DNA of 64,000 nt. Source: Candidatus Cloacimonadales bacterium. GTDB lineage: Bacteria; Cloacimonadota; Cloacimonadia; Cloacimonadales; JAFGVF01. The translations under genes and the position numbers were made by a program. Under the pieces are notes generated by a model. It did no database searches and was not told the origin of the DNA. It worked only from the letters and a program-made list of their open reading frames with translations. Location of the stretch: contig CAXXJV010000001.1 in the NCBI GenBank assembly GCA_963663475.2, forward strand, positions 2,688,001 through 2,752,000. The letters run 5' to 3'. Numbering within the stretch: position 1 is the stretch's first letter; each line of letters opens with the position of its first letter. This document shows positions 1 through 64,000 of the stretch, one piece after another.

Positions 1-8
1 GAGGGTAA

Positions 9-197
9 ATGAATCCAGATAAAAAGCGTGTGGGGTGCTTGGTGCCACTTTGTCAGGAGAGTTGGTGCAGTACTAAGAGAAAGAGGTTCTGTGCCCTCAG
101 ACGCTGTTTTTTGGAGCATCAAAAGCAGGTACGTAAAGCTGTGGCAGGTAATGTAGAACTTTATCACTATGTGTACTACTGGAGAAAAAAGAAGTGA
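9..197 (+). CDS. small Cys-rich phage hypothetical protein
   Basis: GAGGG RBS before ATG; stop overlaps next GTG (GTGA). Confidence 0.55.
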   Translation: MNPDKKRVGCLVPLCQESWCSTKRKRFCALRRCFLEHQKQVRKAVAGNVELYHYVYYWRKKK

Positions 198-343
198 ATA
201 AGAAGTATAAGAAAATAAGAGTTAGGATTAAAGAACTTAAAGGCAGTGGGTTTCGGTTAAAAGACTGCTTTAAAATTGTAGCAGGGGAATTCTTTTTATC
301 TGAAGCAAGAGTGGCTGATATTTGGAGATTTAAGAAGAGTTGA
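194..343 (+). CDS. 49-aa basic protein, possible HTH (Mor/C C-terminal-like); not in ORF track
   Basis: GTG 194 to TGA 343, GGAG upstream; translation ...KIVAGEFFLSEARVADIWRFKKS. Confidence 0.55.
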   Translation: MNKKYKKIRVRIKELKGSGFRLKDCFKIVAGEFFLSEARVADIWRFKKS

Positions 344-352
344 AGGTTAAAG

Positions 353-397
353 AGCTTTTACACTAATTAGCACGAATTATAACGAATTAACACGAAT
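353..397 (+). repeat. ACACGAATTA-type short tandem repeat
   Basis: cactaattagcacgaattataacgaattaacacgaat; related copies at ~1533-1560, 4961-4999, 8118-8158, 11659-11680. Confidence 0.75.
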
Positions 398-408
398 AGG
401 AGAAAAGA

Positions 409-594
409 ATGAATGAAAAAAAAAAGCAATGTGTACACAAGTGGGTATTCATGGAGTCAAACAAGTTTTCTGAGTATAGAGGTAATCGAAATTATAATTA
501 CACTAAAATAGATAGATTTTACTGTGAGAAGTGTTTAAAAACTAAAGAAGTTAAACACGAAGAAACAAGTTATGAAAGACCAGACTGGTACTAA
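409..594 (+). CDS. small Zn-ribbon-like phage protein ending PDWY
   Basis: AGGAG RBS; CxH...YCxxC motif. Confidence 0.7.
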   Translation: MNEKKKQCVHKWVFMESNKFSEYRGNRNYNYTKIDRFYCEKCLKTKEVKHEETSYERPDWY

Positions 595-619
595 TAGGAG
601 AAGAGTGAGGAAACATCAA

Positions 620-838
620 ATGTGTAATTGCATAAAAGAACATTGCCGTGAGATGCGAAAGATACGAAAGGCTCCTAATGAAAGGGTGGGTTATAAGTAT
701 CAAATACCAGGTAAGAACAAGTATTTTTTACCTTTTAATGTAAGTAATGATAAATATGATACTATTGAAACAATAATCGTCCCAATGGTATTTTGTCCAT
801 TTTGTGGAGATAGGATAATTAGTAGAGATGATGAATAA
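620..838 (+). CDS. Zn-finger phage hypothetical protein (MCNC...FCPFCG)
   Basis: start moved to ATG 620 after GAGG; paired CxC/CxxC. Confidence 0.65.
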   Translation: MCNCIKEHCREMRKIRKAPNERVGYKYQIPGKNKYFLPFNVSNDKYDTIETIIVPMVFCPFCGDRIISRDDE

Positions 839-850
839 GGACTAACCACT

Positions 851-1573
851 ATGACCACAAAAGAGAAGATTAATCAGATATATAAGGAATTGATAGAGAT
901 TGTAGGGCTTGAAATCCTGGAAGTCAAGACCCTGCAATTTCTGCAAAGGTTGAAGAAGAAAGAAGTAGCCGGCAAGGATGCCAGCGCTCCCAGCAAAAGG
1001 GGAATAAGTGTAGATATTTATCAACAGATAGTGGAAGAACTTAACCAAAAGACAGGGAAACAATATCGCTGGAATACCACAGAGACAAAAGCCTTGATCA
1101 GAGCCAGGTTAAATGATGGCTTTAGTCCTGAAGACTTTAAAAAGGTGATATTTATTAAGTCAAAACAATGGTTAGGAGATGAAAAATTTACTCCATACTT
1201 GCGACCTAAGACTTTGTTTAGTAGTAAATTTGAGGGATATTTGCAAGAATGGTATTCTTATCAGAAGAAACTTGATCAACAGAAAGCAGAGTATGAGAAA
1301 GCTAAGAGGATTGAGAGAGGAGAAGCTGATCCTGAAATAAGCCAGGAAGAACTTCAAAAGCAAAAAGAGTGGGAGGAGTTGAGTAAGAAGCTACTCGCAA
1401 AGGCTAGTGATGAGGATTATAAGGAGTTTTATAAGCAACTTAAAGCACCCTTTAAACAGATGGCTTTTAAGAAGGGACTAGAAGATAACCTGGTGAAGTT
1501 GTATTATATACAGTGGTTGAAGATGAATCTATCCACGGATCACACTAATAACACGAATAAGGAGGAGAAATAA
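851..1573 (+). CDS. conserved phage C-terminal domain (Phg_2220_C-like) replication-associated protein
   Basis: LNQKTGKQY...IRARLNDG...DFKKVI...W...YLRPKTLFSSKFEGYL motif. Confidence 0.8.
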   Translation: MTTKEKINQIYKELIEIVGLEILEVKTLQFLQRLKKKEVAGKDASAPSKRGISVDIYQQIVEELNQKTGKQYRWNTTETKALIRARLNDGFSPEDFKKVIFIKSKQWLGDEKFTPYLRPKTLFSSKFEGYLQEWYSYQKKLDQQKAEYEKAKRIERGEADPEISQEELQKQKEWEELSKKLLAKASDEDYKEFYKQLKAPFKQMAFKKGLEDNLVKLYYIQWLKMNLSTDHTNNTNKEEK

Positions 1574-1574
1574 T

Positions 1575-1844
1575 ATGACAGAAGAAAAAAGAAAAGAAAA
1601 GAATGGCGGAGAGAATCTCCACCGTCCGACAGAAGAGACTAAAGGTGTTGTGCTCAACCCACTAAGTCAGGTGATTGAAGAAGAGAAGATTAAGAAAGTT
1701 GAAAATATGACTATGGACGAACTAAAAGAGATGTTAACCGGGATAGATAAAGACCTGAAGTATGTACGAAATCTAAGTGTGGAGTTGAACAAACAGAGGG
1801 ATAACTTACACAGATATATTAAGATAAGGAGGAGGAAGAGATGA
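1575..1844 (+). CDS. phage hypothetical protein (coiled coil)
   Basis: GGAGG RBS; ATGA overlap with next gene. Confidence 0.7.
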   Translation: MTEEKRKEKNGGENLHRPTEETKGVVLNPLSQVIEEEKIKKVENMTMDELKEMLTGIDKDLKYVRNLSVELNKQRDNLHRYIKIRRRKR

Positions 1845-2362
1845 AATTAAGTGACATTAGAGAAAGAGTTGTTTATGGAGTGAAGTTAAAAGAGAGGACA
1901 GATAACAAGTTAGAGGAGTTATTATTAGAAATCCAGCTAGATATAGAAGATGCAAAAACAAAGCTAAAAAACAAGAAAACAATAGACAAGGAAATAAGGA
2001 GACTTCTCAAGCTTAGGAAAAGAGGCTTAGACCCTGGACCAAGACCTAAGATAATACCACCTTCAAAACCTAAAAGAAATAACAATACAACTTCAGGAAC
2101 ATTTTTTAATCAAGAAGCTGTTAAAGAAAAACCTCCAAAACCACAAACACCAACAGTTCATAAATGTGAATGGATATTTAAAGAAAGTAAGAAAGATATG
2201 AAATATTTAGATGATGATGAGGCAGCTAATAAGTTTGTGGTCGAATATACCAAGACAAGCACGTATTACTGTAATAAGTGTTTGAGAGAGACAATAGTAA
2301 CCAGACAATTAATAGTGCCGGTTGATGAAGATATGAAAGCTATAGAGCCTGAGTGGTATTAG
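1841..2362 (+). CDS. phage hypothetical protein with C-terminal Zn-ribbon/PEWY domain
   Basis: GGAGG RBS; C-terminus resembles ORF 409-594. Confidence 0.7.
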   Translation: MKLSDIRERVVYGVKLKERTDNKLEELLLEIQLDIEDAKTKLKNKKTIDKEIRRLLKLRKRGLDPGPRPKIIPPSKPKRNNNTTSGTFFNQEAVKEKPPKPQTPTVHKCEWIFKESKKDMKYLDDDEAANKFVVEYTKTSTYYCNKCLRETIVTRQLIVPVDEDMKAIEPEWY

Positions 2363-2370
2363 GAGCAGAA

Positions 2371-2556
2371 ATGACAGACATTAGATTTGTGTATTCAATC
2401 ATAGAAAGTAAAGAAAGGCATATTGCTAATCGTAGAAAAGAGAAATTGTATTGGCGTAAAGATATACGGAAACACAAGAACTATATTAGAGGATTAGAAA
2501 CAGAACTTAACCACTATAAAAGTATTTTAAATAAGTTAACACGAGTAACATATTAA
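2371..2556 (+). CDS. phage hypothetical protein
   Basis: AGGAG RBS before ATG 2371. Confidence 0.6.
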   Translation: MTDIRFVYSIIESKERHIANRRKEKLYWRKDIRKHKNYIRGLETELNHYKSILNKLTRVTY

Positions 2557-2669
2557 CTTAATCATAATGCTTAAGAAGATATTTGAAAAGAGAAAGTCGG
2601 CAATAATAAATGAGAAAAATGTTGACCAATATGTGGAAAAGATAATTATTTGTGAAAAAAGGAGTGAAT

Positions 2670-3755
2670 ATGGAACTTATTATCTATGTATTAATTGGTT
2701 TAGTTATAATATCAATTGTTATCTATAGCAGAAAGCCAAAAGAGAATGAGCAAAAACCTAGTACAACCTTAAAGAAAGAAGATATCAAACCGAATAATAG
2801 CAATGTTGTAGAACTACAAGCTAATTTAGAAGTACAAATTGTGGATAAAGAAGAAGAAAACAAGAATGTTGAAGATGATAATCTTCAAGTTGAGTTAGCT
2901 AATTTTGACATGGAAGAAGATGATTATAGCAGTGATAAAGAGTATATGAAGTACATGAGAGAAGGCTTTTCTGAAGATGTATCGGATGAGATGCTTAAGG
3001 CATTAATTGATTTGCTTCATTCTGGAGAAGGGTATTATGGTTTTAGAGAAAAAATAAAAGGTTTATTACCACCAGATTTTTATTACAGATTTTATGATAA
3101 AGATAAGGACGTAAGTTTCAAAGGTTTAAAGAGTGCTTTAAATGTGATGAAAGTAATAACCAAACCAAATTATGTATGCAGTGGGTATTCAGAAAATTCT
3201 TTTTATTACTTTGATAATGAAGAAGATATTGATGCAAGATACTTTACAAGAGTTGAGACTTCAAGAGAGCATTATCAATCTTACATGCTAACACTGAACC
3301 TGAATGACATGAAGAAGATATTGCCTTTTAAGGTAAGAAAAAAAGATGATTATGTTAATGGGATACTTGATAGTGTTGATATTACGGAAGTTGTAGAAAA
3401 ACTTAGCATACCTAAAATGATAACTGTTGAAACTACTGATGAATTTGATCAGATTAGTGACAGTATAAAAGGATATAATGAATTAATTAACCCTAACCTT
3501 TATACGATGTTTAATACATTATTAAAGAAGCATTATAAATATAGAGACTATAAGCAAATGAAAGGAACAGTAGACTTTTTCCCTAAAATTGAAATAAGTG
3601 GAAATGTTGAATATTGTTGTGAGAATTGCAGAAGAAAAATGAAAATCATATCAGTTAATAAACTTCAGTTAAGAGATTTACCACCATACAGTGATTGTGT
3701 CAATGATGCAGAACCTTGTTCGATATATACTGAACTGAAAATGGAAGATGAATAA
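2670..3755 (+). CDS. membrane-anchored accessory (moron-like) protein with Cys-rich C-terminus
   Basis: GGAG RBS at ATG 2670; N-terminal TM helix, acidic linker, CCxxC...PPY..C...C. Confidence 0.75.
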   Translation: MELIIYVLIGLVIISIVIYSRKPKENEQKPSTTLKKEDIKPNNSNVVELQANLEVQIVDKEEENKNVEDDNLQVELANFDMEEDDYSSDKEYMKYMREGFSEDVSDEMLKALIDLLHSGEGYYGFREKIKGLLPPDFYYRFYDKDKDVSFKGLKSALNVMKVITKPNYVCSGYSENSFYYFDNEEDIDARYFTRVETSREHYQSYMLTLNLNDMKKILPFKVRKKDDYVNGILDSVDITEVVEKLSIPKMITVETTDEFDQISDSIKGYNELINPNLYTMFNTLLKKHYKYRDYKQMKGTVDFFPKIEISGNVEYCCENCRRKMKIISVNKLQLRDLPPYSDCVNDAEPCSIYTELKMEDE

Positions 3756-3774
3756 ATAAAAGAGAAATATAAGA

Positions 3775-3850
3775 GACCACCCCGTCTTTTTCGAAGCCAC
3801 CCCTCCACAGAGGGGAATTAAAGCGGGTTGGAAGCCCACGATTCCAGTTA
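3775..3850 (+). repeat. composite cluster of GC-rich palindromic repeats
   Basis: accaccccgtc...ccacccctccacagaggggaa followed by gcgggttggaagcccacgattccag. Confidence 0.7.
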
Positions 3851-3863
3851 ATTAAAATAATTC

Positions 3864-4108
3864 TTGACAGCGTGCAGTTCCTTCTTATTTTAGGAATTGC
3901 ACGTTCCTTAAGGGTTGAGCCTTGCCCTTATCAAAGGCTTTTGTTCTTTTATGCCAATGAAGGCAATGATAATAACTTCGATAACTTAAATAAAAAGTTA
4001 AAGGAGAGCCAATGATTGATAGTTCGGTGACGGCTATCACGTTACTTAAGGAACGGTGCAAATCTTGGCTCTCCTTTTTTTAATGCAAAAAACCTTAAGG
4101 AGCCTATA
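3864..4108 (+). promoter_or_regulatory. promoter and structured 5' leader (c4-like antisense/attenuator) of the antirepressor-like gene
   Basis: TTGACA 3864 with TATTTT 3886; 3898-3912 complementary to 4045-4060; perfect 13-bp stem 4000-4012/4065-4077 followed by a T-run. Confidence 0.6.
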
Positions 4109-4723
4109 ATGGCAAACGCAGTTGAAATTAACGGTCAGAACCTTCCTGTCCGCGAATATGAAGGAGTAAGAGTAGTTTTAGGTCAAGATGTTGCTAAAGT
4201 TCATCAAGTACAACCAGAATCAATTAACAAGTTATTCTACAGAAACAAAAAACACTTTGTTGAAAATGTCGATTATTTTAAACTAAGAGACAAAAAAGCC
4301 ATATACTCAATTTGTCCATATGCCTCTAAAAACGTAACTAAAGTTAATGTTTATACAGAGTCGGGATACTTAATGCTTGTTAAGACATTAACAGACGATT
4401 TGTCCTGGCAGGTACAGAGATTGCTTGTTAATAACTATTTCAAGGTACAGGAAATCAAGAAGGTATATGCCCAGAAGAAGCCGATAGTGGATTTGGTAAG
4501 TCTTTATCCTTTATTGGATGAAGTATATAAGCAGATACTGTATTATCGATTTGAGAAGGGATTAACCCAGGAAGAGACAGCAAAGATATTGGGAGTTGGG
4601 ATTAAAGCCATATACACAAGAGAGAGTGAGCTAAGAGCTGTTGGGATATCACTACCACAACAGAGACGAAATGGAGCTAAGTATCAGCTTACAGCACTAA
4701 AGTTATTGGCAGAGGTGAAATAA
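4109..4723 (+). CDS. ORF6N-domain antirepressor-like protein with C-terminal HTH
   Basis: EYEGVRVV...F.RNKKHF.E..DYF.L...TESGYLMLVKTLTDDLSWQVQRLLV..YF; GLTQEETAKILGV HTH. Confidence 0.85.
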   Translation: MANAVEINGQNLPVREYEGVRVVLGQDVAKVHQVQPESINKLFYRNKKHFVENVDYFKLRDKKAIYSICPYASKNVTKVNVYTESGYLMLVKTLTDDLSWQVQRLLVNNYFKVQEIKKVYAQKKPIVDLVSLYPLLDEVYKQILYYRFEKGLTQEETAKILGVGIKAIYTRESELRAVGISLPQQRRNGAKYQLTALKLLAEVK

Positions 4724-4932
4724 TGAAGTTAGAACTAAGAGAAAAGATAGAGAACTTGTTATTGGCTCAAGATGAATATGCCAGGTTGTTGGTTGAGGCT
4801 GGTAGAACTGGGACTCCTGTTAGTGGTGATATATACATAATGCTAAGTGATGCTAAGGATAGATTGATGGAAGAGATGAGGATGATGAGTGGGAATGGAG
4901 TTACAGAATTGTCGGAAGTCGCTACTTCGTGA
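4723..4932 (+). CDS. phage hypothetical protein coupled to the ORF6N gene
   Basis: TAATG overlap, GAGGTG RBS. Confidence 0.7.
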   Translation: MKLELREKIENLLLAQDEYARLLVEAGRTGTPVSGDIYIMLSDAKDRLMEEMRMMSGNGVTELSEVATS

Positions 4933-5035
4933 GCAAGACCCGTCATTAAGAGAAGACCTTCACACTAATTAAGGCGAATTAAAACGAATTACACGAATAA
5001 ATCTTGCTTGAAGCAAGAAAGTGATTAAGATATAA

Positions 5036-5258
5036 ATAGAAGCACCGAAAGAGCTTAATCCTCGTTTGATTGGTGTGGACGGCTGGAGTTGGATAAGCAG
5101 ACTACGAGCCCCTTGACGGAAAGGGCTAACCTGGAAGCGACGTTTGTTGATTCGTGGCGTGTTAGCGTCTTAATATTAACATAGAAGTGGAGAGAGAGCT
5201 TAATCCTCGTTTGATCAAAGCGGAAACTATGATATGATTAAGGTATCTGATAGACCAT
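5036..5258 (+). ncRNA. candidate structured non-coding RNA with two direct repeats
   Basis: exact 21-mer AGAGCTTAATCCTCGTTTGAT at 5050-5070 and 5195-5215; GC-rich multi-hairpin core; promoter-like TTGAAG-17-TATAAA (5008-5036); terminator downstream; no ORF in the track. Confidence 0.5.
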
Positions 5259-5295
5259 AAAAAAGGGAACACGATGTGCTCCCTTTTTCTTTTTA
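5259..5295. terminator. bidirectional intrinsic terminator
   Basis: AAAAAAGGGAACAC-GAT-GTGCTCCCTTTTT with A and T tails. Confidence 0.75.
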
Positions 5296-5296
5296 C

Positions 5297-8086
5297 TCAT
5301 TTCAATAAATAGCCCATTCTCTGCTTGTTCATGTATTTAGCATTAGCATCAAAGAAGTTAAAGTATTCTATGTTTCCTTCTTGGTTGATATAGGTAATAA
5401 CACAGATGTTATCACTATATTTTTTGAGGTAATAGGTTCTGAAGACTTTAGTGCTGTTGTTATTATGCTTCCAGATTTCATCAGGATTTTGAACAACATC
5501 ATCAATAGTATTCATGTATTTTAAGCGACTTGCTACTTCCTTTAGAGGTTTGTTTTCGAAATGCTTAACTGCTTTTGCACTGAGATAAACATCAGTATTG
5601 GTGGAGTCTTTTAAGTGTCTATCCCCCAAGAAGTTTTTATAATCCTCTAGCAATTCATCTTTAGTTTTACCATCTGTATCGTAGAGTTTTGGCAGTTTAT
5701 TCTCTGGCATATCTTTCCAATCCTTAAGCTTTAAATCCTTGTAGGTATTTGCATATAAATCAGGGCAATGCTTTTTACCTGAGTTGAAGATGTGTAAACG
5801 CTTGCTTCTGATAGACATTTCTGGGTATAAAATAGAAATGTTTTTAGCATCTTCACAGCTTAACCAATCCCCAAAGAGAGAATTGTCTTTGCCTACATTG
5901 CGTTTAAATTCTTTTTTAACATTTGAATCAGGAGGAACATCTCTCTTGAGTCCAGGGTCTCCGTTAGCTTCTTCTTCAGTGAGTTGTTCTTTACCACAAC
6001 GACAACCCCAGCCATTAGGAGGATAATACTCATCCCAGAAAGGATCATCTACATGTCTGACTATACCATCTAAGGCTCTATGTTCATCTCTCACCGCATC
6101 ATCTTGCATGGTAATATAACGGAGATAAGGGAAGATTTCTTTAGTGTCCTGGATATCTTTCCATTCTGCAGATGCACGAGCCGATTTAATAGCTTGTTGG
6201 AAGTTGGTTCTTAGGTGATAAGGATTATCAGGTTCAAAACCTTTTAGCTTTAGATTTTCCTGAAACTCTTGAAATGTAGTACCTTGAGTAAAGGCTTTTT
6301 CCGCTTCGGACTTAATCATGTCAAGCATGGATTGAGAAGTAACTCCTGCTACGATAAAGGTTTCAGCTCTGAATGCATGGAGGGCTTTGGTATCTTCCAG
6401 GGTCCAGTCTATTTCGAAGTTGAAGTCAGCCCCTAAATCCCCTGAAGGGGACTTTGAAGAAACCTCACACGAAGGCACGAAGGCACGAAGAGGGGAATTA
6501 AGAGAAGATGCGGGCTGGAAGCCCACGTTCCCAGTTAAGGAAGAGGAAGCTTTCTTCTTTAGAGAAGCTTTTCTTAGCTTATAGTATTCTTTAAGAAGTG
6601 TTTGATACATCTCATTCGCATAGGTTAAATAGAGGTCTTTAGGATAAGACATATTTTCTATATCTTTGAATGACTTGGCTTCTTTGATTTGAGATTTGAT
6701 TTTCTTGAGTTCTTTGAGGGAAGCCCCTAAATCACCTGAAGGGGACTTTGAAGATATACAGTCAGTTGAACTGCCTGTGCGGGCAGGGATGCCCGCGTTC
6801 CCAGTTATGGCGGCAGGGATGCCCGCGTTCCCAGTTATGCCGACAGGGATGCCCGTGTTCCCAGTTATGCCGACAGGGATGCCAGCGTTCCCAGTGGAGC
6901 CAACCCCAACCCTATTCTGAAAAGGGAAGAGCTGAGATGCAACCTCCTTTAGTTTTGCACCAGACTTTGGTACAGGGATGCCATAAGTGGTGTACCAATA
7001 ATCAGGTTCGATTTCGATGATATTATTTAGTTGAGTATCGATGTTTATCTTTGTGTTTAAATCAACATGTTCAGGGATAGTAAGAGTTACTTTAATATCT
7101 TGGTCAACGAAGTTCAATCTGTTTAACCTGGAGCAGATATAAGAGATATACTTAGAGCAGTCTCTGATGTCAGCCTGGAGGATATCCTGTCTGACCATGT
7201 TATGAACCTTAGCTTGAGCATAGGATCCTGTCTTTTCAGTATTAGTTGTGAGAGTTTGGCCAAGTATTCTTTTAGAGATTGATTTTTTACAGAAATCTAA
7301 AAGAGTTGCGTAGAGATTAGCATTAGCTGAAGCATTTTTAAAGTCTGCGAACTCAATTAGAGTATTTTCAGAGATAACAGCTCCTAAGTCTGTACCCAGG
7401 TTCTTTACCATAGACTTGAGTAGGTTCTTCTCTTCAGGAGTTGAACCTGGTTTATATTTACCAATTCTGATAGGTTTTCCATAGGTTTCAACAAAGGAAG
7501 CCCAGTTGTTGAGAGCAAAGGAAAAGAAAGCATAGTATTTGATAATAGACTCATAGACTGAATAATTTTGATATAGACGCACAAATTTATCATCAGAGAG
7601 GCTTTTCTTCTCATCTTCGACATACAAGACCAATTCAGATTTTTCAGCCCTCAAATCGAGGTTTTTGTATTCTATGAACTTGTCTATGGTATAAAGATTG
7701 TTTTCCAGCTTAAAGGTAATCTGACGAAAGAGAGAACCAGTTAGTTTTAAATCAAGAGCCTGGTCAATGAGGACTGTAAAAAAGTTCTCTAAAAAGGCTT
7801 TAAAGAAGTCTTGTTGTTGCTTCGAGAGACCTTCAGGGAAAGTGAAAGAAGCTGATTTAAGAGCTTCTACTCTGACATCAGTATCCCCAGCCAGGTTATC
7901 ATCAAGCTTATATAGTCTATCATATAAGTTATTAAGGTGTTTTAATCTTCCATTGTTGGCATTATGTAGAGCTAAATCCATTTCTGAAGGTGTGATTTTA
8001 GCTGACCAAAGAGGTTTTTCTTCCTCAATTTTATTTTGAGTTAAGATGGTTGTTGATGTTTTTTTAAATAAATCAAGTATATTCAT
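5297..8086 (-). CDS. portal (DUF935/Mu gp29-like) + MuF head morphogenesis + C-terminal PBECR2-like nuclease fusion, 929 aa
   Basis: start at MNILDLF after AAGGAG; W..F.E.YG.P.RIGKY and ISKRILGQTLTT...GSYAQAKVH (portal); YLRY.T..D..VR.EH..LDG......DPFW..YYPPNGWGCRC (MuF); VVQNPDEIW...R.YY.K.Y (PBECR2-like). Confidence 0.85.
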   Translation of the reverse strand: MNILDLFKKTSTTILTQNKIEEEKPLWSAKITPSEMDLALHNANNGRLKHLNNLYDRLYKLDDNLAGDTDVRVEALKSASFTFPEGLSKQQQDFFKAFLENFFTVLIDQALDLKLTGSLFRQITFKLENNLYTIDKFIEYKNLDLRAEKSELVLYVEDEKKSLSDDKFVRLYQNYSVYESIIKYYAFFSFALNNWASFVETYGKPIRIGKYKPGSTPEEKNLLKSMVKNLGTDLGAVISENTLIEFADFKNASANANLYATLLDFCKKSISKRILGQTLTTNTEKTGSYAQAKVHNMVRQDILQADIRDCSKYISYICSRLNRLNFVDQDIKVTLTIPEHVDLNTKINIDTQLNNIIEIEPDYWYTTYGIPVPKSGAKLKEVASQLFPFQNRVGVGSTGNAGIPVGITGNTGIPVGITGNAGIPAAITGNAGIPARTGSSTDCISSKSPSGDLGASLKELKKIKSQIKEAKSFKDIENMSYPKDLYLTYANEMYQTLLKEYYKLRKASLKKKASSSLTGNVGFQPASSLNSPLRAFVPSCEVSSKSPSGDLGADFNFEIDWTLEDTKALHAFRAETFIVAGVTSQSMLDMIKSEAEKAFTQGTTFQEFQENLKLKGFEPDNPYHLRTNFQQAIKSARASAEWKDIQDTKEIFPYLRYITMQDDAVRDEHRALDGIVRHVDDPFWDEYYPPNGWGCRCGKEQLTEEEANGDPGLKRDVPPDSNVKKEFKRNVGKDNSLFGDWLSCEDAKNISILYPEMSIRSKRLHIFNSGKKHCPDLYANTYKDLKLKDWKDMPENKLPKLYDTDGKTKDELLEDYKNFLGDRHLKDSTNTDVYLSAKAVKHFENKPLKEVASRLKYMNTIDDVVQNPDEIWKHNNNSTKVFRTYYLKKYSDNICVITYINQEGNIEYFNFFDANAKYMNKQRMGYLLK
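6428..6538 (+). repeat. in-frame cluster of three repeat families at the portal/MuF junction
   Basis: agcccctaaatcccctgaaggggactttgaaga; cacgaaggcacgaaggcacgaag; gcgggctggaagcccacgttcccag. Confidence 0.85.
6722..6897 (+). repeat. in-frame palindromic repeat plus four tandem 30-bp palindromic repeats
   Basis: 6722-6754 matches 6428-6460 at 32/33; 30-bp units at 6778, 6808, 6838, 6868 (tgcgggcagggatgcccgcgttcccagtta-like). Confidence 0.9.
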
Positions 8087-8109
8087 TTTTTTCTCCTTTA
8101 ATATTTTAA

Positions 8110-8224
8110 GAGCTTTTACACGAATTAACGCGAATTTAAGCGAATTAACACGAATTAATGCGGGAAAGATGCCCACGTTCCCAGTTAATTAAGATGCCGA
8201 CAGGGATGTCGGCGCTCCCAGTAG
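8110..8224 (+). repeat. intergenic composite repeat cluster
   Basis: ACACGAATTA tandem + gcgggaaagatgcccacgttcccag + gccgacagggatgtcggcgctcccag. Confidence 0.85.
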
Positions 8225-8226
8225 TG

Positions 8227-9726
8227 TTACCAGACATCAGAAAATTGAGTGGCCAGACTTGTTTCAACTGTTTCATAGCTTTCTTCTTGAGAGTTAATTC
8301 TAAGGCAATTTACTCCTCCTGCTAAGGCATCAGGACCGTCATCGTTAGGATAATCAGGGAAGCCGAGTAATTGGTCTTCCAGTAGTTGTGTTTCTGCTGT
8401 TTTTTGTTTAGGAAAGAGAAGCCAGCCCCACTCGAAGTAAGGCTCAAGTCTTTCAATTCTAAGTTCTTTCTTCTCTTTGTTTTCAACTCCTGAAAGAGGT
8501 AGCATATAACCCATAACAAGAGCAATATCAGGGATGTAGTCCCAGATAACCTTTTGCCAGAAGTTGGACTCCATATAAAGACGGGCATTGTATCTACTAT
8601 GAACAGAATAGAGGTATTTAAGCATTTCTGTAATAGAAGCTTTTCTTAAGTAGCATTCAAGTAGATAATAGTGTTTTTTATAGAAGCCAATAGTCATGGA
8701 GGCTTTGTAGTCTGAAGTAGATTTTTCACCTAAAGAAGGGTCTGTGTAGTTAACTATTTTCTCAAAGGTGATGTTTTCGATATCTTCAGGTGAGTAATAT
8801 CTAAACCAGGCTTCTTTGAACTTAAGGCCTTCGACTACTGGATTCATCCTAAAGTGGCGTTCATAACCAAAACGACCGATAGTCTGATAGATTTTGATCA
8901 GTTGTTCTTTGGTATGTTTTTCTGGCCATGTTGGATTAAAGTGACCATCATCAACTTTGAAGATAAGCATTTTACGACCAGAGAGATCTCCTGATTCTGT
9001 TGATTTCTTAAAGAGATTTAAAGCTGATTTCTGGTGAGTAAGATTACCAAGCCAGATGATATAGCCTTGTCCATCTTCCAGGGCACCATAAGCTTCTTCA
9101 GTAACGAATTGAAGCTTTTCTTTAGCAATTCTTTCATTAAAAGATAGGTGGTCTTCTAAGTCATCGATGTCTATATAGTCAGGTCTGTGAGTCATATTGA
9201 TAATACCACGAACTCCTGATTTATAACCAAGTGCTATGAAACGACAACCAGTTTTAATAGTAAAATCAGACTCTGAAGATGTTGATGCTAAGAGCTGACC
9301 GAAGTCTTGCTTTATTCTTTCATTAAAGAGGAATTCAGCTCTAATAGCTGCAGTTCTTTCAGCTGCTTTATCATCAGATTTAGCAATTTTGACATTAAAG
9401 AATATTTCTTCCTTAAGAGCTTTCCAGATAGGTTTGATAATAGATAACTGAGTTGTTTTACCCATACCTCTAAAGCCAGCAATAGCTGTAATTTGACCCA
9501 GTACTTGAGTTTCTTCATGAGCTATTTTATGAGGAGTTCCTGACTTACAGCGGATATAGTGAGGAAAGTAAGTTTCAGCAAAGAAAAAGAAGTCTTTTTT
9601 AGCTTTATCAACTCTCTTTGCTTTAGCTAATCTATCATTAGGCAGAGGTGTAGAGAACTTCTTAATATTAGCTATTAAGAGCTCGAGTTTCTTATCAAAT
9701 TCTTTTACTGTAATTTGCTTATTCAT
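8227..9726 (-). CDS. terL: terminase large subunit
   Basis: Walker A-like GFRGMGKTT, RPDYIDIDDLED Walker B, DPS nuclease motif, DDGPDALAG; start at MNKQ overlapping the terS stop. Confidence 0.9.
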   Translation of the reverse strand: MNKQITVKEFDKKLELLIANIKKFSTPLPNDRLAKAKRVDKAKKDFFFFAETYFPHYIRCKSGTPHKIAHEETQVLGQITAIAGFRGMGKTTQLSIIKPIWKALKEEIFFNVKIAKSDDKAAERTAAIRAEFLFNERIKQDFGQLLASTSSESDFTIKTGCRFIALGYKSGVRGIINMTHRPDYIDIDDLEDHLSFNERIAKEKLQFVTEEAYGALEDGQGYIIWLGNLTHQKSALNLFKKSTESGDLSGRKMLIFKVDDGHFNPTWPEKHTKEQLIKIYQTIGRFGYERHFRMNPVVEGLKFKEAWFRYYSPEDIENITFEKIVNYTDPSLGEKSTSDYKASMTIGFYKKHYYLLECYLRKASITEMLKYLYSVHSRYNARLYMESNFWQKVIWDYIPDIALVMGYMLPLSGVENKEKKELRIERLEPYFEWGWLLFPKQKTAETQLLEDQLLGFPDYPNDDGPDALAGGVNCLRINSQEESYETVETSLATQFSDVW

Positions 9727-10192
9727 CAGACATCCTAAAGTTGTTACCAGAAGCATATTTTCTTCTTAGATCATCTGAAATTTCTCTAAGATACTTGCCC
9801 CAGAGCATAAGAAAATCTTCATCTCTTATTTTGTTCTGAATGCAATGAGTAATGTCTTCTAACATATTAAAGATGTTGGAAAGCATCATTTTTTCAGGAG
9901 ATAGCTTCTCTGCTATTTTTGAAATCTTTGCTAAAGCATCAGCAGTTTTAGGATCTGTTAGCTTTCCTTCTTTCATGGCTTTATTCATTTCAGAAAAGAG
10001 AGATTTTGTCATTTCGATAGTTAAACCAATGGTACCTGAAGCTCTGATGGCCTTATCCCATTCATGTTTCTTTTTCCAAGCATAGATTGTCTGCTGAGAG
10101 ACTTTTAGAATAGTAGCAATCTCGTTTATTGGCTTACCTTCCATGATGTAGAGTCTTTCAGCTTGTTCTTTTACAATACGTTTATGAGCCAT
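9719..10192 (-). CDS. terminase small subunit-like HTH protein (DUF1804/Mu gp27-like)
   Basis: AERLY...EIA..L.VS.QTI..WKKK..W; immediately upstream of terL. Confidence 0.75.
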   Translation of the reverse strand: MAHKRIVKEQAERLYIMEGKPINEIATILKVSQQTIYAWKKKHEWDKAIRASGTIGLTIEMTKSLFSEMNKAMKEGKLTDPKTADALAKISKIAEKLSPEKMMLSNIFNMLEDITHCIQNKIRDEDFLMLWGKYLREISDDLRRKYASGNNFRMSDE

Positions 10193-10691
10193 TGAACTTA
10201 CTCCTTATCTTATTATCGTAGTATTTGTTAATAATGTTTGAGATTTGATTTTCATCTTCAGGACTTATAAACAAATAAGGTCTAGCAGGTATTTTTACAG
10301 ACTTCTGAAGCTTATAGAGAGCCTCTACTTTATCCTTTCCCAGATTTCTGAAGATGATGCCTTTACGGATGAATGTATCTTCCCATTCAAGAGGCCTTTT
10401 AACCTTAGCGGCAGGTGTTAGAGGTATTGCTAAGTATTTTGCATTTTTAGGGGTGATTGTTCCTCCTTCCTGATGTATTCTGGCATAAGTTACATTGGTG
10501 CCAACCACAACAGAATTACCTCGAATAACGTAAGTTATTGAGCTCAGAAGATTACCACTATCAGTTAGAGTAGCCTTGTTTTTAAGCTTATTGGGAGTAG
10601 CAGGAGTGATTTTATTTTGTCTTATCCTAGACTTAATGTTCCTGGCAATTACTTGGCCAATTGCTTTAAGGAGTTCTTTGTCTTGAATCAT
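10182..10691 (-). CDS. phage virion morphogenesis protein (Mu gpG-like)
   Basis: L.DSG.L..SI...V.VGTNV.YARIHQEGG...IPARPYL. Confidence 0.85.
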   Translation of the reverse strand: MIQDKELLKAIGQVIARNIKSRIRQNKITPATPNKLKNKATLTDSGNLLSSITYVIRGNSVVVGTNVTYARIHQEGGTITPKNAKYLAIPLTPAAKVKRPLEWEDTFIRKGIIFRNLGKDKVEALYKLQKSVKIPARPYLFISPEDENQISNIINKYYDNKIRSKFNGS

Positions 10692-11065
10692 AGCCAGTCT
10701 CCAAAATAGACTTCTTTAGAAGTGATATCATCCTCCAGGGTGTCTTCTTTCATGATTAGAATTTGACCTTTCTGAATTTTAACCAAATCTTTTAAAACTT
10801 GTTTCTCTTGTTCTTTAACTGCTTCTGGGATGTCATTAGAAGCAAAAAGTCTGTAGCATTCAGCTTTAGAAAGAATTATGCAGAGTCTGTTAATTATAGC
10901 ATTTGAACCAGGTAAGGGCAGTTCATATCTAACCTGAAGAAAACTATCAATATAGCTTGATTGATCCTCTAACATTGAGACTAGCTGATCATCTGTAATA
11001 TCTTGTAAAAGTAGGTCTTTTTTAGACCCAAAAGAGTCTTTTAAATTATCTATTGTACCGTACAT
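10688..11065 (-). CDS. Mu gp36-like (DUF1320) head completion protein
   Basis: MY.TIDNL...IDSFL..RY.LPL...L.KIQKG. Confidence 0.75.
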   Translation of the reverse strand: MYGTIDNLKDSFGSKKDLLLQDITDDQLVSMLEDQSSYIDSFLQVRYELPLPGSNAIINRLCIILSKAECYRLFASNDIPEAVKEQEKQVLKDLVKIQKGQILIMKEDTLEDDITSKEVYFGDWL

Positions 11066-11086
11066 TTTTTCTCCTTATATTTATTT

Positions 11087-11155
11087 AAGATGCGGGCTGG
11101 AAGCCCACGTTCCCAGTTAATGAAGATGCCGACAGGGATGTCGGCGCTCCCAGTG
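11087..11155 (+). repeat. intergenic pair of palindromic repeats
   Basis: near-identical to 8158-8222. Confidence 0.85.
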
Positions 11156-11557
11156 TTAAGATTCATCATGAATAAAGTTTACCTGGTAGGTTATAAATCC
11201 AGGGAAGATAGCAAGTCTTCTAAAGCCATTAAAGTATAAGAATCCCTTAGCGAAGCTTCTTTTATTAAGTGACTTACGCATATCATCAATAATATTAAAG
11301 ATTGCTGTTGGTTTCTTACCTTTTATATGATTTGTGGAGATATAAACAGCTATACTAGTTCTGATAGTGTTTTGTCTGCCATTTGGATTAGTGTCAGCAT
11401 CAGAAAGTTCTACAAAAGCAGAAGGAGGAAATAGAGTATATTCACTAATGTTATCATACTGTCCTTCATAAGGTTCTACCTGCTTAAATAGTTTCCCTTC
11501 CTCTGTTTCCAAGTCTTTCAATTTTACGATTAATTCTTCTAATAAAGTACTTAGCAT
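11156..11557 (-). CDS. Mu gp37-like tail terminator/neck protein
   Basis: V..YEGQ.D.......PSAFV motif; adjacent to gp36-like gene. Confidence 0.6.
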   Translation of the reverse strand: MLSTLLEELIVKLKDLETEEGKLFKQVEPYEGQYDNISEYTLFPPSAFVELSDADTNPNGRQNTIRTSIAVYISTNHIKGKKPTAIFNIIDDMRKSLNKRSFAKGFLYFNGFRRLAIFPGFITYQVNFIHDES

Positions 11558-11577
11558 TATTACTCCTTTTATAATTT

Positions 11578-11718
11578 AAGATGCGGGCTAGAAGCCCACG
11601 TTCCCAGTTATGTTTTAAATCTATCCAGGTGGCGTCGCTAAAGCTATGCCAACCCAGGCTAATTACACGAATCACACTAAGAAGAAGGTCCTTAACACAG
11701 AGGTTTTCACAGAGGTTA
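11578..11718 (+). repeat. composite cluster of four repeat types in the divergent intergenic region
   Basis: gcgggctagaagcccacgttcccag; ccaggtggcgtcgct...gccaacccaggct; ttacacgaatcacactaa; acacagaggttttcacagagg. Confidence 0.7.
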
Positions 11719-11898
11719 AAGAAAAGTGTAAAGATACCCGTAACTCCAGAAAAGAACCTCTCCTTCCAGTTATTGGAGCCATGATATCATAGAGTTAATA
11801 AATTACTGAAAAAAGTGGGTATTTTACCCCATTTTTTTTATAAAAATGATTAGCCGTGATATGGTGGTGTTGATTAAAAGAAAGTTTAAGGAGGAACA

Positions 11899-12123
11899 AT
11901 GTTCTTCGATAGTATTAAACAAGCAGTAAAGAATGGTAGTAATGTGATACTAGAGTACGATAACTTCACCAATAGCAGTATTGAGGAATTAATATTTTTA
12001 GCAGCTCAGTCAAAGAGTCATATCACTATTACAAACTGTAGCAAATTATCGACAAGTGAGTTTGAGGGAATGTCGAACTTAGGTAGAAATTTGATTACTT
12101 TTGATATGAGGAAGGTTAAATGA
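11899..12123 (+). CDS. phage hypothetical protein
   Basis: AAGGAGG RBS; ATGA overlap with the clpP-like gene. Confidence 0.75.
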   Translation: MFFDSIKQAVKNGSNVILEYDNFTNSSIEELIFLAAQSKSHITITNCSKLSTSEFEGMSNLGRNLITFDMRKVK

Positions 12124-13157
12124 AGTGGTATAAGATAGTTAATAAGGTAGAGCATACTGATGTCTATATCTATGATGAGATAGGCTTCTGGGGTACTAGG
12201 GCTTCTGATTTTGTGAAAGAGATTCGGCAGATTAAGAATGATATCATTTTACATATCAATTCACCAGGAGGGCAAGTCTTTGATGGATTGGCAATTTATA
12301 ATTCTCTTAAAGCTCATACTTCAAAAGTGACAACTAAAATTGAAGGGATTGCAGCTTCAATGGCTTCTATTATAGCCTTAGCAGGAGAGACTATCGAAAT
12401 GGCAGAGAATAGTATGTTTATGATACATAATCCTTTGGTCAATGTTACTGGAGACTCTGAAGAACTTAGAAAGAATGCTGAACTCTTAGATAGAATTAAA
12501 GAACAGATAGTTAATATCTATGTTAGTCACAGTAATCTATCTGCAGATGAGATAGGCAGTCTGATGGATCAGGAAACCTGGTTAACTGCTAAAGAAGCAA
12601 AGGAGAAAGGATTCATTAATTCAATAGTAGATAATGTAGTAGTTAGTAACAACTTTGGTCATCAATTCGAAGGTAAACAAGAGTACCAAGAGTGGATAAA
12701 AAACAATAAAAGAGAGGAGAATATGGAAGAATTATTTGAAGTATTAGGTGTAAAAGATAAGGCTGAAGCAGTTGTTAAGATTGATTCTTTAACTACTGAA
12801 GTAACAGCTTTAAGAACAAAAAATCAGAGATTAGAAACGGAAGTAAAAGACTTAAGAAAAATCAATATCGAAGCTAAAATCAATCAAGCGATAAGTGAAG
12901 GTAAGATAACCCCAGCCCAGAAAGACTTTGCGACAACACTCATTAATAAAGATGAAGCTTTGTTTGATGAGTTTGTTAAAAATGCTGGTAATAGTAAGTC
13001 AGACCTTACTAAAACAATCACCCTGGGTGCAAATGCTGATGAAGAACTAACTTGGGAAGTTTTGATACAGGACCCTGAAAAGGCAGGAGAACTCTATAAC
13101 ACAAATCCTAAGTTATACGAAGAACTAAGAAACAAATACTTGGAGGATAACAGATAA
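12120..13157 (+). CDS. ClpP-type head maturation protease with C-terminal scaffold domain
   Basis: LHINSPGG.VFDG.AIYN, GIAASMAS, MFMIHNP, ETWLTA.EA...GF; C-terminal AISEGKITPAQ (Mu gpI-like). Confidence 0.9.
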   Translation: MKWYKIVNKVEHTDVYIYDEIGFWGTRASDFVKEIRQIKNDIILHINSPGGQVFDGLAIYNSLKAHTSKVTTKIEGIAASMASIIALAGETIEMAENSMFMIHNPLVNVTGDSEELRKNAELLDRIKEQIVNIYVSHSNLSADEIGSLMDQETWLTAKEAKEKGFINSIVDNVVVSNNFGHQFEGKQEYQEWIKNNKREENMEELFEVLGVKDKAEAVVKIDSLTTEVTALRTKNQRLETEVKDLRKINIEAKINQAISEGKITPAQKDFATTLINKDEALFDEFVKNAGNSKSDLTKTITLGANADEELTWEVLIQDPEKAGELYNTNPKLYEELRNKYLEDNR

Positions 13158-14071
13158 TGCCAAACGCAAGTAACACAATTTTTGGTGATTTAATCACTAC
13201 AGAAACCCTTAATGCAATTAAACGTAAGAGCCAGGATAATAGATATGCAATGAGCTATTTGTATGATGTCTCAAAGTTTGCTAAGAAAGGAATGAAGGTG
13301 ATTCATGTTCCTTATATTACAACTGAATCAGGCCAGACTGTGGGAATTGGTGAAGCTTTCGAAGCTCCTTCAGGTGCTGGGGAAGGTTCTATTGATTTAA
13401 CAGTAGATCAAAAAGCAGGTAATCCTTTTGTAGTGCAAAGAGATACTGATTATCAAACTACCGTAAAAACATTGAAAGAAAAGTCTGAAGATTCTGGTTC
13501 TCACATTTTAACAAAAGAAGATGTTAATATTTTAACAGGTTTGATTGGAGCTATTCCTGCAGGGCAAAAGGTTGATTTTGCGGGTCATGCGACTACAGCT
13601 AATAAGATTACTTTAGATGACTTCATCAACGCAAGAAAACATCTTAATGAAAAGAATGCACCTCTAACAGGTAGATTCTGTTTAATTGGACCTGAACATG
13701 AATCTCAATTGTTCAAAATTGATCAGTTCATTTCTGCTGATAAAATTGGCCAACAGAGTAAAATGCCGATTCCAAATGGTTTGATAGGTCGATTGATGGG
13801 TTTTGATGTGATCCTATTAAATCACTTACCAAAGGTAGATAAAGCTGGTGCTATTAACTCTACTGCAGTAAAAAATGATAGTACTCCTGTTATCTTCGGC
13901 CACAAGTATTGCTATATGTATGGTAATCAATTAATGGAAACTCTATCAAGTACTAATGACTTATCTGCTACTGATAGATATGTACCTTACAGAACATTTG
14001 GTAGAGGTAAATTAGAAGACTCTTGGGTTTACCAGGTCTCTGATAAAACTACTGCAGACCCAACTTCATAA
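13157..14071 (+). CDS. major capsid protein
   Basis: follows protease; L.E.N.P..GR...I.PE....L...F...NG.IG.L.GFDV coat-protein signature. Confidence 0.75.
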   Translation: MPNASNTIFGDLITTETLNAIKRKSQDNRYAMSYLYDVSKFAKKGMKVIHVPYITTESGQTVGIGEAFEAPSGAGEGSIDLTVDQKAGNPFVVQRDTDYQTTVKTLKEKSEDSGSHILTKEDVNILTGLIGAIPAGQKVDFAGHATTANKITLDDFINARKHLNEKNAPLTGRFCLIGPEHESQLFKIDQFISADKIGQQSKMPIPNGLIGRLMGFDVILLNHLPKVDKAGAINSTAVKNDSTPVIFGHKYCYMYGNQLMETLSSTNDLSATDRYVPYRTFGRGKLEDSWVYQVSDKTTADPTS

Positions 14072-14082
14072 GGAGGTAGATT

Positions 14083-14613
14083 ATGGCAGGTGTAACACCA
14101 ACTGCATTAGATACACAAGTTAGTGATTTCCAGGAACAGATAGCTGTTTTTAATCATGGTACTTGTTGGTTAGGAGATGGTTCTTTTGAGAATATTGAAG
14201 CTATACCTCCTGAGCAACTTATATCACAAAAAGCGTTTGAAGGTTTTTTAAACTCTAGTTTTGATGAGATTTCTGATCTTGGAGAAAATCCAGGTAAAGA
14301 AGAATCTAAGGTAGCTAAGTTTAAAACAACTAATTTTTTAATTGAAGGTAAGCGTTCTAACACTATCGAACTGACTTTAATAGGTCTTAATCAGGCTAGA
14401 AAAGACTGGCTTGAAAGTCAGTTAAACAAAGCAATTAGAACTATTGCTTTATGGTCAGCTGATAAAGCAAGCTGTTTAATATTCAATGGCATGAGATGGA
14501 GCTATGAGAGAAGTAATGAGTTTAATGGCTTATATACAGCTACTATAAGTACTGAATACTCAGGTCCTACTAAGGATAGGTATTTTATTATTGATTCAAT
14601 TCCTGAAGCTTAA
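14083..14613 (+). CDS. putative major tail (tube) protein
   Basis: AAGGAGG RBS; position, size and beta-rich sequence (inference). Confidence 0.5.
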   Translation: MAGVTPTALDTQVSDFQEQIAVFNHGTCWLGDGSFENIEAIPPEQLISQKAFEGFLNSSFDEISDLGENPGKEESKVAKFKTTNFLIEGKRSNTIELTLIGLNQARKDWLESQLNKAIRTIALWSADKASCLIFNGMRWSYERSNEFNGLYTATISTEYSGPTKDRYFIIDSIPEA

Positions 14614-14627
14614 ACAAGGGAGTTGAA

Positions 14628-14825
14628 ATGTCAGTATGCGAACACCACGAGAGTTTAGTAGGAGATATTAAAGATATCAAAAAGAAGTTAGATGGTAATG
14701 GAAGACCTGGGATATTAGAGAGATTAAGCAGAGTGGAAACTAAGCTAAATATAGTCATCTGGTTGAATGGGTTAATGGCTGGAATAATGATAGCCAGTGT
14801 TTTGAAACCGATAATAGGAGGATAA
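14628..14825 (+). CDS. small coiled-coil + TM protein (holin/XhlA-like)
   Basis: GNGRPGI.ERL.RVE followed by a C-terminal TM helix. Confidence 0.55.
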   Translation: MSVCEHHESLVGDIKDIKKKLDGNGRPGILERLSRVETKLNIVIWLNGLMAGIMIASVLKPIIGG

Positions 14826-14826
14826 G

Positions 14827-15234
14827 ATGAGTGAAATACTAAATCATCCTGCAGTAGTATCTGCAATAAGTGTGGTAGTAACAATGATCATTATAGGAGT
14901 AGTTTATCTGATTAGAAAGAAAATGCTTTCTATCGATAGCGTACTCCCTACTGTTCAAAGAGTAATAGAAGCGATACTGGGTGCTTCCAGGTATGAACAT
15001 CCAGCATCACAAATAGAGAAGGATATTAAGAATATTCCTTCTGCTGAAATGGCTAAATTAGCTAAGAAACTAGCAACGGATAATCCAGTGCAGAAAGTAT
15101 ATGATATAGTAACAGAACCTGCTAGGAAAGCAGGAGAACAAGATGGTTCAGGTTGGCTTAAAAACTTAGCAACTGGATTAGGTCGAACGGCTATGACTGG
15201 ACTTGCTCAAGGATTAGCTAAGAAGCTGTTTTAA
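14827..15234 (+). CDS. membrane protein, possible lysis component
   Basis: N-terminal TM helix; GGAGG RBS. Confidence 0.55.
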   Translation: MSEILNHPAVVSAISVVVTMIIIGVVYLIRKKMLSIDSVLPTVQRVIEAILGASRYEHPASQIEKDIKNIPSAEMAKLAKKLATDNPVQKVYDIVTEPARKAGEQDGSGWLKNLATGLGRTAMTGLAQGLAKKLF

Positions 15235-15241
15235 TCATGGA

Positions 15242-15270
15242 ATGCCTGCAGGATGCAGGCGTTCCCAGTA
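15242..15270 (+). repeat. palindromic repeat copy upstream of the methylase
   Basis: atgcctgcaggatgcaggcgttcccagta. Confidence 0.8.
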
Positions 15271-15275
15271 ATATA

Positions 15276-16071
15276 ATGGAGAAATAAAACTTTCGAGAGT
15301 AGTATAATAGGCTGGGTAGGTGGAAAGAGACTTTTAAGAAAAAGGATCATTCCACTTATCCCAAAACATAATTGGTACTGTGAGCCATTTGGTGGAGCAG
15401 GTTGGATTTTATTTGCGAAAAGCAATGATGCGAAAGATTGGAAAATAGAGAATAAACCGAATTACCGAGAGATATTTAATGATATTAATGGTGATTTGAT
15501 AAACTTCTGGCGATATATCAAATACCACCCAGATGCTTTTCATAAGGAGTTAGAACAATACATGGTTTCCAGAGAGCTTTTTAAAGAGATGATAGAAATG
15601 AAAGCTAGAACCGACTTAGAGAGAGCTGTATTCTTTTATTATAAGCTATCTTGCTCTTTTGGTGGATTATCTCGTTCATTTGCTTTAAGAGGTGGCTCTA
15701 ACATTATCCCTCTATTCAATAAGGATAAAGTTGATAAAGCGTCTAAAAGGCTGGCTAATGTGGTAATAGATAACCTTGGCTTTGAGAAGTTAATTACTAA
15801 GTATGACAGGGATTTTACCTTCTTCTATGTAGATCCTCCTTATTATGAGAAAGAGAAACTTTATGACAGAGATTCTGTTGATGCTTTTACTCAGCATAAG
15901 GAACTTAGAGAGCTTCTTGGCAAGGTAAAAGGCAAATGGTTACTCTCTTATAATGATCATCCTAAAGTAAGAGAATTATACAAAGGTTATGATATCCAGG
16001 AGGCTGAAACACTTTATTCTCTATCAGGGAAAACACTACCAAAGACAGAGATTCTGATAAAGAACTATTAA
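15276..16071 (+). pseudogene. dam: Dam/D12-class DNA adenine methyltransferase with +1 frame break after codon 3 (pseudogene, recoding or sequence error)
   Basis: frame from 15277 encodes IIGWVGGKRLL, YCEPFGGAG, NDINGDL, FYVDPPY but has no ATG/GTG/TTG until 15496; ATG GAG AAA TAA at 15276 is one base out of frame. Confidence 0.75.
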
Positions 16072-16115
16072 ACAAGGGCAGACTACGGTCTGCTTCATCT
16101 CTTAGGGAGAAAGCA

Positions 16116-16565
16116 ATGATGAGACACATTAAAGCTGAATATAAAGAATTAGTTAGAAAGATGTTAGTAAAGCATGAAGGACTAAAACTTAAGCCTTACC
16201 GCTGTACTACAGGCAAGCTAACTATTGGGGTTGGTCGCAATCTACAGGATAATGGGATAAGTGAAGAAGAAGCTTATCTAATGTTAGAGCATGATATTGA
16301 TAGTGTGATTAAAGTTCTTAAAGCAAGATATGACTGGTTTGAGAAACTTAATGCTGTTAGAAAGGCTGTTGTTATTGATATGGCTTTTAACTTAGGAATA
16401 CCAAGATTTGGAGCATTTAAGAAGACAATTGCTTTGATAGAGTCTGAAGACTTTGATGAAGCTAGTAAAGAGATGCTTAGATCAAAATGGGCTGTGCAGG
16501 TAGGTTATAGAGCTAAAGAACTATCTGAGATGATGAAAAGTGGAGAATATAAGGAGATAAGATGA
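16116..16565 (+). CDS. phage lysozyme (T4-like/GH24 endolysin)
   Basis: HEGLKLKPYRCTTGKLTIGVGRNL, DMAFNLG, EML.SKWA.QVG.RA. Confidence 0.9.
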   Translation: MMRHIKAEYKELVRKMLVKHEGLKLKPYRCTTGKLTIGVGRNLQDNGISEEEAYLMLEHDIDSVIKVLKARYDWFEKLNAVRKAVVIDMAFNLGIPRFGAFKKTIALIESEDFDEASKEMLRSKWAVQVGYRAKELSEMMKSGEYKEIR

Positions 16566-16882
16566 AGGTATATACAAATATTAATACTTTGGTTAAGGTA
16601 AAGAGATTGTTAGATGAAGTAGGTTTGAATGGTGTTCTTGATGGAGAAGCTAAAGCCAATAAGAACTTAGATGAACTGTTAAATGATTTGCTAACAGGTG
16701 GAAAAGCTATTGAATTCTTACAAACAATTACCAGAAACAATGATGTTGATTTTGGAGAAATGGAGCCTGAGGAGGTGCAACAACTTGTATCAGATTTTTT
16801 TACAGGTATCATCAAGTTCTTACCAGAATCAGTAATCAAGAAAATGGGGATTCTAACAAAAACACAGGGAATGTCTTCTTAG
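16562..16882 (+). CDS. tail assembly chaperone (lambda gpG-like); -1 frameshift product extends to 16983
   Basis: upstream of tape measure; T TTT TTT at 16795-16801; -1 frame open to TAG 16981-16983. Confidence 0.7.
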   Translation: MKVYTNINTLVKVKRLLDEVGLNGVLDGEAKANKNLDELLNDLLTGGKAIEFLQTITRNNDVDFGEMEPEEVQQLVSDFFTGIIKFLPESVIKKMGILTKTQGMSS

Positions 16883-16987
16883 ACTATATCTATATGCTTA
16901 AAAGATTGGGTTTGTGGTATGATGATATTGAGCTTGATGAAGCTGTTTATCTGTTGAGTAAATATAGAGATGAAAGCAAGTAGGAAG

Positions 16988-17191
16988 TTATTTTTGATGA
17001 GATTCATCAAGAGATATGTTGATATGATAGGTCTTTGTTTTAGTTATATTCTCAGCTTTCTTTTTAGATTGAGGATATCTTCCCAAATCTTGAAGCCAGG
17101 TAATTGGTTTACCCCATTTAGCAGGGATAAAAATAATAATGAAAAGTGCTATAATTGGCACAATAACAGACAGAACTTCATTAAAAGTCAT
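16988..17191 (-). CDS. small antisense-oriented membrane protein
   Basis: GAGGTG RBS before ATG 17191; N-terminal TM helix. Confidence 0.55.
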   Translation of the reverse strand: MTFNEVLSVIVPIIALFIIIFIPAKWGKPITWLQDLGRYPQSKKKAENITKTKTYHINISLDESHQK

Positions 17192-17232
17192 AATTTTCAC
17201 CTCACATAGAAAAAATAAGAAGAAGGTAAGAA

Positions 17233-20160
17233 ATGTCAAATAGTAATTTAAAATTCAGTTTGATGATTGATATAGATAAGGCTCGTAGAGCTATCTCTGT
17301 AATACAAAGTGAGATAAGTGATGTTCGAAAATCATTGGGTAATAATGTTAAGCTGGATATTGATGTAAGTGAGGCTGAAAGCAATCTTGACGATCTTGAT
17401 GGTAAGACTGTTAGTGTTGACGGTGATGCTTCAGGAGTAGTTGATTCTGCTTCTGATGCCCAGGGAGCCATTGAAGAAGTTCCTGATGAAAAAGAGACCA
17501 AGTTTGTGGGCGATGGTCAGCCACTTATTCAGACTATGAGCCAGATAACTTTAGCATTAGGTGGATTATCAATGCTGTACGGTAAAGTCAAATCCGCATT
17601 AGGTGGGTATGTGAGTGCTTCTTATACTCAAGAAAAGGCAGAGTTAGACATTATAAATGCTATGAGAGTTAAAGGTACTGCTACTGAAAAGAATGTTGAT
17701 TTAGTTATGAAATTAGCTAGCGAGACTCAAAAGCTAACTACTGTAGGTGATGAGGAAAGTATGCAACTTCTTACTCTTGCAACTAATATGGGGCTTGCTA
17801 CAGATAAGATGGAAGAAGCTTTACAAGGTTCAATAGGATTGGCTACAGCTTTTGCATCTGCAGGACTTAGCAGAGAGACTGCCATGAAAGGAATAGCTCT
17901 TGCTTATGAAGGTGAGTTTACTCAACTCCAGAGATATATCCCTGCATTGCAGAGTGCTAAAGATGAAACTGAGAAGATGGCTATATTACAAAAAGCTATG
18001 GCCGATGGTTTCGAGTTATCTAAAGCAGAGACAGAAAGCGGTTCAGGTGCAATGGTTCAATATCAAAACTTAGTAGGTGATCTGAGAGAGAAAGTTGGTG
18101 ATTTTATAAATCAAGCTCTAACTCCTTTAATAAAGGTCCTTACTAAAGTCGTTAGCTTCTTGAATGATTACCCAGGTCTTGTAAAAGTGTTAATATCTGT
18201 ATTAGGCGTACTTGCTGTTAGGATAGCATATCTTACAACAAAACAAATAGCCCTAAATGCAGCTAAGGCTGTTGGGGTTGCTTTAACTGGTAATTGGGTT
18301 TCACTTGTAGCAGCTGCTGCAATTGGTGTAGGACTTTATGCCTCTTCAGTAGTATTTGCTGAAGAAAAACAGACTAATTTTAATGAAGCTATTGATGAGT
18401 CTAACAGAGGTATAGAGAATCAAGAGGAGAGGTTTAAAAGACTTACAAAAGAGGCTAGAGCTTATGCCGATACATTAGATTATGCAACAGCTAAGAAAGA
18501 TTTGCAAGATATTAGTGAATCTATAGATAAGCTTTATGCTTCGGTAGGAGCTGATAGAGATAGTGATATAATATACTTTCCTAATGATGATGCTGATGAA
18601 TTCTACAATAAACTGAATGAACTGGAAGCCAAAGAAGCGGTATTAAAACAAAAGATAAGAGATGCTGATGTTCAAGCTACAAGAGATTATTTTGCTGAGA
18701 AGGAACGTCTGCAGTATGAGGCAAGTCTTTCAGGTATAGAACTCTACCAGTATAAGATAAGTCAGCTACAATCTGAATATGATGCTCTTGGAAAGCTTGA
18801 TGCTGAAAATGCTGAAGCTAAATTAGATTTAGACAGACAGATGTTAGTATATAAAAAACAAATTGCTGATGAAGAAAAGCGAATCAAATCAGAGGCACAA
18901 GTTGCAGAAAGCATAGAGGAAGAAAAGTCTAAGCAAGCTTTGCTTGATTCTCTCAATACTAAGAAGTTAGAGATGGTTCAATATTATGCTAACCTTCAGC
19001 AATTATCAGCTATAAGCTATGATAAAATGAAAGCTGACTTTGCTAACTACCTTAAAGAAGTAAAAGAAGCTTATGGAGAAGAAAGCCAGGAGTATCAAAC
19101 TACAAGAGATGAATTAGAAAGCATTCAGAAAGCAAGCCAGATGAGGATGATTCAGGAGAAAGGGAACTTTATTTCTAGAATTAATGCTTTAGATTCAGAT
19201 TCAAACTCAAAGCTCTTAAATCAATATGAAAACTTAATGGCTGAGCTTAAAAGACTATATAAAGAAGATAGTGATGAATATGAGAAGTATAGAGATAAAA
19301 TTAATCAGTTGTCTTCTGAAGAAGCTCTATCAAAATTTGATGAAGAAGATGATGGGCTTGAGGATAAGATAAAGAAAATCAAAAAGTATTATGACTTAAA
19401 TCATGATTGGCTTATTGAATCAGGTAAAACAGAAGTTGAAATTGAAGAAGCCAAAAGTAAAGCTATCCTTGCTGTAAGAGTTCAACAACTCCAAAGCTCT
19501 GTAGCAATAGGTGCAAAGCTGATGAATGCTTATCAAGGTCAATCTAAATCACTATTTTCAATTGGTAAAGGCTTATCAATAGCACAAGCAACAATAAGTG
19601 GTTTCGAGGCTGCAGCTAGAGCATTTAAAGATTATCCTTTCCCATTCAATATGATTGTTGCAGCCACTCAGGGAGCTCTAGTAGTTGCAGAAATTAGCAA
19701 AATTAAAAACACAAAATATATTCCTAAGGCAGAAAAGGGTGGTCTAGCAGGTTTGCTTGCAGGACCTTCACATGCTAAGGGAGGTATTTTGATTGAAGCT
19801 GAAGGGGATGAGTTTATTACTAGAAAGCAGAGAGTTAGAGAACTTGGTGTGCCATTCTTTGAATTCTTGAATAATGCACCAATTAATAAGGTTAAAGAGG
19901 CTTTAACTGGAATACAATTACCAACGATGAATATCCCTGCTGTTCCTAAAGTAGCATACGCTTCTGGTGGTTTAGTATCTTCAAACAATTCTTTCATTAA
20001 TGATCTAATCACTGAAATCAGATCTTTAAGACAAGAATTTAGAGAAAAGAATATGACTGTAAATAACTACATCTCTGCCAATGAAGTAATTGATAAGGCT
20101 GATAGTGCTAAATTTAATGAAAAGAATGAAGAAGGAAGTATTGTGAGGAGCAGATGGTAG
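17233..20160 (+). CDS. tail tape measure protein
   Basis: 975 aa Ala-rich/coiled coil; Q..T..GDE motif; C-terminal GPSH..GG..IEAEG.EFI and YASGGLV. Confidence 0.88.
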   Translation: MSNSNLKFSLMIDIDKARRAISVIQSEISDVRKSLGNNVKLDIDVSEAESNLDDLDGKTVSVDGDASGVVDSASDAQGAIEEVPDEKETKFVGDGQPLIQTMSQITLALGGLSMLYGKVKSALGGYVSASYTQEKAELDIINAMRVKGTATEKNVDLVMKLASETQKLTTVGDEESMQLLTLATNMGLATDKMEEALQGSIGLATAFASAGLSRETAMKGIALAYEGEFTQLQRYIPALQSAKDETEKMAILQKAMADGFELSKAETESGSGAMVQYQNLVGDLREKVGDFINQALTPLIKVLTKVVSFLNDYPGLVKVLISVLGVLAVRIAYLTTKQIALNAAKAVGVALTGNWVSLVAAAAIGVGLYASSVVFAEEKQTNFNEAIDESNRGIENQEERFKRLTKEARAYADTLDYATAKKDLQDISESIDKLYASVGADRDSDIIYFPNDDADEFYNKLNELEAKEAVLKQKIRDADVQATRDYFAEKERLQYEASLSGIELYQYKISQLQSEYDALGKLDAENAEAKLDLDRQMLVYKKQIADEEKRIKSEAQVAESIEEEKSKQALLDSLNTKKLEMVQYYANLQQLSAISYDKMKADFANYLKEVKEAYGEESQEYQTTRDELESIQKASQMRMIQEKGNFISRINALDSDSNSKLLNQYENLMAELKRLYKEDSDEYEKYRDKINQLSSEEALSKFDEEDDGLEDKIKKIKKYYDLNHDWLIESGKTEVEIEEAKSKAILAVRVQQLQSSVAIGAKLMNAYQGQSKSLFSIGKGLSIAQATISGFEAAARAFKDYPFPFNMIVAATQGALVVAEISKIKNTKYIPKAEKGGLAGLLAGPSHAKGGILIEAEGDEFITRKQRVRELGVPFFEFLNNAPINKVKEALTGIQLPTMNIPAVPKVAYASGGLVSSNNSFINDLITEIRSLRQEFREKNMTVNNYISANEVIDKADSAKFNEKNEEGSIVRSRW

Positions 20161-21548
20161 ATTATAGAGTAGAGTTTATTAGAGCTGAATTTGGCTTTAA
20201 TCCTGTAGTTTATAACTTCAATACTGGTTTAGTTAATATAGAATACTCCCCTCAGAAGGTAGCTATCAATAACAACTTTGACCAGGAACCTGATAGAGTT
20301 GAAATTGAGATTATCCTGGATGATTGGCTTAAGGCTAACTTGGTTAATGGACTTGAAGTTAGAAATGCTATTAGTAGCTATGATATTAAGGTTTATAGGG
20401 GTAATATCCTTGATTTTAGAGGTGCTGTGCTTTTAGAGGGACTTGGATTTAAACATCCTGATAAAGTGCTTAAATTTAAGGCTTATTCCTATTCATATTT
20501 GCTGAGTTTAGAAAAGGACACTACTTACTTCCCTGCTAATAGGACTTTAGATCTTATCATGAGTGGGATAAGTCAGAAGGTAGCTGAAAGGTATAACAGA
20601 ACTTCTAACTTCCTAGATAAAAACATTATCTATAATAATACTGAGCTGACTGATTATCCTTTCTATGAGATAGCCTCCTTTTATGAGACTGCCTGCTTAG
20701 AAAGGACTTCAGATATTGGTTATGACAGCTATACTCTTCCTTTTCACAATGATGCTATAATAATTAAGTTTAGGAGGATTGATTGGGTTATCACAGAAAG
20801 AGATGTACTTAATCAAGGAGATAACGACTATACTTTATTAATGAGGAGTTTTGTTGCTGAAATATCAAATAAAGTCTGTATTGATATGGATATCCAGAGT
20901 GAGAAGATTGGAGTTTATTCTTCTCTTGATAGTGCTAGAAACGCTATTGAAACAGCTAAAGAAGATTATCCTGAACACTATGAAGACACTTCTTGGATTG
21001 GCAGGAGAGAGTATTCCTTCCTTGAGATATACGGAACAACTTATAAGGTTGCTTCTGATAACAGAACTCTTACAATTTCAGGCAAGGTATTTCCAACTTC
21101 TTTAATCCTAAAATCTGATAATAGAAAGTATCTTACTGCCTTAAAATGCTTCCTGGTAATTCATAACTTCACTATTATCAAAAGAGAGGCTGATGGCTTC
21201 TTAAGGATAGTCAGGAACCACTGGGGTAATACTGATCATGGAGATCTAACAAGTGATGTAACTGAATGTGAGGAGATTAGAAATTTTAAGCAGATAGTAC
21301 CAGATTTTAGCTGTTTAGATGCTCTTTACAACTCTGCTGAACCTTTAAAAATTCTCTTAACTGACTATTATACTTCAATTGCTAATAAAGCAATCAAATA
21401 TAAGCTTAAAATAGATGATATAAACAAGAATAACCTGTCTGTCTTTGATATAATAAGAGTTAAGGAAGAACAGTTATTCCTTACAGAGCTTAAAAGAGAT
21501 TATGTCAAAGATGAATACCAGGCAATAGCATGGAGGACTAATGTATAA
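20154..21548 (+). CDS. putative tail tip/hub protein
   Basis: overlaps tape measure stop; position only. Confidence 0.55.
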   Translation: MVDYRVEFIRAEFGFNPVVYNFNTGLVNIEYSPQKVAINNNFDQEPDRVEIEIILDDWLKANLVNGLEVRNAISSYDIKVYRGNILDFRGAVLLEGLGFKHPDKVLKFKAYSYSYLLSLEKDTTYFPANRTLDLIMSGISQKVAERYNRTSNFLDKNIIYNNTELTDYPFYEIASFYETACLERTSDIGYDSYTLPFHNDAIIIKFRRIDWVITERDVLNQGDNDYTLLMRSFVAEISNKVCIDMDIQSEKIGVYSSLDSARNAIETAKEDYPEHYEDTSWIGRREYSFLEIYGTTYKVASDNRTLTISGKVFPTSLILKSDNRKYLTALKCFLVIHNFTIIKREADGFLRIVRNHWGNTDHGDLTSDVTECEEIRNFKQIVPDFSCLDALYNSAEPLKILLTDYYTSIANKAIKYKLKIDDINKNNLSVFDIIRVKEEQLFLTELKRDYVKDEYQAIAWRTNV

Positions 21549-21984
21549 TAAAGAAGTAAGATTTATCAGAATAGCTTCCAGTGTTTCAATGCTTACCTTA
21601 GAACATGCTGAAGTAGATTATTCTCCCCATAAGAAGTACTTAATTGATAAGACTAATGCCTATGATCCTACAATAATGATTAGGAGAGAGCCTTATTATG
21701 AAGATAGCTTTAAAGTTGATGCTATTCTAAATACTGATCAATATAACGAGCTTAAGGACTACCTAATGGAAGAAGGGAAACTGTATATAGAATATTATGA
21801 TGAGACTGGTAAGAAGCAATTCCCTGTGATTATAGAGAAATACCCTAGTCAAGTTGATGACTTAAGATACTTTACTGAAGTAACAAGAATTGAATTAAAA
21901 GCAATATATAAAGAACTATCTCCTATTAACTATGATGAGGCTCCTGGGTGGGGTAATTCATGGGGTTTAAGCTGGGGATTCTAA
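21541..21984 (+). CDS. putative distal tail protein ending GWGNSWGLSWGF
   Basis: GGAGG RBS; position; WG-repeat tail. Confidence 0.5.
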   Translation: MYNKEVRFIRIASSVSMLTLEHAEVDYSPHKKYLIDKTNAYDPTIMIRREPYYEDSFKVDAILNTDQYNELKDYLMEEGKLYIEYYDETGKKQFPVIIEKYPSQVDDLRYFTEVTRIELKAIYKELSPINYDEAPGWGNSWGLSWGF

Positions 21985-21996
21985 AAGGAGGATAAT

Positions 21997-22734
21997 ATGA
22001 CTGAGACAACTAATTATGGCTTAAAAAAGCCTGCTGAAGGCTCTTCTGGATGGGCTAATGATGTGAACGGAAACTTTGATGCGATTGATTCTAAAATGAA
22101 AGCTAATGAAGGGATTGGAGATGCTTTAAGTGAGCATTTATCAGGTACTCCAAGTAAGCATACTGCAGAACAAATAGATTCTCAAACTGCTGATGCATTG
22201 GTAAATGATAGTTTGGAAAGTCTGTTATTAGCTATTGTCGGGACTACTAACCCTGGTGAATTTACTAGGAATTTGAAGGATTTGAGTGATCATTTATTTA
22301 CTGGAGGACACTCGGCTAATTCAATATTATGTAGTTATGGTCAATGGGGTCTATCATATGGAAGTAATGTTTATCAGTTATTGGATTTGATATTTGGAAG
22401 AATGCCTTATATGTATGATTTGAGATATGTAGCAGATAATACTTCTGTTGATATTAATGAAAGCGTATTAAAGAATTTTGCTTATCTTCGCTCAGATTTA
22501 CGAGGATCTGTATCCACTGGCTTAGCAATCCAAATTCTTAAAGATGAAGGTGACTTCTATGTTCAGGAAAACACCATCACTACTAAGATATATAAGAAAA
22601 TAGAAGACTATGCTGGTATTACTAAAGAGCATTTGGATAAGATTAATATAGGTGGTTTAACGGTTGGTTCTACCTATAAAATTATTGTATGGTTTAAGAG
22701 AATTGATGCTTCAGGACCTGAAGATCCATTATAA
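21997..22734 (+). CDS. putative tail fibre/receptor-binding protein (last phage gene)
   Basis: N-terminal T.NYGL.KP......W...N.NFD.ID typical of tail-fibre anchors. Confidence 0.55.
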   Translation: MTETTNYGLKKPAEGSSGWANDVNGNFDAIDSKMKANEGIGDALSEHLSGTPSKHTAEQIDSQTADALVNDSLESLLLAIVGTTNPGEFTRNLKDLSDHLFTGGHSANSILCSYGQWGLSYGSNVYQLLDLIFGRMPYMYDLRYVADNTSVDINESVLKNFAYLRSDLRGSVSTGLAIQILKDEGDFYVQENTITTKIYKKIEDYAGITKEHLDKINIGGLTVGSTYKIIVWFKRIDASGPEDPL

Positions 22735-22746
22735 TATTTTATTAAA

Positions 22747-22910
22747 AGTCTGCAAAATTAAATGAGAAATTTCTCTTCTTTTTTTGCAGACTTTTATTTT
22801 TTTACATTCATTTTAAACAATTTCTCATTTATTCTTGCGGACTATTAGAATAGGATTTAACTACTTTTCTCTTTTTTTCTTGCGGATTTTCTCTTTTATT
22901 TTTGCGGATA
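22747..22910. repeat. five 22-bp putative transposase-binding sites of the prophage right end
   Basis: TTCTC-N8/9-TTGCRGA at 22771, 22822, 22867, 22889 (last two abutting) and an inverted copy at 22747-22768. Confidence 0.75.
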
Positions 22911-22986
22911 TTAAAAATTTCAAACTTAATTTTCAGCCCTATTAGCAGTCTTAATCTCCAAAAAATAAAAATGCTAATAATAATTC

Positions 22987-23014
22987 TTGACAGTTTTGAA
23001 CCATTGTTCATTAT
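22987..23014 (+). promoter_or_regulatory. sigma70-like promoter with TGAAC-N4-GTTCA palindrome
   Basis: TTGACA 22987, CATTAT 23009, palindrome 22997-23010. Confidence 0.5.
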
Positions 23015-23039
23015 GGCACTATAAAATTTAGGAGTTAAT

Positions 23040-23486
23040 ATGCCCAGACCGAAAATTAAACGTATGGTGGCCAGTCCTCCTCGTTTCAATAGTTTTAAAC
23101 CTGTTGGTGTGCGAAGAAGTAACCTAGAAAAAATAGTGATTAGTTTAGATGAAATAGAAGCTATCAAACTAGCTAATTATGATAAGCTAGGACAGCAAGA
23201 AGCATCTGAAGAGATGAGTGTTTCTCGTCCTACTTTTACTAGACTTCTAGACAGTGCTCAGCAGAAGATAGCTGATTTCTTAATCAATGGGAAAGAGCTA
23301 GTTATTGAAGGAGGAAATATTCACTTTAGAGAGAATTTTTATGAATGCCTTGATTGTGGGCATAAGTTCAAAATAGATATAGAAATCGATGTAAAACAAT
23401 GTCCTTCATGTGGTTCTAACAACCTACTTGATTTTGCTGGCAGATTTGGCCATGGTAGATGTTGTCGCAGAAGAGGACGTAAATAG
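23040..23486 (+). CDS. DUF134 DNA-binding protein with Zn ribbon
   Basis: MPRPK..R.V...P....FKP.G, E.EAI.L.....L.Q.EA...M.VSRPTF.R.L..A..KIA. Confidence 0.88.
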   Translation: MPRPKIKRMVASPPRFNSFKPVGVRRSNLEKIVISLDEIEAIKLANYDKLGQQEASEEMSVSRPTFTRLLDSAQQKIADFLINGKELVIEGGNIHFRENFYECLDCGHKFKIDIEIDVKQCPSCGSNNLLDFAGRFGHGRCCRRRGRK

Positions 23487-23494
23487 GAGGAGAA

Positions 23495-23803
23495 ATGCCT
23501 TTTAGAGATGGAAGTGGACCTAATGGTGATGGACCAATGACAGGTCGAAGAATGGGAAACTGCAATGCCAATCTAGATCAGAATGATGCCTACGGCTTCA
23601 GAGGAAGAGGATTTGGTAGAGGCTGTGGAAATGGAAGAAGAAACGGCGGTAGGGGTTTAGGTTACCGCCGAGGAAATGGATTTGAAAACTTTGAAGACAG
23701 TCCCGCTTCATATAACAAATCCTATTTAGAAAGTATAGTAAATTATCTATCAGACAAGTTAGATACTTATAAAAAAAGACTAACTGAGTTAGATAACAAG
23801 TAA
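23495..23803 (+). CDS. DUF5320-like Gly/Arg-rich protein
   Basis: MP..DGSGP.G.GPMTGR.MG.C. Confidence 0.8.
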   Translation: MPFRDGSGPNGDGPMTGRRMGNCNANLDQNDAYGFRGRGFGRGCGNGRRNGGRGLGYRRGNGFENFEDSPASYNKSYLESIVNYLSDKLDTYKKRLTELDNK

Positions 23804-23886
23804 AATATATAAATCTAGTAAGATGTTTTTAATTATAAAACATCTAAGAGTCAAATAACTTTAGACCCGCAATCGAGGTATTAATT

Positions 23887-24750
23887 ATGTATAGAATTGC
23901 CATAGCAAGTGGGAAGGGAGGAACAGGAAAGACAACTGTTTCCACTAATCTTTCTCACTATTTAGCCCAAAGTCAATCAGTATTATTAGCTGATATGGAC
24001 GTAGAAGAACCTGATTCACATATTTTTGTAAATGGTGAATTATGGCAAGAAAAAAAAGTTTTTAAAGAAGTTCCATACTTACTTGCAGACAAGTGTGTTG
24101 CATGTGGAAAATGTAAGCAGGTATGTGCTTTTAATGCCATTACCATGCTAGGAGATAAGGTTTTATTTTTTAATGAACTATGTCATAGTTGTTATTCTTG
24201 TATTGAATTATGTCCCCAAGAGGCTATTCAAATGAAAGACCAAGTTTTAGGTAAATTTACTGAGATTAAAGATAACAATTTAACTTTCTTAGAATCTAGA
24301 TTAGATATTGGTCAAGAACAAGCTGTCCCCCTAATCAAGCAAGGATTTGCCTATATGGATGAAAATATTCCTTGTGATATTGGAATAATAGACTCACCTC
24401 CAGGTTCATCTTGTCCTGTAGTGGAGACAGTCAAGAATTGTGATTATGTCTTTTTAGTTACAGAGCCTTCTCCCTTTGGACTAAACGATCTTAAAATAGC
24501 TGTAGAAACAGTCAAATTACTTAAGAAGGATTTCTCTATAATCATCAATAAAGATGATGGAGAGGAGAATCTAATTAGAGATTTTTGTCGGAAAGAAAAC
24601 CTAGAATTACTTGCAGCCATACCAGAAAAGCAATCTATTGCTGAACTTTACTCAAGTGGTGCTTTGATTTATCAAGAAGACCAAGATTTCTTGAATGAGA
24701 TTAAGAAAATTGAAGATAAAATTATCAGTCTAACAAGGGGGAGAAAGTGA
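23887..24750 (+). CDS. MinD-superfamily P-loop ATPase with inserted 4Fe-4S ferredoxin
   Basis: SGKGGTGKTT, D.DVEEP, CxxCxxCxxxC twice, DSPPG. Confidence 0.9.
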   Translation: MYRIAIASGKGGTGKTTVSTNLSHYLAQSQSVLLADMDVEEPDSHIFVNGELWQEKKVFKEVPYLLADKCVACGKCKQVCAFNAITMLGDKVLFFNELCHSCYSCIELCPQEAIQMKDQVLGKFTEIKDNNLTFLESRLDIGQEQAVPLIKQGFAYMDENIPCDIGIIDSPPGSSCPVVETVKNCDYVFLVTEPSPFGLNDLKIAVETVKLLKKDFSIIINKDDGEENLIRDFCRKENLELLAAIPEKQSIAELYSSGALIYQEDQDFLNEIKKIEDKIISLTRGRK

Positions 24751-25625
24751 AGGAAATAGTAGTTATTTCTGGTAAAGGCGGAACAGGTAAAACAACTATT
24801 ACTGCAGCTTTAGCCTATCATTTAAAAGATAGGTGTATTGTAGCAGACTGTGATGTTGATGCAGCAGACATGCATTTAATCTTCTCAAATAGAGCAATTG
24901 AGAAACGCAGGTTTTATAGTGGTAAAGAAGCTGTTATCAATCGAGAATTATGCAAGAATTGTGGTTTATGCCAGGTCAAATGCCGCTTTGATGCCGTAAT
25001 TTCTTTAAGCAATTATAAAAAGATAGATCCCTTAAGTTGTGAAGGCTGTGGATTATGTTCTCATATCTGCCCTCATAATGCCATAAGTATGGTTGATAGG
25101 TTTGTTGGAGATTTTTACATATCAGAAATCAGAACAAATACAAAGATGGTCCATGCTAAATTATTACCTGGTGGAGAGAACTCAGGCAAACTAGTAGCAG
25201 AAGTTAAAAAAGAATCTAAGCTACAAGCAGAGAAAGATAAGAAAGATTTTATTATTGTTGATGGTTCACCTGGTATAGGCTGTCCTGTCATATCCTCCTT
25301 AAGCGGAGCAGATATGGCCCTCCTAGTCACTGAACCAACCATGTCAGCCCTTCATGACTTAAAAAGAGTTGTGGAACTCTTACAGAAGTTTCAGATTCCA
25401 GCTGCTTGTATAATCAATAAGGCTGATTTAAATAAAGATATTTCGCGGGATATTAAAGACTTTTTACAAGAAAATTCTATTAACCTATTAACTGAATTTG
25501 CTTATAGTAAAAACTTTATCCACGCAGTTAAGAGTGGGCAAGCCATTAATGAATATGATCCTTACTACACCAAAGATCAAATTTCTATGGTTTGGAATAA
25601 ATTAGAAGAACTAGTAAATAAATAA
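24747..25625 (+). CDS. MinD-superfamily P-loop ATPase with inserted 4Fe-4S ferredoxin (paralogue)
   Basis: SGKGGTGKT, DCDVDAAD, ferredoxin motifs, DGSPGIGCPVI. Confidence 0.9.
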   Translation: MKEIVVISGKGGTGKTTITAALAYHLKDRCIVADCDVDAADMHLIFSNRAIEKRRFYSGKEAVINRELCKNCGLCQVKCRFDAVISLSNYKKIDPLSCEGCGLCSHICPHNAISMVDRFVGDFYISEIRTNTKMVHAKLLPGGENSGKLVAEVKKESKLQAEKDKKDFIIVDGSPGIGCPVISSLSGADMALLVTEPTMSALHDLKRVVELLQKFQIPAACIINKADLNKDISRDIKDFLQENSINLLTEFAYSKNFIHAVKSGQAINEYDPYYTKDQISMVWNKLEELVNK

Positions 25626-25648
25626 ATAAATAAATATTGGAGATAAAT

Positions 25649-25993
25649 ATGAAAATTGCAGTAAGTACAAAGGGTAAAGACAAAGAAGCTATGTTAGAAG
25701 CTCGTTTTGGTAGAGCAGACTTTTTTGTAATTTATGATACAGAAACAGAAGAATATTCTTATATTGATAATCAAGAGATTCAACAAGCAGCTCATGGTGC
25801 AGGACCTCAAACTTCCCAAAAGGTATTTGATGCTGGAGTTAATGTTGTTCTTACAGGAAATGGTCCTGGAAAAAATGCCTTCCAAGTTTTAGAAGCTGGA
25901 AATATTAAAATGTACCTATGTAAAGAAGATATTTCAGCCCAAGAAGCTGTACAAAAATATCTTAATAATGAATTAGAAGAATTTCAAAATTAA
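25649..25993 (+). CDS. NifB/NifX-family FeMo-cluster-binding domain protein
   Basis: MKIAV...RFGRA..F...HGAG...TGN.G. Confidence 0.85.
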   Translation: MKIAVSTKGKDKEAMLEARFGRADFFVIYDTETEEYSYIDNQEIQQAAHGAGPQTSQKVFDAGVNVVLTGNGPGKNAFQVLEAGNIKMYLCKEDISAQEAVQKYLNNELEEFQN

Positions 25994-26118
25994 ACAAAAT
26001 GGTGCAGTAGAACTTTGATAATACTTCGCTAAAGTTACGCATCACAGGTAAAAAGTGCTAGATTCTTTTAGCAAAATAAGATTCTGTTATTCGCGAAGGT
26101 CTACTGCATTATTTGGGT
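25994..26118 (+). mobile_element. MITE copy 1 (internally rearranged, 125 bp)
   Basis: terminal IRs shared with other copies; flanking TAA/TAA. Confidence 0.75.
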
Positions 26119-26148
26119 TAAAATACATTAATTAAATTAGGAGAAAAT

Positions 26149-26487
26149 ATGAAATTAATCGTAGCATTACCAACAGAAAACAAACAGATATGTGCCCATT
26201 TTGGTCACTGTGAAGAATTTGCTTTCGTAACTACTGAAGATGGAAAAATTACAAATATCGAATGGGTAACTCCACCACAACATGTGCCTGGCCTTTATCC
26301 TAAATTTGTAGCTGAAAAAGGTGCAAACATTGTTATCGCTGGTGGGATGGGTAACAAAGCACAAGAACTTTTTAAAGAAAATAATGTAGATGTTTATTAT
26401 GGAGTTGAAACAGATAGTCCTGAAAACATTGTTAATACATATCTTAAAGGTGAGCTCGTAGCTGGTAAAAACCTCTGCGACCACTAA
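26149..26487 (+). CDS. NifB/NifX-family protein
   Basis: HFGHCE.F, GGMG.KA, C-terminal CDH. Confidence 0.85.
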   Translation: MKLIVALPTENKQICAHFGHCEEFAFVTTEDGKITNIEWVTPPQHVPGLYPKFVAEKGANIVIAGGMGNKAQELFKENNVDVYYGVETDSPENIVNTYLKGELVAGKNLCDH

Positions 26488-26506
26488 ACTTAATACTCTC
26501 CAATCC

Positions 26507-26542
26507 AAAAGCGGGTGCAAAAAAAACACCCGCTTATTTTTA
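26507..26542. terminator. intrinsic terminator between convergent genes
   Basis: AAGCGGGTG / CACCCGCTT stem with T-rich tail. Confidence 0.7.
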
Positions 26543-26550
26543 CTTATAAG

Positions 26551-27054
26551 TTACATCTTATAAAACTCTGTCTTTCCTGAAGGATAGATTAATTCAACAG
26601 TTTCTCCATGAAATTTAGCTACTACTTTACTCTCTCCGTCTTTTTCTAATATCCATTCTTGGTCTTGGGAATTAAAGACAAAACTCATATAGTCTCCTAT
26701 ATTCTCTCCATCAAGAGCAACTAAGTCAAATCTATTCTGACTAGCAGTAAGTTCATATCTGCCCTCTTTAGTAGTAATAATCCGAGAATCAATTTCACCA
26801 ATTTTCATTGTTAAAGGATTATCACCTGTCCAAAACTCAACTAGATTGAAGAATGCAGCATCAATTAATGGAGCAGTCATATAAATAGGAATGATTACCA
26901 TACCCCAGCCAACTGCAGATTGGATATACTTATCACCTACTGTACCATTCCAATTATAGATCTTTCTGGTTAGATTAAAATTACCATAACATCCTGATAA
27001 GAGAATTGTTACCAAAAGTAATGATAATATGATAGACTTTCTTAAACTTTTCAT
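26551..27054 (-). CDS. DUF3332-like lipoprotein
   Basis: LSGCYGNF.LT.K.Y.WN...D...FN..EFWTG.NP. Confidence 0.75.
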   Translation of the reverse strand: MKSLRKSIILSLLLVTILLSGCYGNFNLTRKIYNWNGTVGDKYIQSAVGWGMVIIPIYMTAPLIDAAFFNLVEFWTGDNPLTMKIGEIDSRIITTKEGRYELTASQNRFDLVALDGENIGDYMSFVFNSQDQEWILEKDGESKVVAKFHGETVELIYPSGKTEFYKM

Positions 27055-27280
27055 TATTTCTCCTTTTATTAGTTAATTATTATATAAAATGATTTTTTTT
27101 TAGTAAATTGCAAATTATATTTTGTGAATGAAGACGTCTCATTTGGATCTAGCACTTAGGGTTGCTAATCAGAGAAGAGTCTTCCCTATAACTCTATCAC
27201 TCTTTGTATTTATTTAATAATTTACTTGACTTATCCTCACCATATTTTTTTATTTTAAAAAAGACTAAAGGGAGTTATGA

Positions 27281-28408
27281 ATGATGAAGAAAAATCTCAA
27301 TATTTGCATAATAGCTATGTTTTTATTATTATTGATAGGCTGTCAGAATGAGGGGACTAAGGGAGAAAATACTAGTAATAATGATGAAGCAGTAAATCAG
27401 ATAGAAACTACTAATTTTAGTGAAGCTTATCGTCCAGATTGGTGGAATAATTTAAATGATACTAACAAATTATTTTCTTATGCTTATGCAGACGGTCCTG
27501 ATGAGGCAAGTGCTAAAGCTTCTGCTGAAAAATCAGCTCAAGCAAAACTACTCCATTATAAAAAGGACTATGTGGTTAATTTAACAGCTATGATTCTCAA
27601 AGAAAGTGATTCTCAAGGAAAATTTAAATCAAACCAACTAAATGCTAAAAATCAAAGGATTTTTGAAGGTGATTATTCTCCATATCTACAAGCTGAGAAA
27701 GCAGATTTTATTCCTAAAAATAATGAAATAAGAGCCTTTGTTGCCCTTAGTTTACCACTGGAAAAAATTCAAGCTGAATATGTAAGACTTTTCCATAAAG
27801 ATAAATCATATGCCAAAACATTTATTCATTCTCAAACTTATAGATATCTTCTTCAACAAGCAGGTATTGACTTCAAGTATAATGAGGGAAATATAGCTAA
27901 AAGAGAATTAAAAAAAGATGTAAAAAAAGAGATTAAGAAAGAGACACCAAGTGTTAAATATGACCAAGATATAATGCCTGCCTGGTTCAAAATAAGTTAT
28001 AACACTAATAAAGTTATGGTTAATCAAATCGCTGAGGCTTCAAGCCAAGAAGAATCATTAAAGAAAGCTATGCAAAAATGCCTAAGTAACAAGCTAAATA
28101 TTGCTAACAACTACGCCAGAACAGAAGCTGAAAAATACCGAGGACTGTCTGAGTATGATGAAGTAAAATTCGCTAAATTTAAAAATCAAATATCAGCTGA
28201 AATTATGAAACAGGACTATCCTCTTACTAAAGAGTTTGCTAAAACTATCCATATTGGACAAGATAAATACAAAAGCTATGTTCAGTATTCAATAAATAAA
28301 AAATCTATTCAGAACACTTTGCTAAAAGTTCTTAAAAGTGATGAAGTCCTCTATTCAAGATTAAGAGCAAGTATGGCTTTTGATGAATTAGAAAATGAGG
28401 AATTCTAA
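27281..28408 (+). CDS. lipoprotein with two LPP20-like repeats
   Basis: lipobox LIGC; duplicated P.W segments. Confidence 0.6.
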   Translation: MMKKNLNICIIAMFLLLLIGCQNEGTKGENTSNNDEAVNQIETTNFSEAYRPDWWNNLNDTNKLFSYAYADGPDEASAKASAEKSAQAKLLHYKKDYVVNLTAMILKESDSQGKFKSNQLNAKNQRIFEGDYSPYLQAEKADFIPKNNEIRAFVALSLPLEKIQAEYVRLFHKDKSYAKTFIHSQTYRYLLQQAGIDFKYNEGNIAKRELKKDVKKEIKKETPSVKYDQDIMPAWFKISYNTNKVMVNQIAEASSQEESLKKAMQKCLSNKLNIANNYARTEAEKYRGLSEYDEVKFAKFKNQISAEIMKQDYPLTKEFAKTIHIGQDKYKSYVQYSINKKSIQNTLLKVLKSDEVLYSRLRASMAFDELENEEF

Positions 28409-28429
28409 TAACAAGAAGGAATAAACTTA

Positions 28430-30436
28430 ATGAATGTAATAAAAGTACTTTCCGAAAACGTAACTAATCGGATAGCTGCAGGTGAAGTAATTGAAAGACC
28501 AGTCTCTGTAGTTAAAGAACTGGTTGAGAATTCTCTAGATGCTGGTGCTAAATCAATCTATATTAAAATAGAAAGAGGTGGAAAAGACCTAATACAAGTG
28601 ACTGATGATGGTAAAGGAATGTCTAGTGATGACGCTCTTCTATGCCTAGAAAGACATGCCACAAGTAAGATTAGGAATGTAGATGATATAGTCCATATCT
28701 CAAGTCTAGGTTTCCGAGGAGAAGCTATTCCCTCTATTGCCTCTATTAGCCATTTCAACCTGATTACTAAAGATGAAGAATCAGATGTTGCTGTAGATAT
28801 CTTTGTAGATGGTGGAAAGCTTAAAGATGTAAGAAAAACTGCTGCAAACACAGGTACGACTATCACAGTAAAAAAAATATTCTTCAATGTACCAGCCAGA
28901 AGAAAGTTCTTAAAAAGCGATATTGTTGAATTTAAACACATCTTAAACTACGTTCATTATCAGTCTATACTCTACCCAAACGTTTCCTTTATACTAATCT
29001 CTAATGATAGGGAGAAGCTCAACTATCCAGCTGTTTCTAATTATATAAGAAGGATTAAAGAAGTCTTTGGTAAATCCTTCCAAGAACAAGAATTTGTTGA
29101 ACTAGAATACCAATCTAGCCAGCTCTCTATTAAGGGATATATTGCTGGACTTGAAGAATATCATAAGGGTTTTGAACGCTATAAATATCTCTTTATTAAT
29201 GGACGCTATATAAATGATAAAGTTGTTATCAAAGCTTTAAAGACTGCCTATCAACCATTTATTGCTAAAGAAAGATATATGCAACAAGGAGTCTTACCCC
29301 CCTATATTCTCTTCATCGAAATAGATCCAGAACTAATTGATATCAATGTACATCCAGCAAAAAGAGAAGTTCGTTTTAGAAATACCCATCTAGTTTATAA
29401 CGCTGTTAAAGAATCTATAACTAACAGACTTAATAAGATCCAAGATGAGAAATTCAAATCTATTAGAAATCAATTTGGTGAAGGTTTTGCTAGATCAAAT
29501 AGGGAATATATTGAGCATAATGCTCAATCTACTAGTAGATTTCAAACAGACAATACTATTCAAAGTCCTAGAACAGACTCCCCTATTCCCCATTCTAATA
29601 CAGATGAGAATACTCTTCATAAGCATTCTTTTGCTAATCATAATCAAGAGGTAAAGTCTTCTCCTGCCAATAATTTTGCCTACCAAAAACCAGAACAAGT
29701 TCGCTTTTCTAGCTATAAAAAAGAATTTAGTGAAATTGTTCAACCAAGTATTTTTGACCAGAATAATGACACTGATGAAGCTGATATTTCTCCTGAAGAA
29801 GCAGTAAATAATAAGCACAATACTAGAATTGACCTTCCAGTAATAAGTGAAATTGAAGCAGTCAAACCCTGGCAATTCCAAGATACTTTTATCTTTATTC
29901 AGGTAGGAGATGGTTTAATGGTTATTGATCAGCATGCTGCCCATGAAAGAATCTTATACGAAAAACTTATTGCGCGAATGAAAGGAGTGGAAGCAGAAGT
30001 TCAAAAACTCCTCTTCCCTATTGTCATTGATCTTCCTAATTATATATCTGAAAGTCTAAAAGAACTTATTGAAGAAAATATTGAAGACTTTCATAATATT
30101 GGTTTCTCGATAAAAACATTCAGCGGTAACTCAATAGTAATTGATGAAATACCAGTTGAACTAGAAGAATGGAGTGGAGGAGATATTTTCTTAGAAATTC
30201 TCCAAACCCTTGAACAGGAGTTTGAAGAAACAGAAGATTTCCGAGATAGTATAGCAAAGTCTGTTTCCTGTAAGGCTGCTATTAAAGCTGGAAAAGCTCT
30301 TACTCCAAGAGAAATGATAAAACTAATTAGTGATTTGTTTGGCTGTAAAGTACCATATTACTGTCCTCATGGACGTCCTTTGATTATTAACTATTCTCTA
30401 GAAGATTTTAAAAAGAAATTTAAAAGAATTATCTGA
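28430..30436 (+). CDS. mutL: DNA mismatch repair protein MutL
   Basis: IAAGEVIERP.SVVKELVENSLDAGA, GFRGEA, DQHAAHER, SCK.AIKAG, CPHGRP. Confidence 0.97.
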   Translation: MNVIKVLSENVTNRIAAGEVIERPVSVVKELVENSLDAGAKSIYIKIERGGKDLIQVTDDGKGMSSDDALLCLERHATSKIRNVDDIVHISSLGFRGEAIPSIASISHFNLITKDEESDVAVDIFVDGGKLKDVRKTAANTGTTITVKKIFFNVPARRKFLKSDIVEFKHILNYVHYQSILYPNVSFILISNDREKLNYPAVSNYIRRIKEVFGKSFQEQEFVELEYQSSQLSIKGYIAGLEEYHKGFERYKYLFINGRYINDKVVIKALKTAYQPFIAKERYMQQGVLPPYILFIEIDPELIDINVHPAKREVRFRNTHLVYNAVKESITNRLNKIQDEKFKSIRNQFGEGFARSNREYIEHNAQSTSRFQTDNTIQSPRTDSPIPHSNTDENTLHKHSFANHNQEVKSSPANNFAYQKPEQVRFSSYKKEFSEIVQPSIFDQNNDTDEADISPEEAVNNKHNTRIDLPVISEIEAVKPWQFQDTFIFIQVGDGLMVIDQHAAHERILYEKLIARMKGVEAEVQKLLFPIVIDLPNYISESLKELIEENIEDFHNIGFSIKTFSGNSIVIDEIPVELEEWSGGDIFLEILQTLEQEFEETEDFRDSIAKSVSCKAAIKAGKALTPREMIKLISDLFGCKVPYYCPHGRPLIINYSLEDFKKKFKRII

Positions 30437-31350
30437 TGAAACCAGTTATTATTATTCAAGGCCCTACTGCTGTAGGCAAAAGCTCGCTCGCTTTAGATAT
30501 TGCTCAGAAATTTAAACTTGATATCATCTCTGCTGATTCAAGACAAGTTTATAAATACATGGACTTAGCAACTGCAAAACCGACCAAAGAAGAACAAGCT
30601 TTAGTTAAACATCATTTAATTGATATTATTAATCCTGATGAAACTTATAATGCTGGACTCTTTGCCCGTCAGGCAAGTCATCTGGTTGATGAAACAGACC
30701 TAAATTTTCCCATAATATGTGGTGGAACAGGCTTCTACATCTCCTCTTTCCTAGAGGGACTATGTAAGATACCTGAAATTGATGATAGTATAAGACATGC
30801 CTTAATTCAAGAATGGGAGATTAAAGGCAATGAATACATGTACAAGCAAGTCCAAGCCATTGACCCAATAGTTGCAGAAAAGATTTCAGCTAATGATAAA
30901 CAAAGAATTATTAGAGCTTTAGAAGTTTTCTATGCTACTAAGAAAAAATTGAGTACTTACTGGCAAGAACAAGGTTTTATGCAAACAAGAAAAGTTCTAA
31001 ATATCTTAATTCTTGATGAAAGAGAAGCTATCTATGATAGAATTAATAAAAGATATGATACTATGGTCAAATCAGGCTTGCTGGATGAAATAAAATCTTT
31101 AATCGAAATGGGATATAATGAAAAGTCTCCTGGACTAACAGCTGTGGGATATAAAGAACTACTGCCCTATATCTTACATAAGTCTGACTTAGCTGATTGT
31201 ATCAACTTAGCCAAGCAACATTCCCGTAATTATGCTAAAAGACAGCTTACCTGGTACAAAAGAAATAATTTTAATCTTGTTTTTTATAGAAAATCGATTA
31301 AATATAGTAGTATAGATAATTTTATAAAAAGATTTATCGATAATTATTAA
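30436..31350 (+). CDS. miaA: tRNA dimethylallyltransferase
   Basis: GPTAVGKS, DSRQVY, GGTGFY, YAKRQLTW; follows mutL. Confidence 0.96.
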   Translation: MKPVIIIQGPTAVGKSSLALDIAQKFKLDIISADSRQVYKYMDLATAKPTKEEQALVKHHLIDIINPDETYNAGLFARQASHLVDETDLNFPIICGGTGFYISSFLEGLCKIPEIDDSIRHALIQEWEIKGNEYMYKQVQAIDPIVAEKISANDKQRIIRALEVFYATKKKLSTYWQEQGFMQTRKVLNILILDEREAIYDRINKRYDTMVKSGLLDEIKSLIEMGYNEKSPGLTAVGYKELLPYILHKSDLADCINLAKQHSRNYAKRQLTWYKRNNFNLVFYRKSIKYSSIDNFIKRFIDNY

Positions 31351-31366
31351 ATATCGGAGATTATTA

Positions 31367-32212
31367 ATGGATATTATTGCAAATGTTTATGATTTTAATA
31401 TTACACAAGAAGATTTTGAATGTGCGAAAGTACATCTTATAGACTGTCAATGCCCTGACAATGCAAGCGATAAAAAAACAATTGATTATTTGATTGATAG
31501 ATATTTGTTACTTAACCAAGCCCAGAAATTTGGGGTTGAAGTAACTGATGATGAGTGGAATGATAAGTTGTTTGATACTGCTCAAGGATTTGATTCAAGA
31601 GAGCATTATTTAGAATTCCTAGAAAATCATAAGCTTACTAGAGTACGCTACGAAGATTTCCTTAAAGAAACAATCCAAATAACTAAGTTCCTCGATAAAT
31701 TCAATGGCTTCATTAAAGAAAGAGTAGCTAAGGATATATCTTCCTTTGCAAATAGTAATTCTGACCTATTCTCTTGTTGCCCTCAAGCCCATGTGTATAA
31801 TATTCTTTTGCAAGGCGTTACTGATGAAAATTTTAAAAAACTAATGAAGATTAGAAAAGATATTGAGACCTTGGAAGATTTTAAAAAGATGGCAGATACA
31901 TATTCAGAATGCCCAGCTGGTGTTAAATGTGGTGATATGGGCTTTGTTTCAGCTGATACCTTCATTGAAGAGTTGGATGATGTTATTTTCTCTCTTCCTC
32001 TTAACGAAGTAAGTTTACCTGTAAAATCTAAGTTTGGTTACCACTTGATTCTAGTTACCGAAAGAAGTGAAAGTAATAAACTCAGTAACGATGAAAAGAA
32101 AGATATGATGCTTAATTGTTTAATTGAAAATAAATCTGAGCTTTATCTACATTCCTATGTTGAAGAATTAAGAAAAGAAGCAGAAGAAAAGGGCAAGTTA
32201 AACATTTTCTAA
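31367..32212 (+). CDS. parvulin/SurA-type peptidyl-prolyl isomerase
   Basis: A..YSECP.G..CGDMG, S.PVKS.FGYHLI. Confidence 0.8.
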   Translation: MDIIANVYDFNITQEDFECAKVHLIDCQCPDNASDKKTIDYLIDRYLLLNQAQKFGVEVTDDEWNDKLFDTAQGFDSREHYLEFLENHKLTRVRYEDFLKETIQITKFLDKFNGFIKERVAKDISSFANSNSDLFSCCPQAHVYNILLQGVTDENFKKLMKIRKDIETLEDFKKMADTYSECPAGVKCGDMGFVSADTFIEELDDVIFSLPLNEVSLPVKSKFGYHLILVTERSESNKLSNDEKKDMMLNCLIENKSELYLHSYVEELRKEAEEKGKLNIF

Positions 32213-32493
32213 GTAGTTAACTAAAGATATTTAAATTGTATTGATAAATTTATAGACTCAACTTCAAGTCTGTGCTAAGTTATAAAGTGGAAGCATATTG
32301 CTTCCACTTAAAAGCAATATTACATCAGGACATATACAGTCTCCCTAATTTGAAACTAACCCATAATTAAACAACTTCTGATTCTCAAATTGTTTGGCAA
32401 GAATCTAACAAGGGATTTACACATCTTGTTAATGTATATATCCAACTAAACTTTTGGCCAGATAAGTCTAAATTCTCAAATTAATATTTTTTA

Positions 32494-32657
32494 ACCCGAA
32501 TGGTGCAGTAGAACTTTGATGAAGAGTGCTAGATTCTTTTAGCAAAATAAGTTACAGAATTTGAAGGCATATAATATATATATTCCTGAAAATTATGTAG
32601 CTTACTTTTGCAAAAGAAGATAGTGCTATTCGCAAAGGTCTACTGCATTATTTGGGT
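32494..32657 (+). mobile_element. MITE copy 2 (164 bp)
   Basis: ACCCGAATGGTGCAGTAGAACTTTG...CAAAGGTCTACTGCATTATTTGGGT; flanks TTA/TTA. Confidence 0.85.
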
Positions 32658-33374
32658 TTAACCTTTACTCATAAAATATTCAATTGTGTATTTAACATCA
32701 GGATCTAAGTCAGTTAGCTTATTTAACATCCATTCTAAATAAGCTCTATCTGTCTTGATCACATCTGAAATCATTTGTCCCCTATACTTACCGAATCTGA
32801 GTTTATTCATAAGATTAGGTTTTTGTGTCAGTTCCACAAGTTGTTGAGGACTTCTTCCATCAAGCAACCTCTTGAGTAGTAGAAACAATACAACAATATC
32901 TCCCATAGCATCATGGGCTTTAATTTCAAGATTCAAGAGTTTTTCTATTTCCCCTTCCTCTTTATACAAGCCTCTATGATATCTTAAAAACTGCATAGCA
33001 TGTGACTCCAGATTAGGAGCTAAATGTTTTGTAACTTTTAGGGTATCAATTAATTTCATTTTATTAACGAATCCTTCCTTAGCTAACATAGCAAGGTCGA
33101 AAGGTGCATTGTGAATGACAAGATAATTATCTTCAGTATTCAGTTCTTCTAAGAATTTATATACTTCTGTATCAACTAACCTAGGTTTTCCTGCAATCAT
33201 TTCTGGTGTAATATGATGTACCGCCATAGCAGAAAAACTTATAGGCTGGTCACAAGAGCAAAATGTTTCAAATGGTTCTAGATTCATACCATCAAAAACA
33301 ATATAAGCTAATTGAATTATTCTATCTTGTTGTGCAAATCCAGTTGTTTCAGTATCTAGAATTATAAAACTCAT
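32658..33374 (-). CDS. DEDDh 3'-5' exonuclease (ExoX-like)
   Basis: LDTETTG, HNAPFD, HDA..D, C-terminal FGKYRG....V...D..YL.W. Confidence 0.88.
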   Translation of the reverse strand: MSFIILDTETTGFAQQDRIIQLAYIVFDGMNLEPFETFCSCDQPISFSAMAVHHITPEMIAGKPRLVDTEVYKFLEELNTEDNYLVIHNAPFDLAMLAKEGFVNKMKLIDTLKVTKHLAPNLESHAMQFLRYHRGLYKEEGEIEKLLNLEIKAHDAMGDIVVLFLLLKRLLDGRSPQQLVELTQKPNLMNKLRFGKYRGQMISDVIKTDRAYLEWMLNKLTDLDPDVKYTIEYFMSKG

Positions 33375-33442
33375 TTTTCCAACTCCATTTTTTCTTCTTT
33401 ACCCAAGATAAAAAGCTTGTCAAATTTTGACAAGCTTTATTA

Positions 33443-33605
33443 TCCCAAATAATGAAGTAGACCTTTGTGATTAGCAGAATATTATTCTGCAAAAGTAAGA
33501 TCCATAATTTCTCAGTATATATATATTATATACGTTTAAATTCTGTAAGCTATTATGCTAGAATAATCTGCAATCTTAAATAAAGTTCTACTACACTATC
33601 TGGGA
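33443..33605 (-). mobile_element. MITE copy 3 (inverted, 163 bp)
   Basis: TCCCAAATAATGAAGTAGACCTTTG...AAAGTTCTACTACACTATCTGGGA; flanks TTA/TTA. Confidence 0.8.
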
Positions 33606-33624
33606 TTATTTATAAAAGTTTAAT

Positions 33625-34317
33625 CTAGTTTAGTTTTTGGTAATTATCTCTAGTCATGATTTGAGTAATATACATCTTCTTAAAGACTAAACTAATAATT
33701 ATATTTGTCTCTACTTTATCTGTTTGAAGAAAACCAGAAGGAGAGAGTGAGTAGTAAGTATCAATTTTGAGTTCTTTAACCACCATTTGGTCTGGATCAA
33801 CTTCTAAAGACATTTTTAAAGGTAAGCCTGTTTCTTTATCAAGCCAAACATAACCTTCACTCTCAATTGTTTTGTTGTCTTTCTGACTTGTCTCTCTTAC
33901 TTCATATTTAGCATAAGTCGTACCAGATATTGACTCATCAGCCAGTCTCTTTAGTTGAAATTCTTCTGAAGTCTCAGTCCTAAAGAAACCTAAATCATCG
34001 GAGATAACTTCCATACTTAGATATCTTTTTACAGAGTCATCATCCTCAGATAAGTCTCCCTCACTATTGAAAGCTTTAACAAGAGAGTTGATAATCTCTC
34101 CCTCTTTATTGCTATGAGATAGAATAATCGTTTCTTCCTGATCAATATTTCCTTTCTTATCTTTTGTCTGAGAAATATAAGTTGTCTGACTTGGGTATGT
34201 ATTAAGTGCAGCTCTTTTTAGTTCTACAGCTTTTAACCACAAGGGATCTTTTATTTCAGTTGACCAGATAAGCAGACCACTTACCAGTATTATTCCAATA
34301 AGTATTATTTTTTTCAT
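33625..34317 (-). CDS. exported hypothetical protein (LolA-like fold possible)
   Basis: signal peptide; G.VWLDKETG.P motif. Confidence 0.6.
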   Translation of the reverse strand: MKKIILIGIILVSGLLIWSTEIKDPLWLKAVELKRAALNTYPSQTTYISQTKDKKGNIDQEETIILSHSNKEGEIINSLVKAFNSEGDLSEDDDSVKRYLSMEVISDDLGFFRTETSEEFQLKRLADESISGTTYAKYEVRETSQKDNKTIESEGYVWLDKETGLPLKMSLEVDPDQMVVKELKIDTYYSLSPSGFLQTDKVETNIIISLVFKKMYITQIMTRDNYQKLN

Positions 34318-37300
34318 ATATTTTCCTTTATACTTTTAACTGCTTTTACATTATCAAAGACATTTTTATCTAGTAATTTATAGAGAGGGTCAACACCTGC
34401 TTCCACTGGTTCTGTCTCTGTATAGAATGTTATATTATTCTTACCACTTTTGAGTTTGAACCATCTGTTATCAGGATTAGCAACTAGCTTTGTAGCTTTT
34501 CCATCCACATATTCTCTACTAAAAGCTAAGACTTCTATCCAATCATCAAGTGGAATCTCTTCTTCATTTCCTATTGAATCTGCCTTAATCTTATAACACT
34601 CTAACTCCATATCAACCCTATAAAGATCATTTTCTTTGGTAACTTCAACAGAATTTACATTATTACTATACAATATAATATCTTCAAACATCTCTTTTGC
34701 AAGATATTTTAATGAATCAGGCACTACTTGATAAATCTCAGTTAAAAATTCCTCAGAATTAATATAGGGAGGATTTTGGTAGCCATACTTATCAACAACA
34801 GACTTTAGAGCGGTATTAACAGCCTCTTCTCCGATATATTTCTTAAGCCCATACATTACTACTGAACCTTTATTATAGTGAATATATTGCTGATTTTCAA
34901 CTTGTGATAAAGGCATTTCTTTGGAGCTCTCAGAAGATCTTCCAGTTACATAAGAATGTAGTTCATGCTTTAAGAATTCTCCCATCTTAACTTCCCCATA
35001 TTCTTCTTCCATAACAGAAAGAGCTGAGTATTGAGCAAGAGCTTCACTCATCAGAACTGCTCCTTTAACATCAGCTCCAATTACTACATGAGCCCACCAT
35101 TGATGAGCTAATTCATGGGCAGTAACAAAGAAAGGATAATCTTGATTTTCTTTGCCATCTAATCTAGCAATAAAACCTATCCCTTCAGAATAAGGTACAG
35201 TATTAGGGAAAGATTGAGCAAAAGTAGCATAGCGAGGAAACTCCAAGATTCTCATTTGCTTATGAGGATATTCCATGAAGTTATCTGAATAATAAGTTAA
35301 TCCCATTTTAAGAGCTTTCATCATTGACTTGAGATTATAATCATGTCCTGGATGATAATATATTTCTAAGTTTACCTCTTTTCCTGAATTAGATACCCAC
35401 TTATCTTTGGCTATTTCATAGCGAGCAGAAGAAAACGAGAAGAACTTCAATATTGGATGATCCATTTCATAGCGATAGTTTTTTCTACCATTCTCTTCCC
35501 ATGAATCAACTAAATAACCAGGTGCAACAGCTATTTGGTCTGCTGAAGTACCGATAGTAGCTGAGAAATTTACCCAATCTGAATCTTTAGAAATATAGGT
35601 ATTGCCTCTGGCCTCTAAATCATTACTTTCTGCCATTCTTTCTTTAGGGGGAAGTTGGTATTTTTTCCTTATCTCATTTGAACTAAGTTCATAATAATCA
35701 GCATAAGCAAAGACAGGCATAAAGATAGAGCTATTGAAGAAACTACCATTCTCACAAATATTAGTATCAACTTCATAGCCTTTATGTTCATAATAATCTT
35801 GGAAGCTAAACTTAAAAGTCTCTTGAGGCTTTAAGGGATCTTTCAATCTCAGCAAGTATAGATTATAGTCTTCATCATATTTAAGTAGGTCAAATTCTCT
35901 ATCTAGCTGATAAGAGAAGTTATCTTCACTTTGATTAGTAAAAAAGAGAATAGAGTCAATTGGTGAATCACTTTTATTCATCAAGATTAAGTCTCCCCCA
36001 ACTTTTAAGTCTAGCAGATCAGGATAGATTTGCACATCCAAATCAACATCAGTAACTCTTGCTCCTGGTAATTTTTCTAAATATTTATATTCTCTTTCGA
36101 ATTTTACACTTGCTTGTCTTCTTTCTTCTTGGCTATAGTAGCTGTTTAGAATATTTGTATTATGGAAAATATAAGAACCTGCTCCAATAAAGATAAAGGC
36201 TAGTATTACTAAGGAAATTACTTGGCTAAGAGTCCATGCTTGATAGATTTTTTTCCACCTATGTTTAAGTCCTAAATCATTTCCTCTTCTGTAAAGTCTA
36301 ATTCCTAAGATTAATAGAATCAAGGAGAAACTAAGCCAATAAGTAACATGTGTGAAATATTTAGCTAGGAAAGAACCAAAGCCATTCATATCAGAGTAGG
36401 TTACACTTGGTATATTAAACATCTGCCAGAGAGGATGTTCTAAGCCAAGATAAGGCAGATATTCAATAAGGGTAAAGAAACCAAAGAAGAAGAAAATACC
36501 AGCCATTCTATTAGGCATAAGGTTTTGAATTAAGACAGCAACTGCTGAGTACATAATAACAGGCAATAAGAGAAGTCCACCATAGATTAGATAGAGAGAG
36601 AAATCTATCTGATAAAAGTGGAAAAATAGCTGATAACCAATACCAATAAGTGAGCCTATTCCCCACATTATAGCAATTGATAAGGTTAATGTTGTTACAT
36701 GTGATATTGCTTTTATGTTATCTGACATAGGAGCACAATCTTCAAAGTAATAGGAGTTTGAGCTTCGTGATTTCCAGACTAATTCACTTGAAAATATGGC
36801 AATATAAAGTACTGCAAAAGCTAAAACTATGCCTTTTAAGTTCTCGGTAATTATATAAGTTACAGGATGGACTGCTGTGTCGTAAATTACACTATAATTT
36901 GATAAAGAACTAAATACAAATAAGATAAATACTACTGAAAAAACTCTGAATATTATTGAGCGAGTAAGTATCTTAAACTCAATTTTAAAGTAATGATGGA
37001 ATTGTTTAAGATAGGTTAAGAAATTCCAATTCTGAGAAATTAAACCATAGTGAATATACTTAGGACTATCCACCTCAGCCTTACTAGTATTATCTTTGCT
37101 TTTCTTCCTATTCAAAGGATAATTAAACTTGTATAGCTTAAAAGAGATTAAGTAGATAAAGAGTCCTACTCCTAACCATAATAAACGGTTATACAGGAAG
37201 TATGAAGAGAAGGATAGAAGTTCTGTATTTCTTTGAGCAATAGTCCAGTTCTCTGTCATTATTCCTAATGTAGATAAGCCAAACATATCAAATAATGCTG

Positions 37301-37937
37301 AAATTTCCTTTAGCTCTAATTTACTATTAAAGGCCATAATCCCAGTATAGACTAGATACATAAGAACAGCAGACATATTAACATAAAGTTTCTTTTTACT
37401 AAGCACTGCTACCAGAGTATAGAAAGATGAAGCAATAATAACGTTTGTTATAGATACTTTTAAGAAAGGATTCAAATATAATAAAATATTAAAGGGTTGA
37501 AACTGCTTTGCATTTAACCAAGGTGAGAACTGAGCTAGCATAAGCCCCAACTGTAAAAAGAAGAAGATTCCTATTACTGTAGTGATTCCCACAAAGAGTC
37601 TAGCTAAAAGCAACTTAACCTTGGAAATTTGCTTGGTATAAACTAGTTGAAAAGAGTTATGACTAAAATCTTTTAGCAATATATCACTCAGATAACCACC
37701 AATAAAGAGGATTAGAAGGAGATTTAGACCTGAGGATATCATCATGATATTGATTGAACTATTAGTAAAACTTTGTTCTGCTCCAGAGTTCATTGTCTGA
37801 ACTCTTATCCCAGTAAATGCCCCTGCAAAAGCATTCATGAGCAAGAATCCTAAGCTAAAAAATACCAAGGCATAAATATAAGTAGAAAGTCTTTTTAGAA
37901 GATATTTATATTCATATGAGAGGAGACTAAGAAACAT
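34314..37937 (-). CDS. ABC-2 permease fused to M1-family aminopeptidase
   Basis: multi-TM N-half; FAQSFP, HELAHQWW...E, Y.KG. Confidence 0.9.
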   Translation of the reverse strand: MFLSLLSYEYKYLLKRLSTYIYALVFFSLGFLLMNAFAGAFTGIRVQTMNSGAEQSFTNSSINIMMISSGLNLLLILFIGGYLSDILLKDFSHNSFQLVYTKQISKVKLLLARLFVGITTVIGIFFFLQLGLMLAQFSPWLNAKQFQPFNILLYLNPFLKVSITNVIIASSFYTLVAVLSKKKLYVNMSAVLMYLVYTGIMAFNSKLELKEISALFDMFGLSTLGIMTENWTIAQRNTELLSFSSYFLYNRLLWLGVGLFIYLISFKLYKFNYPLNRKKSKDNTSKAEVDSPKYIHYGLISQNWNFLTYLKQFHHYFKIEFKILTRSIIFRVFSVVFILFVFSSLSNYSVIYDTAVHPVTYIITENLKGIVLAFAVLYIAIFSSELVWKSRSSNSYYFEDCAPMSDNIKAISHVTTLTLSIAIMWGIGSLIGIGYQLFFHFYQIDFSLYLIYGGLLLLPVIMYSAVAVLIQNLMPNRMAGIFFFFGFFTLIEYLPYLGLEHPLWQMFNIPSVTYSDMNGFGSFLAKYFTHVTYWLSFSLILLILGIRLYRRGNDLGLKHRWKKIYQAWTLSQVISLVILAFIFIGAGSYIFHNTNILNSYYSQEERRQASVKFEREYKYLEKLPGARVTDVDLDVQIYPDLLDLKVGGDLILMNKSDSPIDSILFFTNQSEDNFSYQLDREFDLLKYDEDYNLYLLRLKDPLKPQETFKFSFQDYYEHKGYEVDTNICENGSFFNSSIFMPVFAYADYYELSSNEIRKKYQLPPKERMAESNDLEARGNTYISKDSDWVNFSATIGTSADQIAVAPGYLVDSWEENGRKNYRYEMDHPILKFFSFSSARYEIAKDKWVSNSGKEVNLEIYYHPGHDYNLKSMMKALKMGLTYYSDNFMEYPHKQMRILEFPRYATFAQSFPNTVPYSEGIGFIARLDGKENQDYPFFVTAHELAHQWWAHVVIGADVKGAVLMSEALAQYSALSVMEEEYGEVKMGEFLKHELHSYVTGRSSESSKEMPLSQVENQQYIHYNKGSVVMYGLKKYIGEEAVNTALKSVVDKYGYQNPPYINSEEFLTEIYQVVPDSLKYLAKEMFEDIILYSNNVNSVEVTKENDLYRVDMELECYKIKADSIGNEEEIPLDDWIEVLAFSREYVDGKATKLVANPDNRWFKLKSGKNNITFYTETEPVEAGVDPLYKLLDKNVFDNVKAVKSIKENI

Positions 37938-38827
37938 TATTCACCTCCGTGATTTTCACCTTGGTGAGGAATAGTTTTAAAATATACATCTTCTAAGTCA
38001 GGTTCTTTTAATTCAAAACCTGAGAGAGGAGAATCAGAGTAAACAATAATCCTAATATCACCCATGTAAAGATGGGAAGATATTACTTCAAACTCACTAG
38101 AATACCAATCTAATTCATCCTTTTTAATTAATTTTCTCCAAATTTTACCTTTCAGTTTTTCAGTTTCTTCTAGAGGTGAGCCTTTTAAGATTACTTGTCC
38201 GAAATTAATGATAGCCATATCAGTACATAGGTCACTAACATCATCAACAATATGGGTAGAGAGAATAACTATTTTATCTTCGCCAATTTCTGACAAAATA
38301 TTATGAAAATGGTTTCTTTCTTTAGGGTCAAGACCAGCAGTAGGCTCATCTACTATTACCAGTTCGGGGTTGGCTATTAGAGCTTGGGCAATTCCTAACC
38401 TTTGTTTCATACCACCAGAAAAGCCACCAACTCTCTTTTTTCTTTGATCGTAAAGATTAACTTTAGTTAGCCATTCAGTAACTAAATTTTTTCTTTCTTT
38501 ATTATTAGTGATACCTTTAAGGACTGCATAATAATTGAGTGTATCCCAAGCAGAAAGATTAGGATAAAAGTCAAAGTTTTGAGGTAAGAAACCTAGTTTC
38601 TTTTTCAGTTCGCTCTGCTTTTTACTTATATCAATTGTATCAAAAGTAATTAATCCAGTATCACTTGTTTGTAGAGTAGCAATTGTCCGCATTAATGTAG
38701 ATTTTCCTGCTCCATTAGGACCTAAAAGACCGAACATACCTTGATTGATTTCTAGGTTAACTCCTTTTAGAGCATGAGTCCCATTTGAGTAGGTTTTACT
38801 CAAGTCAGTAATTGTTAGTTTCTTCAT
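37937..38827 (-). CDS. ABC transporter ATP-binding protein
   Basis: GPNGAGKST, FSGGMKQR, VDEPTAGLDP. Confidence 0.95.
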   Translation of the reverse strand: MKKLTITDLSKTYSNGTHALKGVNLEINQGMFGLLGPNGAGKSTLMRTIATLQTSDTGLITFDTIDISKKQSELKKKLGFLPQNFDFYPNLSAWDTLNYYAVLKGITNNKERKNLVTEWLTKVNLYDQRKKRVGGFSGGMKQRLGIAQALIANPELVIVDEPTAGLDPKERNHFHNILSEIGEDKIVILSTHIVDDVSDLCTDMAIINFGQVILKGSPLEETEKLKGKIWRKLIKKDELDWYSSEFEVISSHLYMGDIRIIVYSDSPLSGFELKEPDLEDVYFKTIPHQGENHGGE

Positions 38828-38947
38828 TTGAACTCCTATTTATAATTATTTTTTATTATTAAAATAGAAGTCGTATTAGTATTGTATATATCTTCCCTTT
38901 ATAAAATTACATTATTAAAATATAGAAATTTAGTCAAGCAATTTTTT

Positions 38948-39111
38948 ACCCGAATAGTGCATTTGAACTTTGATGAAGAGTGCTAGATTCTTTTAGCAAA
39001 ATAGCTTACAGAATTTAGACGCATATATTTTATATATTCGGAGAAATTATGGAAGTGACTTTTGCAAAAGAATATTCTGCTATTCACAGAGGTCTAATGC
39101 ATTATTTGGGT
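38948..39111 (+). mobile_element. MITE copy 4 (164 bp)
   Basis: ACCCGAATAGTGCA...TGCATTATTTGGGT; flanks TTT/TTT. Confidence 0.85.
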
Positions 39112-39124
39112 TTTACTAAACAAA

Positions 39125-39202
39125 TGGTCGGGATGACTGGATTTGAACCAGCGACCACCTGAACCCCATTCAGGTACGCTATCCTGACTGCGCTACATCC
39201 CG
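39125..39202 (-). tRNA. tRNA-Pro(GGG)
   Basis: CGGGATG acceptor, anticodon arm CCTGA-ATGGGGT-TCAGG, GGTTCAAATCC, encoded CCA. Confidence 0.95.
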
Positions 39203-39247
39203 ACTGAATCCTAAATAATTTCCTCTATTTTTCTGACAAGTTTTTTT

Positions 39248-41590
39248 TTACGATACTTTATTGGGCAGAGTGATAGTTATAATAGTACCTATATTTAGCT
39301 CACTATTAACTTCAATATCTCCCTTATGATAATCAACCAGTTCTTTACAGAGTATTAAACCAAGGCCTGTTCCTTTTTCCTTATCTGTTCCTAGCTGACT
39401 GCTAATTAAATCAAAATTGAATAGATTAGTAATTTGTTCTTGATCCATTCCAATTCCATCATCATCAATACTAATAATTGTATTTGAGGCATTTTGTTTT
39501 ACTTTAAAGGAAATTTCTCCATTTCTATTAGTATATTTTATAGCATTAGATAAAAGATTTCTTAGGATTGTAGAGAACATTCTAGAATCGGCAAAGACAA
39601 AATAATCATCAGAGCAATCAACAAAGATGCTAATATTTTTTAGTTTAATTTGTGCGCTAAGCAGAGAAATTGCCTCACTTATGGCATCATAAACTTTTAC
39701 CTTTACTGGCTCAAAAGAGAGGTTTTCAGTCTGTATTCTAGCCCAATCAAGCAGGTTTTCTAAGAGTGTATGAGCTGAGATTGAAGATTCATTAATCATC
39801 GCAATCATTTCGTCCACTTCATTTGCATCAATTTCTCTCCAAGAATCTTTCATCAGATTGGTAAAACCAATGATAGCATTGAAAGGATTTTTTAAATCAT
39901 GAGCAATGATAGAGAATAACCTATCTTTAGTTGAATTAAGAACTCTAAGTTTTTCTTTAGCTTGATTGATAGATTTAACGATATCATTAAACTGGGTTGT
40001 ATCTTGAATAACAGCTACTCTGACTTCTTTACTCCTATAGATATAAGGACGAGAGCTTATTTTAACATCAATAACATCTTTCTTTGAGTTAATTAAATGA
40101 GTTTCTAGAATAGATTTTTCGTTAGCTAAGAGTAAAACTTGAACCTTTTCTCTTTCTTCTTGTGGGGCTAAGTCCATGATATTAGTTGGTCTGTTTTTTG
40201 AATCTGCATTAAAGAACATTCTTTTAAACTGATTATTAGAATCAATTATACTTCCTCTATCATGAACTACAATACCTTCAGAAGAGGCATTAGCAAGCTT
40301 TCTGATTTTATCTAAGTTCTTTTTATCTTTAATATAAATTAAGGCAATAAGAATAATAATAACTAACAAAGAGATTGTACTAATAATAAGTAATCTACTA
40401 GTATATAAATCCTTTTCTTTTAATTGAATATTTTCTACTTCTTTAAGATGATTTTGAACAACAGAGTGGAGTTTTACAAGATTTTCTGAAGACCTATTAG
40501 TTAATATAGAATCCGTAAGAGCAGTATAAATATTAAAATACTTTTGAGCTTCTTCCAAGTTATTTTGTCTATAATTAAGCCTTACTAGCCAGTTAGAATA
40601 AAAATGAGCATTATCGATAAAGCCATGTTCTAGAGCATAGTTAAAGATCTCTTCAAATATCTCTAAGGCTTCAGCTTCTTTGTTATTAAAGACATAGTAC
40701 TGGGCTTTTTGAGCCAGAGCTGATCCTAAAGAAAAGTAATCACCAACTTCTTCAATAAGCTTAATACTTTCATCAAGATAATTTTCAGCAGCTACTTTAT
40801 CACCTTTAGCATTTTTCACCCCAAAAAGTCCTAAGCCAGCCGAAGACCTTAATATTTTAGCTTCATCAGGATATAGGTCATCTGATTTGTAATTATCCCA
40901 GATATCCTTAAGGTAACTTTCAGCTTTCTCATAGTCTTGAAAAAGAAAGTAATTTTTACCAATTAAAAACTTAGAATGATAAATAGCATAGATATTAGCA
41001 ACATCTTGCCTAAGTTTAAGTCCTATTTCCAAATGTTTAAAGGAATCTTCAATATCTCCATTAGATGCTTTGCACAAAGCTATATTATTATGCATAACTG
41101 ATTGCCCATATTTATCATCCAGCTTTATCATAAGTTTAAGTCCAGATTCATAATATGGTTTAGCAATATCATATTGAGCTAGAGCATAGTAGGCATTACC
41201 AATATCAGAATAAAGCCAAGCTAATGGACCCTCTTCATCAATCTTGAGAAAATAACCTGAAGCCTCAAATAGGTATTCTAAGGCAAAGTTATACATACCT
41301 AGTTGTTGATATAGCTGGCCAATACGTACATATCTATGGTATTTTTTATTTAGTTCCCCTTCTTTATCTCTTATTGAGGCTATATTCTTTAAGTACATTA
41401 TTGCCTTAACTGGATCACTTACTTTATAATTATTATAACCTTCTTCATAAAGATTAATAAGAGTTGAATCTATTTTTCCTTCCAACAAATATTCAGCAAT
41501 TCTATCTTCTAAATTGTTGTTAATCTTTTGACCAAACAAATTAAAGACTGAGAACACTATAAATAAAGCAAATAAGAGAGTTTTATTCAT
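39248..41590 (-). CDS. TPR + PAS sensor histidine kinase
   Basis: TPR-like helices, TM, IIAHDLKNPF, NLLSNAIKY, GTGLGL. Confidence 0.92.
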   Translation of the reverse strand: MNKTLLFALFIVFSVFNLFGQKINNNLEDRIAEYLLEGKIDSTLINLYEEGYNNYKVSDPVKAIMYLKNIASIRDKEGELNKKYHRYVRIGQLYQQLGMYNFALEYLFEASGYFLKIDEEGPLAWLYSDIGNAYYALAQYDIAKPYYESGLKLMIKLDDKYGQSVMHNNIALCKASNGDIEDSFKHLEIGLKLRQDVANIYAIYHSKFLIGKNYFLFQDYEKAESYLKDIWDNYKSDDLYPDEAKILRSSAGLGLFGVKNAKGDKVAAENYLDESIKLIEEVGDYFSLGSALAQKAQYYVFNNKEAEALEIFEEIFNYALEHGFIDNAHFYSNWLVRLNYRQNNLEEAQKYFNIYTALTDSILTNRSSENLVKLHSVVQNHLKEVENIQLKEKDLYTSRLLIISTISLLVIIILIALIYIKDKKNLDKIRKLANASSEGIVVHDRGSIIDSNNQFKRMFFNADSKNRPTNIMDLAPQEEREKVQVLLLANEKSILETHLINSKKDVIDVKISSRPYIYRSKEVRVAVIQDTTQFNDIVKSINQAKEKLRVLNSTKDRLFSIIAHDLKNPFNAIIGFTNLMKDSWREIDANEVDEMIAMINESSISAHTLLENLLDWARIQTENLSFEPVKVKVYDAISEAISLLSAQIKLKNISIFVDCSDDYFVFADSRMFSTILRNLLSNAIKYTNRNGEISFKVKQNASNTIISIDDDGIGMDQEQITNLFNFDLISSQLGTDKEKGTGLGLILCKELVDYHKGDIEVNSELNIGTIITITLPNKVS

Positions 41591-41617
41591 TTTTCACCTA
41601 TTATCAATATACAAGAT

Positions 41618-43231
41618 TTAGTTTTCTTTCTTAAGAGTTTTGGAAACTGCATTTAGCAAATCTTCTGATGAGAATGGTTTTCGTAAAAAGAGAATACCTT
41701 GAGAAATTAATTTCTTTAGTTCATCTTTTTCTTTTGAGTAACCACTTGTGATAATGAAAGGTACCTGGCTATGGATACTTTTGAGTGATTCATATAGACT
41801 ATAGCCATCTCCATCAGGCAGGATTAAATCAGAAATAATTAAATCAATATTATTAAATTGCTCTTTAATAATTTCAGATGCAGAAGCAATGTCTCTACAA
41901 GCAACAACAGTAAAGTTATTCTTTCTGAGTATTTTGAGAACAACATTACAAATCAAATCATCATCTTCAATCAAGAGGACCTTTTCTTTTTTCCCTATAA
42001 TTCGAGTTTTACTCTTTGCGAGTTGGGCAATAGAATTAATAACATTTGCTTGATGAATAGGTAAGTAAATTTTAAAGACTGTTCCAAAGCCAATATTACT
42101 CTCAATATCAATAAAACCATTGTATTGTTTAACAATGCCTTGCACATTTGACAAGCCTAGACCTGTACCTTTACCTTCAGCTTTAGTAGTAAAGAAGGGT
42201 TCAAAAATCTTTTCAATATGTTCTTGAGAAATACCTACACCTGTATCTGCTACAGATAGTTTCAAGTATTTACCAGGTCTTCTGTCAAAATTATCTTTAA
42301 AATCATCAGCTTTGATTTCGATTTCTTCAGTTGATATTTTTATAGTTCCACCATTTTCCATAGCATCACGAGCATTTAAGCAGAGATTAAGGATAATTTG
42401 TTCAAATTGAATTTCATCAGCTTTAATTTTTATAGGATTACTAGAAAGTTTAAGGTCAATATTTATGTTTTCACCTATCAAACGAGATATCATTTTTCTC
42501 ATATAAGAAAGGGATTCATTTACATTTAAATCAACGAATTCAACTTCTTGCTTTCTAGTAAAGATTAAAAGCTGTTTTGTAAGAGAGGAAGCTTTATTGG
42601 CAGCTTGGATTATAGTTTCAATATTTTCAACATATACTTCATTACTCTCACCATAATCTAAACAGAGTTCAGCATTGCCGATAATTACTTGCAAAATATT
42701 ATTAAAATCATGAGCCATACCCATCGATAGGTGACCAATTGTTTCTAACTTAGAACGTTGTTCTTTACTTTTCCTAAGTTCTTCGAGCTCAGATATATCT
42801 GTAAATATCTCATAAAAGCCATCTATATTGCTGTGATGATAAATGGGAATAACCTTCATTTCATATTGTCTTGAAGCTAATAGCAACTTTTTTGTTATAA
42901 CTTTTCTTTTTATAAATGCTTCTTTAAAGGGAAGTTGAGGTTCATAAGAAGAAATTATCAAATCAGGTTCAGAAGTTTTACCAATTTCAATGTTAGGTAT
43001 TAAATCCCTTGCCATATAATTATACTCTTCAATCAAACCATCAAGATTTATCCTAATAGCAGGCAAATGCAGTCTGAAAAGGAGGTTATTATCAGTTTCT
43101 GTTTTTAAGAGATTGTTTTGCTTATTTTGGTCATTAGTAGGAGGTGTAGCTACCTGCTTATTTTTACTAACAAGCAGGTAAACTACCAAAGTAATTAAGA
43201 TAGTATTAATTACAATTAAGTAAATATCCAT
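41618..43231 (-). CDS. hybrid histidine kinase/response regulator (CckA-like)
   Basis: [33 protein letters not shown]-terminal receiver. Confidence 0.92.
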
Positions 43232-43240
43232 ATCTCTATC

Positions 43241-44701
43241 TTAGAACTTAAATTCTACAGTAAAAGAAAAGGTTTTTGCAATTTCATCTTCACCTTTTAT
43301 CTTACCATCATTATTCATATCAGAGTAACGTTCTTGATAATTACCTACTAAGTAAGAGTTGCCACCTAACTCGTAAGAAATTTTTCCAGTAACCGTTGCA
43401 TTCTCATTTCTAAAATGTTTGAAGTTAATATATTCTTTATTTCTTTGGGCATATTCAATTGAAGCTTGATTAATCTTAGGAATCATAGAAGTATCAGCTC
43501 TTAATCCAGCCCAGATAGATTTACCAGTTACAACATCTTCACCATACATATCTTGATAAGCTAAGTCAAAGAAGAATAATTGTCCAATATTAGCTGTAAT
43601 AGAACCATACCAACCAGTAGAAGCTTTTATACCATCAAGAATAGATGTTTTTGTATAGATTTCCTGACCTCTAACAAAAGCTCTTTGATCATCGTATAAA
43701 TAATCAAAGAAACCAGGGATAAATTCATCCTCAAATCTTCTTCCTTCTAATTTCATATCAAAAATAGCAAATTTAGCACCAAAACCAGGGAAGATGAATC
43801 CTTGACCATAATCTATTATTTTTGCATATTCAGCATAATGGTATAATTTAAAGTAATCATAATCTACTAATGGTAAAGTATAGTCTGTACCAACTATTGT
43901 TACATCTTCTTCTTTATCGTAGATTGGTTTATCATCTAATTGAATATCATCATCAAGAGGATCATAGATATTATCACCATCGGCATCAATATCAATTTCA
44001 TCAGGGAATCCATCTCCATCAGTATCAACCGCATAGTTGTTATCATCTGGGAAAGAATCAAAGATGTCAGGTACATTATCGCCATCTTCATCTTCAAAAC
44101 GCTTGTATTGATCAAGATCATGAGCAAAAGAAACTCCTACATCAAGCTGACTTAACAATGGGAAGTTGGAAAGCTCTAGAGGCTTAAAATGAGCTCGGGA
44201 AGCAAAGATATCCATTTTACTGAAATCTGCTGCAAACATTTCCATTCCAAAACCACTAATCTCAGTATTAAAACCAAAATAGCCACCAATCTTCTTACTA
44301 TCAGGATAATTCAACATGTTTGTATAACCATTAACTATTAGACCATTGGCTAAAGTGTAGGAAGGAAAAGATCCTACTAGAGCATAGAAAGGATCTCCCC
44401 TGTGGGCATAGCGTAAATAGAGTATTTTGTTAACATAGTCTTGCCATTCATCCCAATCTTCTTCCCTAATATCGCCTTCTCCAGTGATTAGAAAATCAAT
44501 ATCAAGTCCTAGACCAAATTTCCAGAATACAAGCTCAGGATTTAATCTAATTCTTGTGTATGTCTCACCATTAATAGTAGTAGCTCCAACAGAGCCTCCC
44601 ATTTGAAAACCTTCATCTTGAGAAACATCCATTCCACCTTCTTGACCTATAAGAAGAAGTGGGAAGATCATTAAAAAAAGTAGTATTATCTTTTTCATCA
44701 T
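43241..44701 (-). CDS. putative outer-membrane beta-barrel protein with TSP3-like Ca-binding insert
   Basis: signal peptide; DEDGDNVPD..D.FPDD, DTDGDGFPD; terminal FKF. Confidence 0.65.
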   Translation of the reverse strand: MMKKIILLFLMIFPLLLIGQEGGMDVSQDEGFQMGGSVGATTINGETYTRIRLNPELVFWKFGLGLDIDFLITGEGDIREEDWDEWQDYVNKILYLRYAHRGDPFYALVGSFPSYTLANGLIVNGYTNMLNYPDSKKIGGYFGFNTEISGFGMEMFAADFSKMDIFASRAHFKPLELSNFPLLSQLDVGVSFAHDLDQYKRFEDEDGDNVPDIFDSFPDDNNYAVDTDGDGFPDEIDIDADGDNIYDPLDDDIQLDDKPIYDKEEDVTIVGTDYTLPLVDYDYFKLYHYAEYAKIIDYGQGFIFPGFGAKFAIFDMKLEGRRFEDEFIPGFFDYLYDDQRAFVRGQEIYTKTSILDGIKASTGWYGSITANIGQLFFFDLAYQDMYGEDVVTGKSIWAGLRADTSMIPKINQASIEYAQRNKEYINFKHFRNENATVTGKISYELGGNSYLVGNYQERYSDMNNDGKIKGEDEIAKTFSFTVEFKF

Positions 44702-44773
44702 TACCCCTTAAATTTTATTATTATTAAACTATTTTTTACAAATTATTATTATTAAGTCAAGAAAAAACTCTAC

Positions 44774-45865
44774 TTAATCTAATATTTGCATTTCAATTCC
44801 TAGCTCTTTTTGCATAACTTTAAGATTTTCTAGTAAAGCTGGCGTAATTGGAACACCCTTGTCTCTGATTTCTTTCTCTTTATAATACTCTTTCTCTCCA
44901 GCTATCCATATTTTATCTTTATTAGGAGCAACTTGAGACTTCTTTAAGGTGGTCATTATATCACCTGTAATTTTCTTAAAGTCTGCAATCTCAGTAAAAA
45001 AGTCAATATTAATAGCTAGGAAGAAATGACCCAGTTTATAAGGAATCCTATTTCCATCTTTGTCAAAGCCATGTAAGCCTTGCAAGTAAGCTCCATTTTG
45101 TAAAGCAGCACAAAGGATTTCTACCATAACACCTAGACTATAGCCTTTATGAGAACCTGTTTCTTCATCAGCACCTCCAATTGGCAACATAGCAGCTTGT
45201 TTAGAAATAAGATCTTTTAGTAATTGCTTAGTATCAGTGAAAGGCTTACCTTGTCTATCTATAGCCCAGCCAAGCGGTGTTTCTTTTCCTTCTCTATCTA
45301 AGACCTCTATTTTCCCTCTTTGGGAAATGGAAGTAGCACCATCAAAGAGGAAAGGGTATTCTAAGTTAGAAGGAGCTCCAAAGCAGATTGGATTTGTTCC
45401 TAACATTGGGTCAACCCCATTAGTTGGTGCTATAGAAGGTCTAGCATTAGTAAATGTTATCCCTATCATATCTTCTTGCGTAGCCATAGAAGCGTAATAA
45501 CCAGCTATTCCATAATGAGTTGAGTTTCTGACTACTACACAACCTATGCCATATTTTTTAGCTTTATCTATAGCTGTTTGCATAGCACGATGTGAGATTA
45601 CATGTCCCATACCATGATTTCCATCCCATACAGCAGTTGCATACTTATCCCTAATTATATCAATTTTTGTTTCAGGAAACTGAATCCCTGCTTTGATTCT
45701 ATCATAATACATCTTGCAACGTCCTATACCATGAGATTCTATACCTCTTAAGTCTGATTCAATTAAGACGTCAGCACATATTTTGGCTTCCTCTGCAGGT
45801 ACTTGCAACCTAGTAAATACTTCCACCATAAACTTATGAAGTTTTTCAACTGGTATTCTTAACAT
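44774..45865 (-). CDS. Ldh_2-family (malate/L-lactate/sulfolactate-type) oxidoreductase
   Basis: DLRGIESHG, NSTHYG, GTNP, HKGY.L, GEKE; start at MLRIP after GGGGG. Confidence 0.88.
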   Translation of the reverse strand: MLRIPVEKLHKFMVEVFTRLQVPAEEAKICADVLIESDLRGIESHGIGRCKMYYDRIKAGIQFPETKIDIIRDKYATAVWDGNHGMGHVISHRAMQTAIDKAKKYGIGCVVVRNSTHYGIAGYYASMATQEDMIGITFTNARPSIAPTNGVDPMLGTNPICFGAPSNLEYPFLFDGATSISQRGKIEVLDREGKETPLGWAIDRQGKPFTDTKQLLKDLISKQAAMLPIGGADEETGSHKGYSLGVMVEILCAALQNGAYLQGLHGFDKDGNRIPYKLGHFFLAINIDFFTEIADFKKITGDIMTTLKKSQVAPNKDKIWIAGEKEYYKEKEIRDKGVPITPALLENLKVMQKELGIEMQILD

Positions 45866-45949
45866 TTTTCCCCCTAATAATCTATTTATATTTTGCAATA
45901 AAGCTGATTAAATCTATCGATGTCAAGTTTTTTATAGCTTAATTTTTTA

Positions 45950-46112
45950 ACCCAGATAGTGTAATAGAGCTTTAGTGAAGAGTGCAGATTATTCTAGCAA
46001 AATAGCTTACAGAATTTTGACGCATATATTTTATATATTCGGAGAAATTATGGAAGCTACTTTTGCAGAAGAATATAGTGCTATTCACAAAGGTCTACTG
46101 CATTATTTGGGT
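45950..46112 (+). mobile_element. MITE copy 5 (163 bp)
   Basis: ACCCAGATAGTGTAATAGAGCTTT...GGTCTACTGCATTATTTGGGT; flanks TTA/TTA. Confidence 0.85.
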
Positions 46113-46214
46113 TTAACTATTAACTTGCAAGATTCTTAATGATAAAAGCCCTCAGCAACTTAGCATAAAGATACATTTATAAGTAACTTTCTGTTTAGTA
46201 CTCTCAACTAAAAC

Positions 46215-48209
46215 TTATTTTTTTAGTTCATGTAAGTGATAAATATCAACTCCCTTATTTTTACCTTTTACGTATTCATTGCAGATAAATTCAACTTTTG
46301 CTTTATCTTTTAGTAAGTTTAAGGTAAATTCTGATATAATAATTTTATTTTTACTAGGATACTTTTTATTAGAAGCTTCTAAACGAGCTCCTAGGTTAAT
46401 CACATCACCAATGGCAGTATAATCAAAAACCTGCTCTGAACCTAAGTTTCCCACAACTGCTACACCAGAATTAACACCAATTCCGATTTCAATTATATCC
46501 TTACCTTCCTTGGCCCATTTTGCTTGAAGCTGAGTCAACCTTTCCCTCATAACCAGAGCAGTTTTACAGGCATTATAAGCATGGTTATCATCTTGTAAAG
46601 GAGTACCATAAAGAGCCATAATTTCATCACCAACAAATTTATCAATAATCCCCTTATTTTCGATAACTATTTTAGTCATTTCAGTAAGATATTCTCGTAA
46701 CATGGCTACAGTATCTTCCATGGGGTGGGATTCTGTATAAGTAGTAAAAGAGCGGATATCAGAGAAAAGAACAGAGATTTCCTTATTGGCTCCTCCATAT
46801 TGGAGTTGTTTAGGATCTGAGATAAGCTGATTAACTAATTCAGGTGCCATGTAGTGCTGGAAGGCTGATTTAATTTCTCTTTTTGCTTTAGCTTCTTGGA
46901 TATATTTTTCTATCAAGTTATATAGATAGATAATAAAGAGAGGCATAACAAATTCTAGTTTAGGGAGTATTAAGTTTGAGTATTTTAAAAGGGAAAGAGT
47001 AAGTAGGTAATGGATAAAAAGAATGATAATTAAAATAATTAGAGATTTATAAGCATTATATTTATGGAACAAGTAACTGGTAAAAATTAGAAAAATTAAG
47101 AGTGAAATGTAAAAAAAATAATGGTTAAGATAAAATATTAAATCATCAGCTAAGAGAGAGTCTAAGAAATTGGCATGTACTTCTACTCCAGGCATTATCC
47201 CGAAAGGAGTATGGAAGTTATCGTGGTGTTCTTTCAAGGTAGAACCGATTAAGACAATCTTATTGTGGAAGGCTTGTTTTTCTATAAGTTTTTCTAGGTT
47301 ACTTTTAGTTACTTCTTCAGTATCAATCCCCATATCAGTGAGTTTTTGACTTAGTTCATCATCAAGCTCGAAATCAGAAAAGAAGTCTAATTCTTCAGAT
47401 GTTAAGCTAGAGGAAAGATCTATCAAATCGATGAAAGAGTAGTAAGTTGAAGCAGGATTGATAGTATTATCCCCAGAAAAAGTTCCTGCTCTCCCCCTGT
47501 AGTTTATAGGAGTAATATAGTTTAAATAGTATGGTAGAACTTGCTCTCCACAAGTTATATTTTTTTTCTTTTTATTTACTTGTATCTGATTATTAGTATA
47601 GAGGGAAAAAGCCTTGAGAGCCAGAGAATAGATTTCTTGGTCATTTAAGGTATCCATTACTTGATATTTTCTGAGGAAGTTATCAATATCAGTGAAATTA
47701 GATACAAGCCCCAGTTTAGGCTTGGATTGCATGATACGCTTATTTGGTAGTAGTAAAAAGTGATTTTTTCCTTCTCTTTCAATCTTACAGGCGTGAATGA
47801 CATTACTGTTTGCCGATATAGCTCCTAAATCAAAATCATCTCTTTCAAGTTCTTGATTTACTAATGAGACCAAGTCTTGATTTTCCTGACCTAGTAGAGA
47901 GATTTGAGCTGTTTCAGGGAATTGGACATCAAACACAATAACCTGTCCCCCAGCTCTTTGGATATTTTCGATTAATTGAATATAAAGGGATCTAGGAAGA
48001 GGCCATTGCATATTTAGAGTACGCATTGTTTCTTCATCAATAGCAACAATTGCTACTTTCTCACTAGTAGAAATATGACCTCTTTGTTGCATAAAGAGGT
48101 CATATAATTTCGCTTCTAGTTGGAGAAATATATTAGTAAAAGAGCTTAGAAAGGTAAATAAAAATACAATTAAGGCTACAATTACAAATTTATATCTCTT
48201 TAAAAACAT
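46215..48209 (-). CDS. CHASE2-domain class III adenylate/guanylate cyclase
   Basis: IVAIDE...WP.PR, TPFG.MPGVEVHAN, FSDIRSFT, DKFVGDEIMA, DYTAIGD..NL.ARLE. Confidence 0.93.
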   Translation of the reverse strand: MFLKRYKFVIVALIVFLFTFLSSFTNIFLQLEAKLYDLFMQQRGHISTSEKVAIVAIDEETMRTLNMQWPLPRSLYIQLIENIQRAGGQVIVFDVQFPETAQISLLGQENQDLVSLVNQELERDDFDLGAISANSNVIHACKIEREGKNHFLLLPNKRIMQSKPKLGLVSNFTDIDNFLRKYQVMDTLNDQEIYSLALKAFSLYTNNQIQVNKKKKNITCGEQVLPYYLNYITPINYRGRAGTFSGDNTINPASTYYSFIDLIDLSSSLTSEELDFFSDFELDDELSQKLTDMGIDTEEVTKSNLEKLIEKQAFHNKIVLIGSTLKEHHDNFHTPFGIMPGVEVHANFLDSLLADDLIFYLNHYFFYISLLIFLIFTSYLFHKYNAYKSLIILIIILFIHYLLTLSLLKYSNLILPKLEFVMPLFIIYLYNLIEKYIQEAKAKREIKSAFQHYMAPELVNQLISDPKQLQYGGANKEISVLFSDIRSFTTYTESHPMEDTVAMLREYLTEMTKIVIENKGIIDKFVGDEIMALYGTPLQDDNHAYNACKTALVMRERLTQLQAKWAKEGKDIIEIGIGVNSGVAVVGNLGSEQVFDYTAIGDVINLGARLEASNKKYPSKNKIIISEFTLNLLKDKAKVEFICNEYVKGKNKGVDIYHLHELKK

Positions 48210-48211
48210 AT

Positions 48212-50644
48212 TTAGAATTTCTGTACTATATTAAAATACCAGTTAACAGAAGAATAATCAGATTGATTAGCTTGATAGTCTCTATCTTTCAAGCTTATGC
48301 TAGAAGTTAAAGAAGTAAGCCTGAATGGATAATAGCTAAGTCCAAAGGATGTAGCTTGGTAAGAATTATCGGCATCACTATCCTTAATGTTTTCATTATT
48401 GCTAAATCTAAAATCAAAAAATGGGACAAGTTTTAGATAATCAATATCATATTCAAGTTTTAACCGCATTGAAGACCTATTCCATTCTTCTTCTTGATAG
48501 TAGAATTGATCTTCTTTAGCACTAGTAACACCAGCAACATGACCTGTAGATTTAGTAAAGCTATAGGAGATTTGGGTTTTAAGAGGAATAGCTGTCATTT
48601 TGGAAATATACCTTAAGTAGTAGCTATCATTCTCAAACTCATACATGTCTCTTAAATCATCTTCATCTACACTGTTTTGATAATCAAAGTCAAGACTAAA
48701 GGGTAGATATGGAACTTTATCAAATGTATAACCAATACCTGCACCATAGGCAAAACTTCTATATTCTTGGGCTTCATCAATCACAGCTAATGGATCATCT
48801 TCATTAATATCAAAAACATCATTGTTTTCGATACTTGTTCTTCCCTTAGTAAAGTTTGCTCTTAAGACTGGTAATTTCTCTTTTCTGAAAACTGAATTAA
48901 CTTGATAATTACTATGAACATTTGTTGTTGCTAGATTTTCAGAAATATTATCACTTACTCTATTATATGAGAAGTCAACAAATACTGTATTATGGAAGTT
49001 TATATTATCTGCAAAAGTAAGTTCATGGGTATCTGTATTAACATTCTTAGCAGACAATGAATTAAAAGAAGAGCCTACTCGTGAGTAGTTAATGGAAAAT
49101 AAATTTCCTGCAATGTATAAACTAGAATATACCTTATAAGCCATGTTTGAAGAAGTCAAACTAAGTGGTTCAGTATTCTTGTTGATAATAAAAAATCCAT
49201 CAATAGATTGGGGGTCAAAGGGTAAGTCTCCTCCCACATCATTTTCCAGTTCATCTTCAGAGATAGCACCATCAATAATATTTGAATTATAGGCACTAAT
49301 AGCAAATTCAGCCCCAAAATTAAATAACTTGCGAGGTGATGATAATTTAACATCAGAAGAAAAAACTAGATTATCAACTGGATTTATTATTTGCTTATCT
49401 TGCTGGTCCTCTTTAGTATCAGTCTGCGCTATATAATAGTCTGAATAATCTAATGACGCTATTTTATCCTTATTCTTGGCTAGATTTAAGCCAAATTGAA
49501 AAGCATTTTGATTACCTAGAGCTAGTCTTACAGCCCCTGATTCCCTTTTGAATGTTCCAGGTATATACTGTCCACTGTCTTCTTTAGTAGAAATTGAACG
49601 GGCACTAGTTCCCCAATAACTTTCTAGTAAGAAATATTTGAAATGTAACTTACTACCAAAACCTCTGATATTGGCAGAATTTAAAGTAAATTCAGAGATA
49701 TAAGGACTCTTATCCCCCAGATAAATATCGAAATGTGGTACTTGAACATCAAAAGAGTATCTGTTAACAGATTGCCTATCAGAATTCTCTAAAGAAGATA
49801 AATAGATTCTGGAATTAACTCTACTATAAGAGTTATTTCCACTTACAGTAAATATTGCTGAATGGTTATTAGATGATGATTCAGAAGACCTGTCATTAGA
49901 ATCTTCATAGGAGAAGCTATTAGTATTTCCTTTATAATTAATATTTCCCCGTAGATTATAAGGGAGCTCATAAGTAAACATCTTCTGTTTAACCGAAACT
50001 TTCAATAGGCCTGAATCAAGATTTTGACCTGATAATTTCTTGCCAGTAATACGGAAATTAAAAGATTCCTTGATGTCTTCCACCTTATAAACTAGTAAAG
50101 TAGGAGTAACAATAAGATTATTGGTTTGGTCTTTCCCATTAATATACAAGTTTATCGAGTCATAATCAATCTCATCTTTTAAGCTAAAAAGAGAAACTGA
50201 AAGTGAGAAATCACTATCTTGTTCAACATCTTCTAAATCATTGAGAACAACAAAATCACTAACAATTTCTTCCCTAATAACCTGAACCAATATTGGACTC
50301 AGAGTTGCCTGTTGACTAGGATAAGTCACAACTTGATTATCAATTGTTTTAACTTCTATATAGTATTCTAAACCTCTAGCATATTGAGATATTGAGATTG
50401 GAACTTGATAATCACCATTCCGACCAGATTGAGGATCTACAGTAACAATTTCATAAGCTACTTCTCCTCTTTCCCGATAATAAACAAGAAAGTCTGTAAC
50501 TTCCTGCCAATTACCATCTAAAAAAATATCTAGCGTTAAAATAGAATCTTTATAAGCAACATAAGGCTGATTATGTTCAATAATTATCTCAGAATATAAC
50601 GTTATACTTAATACATATAATAAGAAAAATATAATTTTTTTCAT
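48212..50644 (-). CDS. putative outer-membrane beta-barrel protein with N-terminal Ig-like domains
   Basis: signal peptide; amphipathic beta strands; terminal F. Confidence 0.6.
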   Translation of the reverse strand: MKKIIFFLLYVLSITLYSEIIIEHNQPYVAYKDSILTLDIFLDGNWQEVTDFLVYYRERGEVAYEIVTVDPQSGRNGDYQVPISISQYARGLEYYIEVKTIDNQVVTYPSQQATLSPILVQVIREEIVSDFVVLNDLEDVEQDSDFSLSVSLFSLKDEIDYDSINLYINGKDQTNNLIVTPTLLVYKVEDIKESFNFRITGKKLSGQNLDSGLLKVSVKQKMFTYELPYNLRGNINYKGNTNSFSYEDSNDRSSESSSNNHSAIFTVSGNNSYSRVNSRIYLSSLENSDRQSVNRYSFDVQVPHFDIYLGDKSPYISEFTLNSANIRGFGSKLHFKYFLLESYWGTSARSISTKEDSGQYIPGTFKRESGAVRLALGNQNAFQFGLNLAKNKDKIASLDYSDYYIAQTDTKEDQQDKQIINPVDNLVFSSDVKLSSPRKLFNFGAEFAISAYNSNIIDGAISEDELENDVGGDLPFDPQSIDGFFIINKNTEPLSLTSSNMAYKVYSSLYIAGNLFSINYSRVGSSFNSLSAKNVNTDTHELTFADNINFHNTVFVDFSYNRVSDNISENLATTNVHSNYQVNSVFRKEKLPVLRANFTKGRTSIENNDVFDINEDDPLAVIDEAQEYRSFAYGAGIGYTFDKVPYLPFSLDFDYQNSVDEDDLRDMYEFENDSYYLRYISKMTAIPLKTQISYSFTKSTGHVAGVTSAKEDQFYYQEEEWNRSSMRLKLEYDIDYLKLVPFFDFRFSNNENIKDSDADNSYQATSFGLSYYPFRLTSLTSSISLKDRDYQANQSDYSSVNWYFNIVQKF

Positions 50645-50654
50645 TTTCTACCTC

Positions 50655-52079
50655 CTAATACTCTAAGATTATTGTCTTTATTGAACCATCATCATTCTCA
50701 AAGTAGATTTTCATTGTATTATCATACTCGGTAGATTCTAACTCTTCTTCAACCTCAGTTGGAACTTCTTCAGTCTCATATCTTTCCACTTGACCATCTT
50801 CAGTCGAGCTTACAGTATTTCCCTTAGTAACAAGACTTTTCTCTTTAGATTTCTTGTTTTCTACTTCTACCTTACCAGAAAATCCGATAACTTTAGTAAT
50901 ACCATCTTTTAATTCAACTAAGAATTCAGTACCTCTGACTGATGCTATTGTTGAAGTTGTTGAAACAGAGTATTTACCAGCTATTTTATTGTTCACTGTT
51001 GATAGAATTGAGCCACCTTTTAACTCTAATTCTTTGTTCAAAAGCTCATTATCTTCTTCTGCACTAATCAAAACTTCACTATTGGAAAAGACTCTTATTT
51101 TACTTGAGTTATCTACCATTTTAATCAAGGCTAAAGACTTATCATTAGTACGAATTCTATCTCTATTTTGTAAAAGCGTACCAACAGAACATTCAAGGGT
51201 TTCCTGACCTCTGACCAAAGTTAAATTTCCTTTGATTTTTAAAACCACAGCAATAGGAGTGTCGTCATTGGGAGCTGGTCCTCTTAAGCTTTTAGGACTA
51301 AGATCAGCAGCTTCTTTCTTTTCAACTTCAACAAGTGGTTTTTCAGGACTACTTTCTTTGTCTTTAGAATATGGGGTAGCAAAAGAAGAATAACTTTGTT
51401 CCATATGACTAGATACTATAGGACTTAATACATGTTTTAACTTTTCTATATCTTCTTTAGACTGAACCTTTAAATCTGAAATAGGTCCAATAACAATACT
51501 ACGACCACCACTTTCCTGCCTACCTTGCTCCTGTTTTTTTTCTGGAAATGCTTTTTCAATAATCTGGCCATCATCTGAAGATATCAATGATTGATTAGCT
51601 GATAAACTATGAGTCTTTCCAGATATCTTATTCAACACATCTACATTACCTTCAATTACACTTACTTGGGTTCCTTCTCCAGTAACAGCTACTTCGAAAT
51701 TAGTACCTCTTACCGACGCCACAGTAGAATTAGTCTCTACTATATATGAACCACTTATTTTATCCTTTAAATCATTAAGAATCTTTCCAGCCTTTAAGCT
51801 TACTGTCGTATTCAAACTATCTACTGATTTTATAGTAATGGATGAATTAGGAAAAACTCTTAAAGAAGCATTTGTATATTTATAAAATATTAAGGCATAT
51901 GAATCGTTCCCAGAATTAATACTGCTATTATTTTCTAGTGAATCACCTGCCTTGTAACTCACTTCTACAGAATCAACAAGTGAATATATGTTTCCTTGAA
52001 TCTTTGTAAAGACAGCTATTTCCTCTGCCATTGCGAAACTAGTTACTAGGATTAGTAATAAAATTAGAGCTCTTTTCAT
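50655..52079 (-). CDS. protein with two FecR-like domains
   Basis: ASVRGT.F.V...V.EG.V motif twice. Confidence 0.85.
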   Translation of the reverse strand: MKRALILLLILVTSFAMAEEIAVFTKIQGNIYSLVDSVEVSYKAGDSLENNSSINSGNDSYALIFYKYTNASLRVFPNSSITIKSVDSLNTTVSLKAGKILNDLKDKISGSYIVETNSTVASVRGTNFEVAVTGEGTQVSVIEGNVDVLNKISGKTHSLSANQSLISSDDGQIIEKAFPEKKQEQGRQESGGRSIVIGPISDLKVQSKEDIEKLKHVLSPIVSSHMEQSYSSFATPYSKDKESSPEKPLVEVEKKEAADLSPKSLRGPAPNDDTPIAVVLKIKGNLTLVRGQETLECSVGTLLQNRDRIRTNDKSLALIKMVDNSSKIRVFSNSEVLISAEEDNELLNKELELKGGSILSTVNNKIAGKYSVSTTSTIASVRGTEFLVELKDGITKVIGFSGKVEVENKKSKEKSLVTKGNTVSSTEDGQVERYETEEVPTEVEEELESTEYDNTMKIYFENDDGSIKTIILEY

Positions 52080-52089
52080 TATCTCCTCC

Positions 52090-53211
52090 TTACTCTACAC
52101 TTACTTCGATTTCATAGGTTGAGAAAAGCTCTCTTATTCTATCAACAGCCTCTTTACCATAGACAGTCTTACCATTAATCTGAATCCCATCTTTAGGAAG
52201 ATAACCAGCATTTAATAGTACGTTTATTTCAGCAATATTCAAGTTGAGTAAGTTGCTCTCCAATTGTTCTTGGAAAGCATTAGGAACCTTTTCTGAAGGA
52301 GCACAAGTAAATTGGAAAACATTATAAGAACTTGCTATGTATTGGTCATGACCTGCTTGGTTTAGACTTTCCTCTCCTATATATTTTACCTTCACACGCC
52401 ATGCATAAAATTTGTTTTCTTGAAAATTATATGTTGGATTATATACAGACATATTATTTACCCATTCTTCTTCTACAAGTCTTCCATTATACTCTATATT
52501 TGAAGGATCAAGTTCATATTCTTGATCAAATTCTTTTATCTCAACTACATAAGAATTATTAAATCCTGAAGTATTCCAATTAAAGATAATGGGTTTGGAA
52601 ATTAATGGAATATTAGTAGCACCTACTACATGTCCAGGAGATATTAGCCTAACTGATTGAATTCCTCTAACAGCAAAAGAAACTACTGTAGATGCCCCTT
52701 GATATAGTGAATTGTCTGGTACAATCTCAATTTCTATCCTATATTGTCCATCAGGAAAACGACCTGTTTCTAAAAGGAAATCTTCAAACTGAGAATTATT
52801 TTCCATAACATCATCAAAAGAGAAATCACTTTCTGCTTCAAAAAATCTGTTGCTTTCAGATGTGATAAGATCCCTGTTAGTAACATTGAAACTTGAGTTA
52901 AACTGGTTAGCAGGACTAAAGCCATCTATAGGTCTAAGACTAGTACCAGTTAATAGATTACCATTCCAAAAGAGATCAATGTTTACATCATATTCAGCCT
53001 GATCACTAGCATCATTGTCTGCCTGGGGTGGAATGGAAATATTAAGATTGAATAAAATTGGTTGCGAATAAGGTTGAGAAGGATCAAAGTAAGATACCTT
53101 CAGTATATTAAGAGTTGACTGACTTGTTGATCCAGATACCATATAGGTATTATTAGCAAATATACTTGCTGTTACAAGTAAAAATAAGAGAAAAACTATT
53201 GTTTTCTTCAT
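52090..53211 (-). CDS. exported hypothetical protein with Ig/Fn3-like domain
   Basis: signal peptide; LISP...F.W...Y.WRV. Confidence 0.6.
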   Translation of the reverse strand: MKKTIVFLLFLLVTASIFANNTYMVSGSTSQSTLNILKVSYFDPSQPYSQPILFNLNISIPPQADNDASDQAEYDVNIDLFWNGNLLTGTSLRPIDGFSPANQFNSSFNVTNRDLITSESNRFFEAESDFSFDDVMENNSQFEDFLLETGRFPDGQYRIEIEIVPDNSLYQGASTVVSFAVRGIQSVRLISPGHVVGATNIPLISKPIIFNWNTSGFNNSYVVEIKEFDQEYELDPSNIEYNGRLVEEEWVNNMSVYNPTYNFQENKFYAWRVKVKYIGEESLNQAGHDQYIASSYNVFQFTCAPSEKVPNAFQEQLESNLLNLNIAEINVLLNAGYLPKDGIQINGKTVYGKEAVDRIRELFSTYEIEVSVE

Positions 53212-54131
53212 AACTCCTCCTTAGAAAGAGATAAATCAATTATGTTAAGTAAAAGTGTTTCAAAATTAATTCCTTTAGCTTTAACAGCCATAGGGGTAAG
53301 ACTTAACGAAGTCATTCCAGGAAGAGTATTAATCTCAAGAAAATAAAAATCTTTTCCATCATATCTAAAATCTACTCGTCCATATACTTTGCCAGAAATT
53401 CTCTTAAAGAGATTATAAGCCATTAATTGAACTTTGCTAGATTTATCTTGAGGAATCTCTGCTGGACATATATATTCTGTGGAACCTTTAGTATATTTAT
53501 TTTGGTAATCATACCAACCTTTTTTAGGTCTTACTTCAATAACGGGATAAGTTTTATCACCTAGGATAGTCACAGTTAATTCTTTACCTGGGATAAACTC
53601 TTCAATCAAGACTTTATCATCATGTTTAAAAGCATCTTTTAGAGCTGAGGGTAAGTCTTTTGCATCTTCAACTTTGGAAATACCTAAAGAAGAGCCTCCA
53701 TTATTAGGTTTAACAATATAAGGAGGGGGAAAATCAAGATTTATATTAGTAAGAGAGCTTGCTTTCTCAACAATAATAGCTTTAGGAGTTTTGATTCCAA
53801 TATCCTTAGCAATCAGTTTGTTAAGATATTTATCCATAGCTATTTTACACGCTAATGAACCTGAGCCAGTAAAGGGTAGCTTAGCGAGTTCGAAGAGAGC
53901 TTGCATATTACCGTTTTCACCATCTCCCCCATGAAGTCCATTAAAAACAATATCAGCATTATACTGACGGATTGCTTGTAAGAAATCTTCTACAGTTGGA
54001 AAATTACAAGGGTCAATTTTTATACATTCACAATTGGCATTTTGTAAGGCCTTGTAAATTTCATTAGCACTATTTAGAGATACCTCTCTCTCATTAGAGA
54101 ATCCACCTTCAATAATTACGATTCTTTTCAT
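53208..54131 (-). CDS. ddl: D-alanine--D-alanine ligase
   Basis: GG.S.EREVSL.S, LHGGDGENG, GSS.G, EINTLPGMT..SL.P. Confidence 0.95.
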   Translation of the reverse strand: MKRIVIIEGGFSNEREVSLNSANEIYKALQNANCECIKIDPCNFPTVEDFLQAIRQYNADIVFNGLHGGDGENGNMQALFELAKLPFTGSGSLACKIAMDKYLNKLIAKDIGIKTPKAIIVEKASSLTNINLDFPPPYIVKPNNGGSSLGISKVEDAKDLPSALKDAFKHDDKVLIEEFIPGKELTVTILGDKTYPVIEVRPKKGWYDYQNKYTKGSTEYICPAEIPQDKSSKVQLMAYNLFKRISGKVYGRVDFRYDGKDFYFLEINTLPGMTSLSLTPMAVKAKGINFETLLLNIIDLSLSKEEL

Positions 54132-54199
54132 ATATCCTCTTCTCTCATTATACTTTTCTATTAAACAAATTATAGAGAGATTATAAAAATAGTCAATAT

Positions 54200-55135
54200 T
54201 TAAAGTTCAATTCTATAAAATACTTTTAGGTCAGCTCCTAATGAGGCTTTGAATCTTGCTATACTATCTGTATTTGCACCACATAAATCGAAGATTTTGA
54301 AGTCACTTTTCAGATAAAGACAAATTTGGTGGATAATGAGAGTTGATAGACCATTAGATAGTTCCTTTAGGTCAGTAGAAGCTAACCAAGCATAGGCAAT
54401 TTTATTCTTGTAATCAAGAATGCAGAACATAGTTGAGACTATTCTTTGCTGACTATCTAATATATTAAATTGTTTAACATACATTAAATCTGTTAATTTT
54501 GTTAAGAAGTCATGTAAGACTTTTTCATCTATATCAAAGTTCCAGTCTTGTCTCTGTTTTGTTCCTTGAAGCAGTTTTAAGTAGCTAGGAATATCAGTAT
54601 GTTGGGAGAAAGTATAAGGAAGTCTTTCAGCTTTTCTGAGAGAAGCTCTTTGTCGTTTAAAATAATTATCAATAGAGTAATTTTCAAGGTCAAAAGTATA
54701 AGTATAGAGTGTTTTAGAGCTTAATCCAGACCAGAGAAAGCCTCTAATATCAGAGGTTAAAGGAGAGAGATTTTTACTTATTTTGAAATAATATTTGTGG
54801 TAGTATTCTGATATTTTCTGATAAATTTCCAGTTTTTGGAGCTGGTTCTCATTTGGATACTTTCTTTGAGGAAGAAAAGTTTCAATAGGCTGATAATAGA
54901 CTATTCTAGGATTAATAATTGAAGGTATTCCTAGTATTTTTTTTTCAAAAGAACCTGTTATTGCTAGGAGTTGATTATTAGTTAGATTTCTAACAGTCAA
55001 GTACTTAGCTTCTAGTTTAAAATACTCATTTAGTAATGATAAAAAATCAGGATAGAGATAAACATTAGTAATCAGCTGTGAATCTGCTAACTCTGAGATT
55101 TTGCAAGACTTTACTATTAGCTCCATCTTATCCAA
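54200..55135 (-). CDS. GNAT/FemAB-like acyltransferase
   Basis: FDLCGAN..SIARFK.SLGA. Confidence 0.7.
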   Translation of the reverse strand: MDKMELIVKSCKISELADSQLITNVYLYPDFLSLLNEYFKLEAKYLTVRNLTNNQLLAITGSFEKKILGIPSIINPRIVYYQPIETFLPQRKYPNENQLQKLEIYQKISEYYHKYYFKISKNLSPLTSDIRGFLWSGLSSKTLYTYTFDLENYSIDNYFKRQRASLRKAERLPYTFSQHTDIPSYLKLLQGTKQRQDWNFDIDEKVLHDFLTKLTDLMYVKQFNILDSQQRIVSTMFCILDYKNKIAYAWLASTDLKELSNGLSTLIIHQICLYLKSDFKIFDLCGANTDSIARFKASLGADLKVFYRIEL

Positions 55136-55487
55136 TTAATTTGCGAGCAACCTCTAACAACTCTTTCATTCTAAATGGTTTTATAATATATTCAAATACA
55201 CCATCTACCATGGCTTTATAAGCGCTATCAACAGTAGGGTATCCTGTCATAATGACTATTTTAAGATTTGGATCTTTAGAAAGGAGTGATTCCATTAATT
55301 CAATTCCTCCAATATCAGGCATAACAAGGTCAATAATAGCTAAGGAATATTGGCCAGGTTTAAAACTTTCAATTGTCTCGAGGGCGGAATTAGGTATTTC
55401 AACGTCAAAGCCATTTTTGGTTAAATATTGGCCTACAACATCACGCAACAATTGATCATCATCAACTATTAATATTTTTTTACTCAT
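55128..55487 (-). CDS. single-domain response regulator
   Basis: ILIVDDD, DLVMP, TGY, KPF. Confidence 0.92.
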   Translation of the reverse strand: MSKKILIVDDDQLLRDVVGQYLTKNGFDVEIPNSALETIESFKPGQYSLAIIDLVMPDIGGIELMESLLSKDPNLKIVIMTGYPTVDSAYKAMVDGVFEYIIKPFRMKELLEVARKLIG

Positions 55488-55566
55488 ATTCTCTCCAATT
55501 ATATGAACTTAATCTAGGTATAAATTAATTCTCTTAGCACGATTTGTCAAGATTTTATATTTTTAC

Positions 55567-56485
55567 TTATTCAAAATCTAGCTTTAGAATAAGAGGTCTA
55601 TGGTCTGAAATTGTAGTAAAATAATTACTTATCAGCTTATCATACTTGATAGTATAACAGGTTGAAAGTGGCTTACCAAAGCTGGGAAAAAGATTTTGAT
55701 TAATGATAATATGATCTAGATGAGATGGCCAGTTAGGATAAGAAAAATCACTTGTATTCAGAGACATATCATAATCTGCAAAGATGAAGTTATCATCATC
55801 AAGAAAAGATGTGAAGACGTTTGTTGAAACATCTTCATGGAACTGGTCATTAAAATCACCAACTAAGATAACATTTTCATCATTAAAATTTTCAAGAATA
55901 TAGTTATGTAGTTGATTCAAAGCTTCCAACCTTCTAACCTCTTCATCCCAGTCATCCCAGTAGTCAATTTCATTATCTCCACCAGCTTTAAGATGGTTAT
56001 TAATAACAATAAAATCTATATTTTTCCAAGTTATATCTAGTATATAAGGTTCTCGAGGAAAGAGTCTGCTATCTTGTCTAAAAATTTCATAAGCATTATT
56101 GATAGTAAGTCTATCCTTGTGGTAGATATAGCCAAGAATTGGATTATAGTAAGAATCTTCATCATTAGGATCATAGATGTAATTTTCAGAAGCTATAACA
56201 TCATAATCATTGAGCATAAGTCCTAATTGTTGAAAGTCATTAGTATTAGTAATTTCCTGGACTGCAATTAAATCAGCATTTAGGAGGGGAATTTGGTACT
56301 GAAGTTCATTAATAGTGTTGAGATCATCAAGAGGGAATTCTTTCAGGTTCCAGGTTACGAAGGAAACAACGTTTTCATTATATTCACTAACAATTGTATT
56401 ATTAGTAATGGCATTATCAGTACCACAGCTAAGGATGACTAAAGTTGCCATTATAAAAATGACAACTTTAATCAACAAGATATTC

Positions 56486-56499
<14 letters not shown>
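55567..56499 (-). CDS. endonuclease/exonuclease/phosphatase-family lipoprotein
   Basis: TWNL, VQEI, HLKA, GDFND, LDHI, SDHRP. Confidence 0.88.
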
Positions 56500-58378
<1,879 letters not shown>

Positions 58379-58450
58379 AAAGTTCTCCTACTTTATAATA
58401 TTTTTTTATAATCCAATTTGTTTTCAACCACTTACTTGTCAATACTAAAT

Positions 58451-58491
58451 CTTAGCTCCCCAGCAAATATTTAGATTGCTAAGGAGCTAAG
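58451..58491. terminator. hairpin/terminator downstream of the metallophosphoesterase gene
   Basis: CTTAGCTCC...GGAGCTAAG stem. Confidence 0.55.
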
Positions 58492-58506
58492 TTTGAAATA
58501 GTGTTT

Positions 58507-61197
58507 TTATTTGATACTTATAAATTTCAAAACTTGACTTTCATCATCAGCATCAAGTTTAATCAAGTAAACTCCAGAAGCATGTTGCGAGATACTATCC
58601 CACTTAAAGTTGTGATTTCCTGCTTTAAGACTCAAGTGGTTAGCCAGTTGAACAACCTTTTGTCCCTTAAGATTATAGATTGATAAGGAAACTTGAGCTG
58701 GAGAAGTAAGATCAAAACTAATAGAACTTGCTCCCCTGTGCAGTGAAGATTTGTGAGGATTAGGATAAATAACAACATTATCCATAACATTAGTTTTAGC
58801 TATTGCATCATTAGCATTTGAGGTATTAATTGCAAGATTCACTTCTGTTACTGAGTTAGCTTGAACTTGGGTTTGGACATAAACAATTTTCTTATTATCT
58901 AAGGTAACTACTTGCTTGATAAGTCCATTTTCTACTTCAAGACTACCATCAATATCTTGCATCTCAAACTTTAACAAAAGATCAGAGAAGGCAATATTAT
59001 GAAAATTCACTACTTCTGCCCTATTGCTACTTGCAGATCCATTATTAGGAAAATCATAATTAACTTGGAAATTCTCTCCAGAAGAACCAGCTGTTACAGA
59101 AGCCTGAGGTTGTAAAACGCCATTACTAACCTTAATAATGCGATATTTTCTATTTCCATCACAAACAGCCCCAGTGGCTAAATCATAGGGAGCTTGACTA
59201 ATAGAGCCCTCATCATAATGAATATGACCACTTAAAGCCATCTGAGCATTCTGAGAGTATAGATTTATTTGGTCAGAAAAATCATAGTGATAAAAAAGAA
59301 CTTTAGTAGCTTCTGCTGAAGCTAATTCAGAATTAAGCCAAGTCATCTGGTTGTAAGTAAAACTTTCATCGCCAAAAACACTTGGGAGATAATCATCATA
59401 ATTAATATAGCTTTCGAGTCCGATAAACCTTATTCCATCATAAGTAAATGAATAGTTTTGAGTTCTGTAAGGATAAGAACCATTTGGATTTTCTAAAATA
59501 TCCCAACCGAAGAAGTTGTGCCAATTTGTACGAGAAGAGCCATCAGGCATTGGAGTATCTTGCCAGCCACCAATATCGTGATTACCAGAGACCAAGTAAA
59601 CTGGTGCTTCTAGTAAGCCTAACATATTCTTAGCTATAGAATAATATCGGGCATCTAAATATTCTTCGAGTTCCCCTTCATTAACAATATCACCAGTAAA
59701 GAGAACAAATTTTGGGTTAAGTAGGTTAATATCTTCAATAACTGTTAAAAAATCTTCCATTTCAGTCATATCATTATAGTAGTTGCTATCATGAGAGAAA
59801 AGGTGAGTAGGAAGATGAGTATCTGTTATATGAATAAAATACCAATCATCTTCAGGTATCTCTTCTATTTTTACAGCATTTTTGACATGATCTACGTCTA
59901 ATCCAGGAGCAGTAACTATTAAATCAAAGAGCTCATAGAAAGCTGGTTGAGGAGTCTCAACTGTTAAAATATGCCAGTCACTAACTGAATCATAATAGCT
60001 AGATACAATATCTAGTTCCAGACTATAATCTTCATATTGTAAAGAAGCCTGCCAGCCACTAGTAGTTACAGGAGCAGAGGCCCAGATTTCGAAACTTTCA
60101 CCAGGATGACTTATCTGAGGTACAGATAAGATAGGTCTCTGCACAGTAGTTAGAATATCACCCTCTTCTGATGAACTTATGGAAATGTTTAGATTACCAA
60201 AATTGAAAGAATCTATATCTTCTCCATTTAGAGAACACTCGAAAGCATAAAAGGTAGTATTCCCCATACCTATGGGATTAAAACTAAGGTTTAACAGGGT
60301 AGAACCACTAGTAGATGTTGCGTTCCCAGTATAATCAATTTCGATTGTATTAGAAGTACTAGAGTATTGACTATTAGAGAAAACTGCAGAAGTATAATTA
60401 AGGCCTGTAAATTCAAGCATATTATTATTATAAGACAGTTCAATGTGAAATGAGTTTATTTGAAGATCATCCTGATGAAAAATCTGTAAAGGAACATAAA
60501 ATTCTTCATCTTGATTTACAAAAATATCATCTGTTGAAATTGTTATTGGCATATCACCTAAAATAAGATCATCTGTAGATCTAGGATTTAAGTAATAATC
60601 TCCATATGAATAACTTATAACGCCAGTTAAGGAGGCAATCACACTGCCTACTATAGCATCAAAACCAGTATTCATTAAAGAAATTGCACCTGTACCTACT
60701 CTGCCTGTACCTGTGCCATCATTTATTTTCAGGTTACCATATTGATCATAAGATTCAATGATTTGAGCTTGCTGAACTCTTACCAAGACACCTTCATAAG
60801 CTTCGTTACTATTAAGCTGACCTGTGGTAATTATTGTTGGTTGAACTGTATTACCAGTGGATAAAAGTGATAGGTTTGAAATATCAGTTATTTCTGTAAA
60901 GCCCCAATATTCAGTAACTTCTCCAGTTAATGAGACTTCATCACCCACATTAAGATTTGAGTTATTATAAACATATATTCCCTTCCAAGCTCCCCCTTCT
61001 GGCATTGAAAGAAAGAAACGGCTATTACTATAATTATCAGCAGTTACAATACCAGTTACAGTAACGGTCTGTCCCTCATAGGGAGAAGGATAAGTCCCAT
61101 CAGAGCCAGGGTCTGTCGTATATTGCAAGTCATATATTGTTAGTCCATAAACATTAGAAACTATCAGCAGTAAGGTTATTAAAATTAATTTATACAT
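58507..61197 (-). CDS. secreted OB-fold + cohesin-like + metallophosphoesterase protein with FlgD/T9SS-like C-terminal domain
   Basis: SPYEGQTVTVTG.VTA; DTH, GD, GNHD, GHIH; YPNP...IYNLKGQKV...SGVY. Confidence 0.8.
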   Translation of the reverse strand: MYKLILITLLLIVSNVYGLTIYDLQYTTDPGSDGTYPSPYEGQTVTVTGIVTADNYSNSRFFLSMPEGGAWKGIYVYNNSNLNVGDEVSLTGEVTEYWGFTEITDISNLSLLSTGNTVQPTIITTGQLNSNEAYEGVLVRVQQAQIIESYDQYGNLKINDGTGTGRVGTGAISLMNTGFDAIVGSVIASLTGVISYSYGDYYLNPRSTDDLILGDMPITISTDDIFVNQDEEFYVPLQIFHQDDLQINSFHIELSYNNNMLEFTGLNYTSAVFSNSQYSSTSNTIEIDYTGNATSTSGSTLLNLSFNPIGMGNTTFYAFECSLNGEDIDSFNFGNLNISISSSEEGDILTTVQRPILSVPQISHPGESFEIWASAPVTTSGWQASLQYEDYSLELDIVSSYYDSVSDWHILTVETPQPAFYELFDLIVTAPGLDVDHVKNAVKIEEIPEDDWYFIHITDTHLPTHLFSHDSNYYNDMTEMEDFLTVIEDINLLNPKFVLFTGDIVNEGELEEYLDARYYSIAKNMLGLLEAPVYLVSGNHDIGGWQDTPMPDGSSRTNWHNFFGWDILENPNGSYPYRTQNYSFTYDGIRFIGLESYINYDDYLPSVFGDESFTYNQMTWLNSELASAEATKVLFYHYDFSDQINLYSQNAQMALSGHIHYDEGSISQAPYDLATGAVCDGNRKYRIIKVSNGVLQPQASVTAGSSGENFQVNYDFPNNGSASSNRAEVVNFHNIAFSDLLLKFEMQDIDGSLEVENGLIKQVVTLDNKKIVYVQTQVQANSVTEVNLAINTSNANDAIAKTNVMDNVVIYPNPHKSSLHRGASSISFDLTSPAQVSLSIYNLKGQKVVQLANHLSLKAGNHNFKWDSISQHASGVYLIKLDADDESQVLKFISIK

Positions 61198-61253
61198 AAG
61201 ATCTCCAATTTTTTTTACAAGCTTATATTAGCTGATATTTAGTCAATAATTCT

Positions 61254-62150
61254 TTAAAATTTCTTTTGATAAGAATGGCAATAAGGCAGACTTCCCTTCA
61301 TATCATAATAGTCTTGATGATAATTCTCAGCCTGATAAAACTCTTGAGCAGGTTGGACCTTAGTAACTACATCATAACCCTTGCCTTTTAGTATATCAAT
61401 CAGCTTGCTAGCAATATCTTTTTCTGCTTGAGAAGAATAGAATATAACAGATCTATACTGTTGTCCAATATCTGGTCCTTGACGATCAAGTTGAGTTGGA
61501 TCATGAATTTCAAAGAAGTATTTTGCTAGTTCTTCATAAGTTATTTTATTAGGATCATAAACCACTTCTGTTGTCTCAATATGACCTGTTCCTCCCTTAA
61601 CCACTTCATAATAACCTGGATTAGCAACATGGCCACCCATAAAGCCAACTGAAGAGGAGATAACCCCTTCTAATTGTTGAAGATAATATTCCACACCCCA
61701 GAAGCAACCACCAGCAAAATATGCTTTAGCTGGACTTACTTTTTCTTGGAAAGTTAAAGAAACAGAATTGACACAATGTCTAATATTCTTATCAGTAAAA
61801 CCCTCGCCAACAAAGACATGACCTAAATGACCACCACAGTTAGCACAGACAATTTCAGTTCTAATACCATCTTTATCAGGAACTTCCTTAACTCTTCCAG
61901 GGATAGCATCATCAAAACTTGGCCAGCCACAATTAGAATGAAACTTTGCTGAAGACTCAAATAGCTCACTTCCGCATTTTTTACAGTGGTAAGAGCCATC
62001 TTCAAAATGATCAACATATTCACCAGTGAAAGGGGCTTCAGTACCTTTATTCTCTATCACATATTTCTCAAGATCAGTTAGTTTATTATCTTTACTATAC
62101 ATAATTATTGCTCCTATTATCATGAGTAATATCAAAATTATTTTTTTCAT
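61254..62150 (-). CDS. msrBA: bifunctional methionine sulfoxide reductase MsrB-MsrA
   Basis: GTEAPFTG, GWPSF, HLGHVF, RHCVNS; GGCFWGVE, AE.YHQDY. Confidence 0.95.
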   Translation of the reverse strand: MKKIILILLMIIGAIIMYSKDNKLTDLEKYVIENKGTEAPFTGEYVDHFEDGSYHCKKCGSELFESSAKFHSNCGWPSFDDAIPGRVKEVPDKDGIRTEIVCANCGGHLGHVFVGEGFTDKNIRHCVNSVSLTFQEKVSPAKAYFAGGCFWGVEYYLQQLEGVISSSVGFMGGHVANPGYYEVVKGGTGHIETTEVVYDPNKITYEELAKYFFEIHDPTQLDRQGPDIGQQYRSVIFYSSQAEKDIASKLIDILKGKGYDVVTKVQPAQEFYQAENYHQDYYDMKGSLPYCHSYQKKF

Positions 62151-62454
62151 ATTTCCCTCACTTTTTATTCTATAATCCCAAAAAGTTTTTCAGAATTTTA
62201 AGGTTGAATACCCATTCTTATAACAAATCTCTTACAGAATTTAATCATTAATTTTCAAGAAAATCATGTAGCTTGCTTTTGCAGAAAAATATTAAGATTT
62301 TCTCTTAATTCTACAGGACTATAATCAATAATATATTGTAATTATTATAAAATGCAATAAGATTTCTTGGCTTACTACAAGATAAATTAAACTTTATTTA
62401 TAACCCTTCATAATATTTAAGAGGTCATTTTTATGAATTTGGTCCATTATTTCG

Positions 62455-62679
62455 AAAAAAAATGGCTCTTGTTCAAGTCTGCTGGTAAATAGGAGACTTT
62501 CATTATAGCATATTGCTTGAATAATAGAAAGTTACAAGTAAGATTATATGAAGAGTGACGGGAGTTGCTCACGGAGTAGCGACTTCCGACACTCTGGATT
62601 TTTGATGAATCAATATAGTAATGAAATATTTTCATTTTCCGATATTATCCCACCAGACTTGTACTTGAGTCTTTTTTTT
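62455..62679. repeat. ~225-bp imperfect fold-back element
   Basis: 62455-62485 inverse of 62650-62679; inner arms; GC hairpin 62552-62595 at centre. Confidence 0.6.
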
Positions 62680-62703
62680 CCGTTTGGATATTTGACAGAA
62701 AGG

Positions 62704-62811
62704 AAGATGCCAGCAAGGATGCTGGCGTTCCCAGTATTAGGAAGATGCCAGCAAGCAAGGATGCTGGCGTTCCCAGTGTTAGGAAAATACTGGCAAGGAT
62801 GCTGGCGCTCT
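62704..62811 (+). repeat. three host copies of the GCnnGC-hairpin+GTTCCCAG repeat
   Basis: gatgccagcaaggatgctggcgttcccagt and two variants. Confidence 0.85.
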
Positions 62812-62903
62812 TAGTTTTGGTAGGCAGACAAGGTGTCAATGGAAGTTTAAACTGGTACACTTTTGGAAGTCATAACTGGTACACTGTTGTAAACATTTTT
62901 TTT

Positions 62904-63632
62904 CTACATTTTTCCTTTCATTCGATAGCTATTTCCATCGATCAGGATAGTTTCAGCATGATGGACTAATCTGTCGACTATTGCTGTAGTGATAACATTA
63001 TCTCCAAAAGATTCTCCCCATTCTTGAAAAAGTCTGTTTGAGGTTATTATGACTGATCTGAATTCATAAAGTTCATTAACAAGCTTAAAGAATAAACTTG
63101 CATTAACTGCCTTAATAGGTAAATATCCTATTTCATCAATAATGATTAAATCATTTTTTACTAATTTAGATATCCACTTTTTAAAATCATTTTCATTATT
63201 GGCTATAATCATTTCATCGATTAATTCATTCATATTGTAAAATATTACCTTGTATCCTTTCAAAATAGCTTCATATCCCAAGGCAATAGATATATGCGTC
63301 TTACCAACCCCTGGAGGTCCCATTAATATTTTGTTTTCTCTGTTATCGATCCAATTAAACTCCTTCCACTCTGTTATCATTCTTTTAGTTACTGAATGCT
63401 GATATTTAAAATCGAACTCATCAAAATTCTTTAATATTGGGAAATTTGCCCTTCTTAATTGCAAAGATATCAATGTCTGATTTCTGCTATTGCATTCATT
63501 TTCAATAACATAAGATAAAAAACTAAGATATGATAATTCTTTATCTTGTGCATATTTTAAATATGATTCTAAATTATTAATTGTATGTCTGCATCTAATT
63601 CTTAATAAATTTTTCCTTAAATTTTCTATCAT
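62904..63632 (-). CDS. istB: IS21 helper ATPase IstB
   Basis: GPPGVGKTH, IIDEIGY, YE.RS.IITSN, AIVDRLVHHA, G.SYR. Confidence 0.95.
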   Translation of the reverse strand: MIENLRKNLLRIRCRHTINNLESYLKYAQDKELSYLSFLSYVIENECNSRNQTLISLQLRRANFPILKNFDEFDFKYQHSVTKRMITEWKEFNWIDNRENKILMGPPGVGKTHISIALGYEAILKGYKVIFYNMNELIDEMIIANNENDFKKWISKLVKNDLIIIDEIGYLPIKAVNASLFFKLVNELYEFRSVIITSNRLFQEWGESFGDNVITTAIVDRLVHHAETILIDGNSYRMKGKM

Positions 63633-64000
63633 TTTATTATCCTATCATATATTGATAAATCTCTTTGAATTAAAGATTTTTTAGTGTTTTCTTGATTGTA
63701 TGAATTAGCCTTTTTGATGTTTAGCAATTTGTATTTTTTGTTTTCTTCATTAACTATACTTTCAATTTTAGTTGCTCTTATATCTTCTAATTTAAGAACT
63801 TTGGAAATTATTATTGACCAATTAAGATGTTTATTATTATTAATAAATTTAAGTAATGCTAAAAGTTGCTCTCTTGGATTTTTGCTGTTGTTTGAAATAA
63901 GAGAATCTAGCAAAATGGAGATATTAATCTTATTGGGGAATAATGCCTTAATTTCTTCTTTTAATTTCTCAATTGTTTGAGAATAATCGATATAATGACA
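63629..64000 (-). CDS. istA: IS21 transposase IstA, C-terminal part (truncated by window)
   Basis: frame open to the window edge; ends R.L..YD; ATGA overlap with istB. Confidence 0.75.
   Translation of the reverse strand, partial: CHYIDYSQTIEKLKEEIKALFPNKINISILLDSLISNNSKNPREQLLALLKFINNNKHLNWSIIISKVLKLEDIRATKIESIVNEENKKYKLLNIKKANSYNQENTKKSLIQRDLSIYDRIIK

Follow-up and report, generated by a model that had tools for sequence, protein, structure and literature searches.

In the window, by which we mean the whole 64,000-nt stretch of DNA analysed here, an island at 4933-5296 separates a + strand ORF (4723-4932) from a convergent 959-aa gene, and two small structured RNAs are predicted within it (Table 1). 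The product of the convergent gene matches Portal_Mu (9e-57), Phage_Mu_F (1.5e-16) and PBECR2 (6.1e-16) in Pfam, the last being an RNase-fold domain fused to the portal-MuF protein. Its stop codon occupies 5297-5299, 2 nt past the end of the RNA B U-tract. Nearby genes encode a large terminase, a DUF1804/Terminase_5 small subunit, Mu Gp36, a gpG-like protein, a ClpP/Mu-like protease and a capsid protein, which together identify a Mu-like prophage. The protein encoded at 4109-4723 carries an ORF6N domain, of anti-repressor type, fused to the helix-turn-helix of sigma-70 region 4. The sole tRNA found in the window by Rfam and ARAGORN is a tRNA-Pro (GGG) at 39125-39202 on the - strand.

The preliminary description of this DNA took the island to be GC-rich and free of ORFs. 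No ORF of at least 60 aa is present in 5004-5295, where the only frames are one of 31 aa with a TTG start (+) and one of 36 aa with a GTG start (-), neither of them conserved across family members. The GC excess is modest, at 41.4% in 5004-5295 versus 33.5% in the whole window, in a genome of about 33% GC.

Table 1. Features in and around the RNA island, in window coordinates
Feature	Position	Strand	Elements	Basis
ORF6N + sigma-70 region 4 protein	4109-4723	+		Pfam, PHROGs
69-aa ORF, last gene of the upstream co-directional operon	4723-4932	+		
Putative RNA A promoter	5004-5031	+	-35 TTGCTT 5004-5009; 16-nt spacer; TG 5022-5023; -10 TAAGAT 5026-5031	
RNA A, long form with extra 3′ domain	5038-~5175 (3′ end uncertain)	+	P1 5042-5048/5070-5076; P2 5051-5053/5061-5063; L2 5054-5060 (CUUAAUC); L3 5091-5097 (GGAUAAG), 6/7 paired; 3′ domain closed by 5077-5081/5166-5170	R1 match 52 bits, manual parse, long-form alignment
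Putative RNA B promoter, within the RNA A tail	5147-5176	+	-35 TTGATT 5147-5152; 18-nt spacer; -10 TAATAT 5171-5176	
RNA B, short form	5183-5294	+	P1 5187-5193/5215-5221, holding a 3x3 purine internal loop; P2 5196-5198/5206-5208; L2 5199-5205 (CUUAAUC); P3 5227-5235/5243-5253; L3 5236-5242 (GAUUAAG), 7/7 Watson-Crick	R1 match 92.2 bits, alignment A1, pair counts, parse, inverted repeats
RNA B terminator	5260-5294	+	stem 5260-5272/5276-5288, 13 bp, 92% complementary; T-run (U-tract) to 5294	
Portal-MuF-PBECR2 gene, 959 aa, convergent	5297-8176	-		Pfam, PHROGs, translation

A repeat search recovered two units of 46 nt (5025-5070 and 5170-5215) that are 80% identical, lie 145 nt apart and share the exact 21-mer AGAGCTTAATCCTCGTTTGAT at 5050-5070 and 5195-5215, and a GAG-CUUAAUC-CUC hairpin occurs in both units. 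The repeats with their spacing and common 21-mer, the hairpin and a terminator at 5259-5295, for which complementary arms and a T-run are present, had all been pointed out from the sequence before, and each is borne out. What does not survive is the reading of the direct repeats as processed tandem units, since each appears instead to be the 5′ domain of a transcription unit of its own.

This arrangement becomes visible when the window is compared with other members of the family. In all of them a -10-like box lies 6-7 nt upstream of a conserved AGAAG, several carry a consensus TTGACA -35, and an intrinsic terminator ends the short-form units and each locus as a whole. Loci hold a single unit (L005, L008, L031), a pair (the window, L006, L014) or a triplet (L013), and in the three single-unit loci a putative promoter precedes a solitary unit B. 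Given these -10 boxes, terminators and single-unit loci, we read the window as two transcription units, with RNA A and RNA B as two probable, separately promoted small RNA genes whose promoters and terminator are predicted from conservation. A weak terminator-like hairpin lies in RNA A at 5156-5169, and transcription reading through from RNA A into RNA B is possible.

Both promoter-like strings of the preliminary description lie where it placed them, the one listed in Table 1 and the alternative TTGAAG (5008-5013)/TATAAA (5031-5036) upstream of RNA A. A consensus scan calls neither of them as a promoter, and it likewise leaves the putative RNA B promoter and the main terminator uncalled. A perfect palindrome, TCTTGCTT-G-AAGCAAGA, spans 5002-5018 and overlaps the -35 of the putative RNA A promoter; the scanner took it for a terminator-like hairpin on the - strand, and units in L007, L014 and L019 have a comparable palindrome in front of them.

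The RNA matched no Rfam family at the window or at eight related loci, in keeping with the earlier claim of an undescribed RNA. With Rfam 15 at gathering scores, the whole window yielded only the tRNA-Pro; at E up to 10, the segment 4900-5350 gave only weak terminator-type matches (5205-5350), which leave the RNA body (5030-5250) without a family, and at E up to 0.5 the eight related loci gave one unrelated match only. ARAGORN called no tRNA at the island, blastn against a phage GenBank collection returned no match, and no description of the family was found in the literature searched. We conclude that this is a real, undescribed structured-RNA family carried by phage.

The conserved unit runs from a 5′ tail (AGAAG) through P1, which encloses an asymmetric internal loop and the P2 hairpin, to a GGA linker and a P3 hairpin. 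P1 has 5-7 bp, with a 3x3 purine internal loop in form B, and P2 has 3 bp closing a 6-7-nt L2, to which the L3 loop of P3 is complementary. Conservation marks the junctions: J1/2, the 5′ side of the internal loop, ends in A; J2/1 holds UGA in all but two units (UAA in the second unit of L002, GGAGAAA in L098); and GGA follows P1′ in most units, being GAA in L084 and found only further on, inside P3, in L097.

A manual parse covered 20 units, and P1, P2 and the loop-loop pairing are kept in all 20; adding L085, L097 and L098 brings the set to 23 distinct units. P1, P2, P3 and the L2-L3 pairing all covary. P2 appears as GAG/CUC, GCG/CGU, GCG/CGC, GUG/CAC, GGA/UCC and GAG/CUU, and 11 different L2/L3 pairs occur among the 23 units: CUUAAUC/GAUUAAG, CUUAGCC/GGCUAAG, CUUAAAC/GUUUAAG, CUUAUC/GAUAAG, CUUAAUC/GGAUAAG, UUUAAUC/GGAUAAA, GGUAUC/GAUGCC, CCUGCC/AGCAGG, CCUGCC/GGCAGG, CUUGCUA/AGCAAG and CUUGCC/GGCAAG. 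When 14 distinct units are aligned, the P1/P2/P3/L2-L3 model gives pairing in 98.2% of cells, versus 30-47% with slid partners, and none of 500 shuffles reached the covariation score. Among 13 representatives, 12 have the complement of L2 at a distance of 13-15 nt from P1 on its 3′ side; of the 13, seven have fully matched loops and the other six leave one position unpaired. The + strand is assigned from G-U pairs.

Single sequences are far less telling. The folding energy of the window sequence (z = -1.46 on either strand) is not exceptional, and the imperfect loop match of unit A lacks significance by itself, being equalled by 593 of 2000 shuffles; the case against chance rests on the relatives and on covariation. 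A relaxed descriptor matched 17 times across both strands of the 3.3-Mb genome, two matches being true, so that repeated finds in 300-nt slots behind nuclease genes lie far above chance. In the RNA A 3′ domain, only the closing helix is kept, in all four long-form sequences, and RNAalifold on these four favours an interior other than the 4-way junction that had been proposed. Taken together, the relatives and the covariation of P1, P2, P3 and the loop pair bear out the claim of a conserved, structured, phage-borne RNA, and we are highly confident that the family exists with this fold.

Several narrower functions had been suggested for the repeats, namely a type III-like antitoxin of processed repeats, a mimic of a tRNA anticodon arm, or an anti-SD antisense RNA. 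Two repeats beside an RNase-fold gene do recall the first of these. Type III antitoxins consist of tandem 34-45-nt repeats that precede the gene of a ToxN-family toxin in the same orientation and are separated by cleavage by that toxin. Here, the repeats are 145 nt apart, have promoter-like boxes of their own and converge with the nuclease gene, whose product is BECR-fold and not ToxN-like, so that orientation, spacing and nuclease family all depart from the definition. The CU-UAA loop had been likened to an anticodon loop; no tRNA is recognised by ARAGORN or Rfam, and L2 changes among relatives (CUUAGCC, CUUAAAC, GGUAUC, CCUGCC, CUUGCUA, CUUGCC) while L3 changes to match. A loop that is neither constant nor free, variable in sequence and paired, is not that of an anticodon mimic. 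The UCCUC proposed as anti-SD is occupied by P2 and the loop pair, which makes it an unlikely seed. These forms are already largely refuted, and we consider any of them very improbable.

An RNA anti-CRISPR, a solitary repeat unit (Racr) mimicking the host CRISPR repeat, was considered because form B contains GUUUGAUCAAAGCGGAAAC, the end of which resembles that of many CRISPR repeats. The repeat of the sole CRISPR array found in the genome, GTCTAAAACCTGAATCCATTAAACCAAGGATTGAAAC, is unlike the unit, and we rejected this candidate, giving it next to no weight. This CRISPR-like array lies outside the window at G000:C1:1257809-1264178; its 37-nt repeat, which ends in ATTGAAAC, is present about 88 times. 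Separately, tandem arrays of an approximately 57-nt repeat containing GCGGGCTGGAATCCCGCGACCCAATCC are scattered over the G000 chromosome on both strands (for example C1:55837-56326, C1:782717-783742 and C1:1399538-1400156).

Relatives of the RNA were recovered at a second locus of the same genome (L002), again tail-to-tail with a MuF-PBECR2 gene, in 7 further genomes among 61 searched, and in three IMG/VR contigs (L011, L013/L015, L014) as well as Cloacimonadota MAG contigs. Among 151 genomes of the phylum, the model R1 gave strong matches in 6, and divergent members were present in 5 more. R1 is narrow and finds close relatives only: L076, L084 and L085 escaped it even when the filters were disabled, and in six further genomes it gave only weak matches (L042-L047). 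The divergent members (L076, L081, L084, L085, L086, L097, L098) were found by reading the DNA behind other PBECR2 genes. Pattern scans reached 5 loci in viral contigs, one a chance match; 20 in genome contigs, five of them chance matches in other phyla; and 61 in metagenomes, where only L215, L236, L245, L246 and L252/L253 are real and near-identical to known units. Within everything searched, the family is rarely found and is confined to Candidatus Cloacimonadota, where it occurs in Mu-like prophages and at a small number of chromosomal sites.

Between host families, unit B retains 84-92% identity, which indicates horizontal movement. Copies also stand among housekeeping genes in G038, G052 and G002, with no phage gene within 6-8 kb (L177, L178, L179), and the RNA is present in genomes having no PBECR2 match (G017, G038). 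At L005 and L006, a terminator after the RNA is followed by an ORF of 88-94 aa. In L177 (G038:C9, 8100-9250), an 88-aa ORF has a B-type RNA gene on either side, the two being inverted relative to each other; a 94-aa homologue of this ORF comes after the RNA pair in L179/L006. This ORF beside the orphan copies matched neither Pfam nor NCBIfam, and it has two relatives only in a collection of 5.8 billion proteins.

In G006, the RNA pair occurs together with a MuF-PBECR2 gene four times with identical scores (L038, L049, L054, L057), which fits four copies of a transposable Mu-like prophage. Three of the loci (L011, L027, L236) are the same 24,028-bp contig, met as an IMG/VR viral contig, in a metagenome and in a MAG labelled Candidatus Ratteibacteria; this host label may be a binning artefact.

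To relate the RNA to its neighbour, all 21 PBECR2 loci, from 15 of the 151 phylum genomes, were read. The family RNA lies directly downstream of, and convergent with, the nuclease gene at 14 of them, in 9 genomes, so that the association with MuF-PBECR2 genes anticipated in the preliminary description holds. In the Mu-like prophages the family thus occupies the point where the early operon meets the convergent portal-MuF-PBECR2 gene. The neighbour upstream of the RNA varies among loci (elsewhere a Mor/C-like C-terminus recognised by eye, a D12 methylase, DUF6996/6997 or DUF3164), and the nuclease gene end is constant. In decayed prophages (L010, L008/L180), the RNA is intact and the nuclease gene is broken or reduced to its 3′ end. 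The closest two IMG/VR homologues (L097, L098) also carry the RNA; they are the only ones to do so among 80 IMG/VR loci with MuF relatives, and more distant MuF-PBECR contigs are without it.

The family RNA is absent from the other seven loci (L078, L080, L083, L088, L089, L090, L094), among which L089 is a solo domain, L094 a fragment and L083 a contig end, and L090 has none. Two of the seven, L078 and L080 (both 1780-2200, - strands; G009 and G012), have another kind of small gene-like element convergent with the portal-MuF-PBECR2 gene at this position. It combines a TTGACA promoter with a structured stretch and a terminator, in an architecture unlike that of the RNA family. Behind the PBECR2 gene of G013 (L088:1080-1520, +), the C-terminus of a maturase-like ORF and then a domain-V-like hairpin form the apparent end of a group II intron, an element that may have inserted at the terminator. 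Candidate elements of structured appearance, with long closed stems, directly follow the MuF gene in distant, GC-rich IMG/VR MuF-PBECR contigs (L109:1930-2350, L139:1980-2400, L116:1960-2400; provisionally on the - strands) and are unrelated in sequence to the RNA family.

The positional link between the RNA and the PBECR2 gene is real, but it is confounded with phage lineage: the RNA occurs in only one phage lineage, that with an inverted packaging module, and eight MuF genes lacking PBECR2 that were read showed no RNA, in phages with another gene order. Ascertainment adds a bias, as divergent members were sought behind PBECR2 genes and R1 would miss such members elsewhere.

We tentatively propose that the partner of these structured small RNAs is the PBECR2 nuclease. 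Host RNA polymerase would transcribe each unit constitutively from its own sigma-70-type promoter, an intrinsic terminator would end it, and the RNA would act through its locked three-dimensional fold and not through an antisense seed. The adjacent PBECR2 RNase-fold domain may then be bound by the RNA as a pseudo-substrate, inhibitor or decoy, or the RNA may be its natural substrate or cofactor. According to PMC5576092, a small ORF read as immunity follows 89.4% of 191 MuF toxin genes; at the present locus this usual ORF is absent, and the RNA would fill its slot. Orphan chromosomal copies would resemble orphan immunity genes directed against incoming phages.

Favouring PBECR2 as the partner are the convergent arrangement at 14 of 21 loci, the constant nuclease end, the persistence of the RNA in decayed prophages and the presence of two or three units at loci, suggestive of dosage. 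Against it stand the lineage confounding and ascertainment bias, the seven loci without the family RNA, and the copies among housekeeping genes and in genomes without a PBECR2 match. The explanation as a whole is also weakened by the promoters and main terminator left uncalled by the consensus scan and by the imperfect loop match of unit A. PBECR is an ordinary MuF C-terminus and inactive in phage Mu, and the passages of PMC5512222 that describe it mention no immunity partner. RNA inhibitors of BECR-fold RNases, moreover, are not known to us.

Alternatively, the RNA may be a prophage 'moron', a small RNA unrelated to the nuclease. Lysogens would produce it to regulate genes of the host or the phage, or to titrate an RNA-binding protein of the host; its place at an operon junction would then mean only that such junctions gather cargo genes. 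We rank this possibility nearly as likely as a PBECR2 partner. The putative promoter and terminator of its own at the junction of converging operons, the stand-alone copies in G038, G052 and G002, the horizontal movement of unit B and the conserved single-stranded GGA after P1 are all consistent with it. Conservation, however, resides in helices, junctions and the loop-loop pair and not in an exposed seed. A search for host targets or mimics by shared 11-13-mers returned chance-level matches, 13-mer matches to the genome included, with one 13-mer at three places and none in rRNA. A moron also leaves unexplained why the upstream neighbour varies and the nuclease gene end is constant.

The loop pair itself admits another geometry, in which L2 pairs with L3 of the next molecule, 'hand in hand', and the RNA self-assembles into dimers or rings, possibly docked on the 12-fold portal-MuF-PBECR2 protein. 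Covariation would look alike for pairing within one molecule or between molecules, the gene adjoins portal and terminase genes, and several units occur at loci. There are precedents in pRNA, which multimerises through kissing of identical molecules (PMC4201828), and in ROOL and GOLLD, where, according to bioRxiv 10.1101/2024.12.08.627333, loop pairs first taken as tertiary contacts proved intermolecular. The topology nevertheless differs from that of pRNA, with no 5′/3′ closing helix and P3 outside P1; the phage has an ordinary large terminase; and some copies are not accompanied by a phage. Measured from the P1 base, L2 is 11-12 nt up and L3 13-15 nt up, near-equal heights that fit two side-by-side helices in one molecule and are compatible with intermolecular pairing as well. 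On balance, we regard self-assembly as unlikely. Less likely still is a ring or dimer held in the virion by PBECR2, acting as the RNA-binding domain of a 12-fold portal-MuF fusion, as a pRNA-like or co-packaged RNA; there, the RNA would be a structural cofactor, or a stored inhibitor freed at injection.

Small size, junction-centred conservation and a tertiary loop-loop lock are typical of ribozymes and aptamers, and the unit shares these traits (60-80 nt; the conserved A, UGA and GGA; the L2-L3 pair). At two chromosomal loci, moreover, a small ORF lies beyond a terminator that follows the RNA. Nonetheless, we consider a small self-cleaving ribozyme improbable, and likewise an orphan ligand-binding aptamer: no ribozyme or riboswitch family matched in Rfam, nothing co-directional lies downstream in the phage loci to be regulated, and the motif begins right at the predicted transcript start.

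Regardless of function, the RNA gives a phylum with almost no RNA biology a new family of structured RNA, marked by a covarying loop-loop pair of unusual length, its reach being limited by the narrow distribution and by hosts that we take to be uncultured. If the RNA binds or blocks PBECR2, a BECR-fold RNase on a virion protein would for the first time have an RNA as its partner or immunity factor, and there would be a handle on the role of the widespread, uncharacterised MuF C-terminal domains. Intermolecular pairing of the loops, if it occurs, would make this a second natural case of a ring-building small phage RNA.

Comparison with known systems places the family beside several of them. As in type III TA (ToxIN-like) modules, a structured RNA sits beside an endoribonuclease-fold protein on a mobile element, but the toxins there are ToxN, CptN or TenpN, whereas the neighbour of the island combines Portal_Mu, Phage_Mu_F and PBECR2. 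The layout also recalls MuF polymorphic toxins, with a C-terminal nuclease-fold domain on the MuF protein and a small gene directly after; in the toxin-immunity module this gene is a co-directional ORF, whereas at the island it is a convergent RNA gene with no conserved ORF.

Among structured RNAs, lysine and purine riboswitch aptamers have two adjacent helices joined by a loop-loop interaction, with conserved junction nucleotides. The family shares the loop-loop-held helices but resembles these aptamers neither in sequence nor by model, and in the phage loci no gene under its control lies downstream. ROOL, GOLLD and OLE are likewise ornate bacterial RNAs without assigned function. ROOL and GOLLD are prophage-associated, and covarying kissing loops in them proved to be intermolecular bridges. 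Such RNAs are several hundred nucleotides long and form cages, whereas the present unit, which matches nothing in Rfam, measures about 75 nt without its tail. The phi29 pRNA is a three-way junction closed by a 5′/3′ helix and serves phi29-like phages, whereas in this family P3 lies outside P1, there is no closing helix and the carrier is a Mu-like prophage with a normal large terminase; the loop pairs of pRNA are also shorter than the 6-7 nt found here, and Rfam gives no match. What the two have in common is that each is a small phage RNA with two mutually complementary, covarying loops, encoded near the head and packaging genes.
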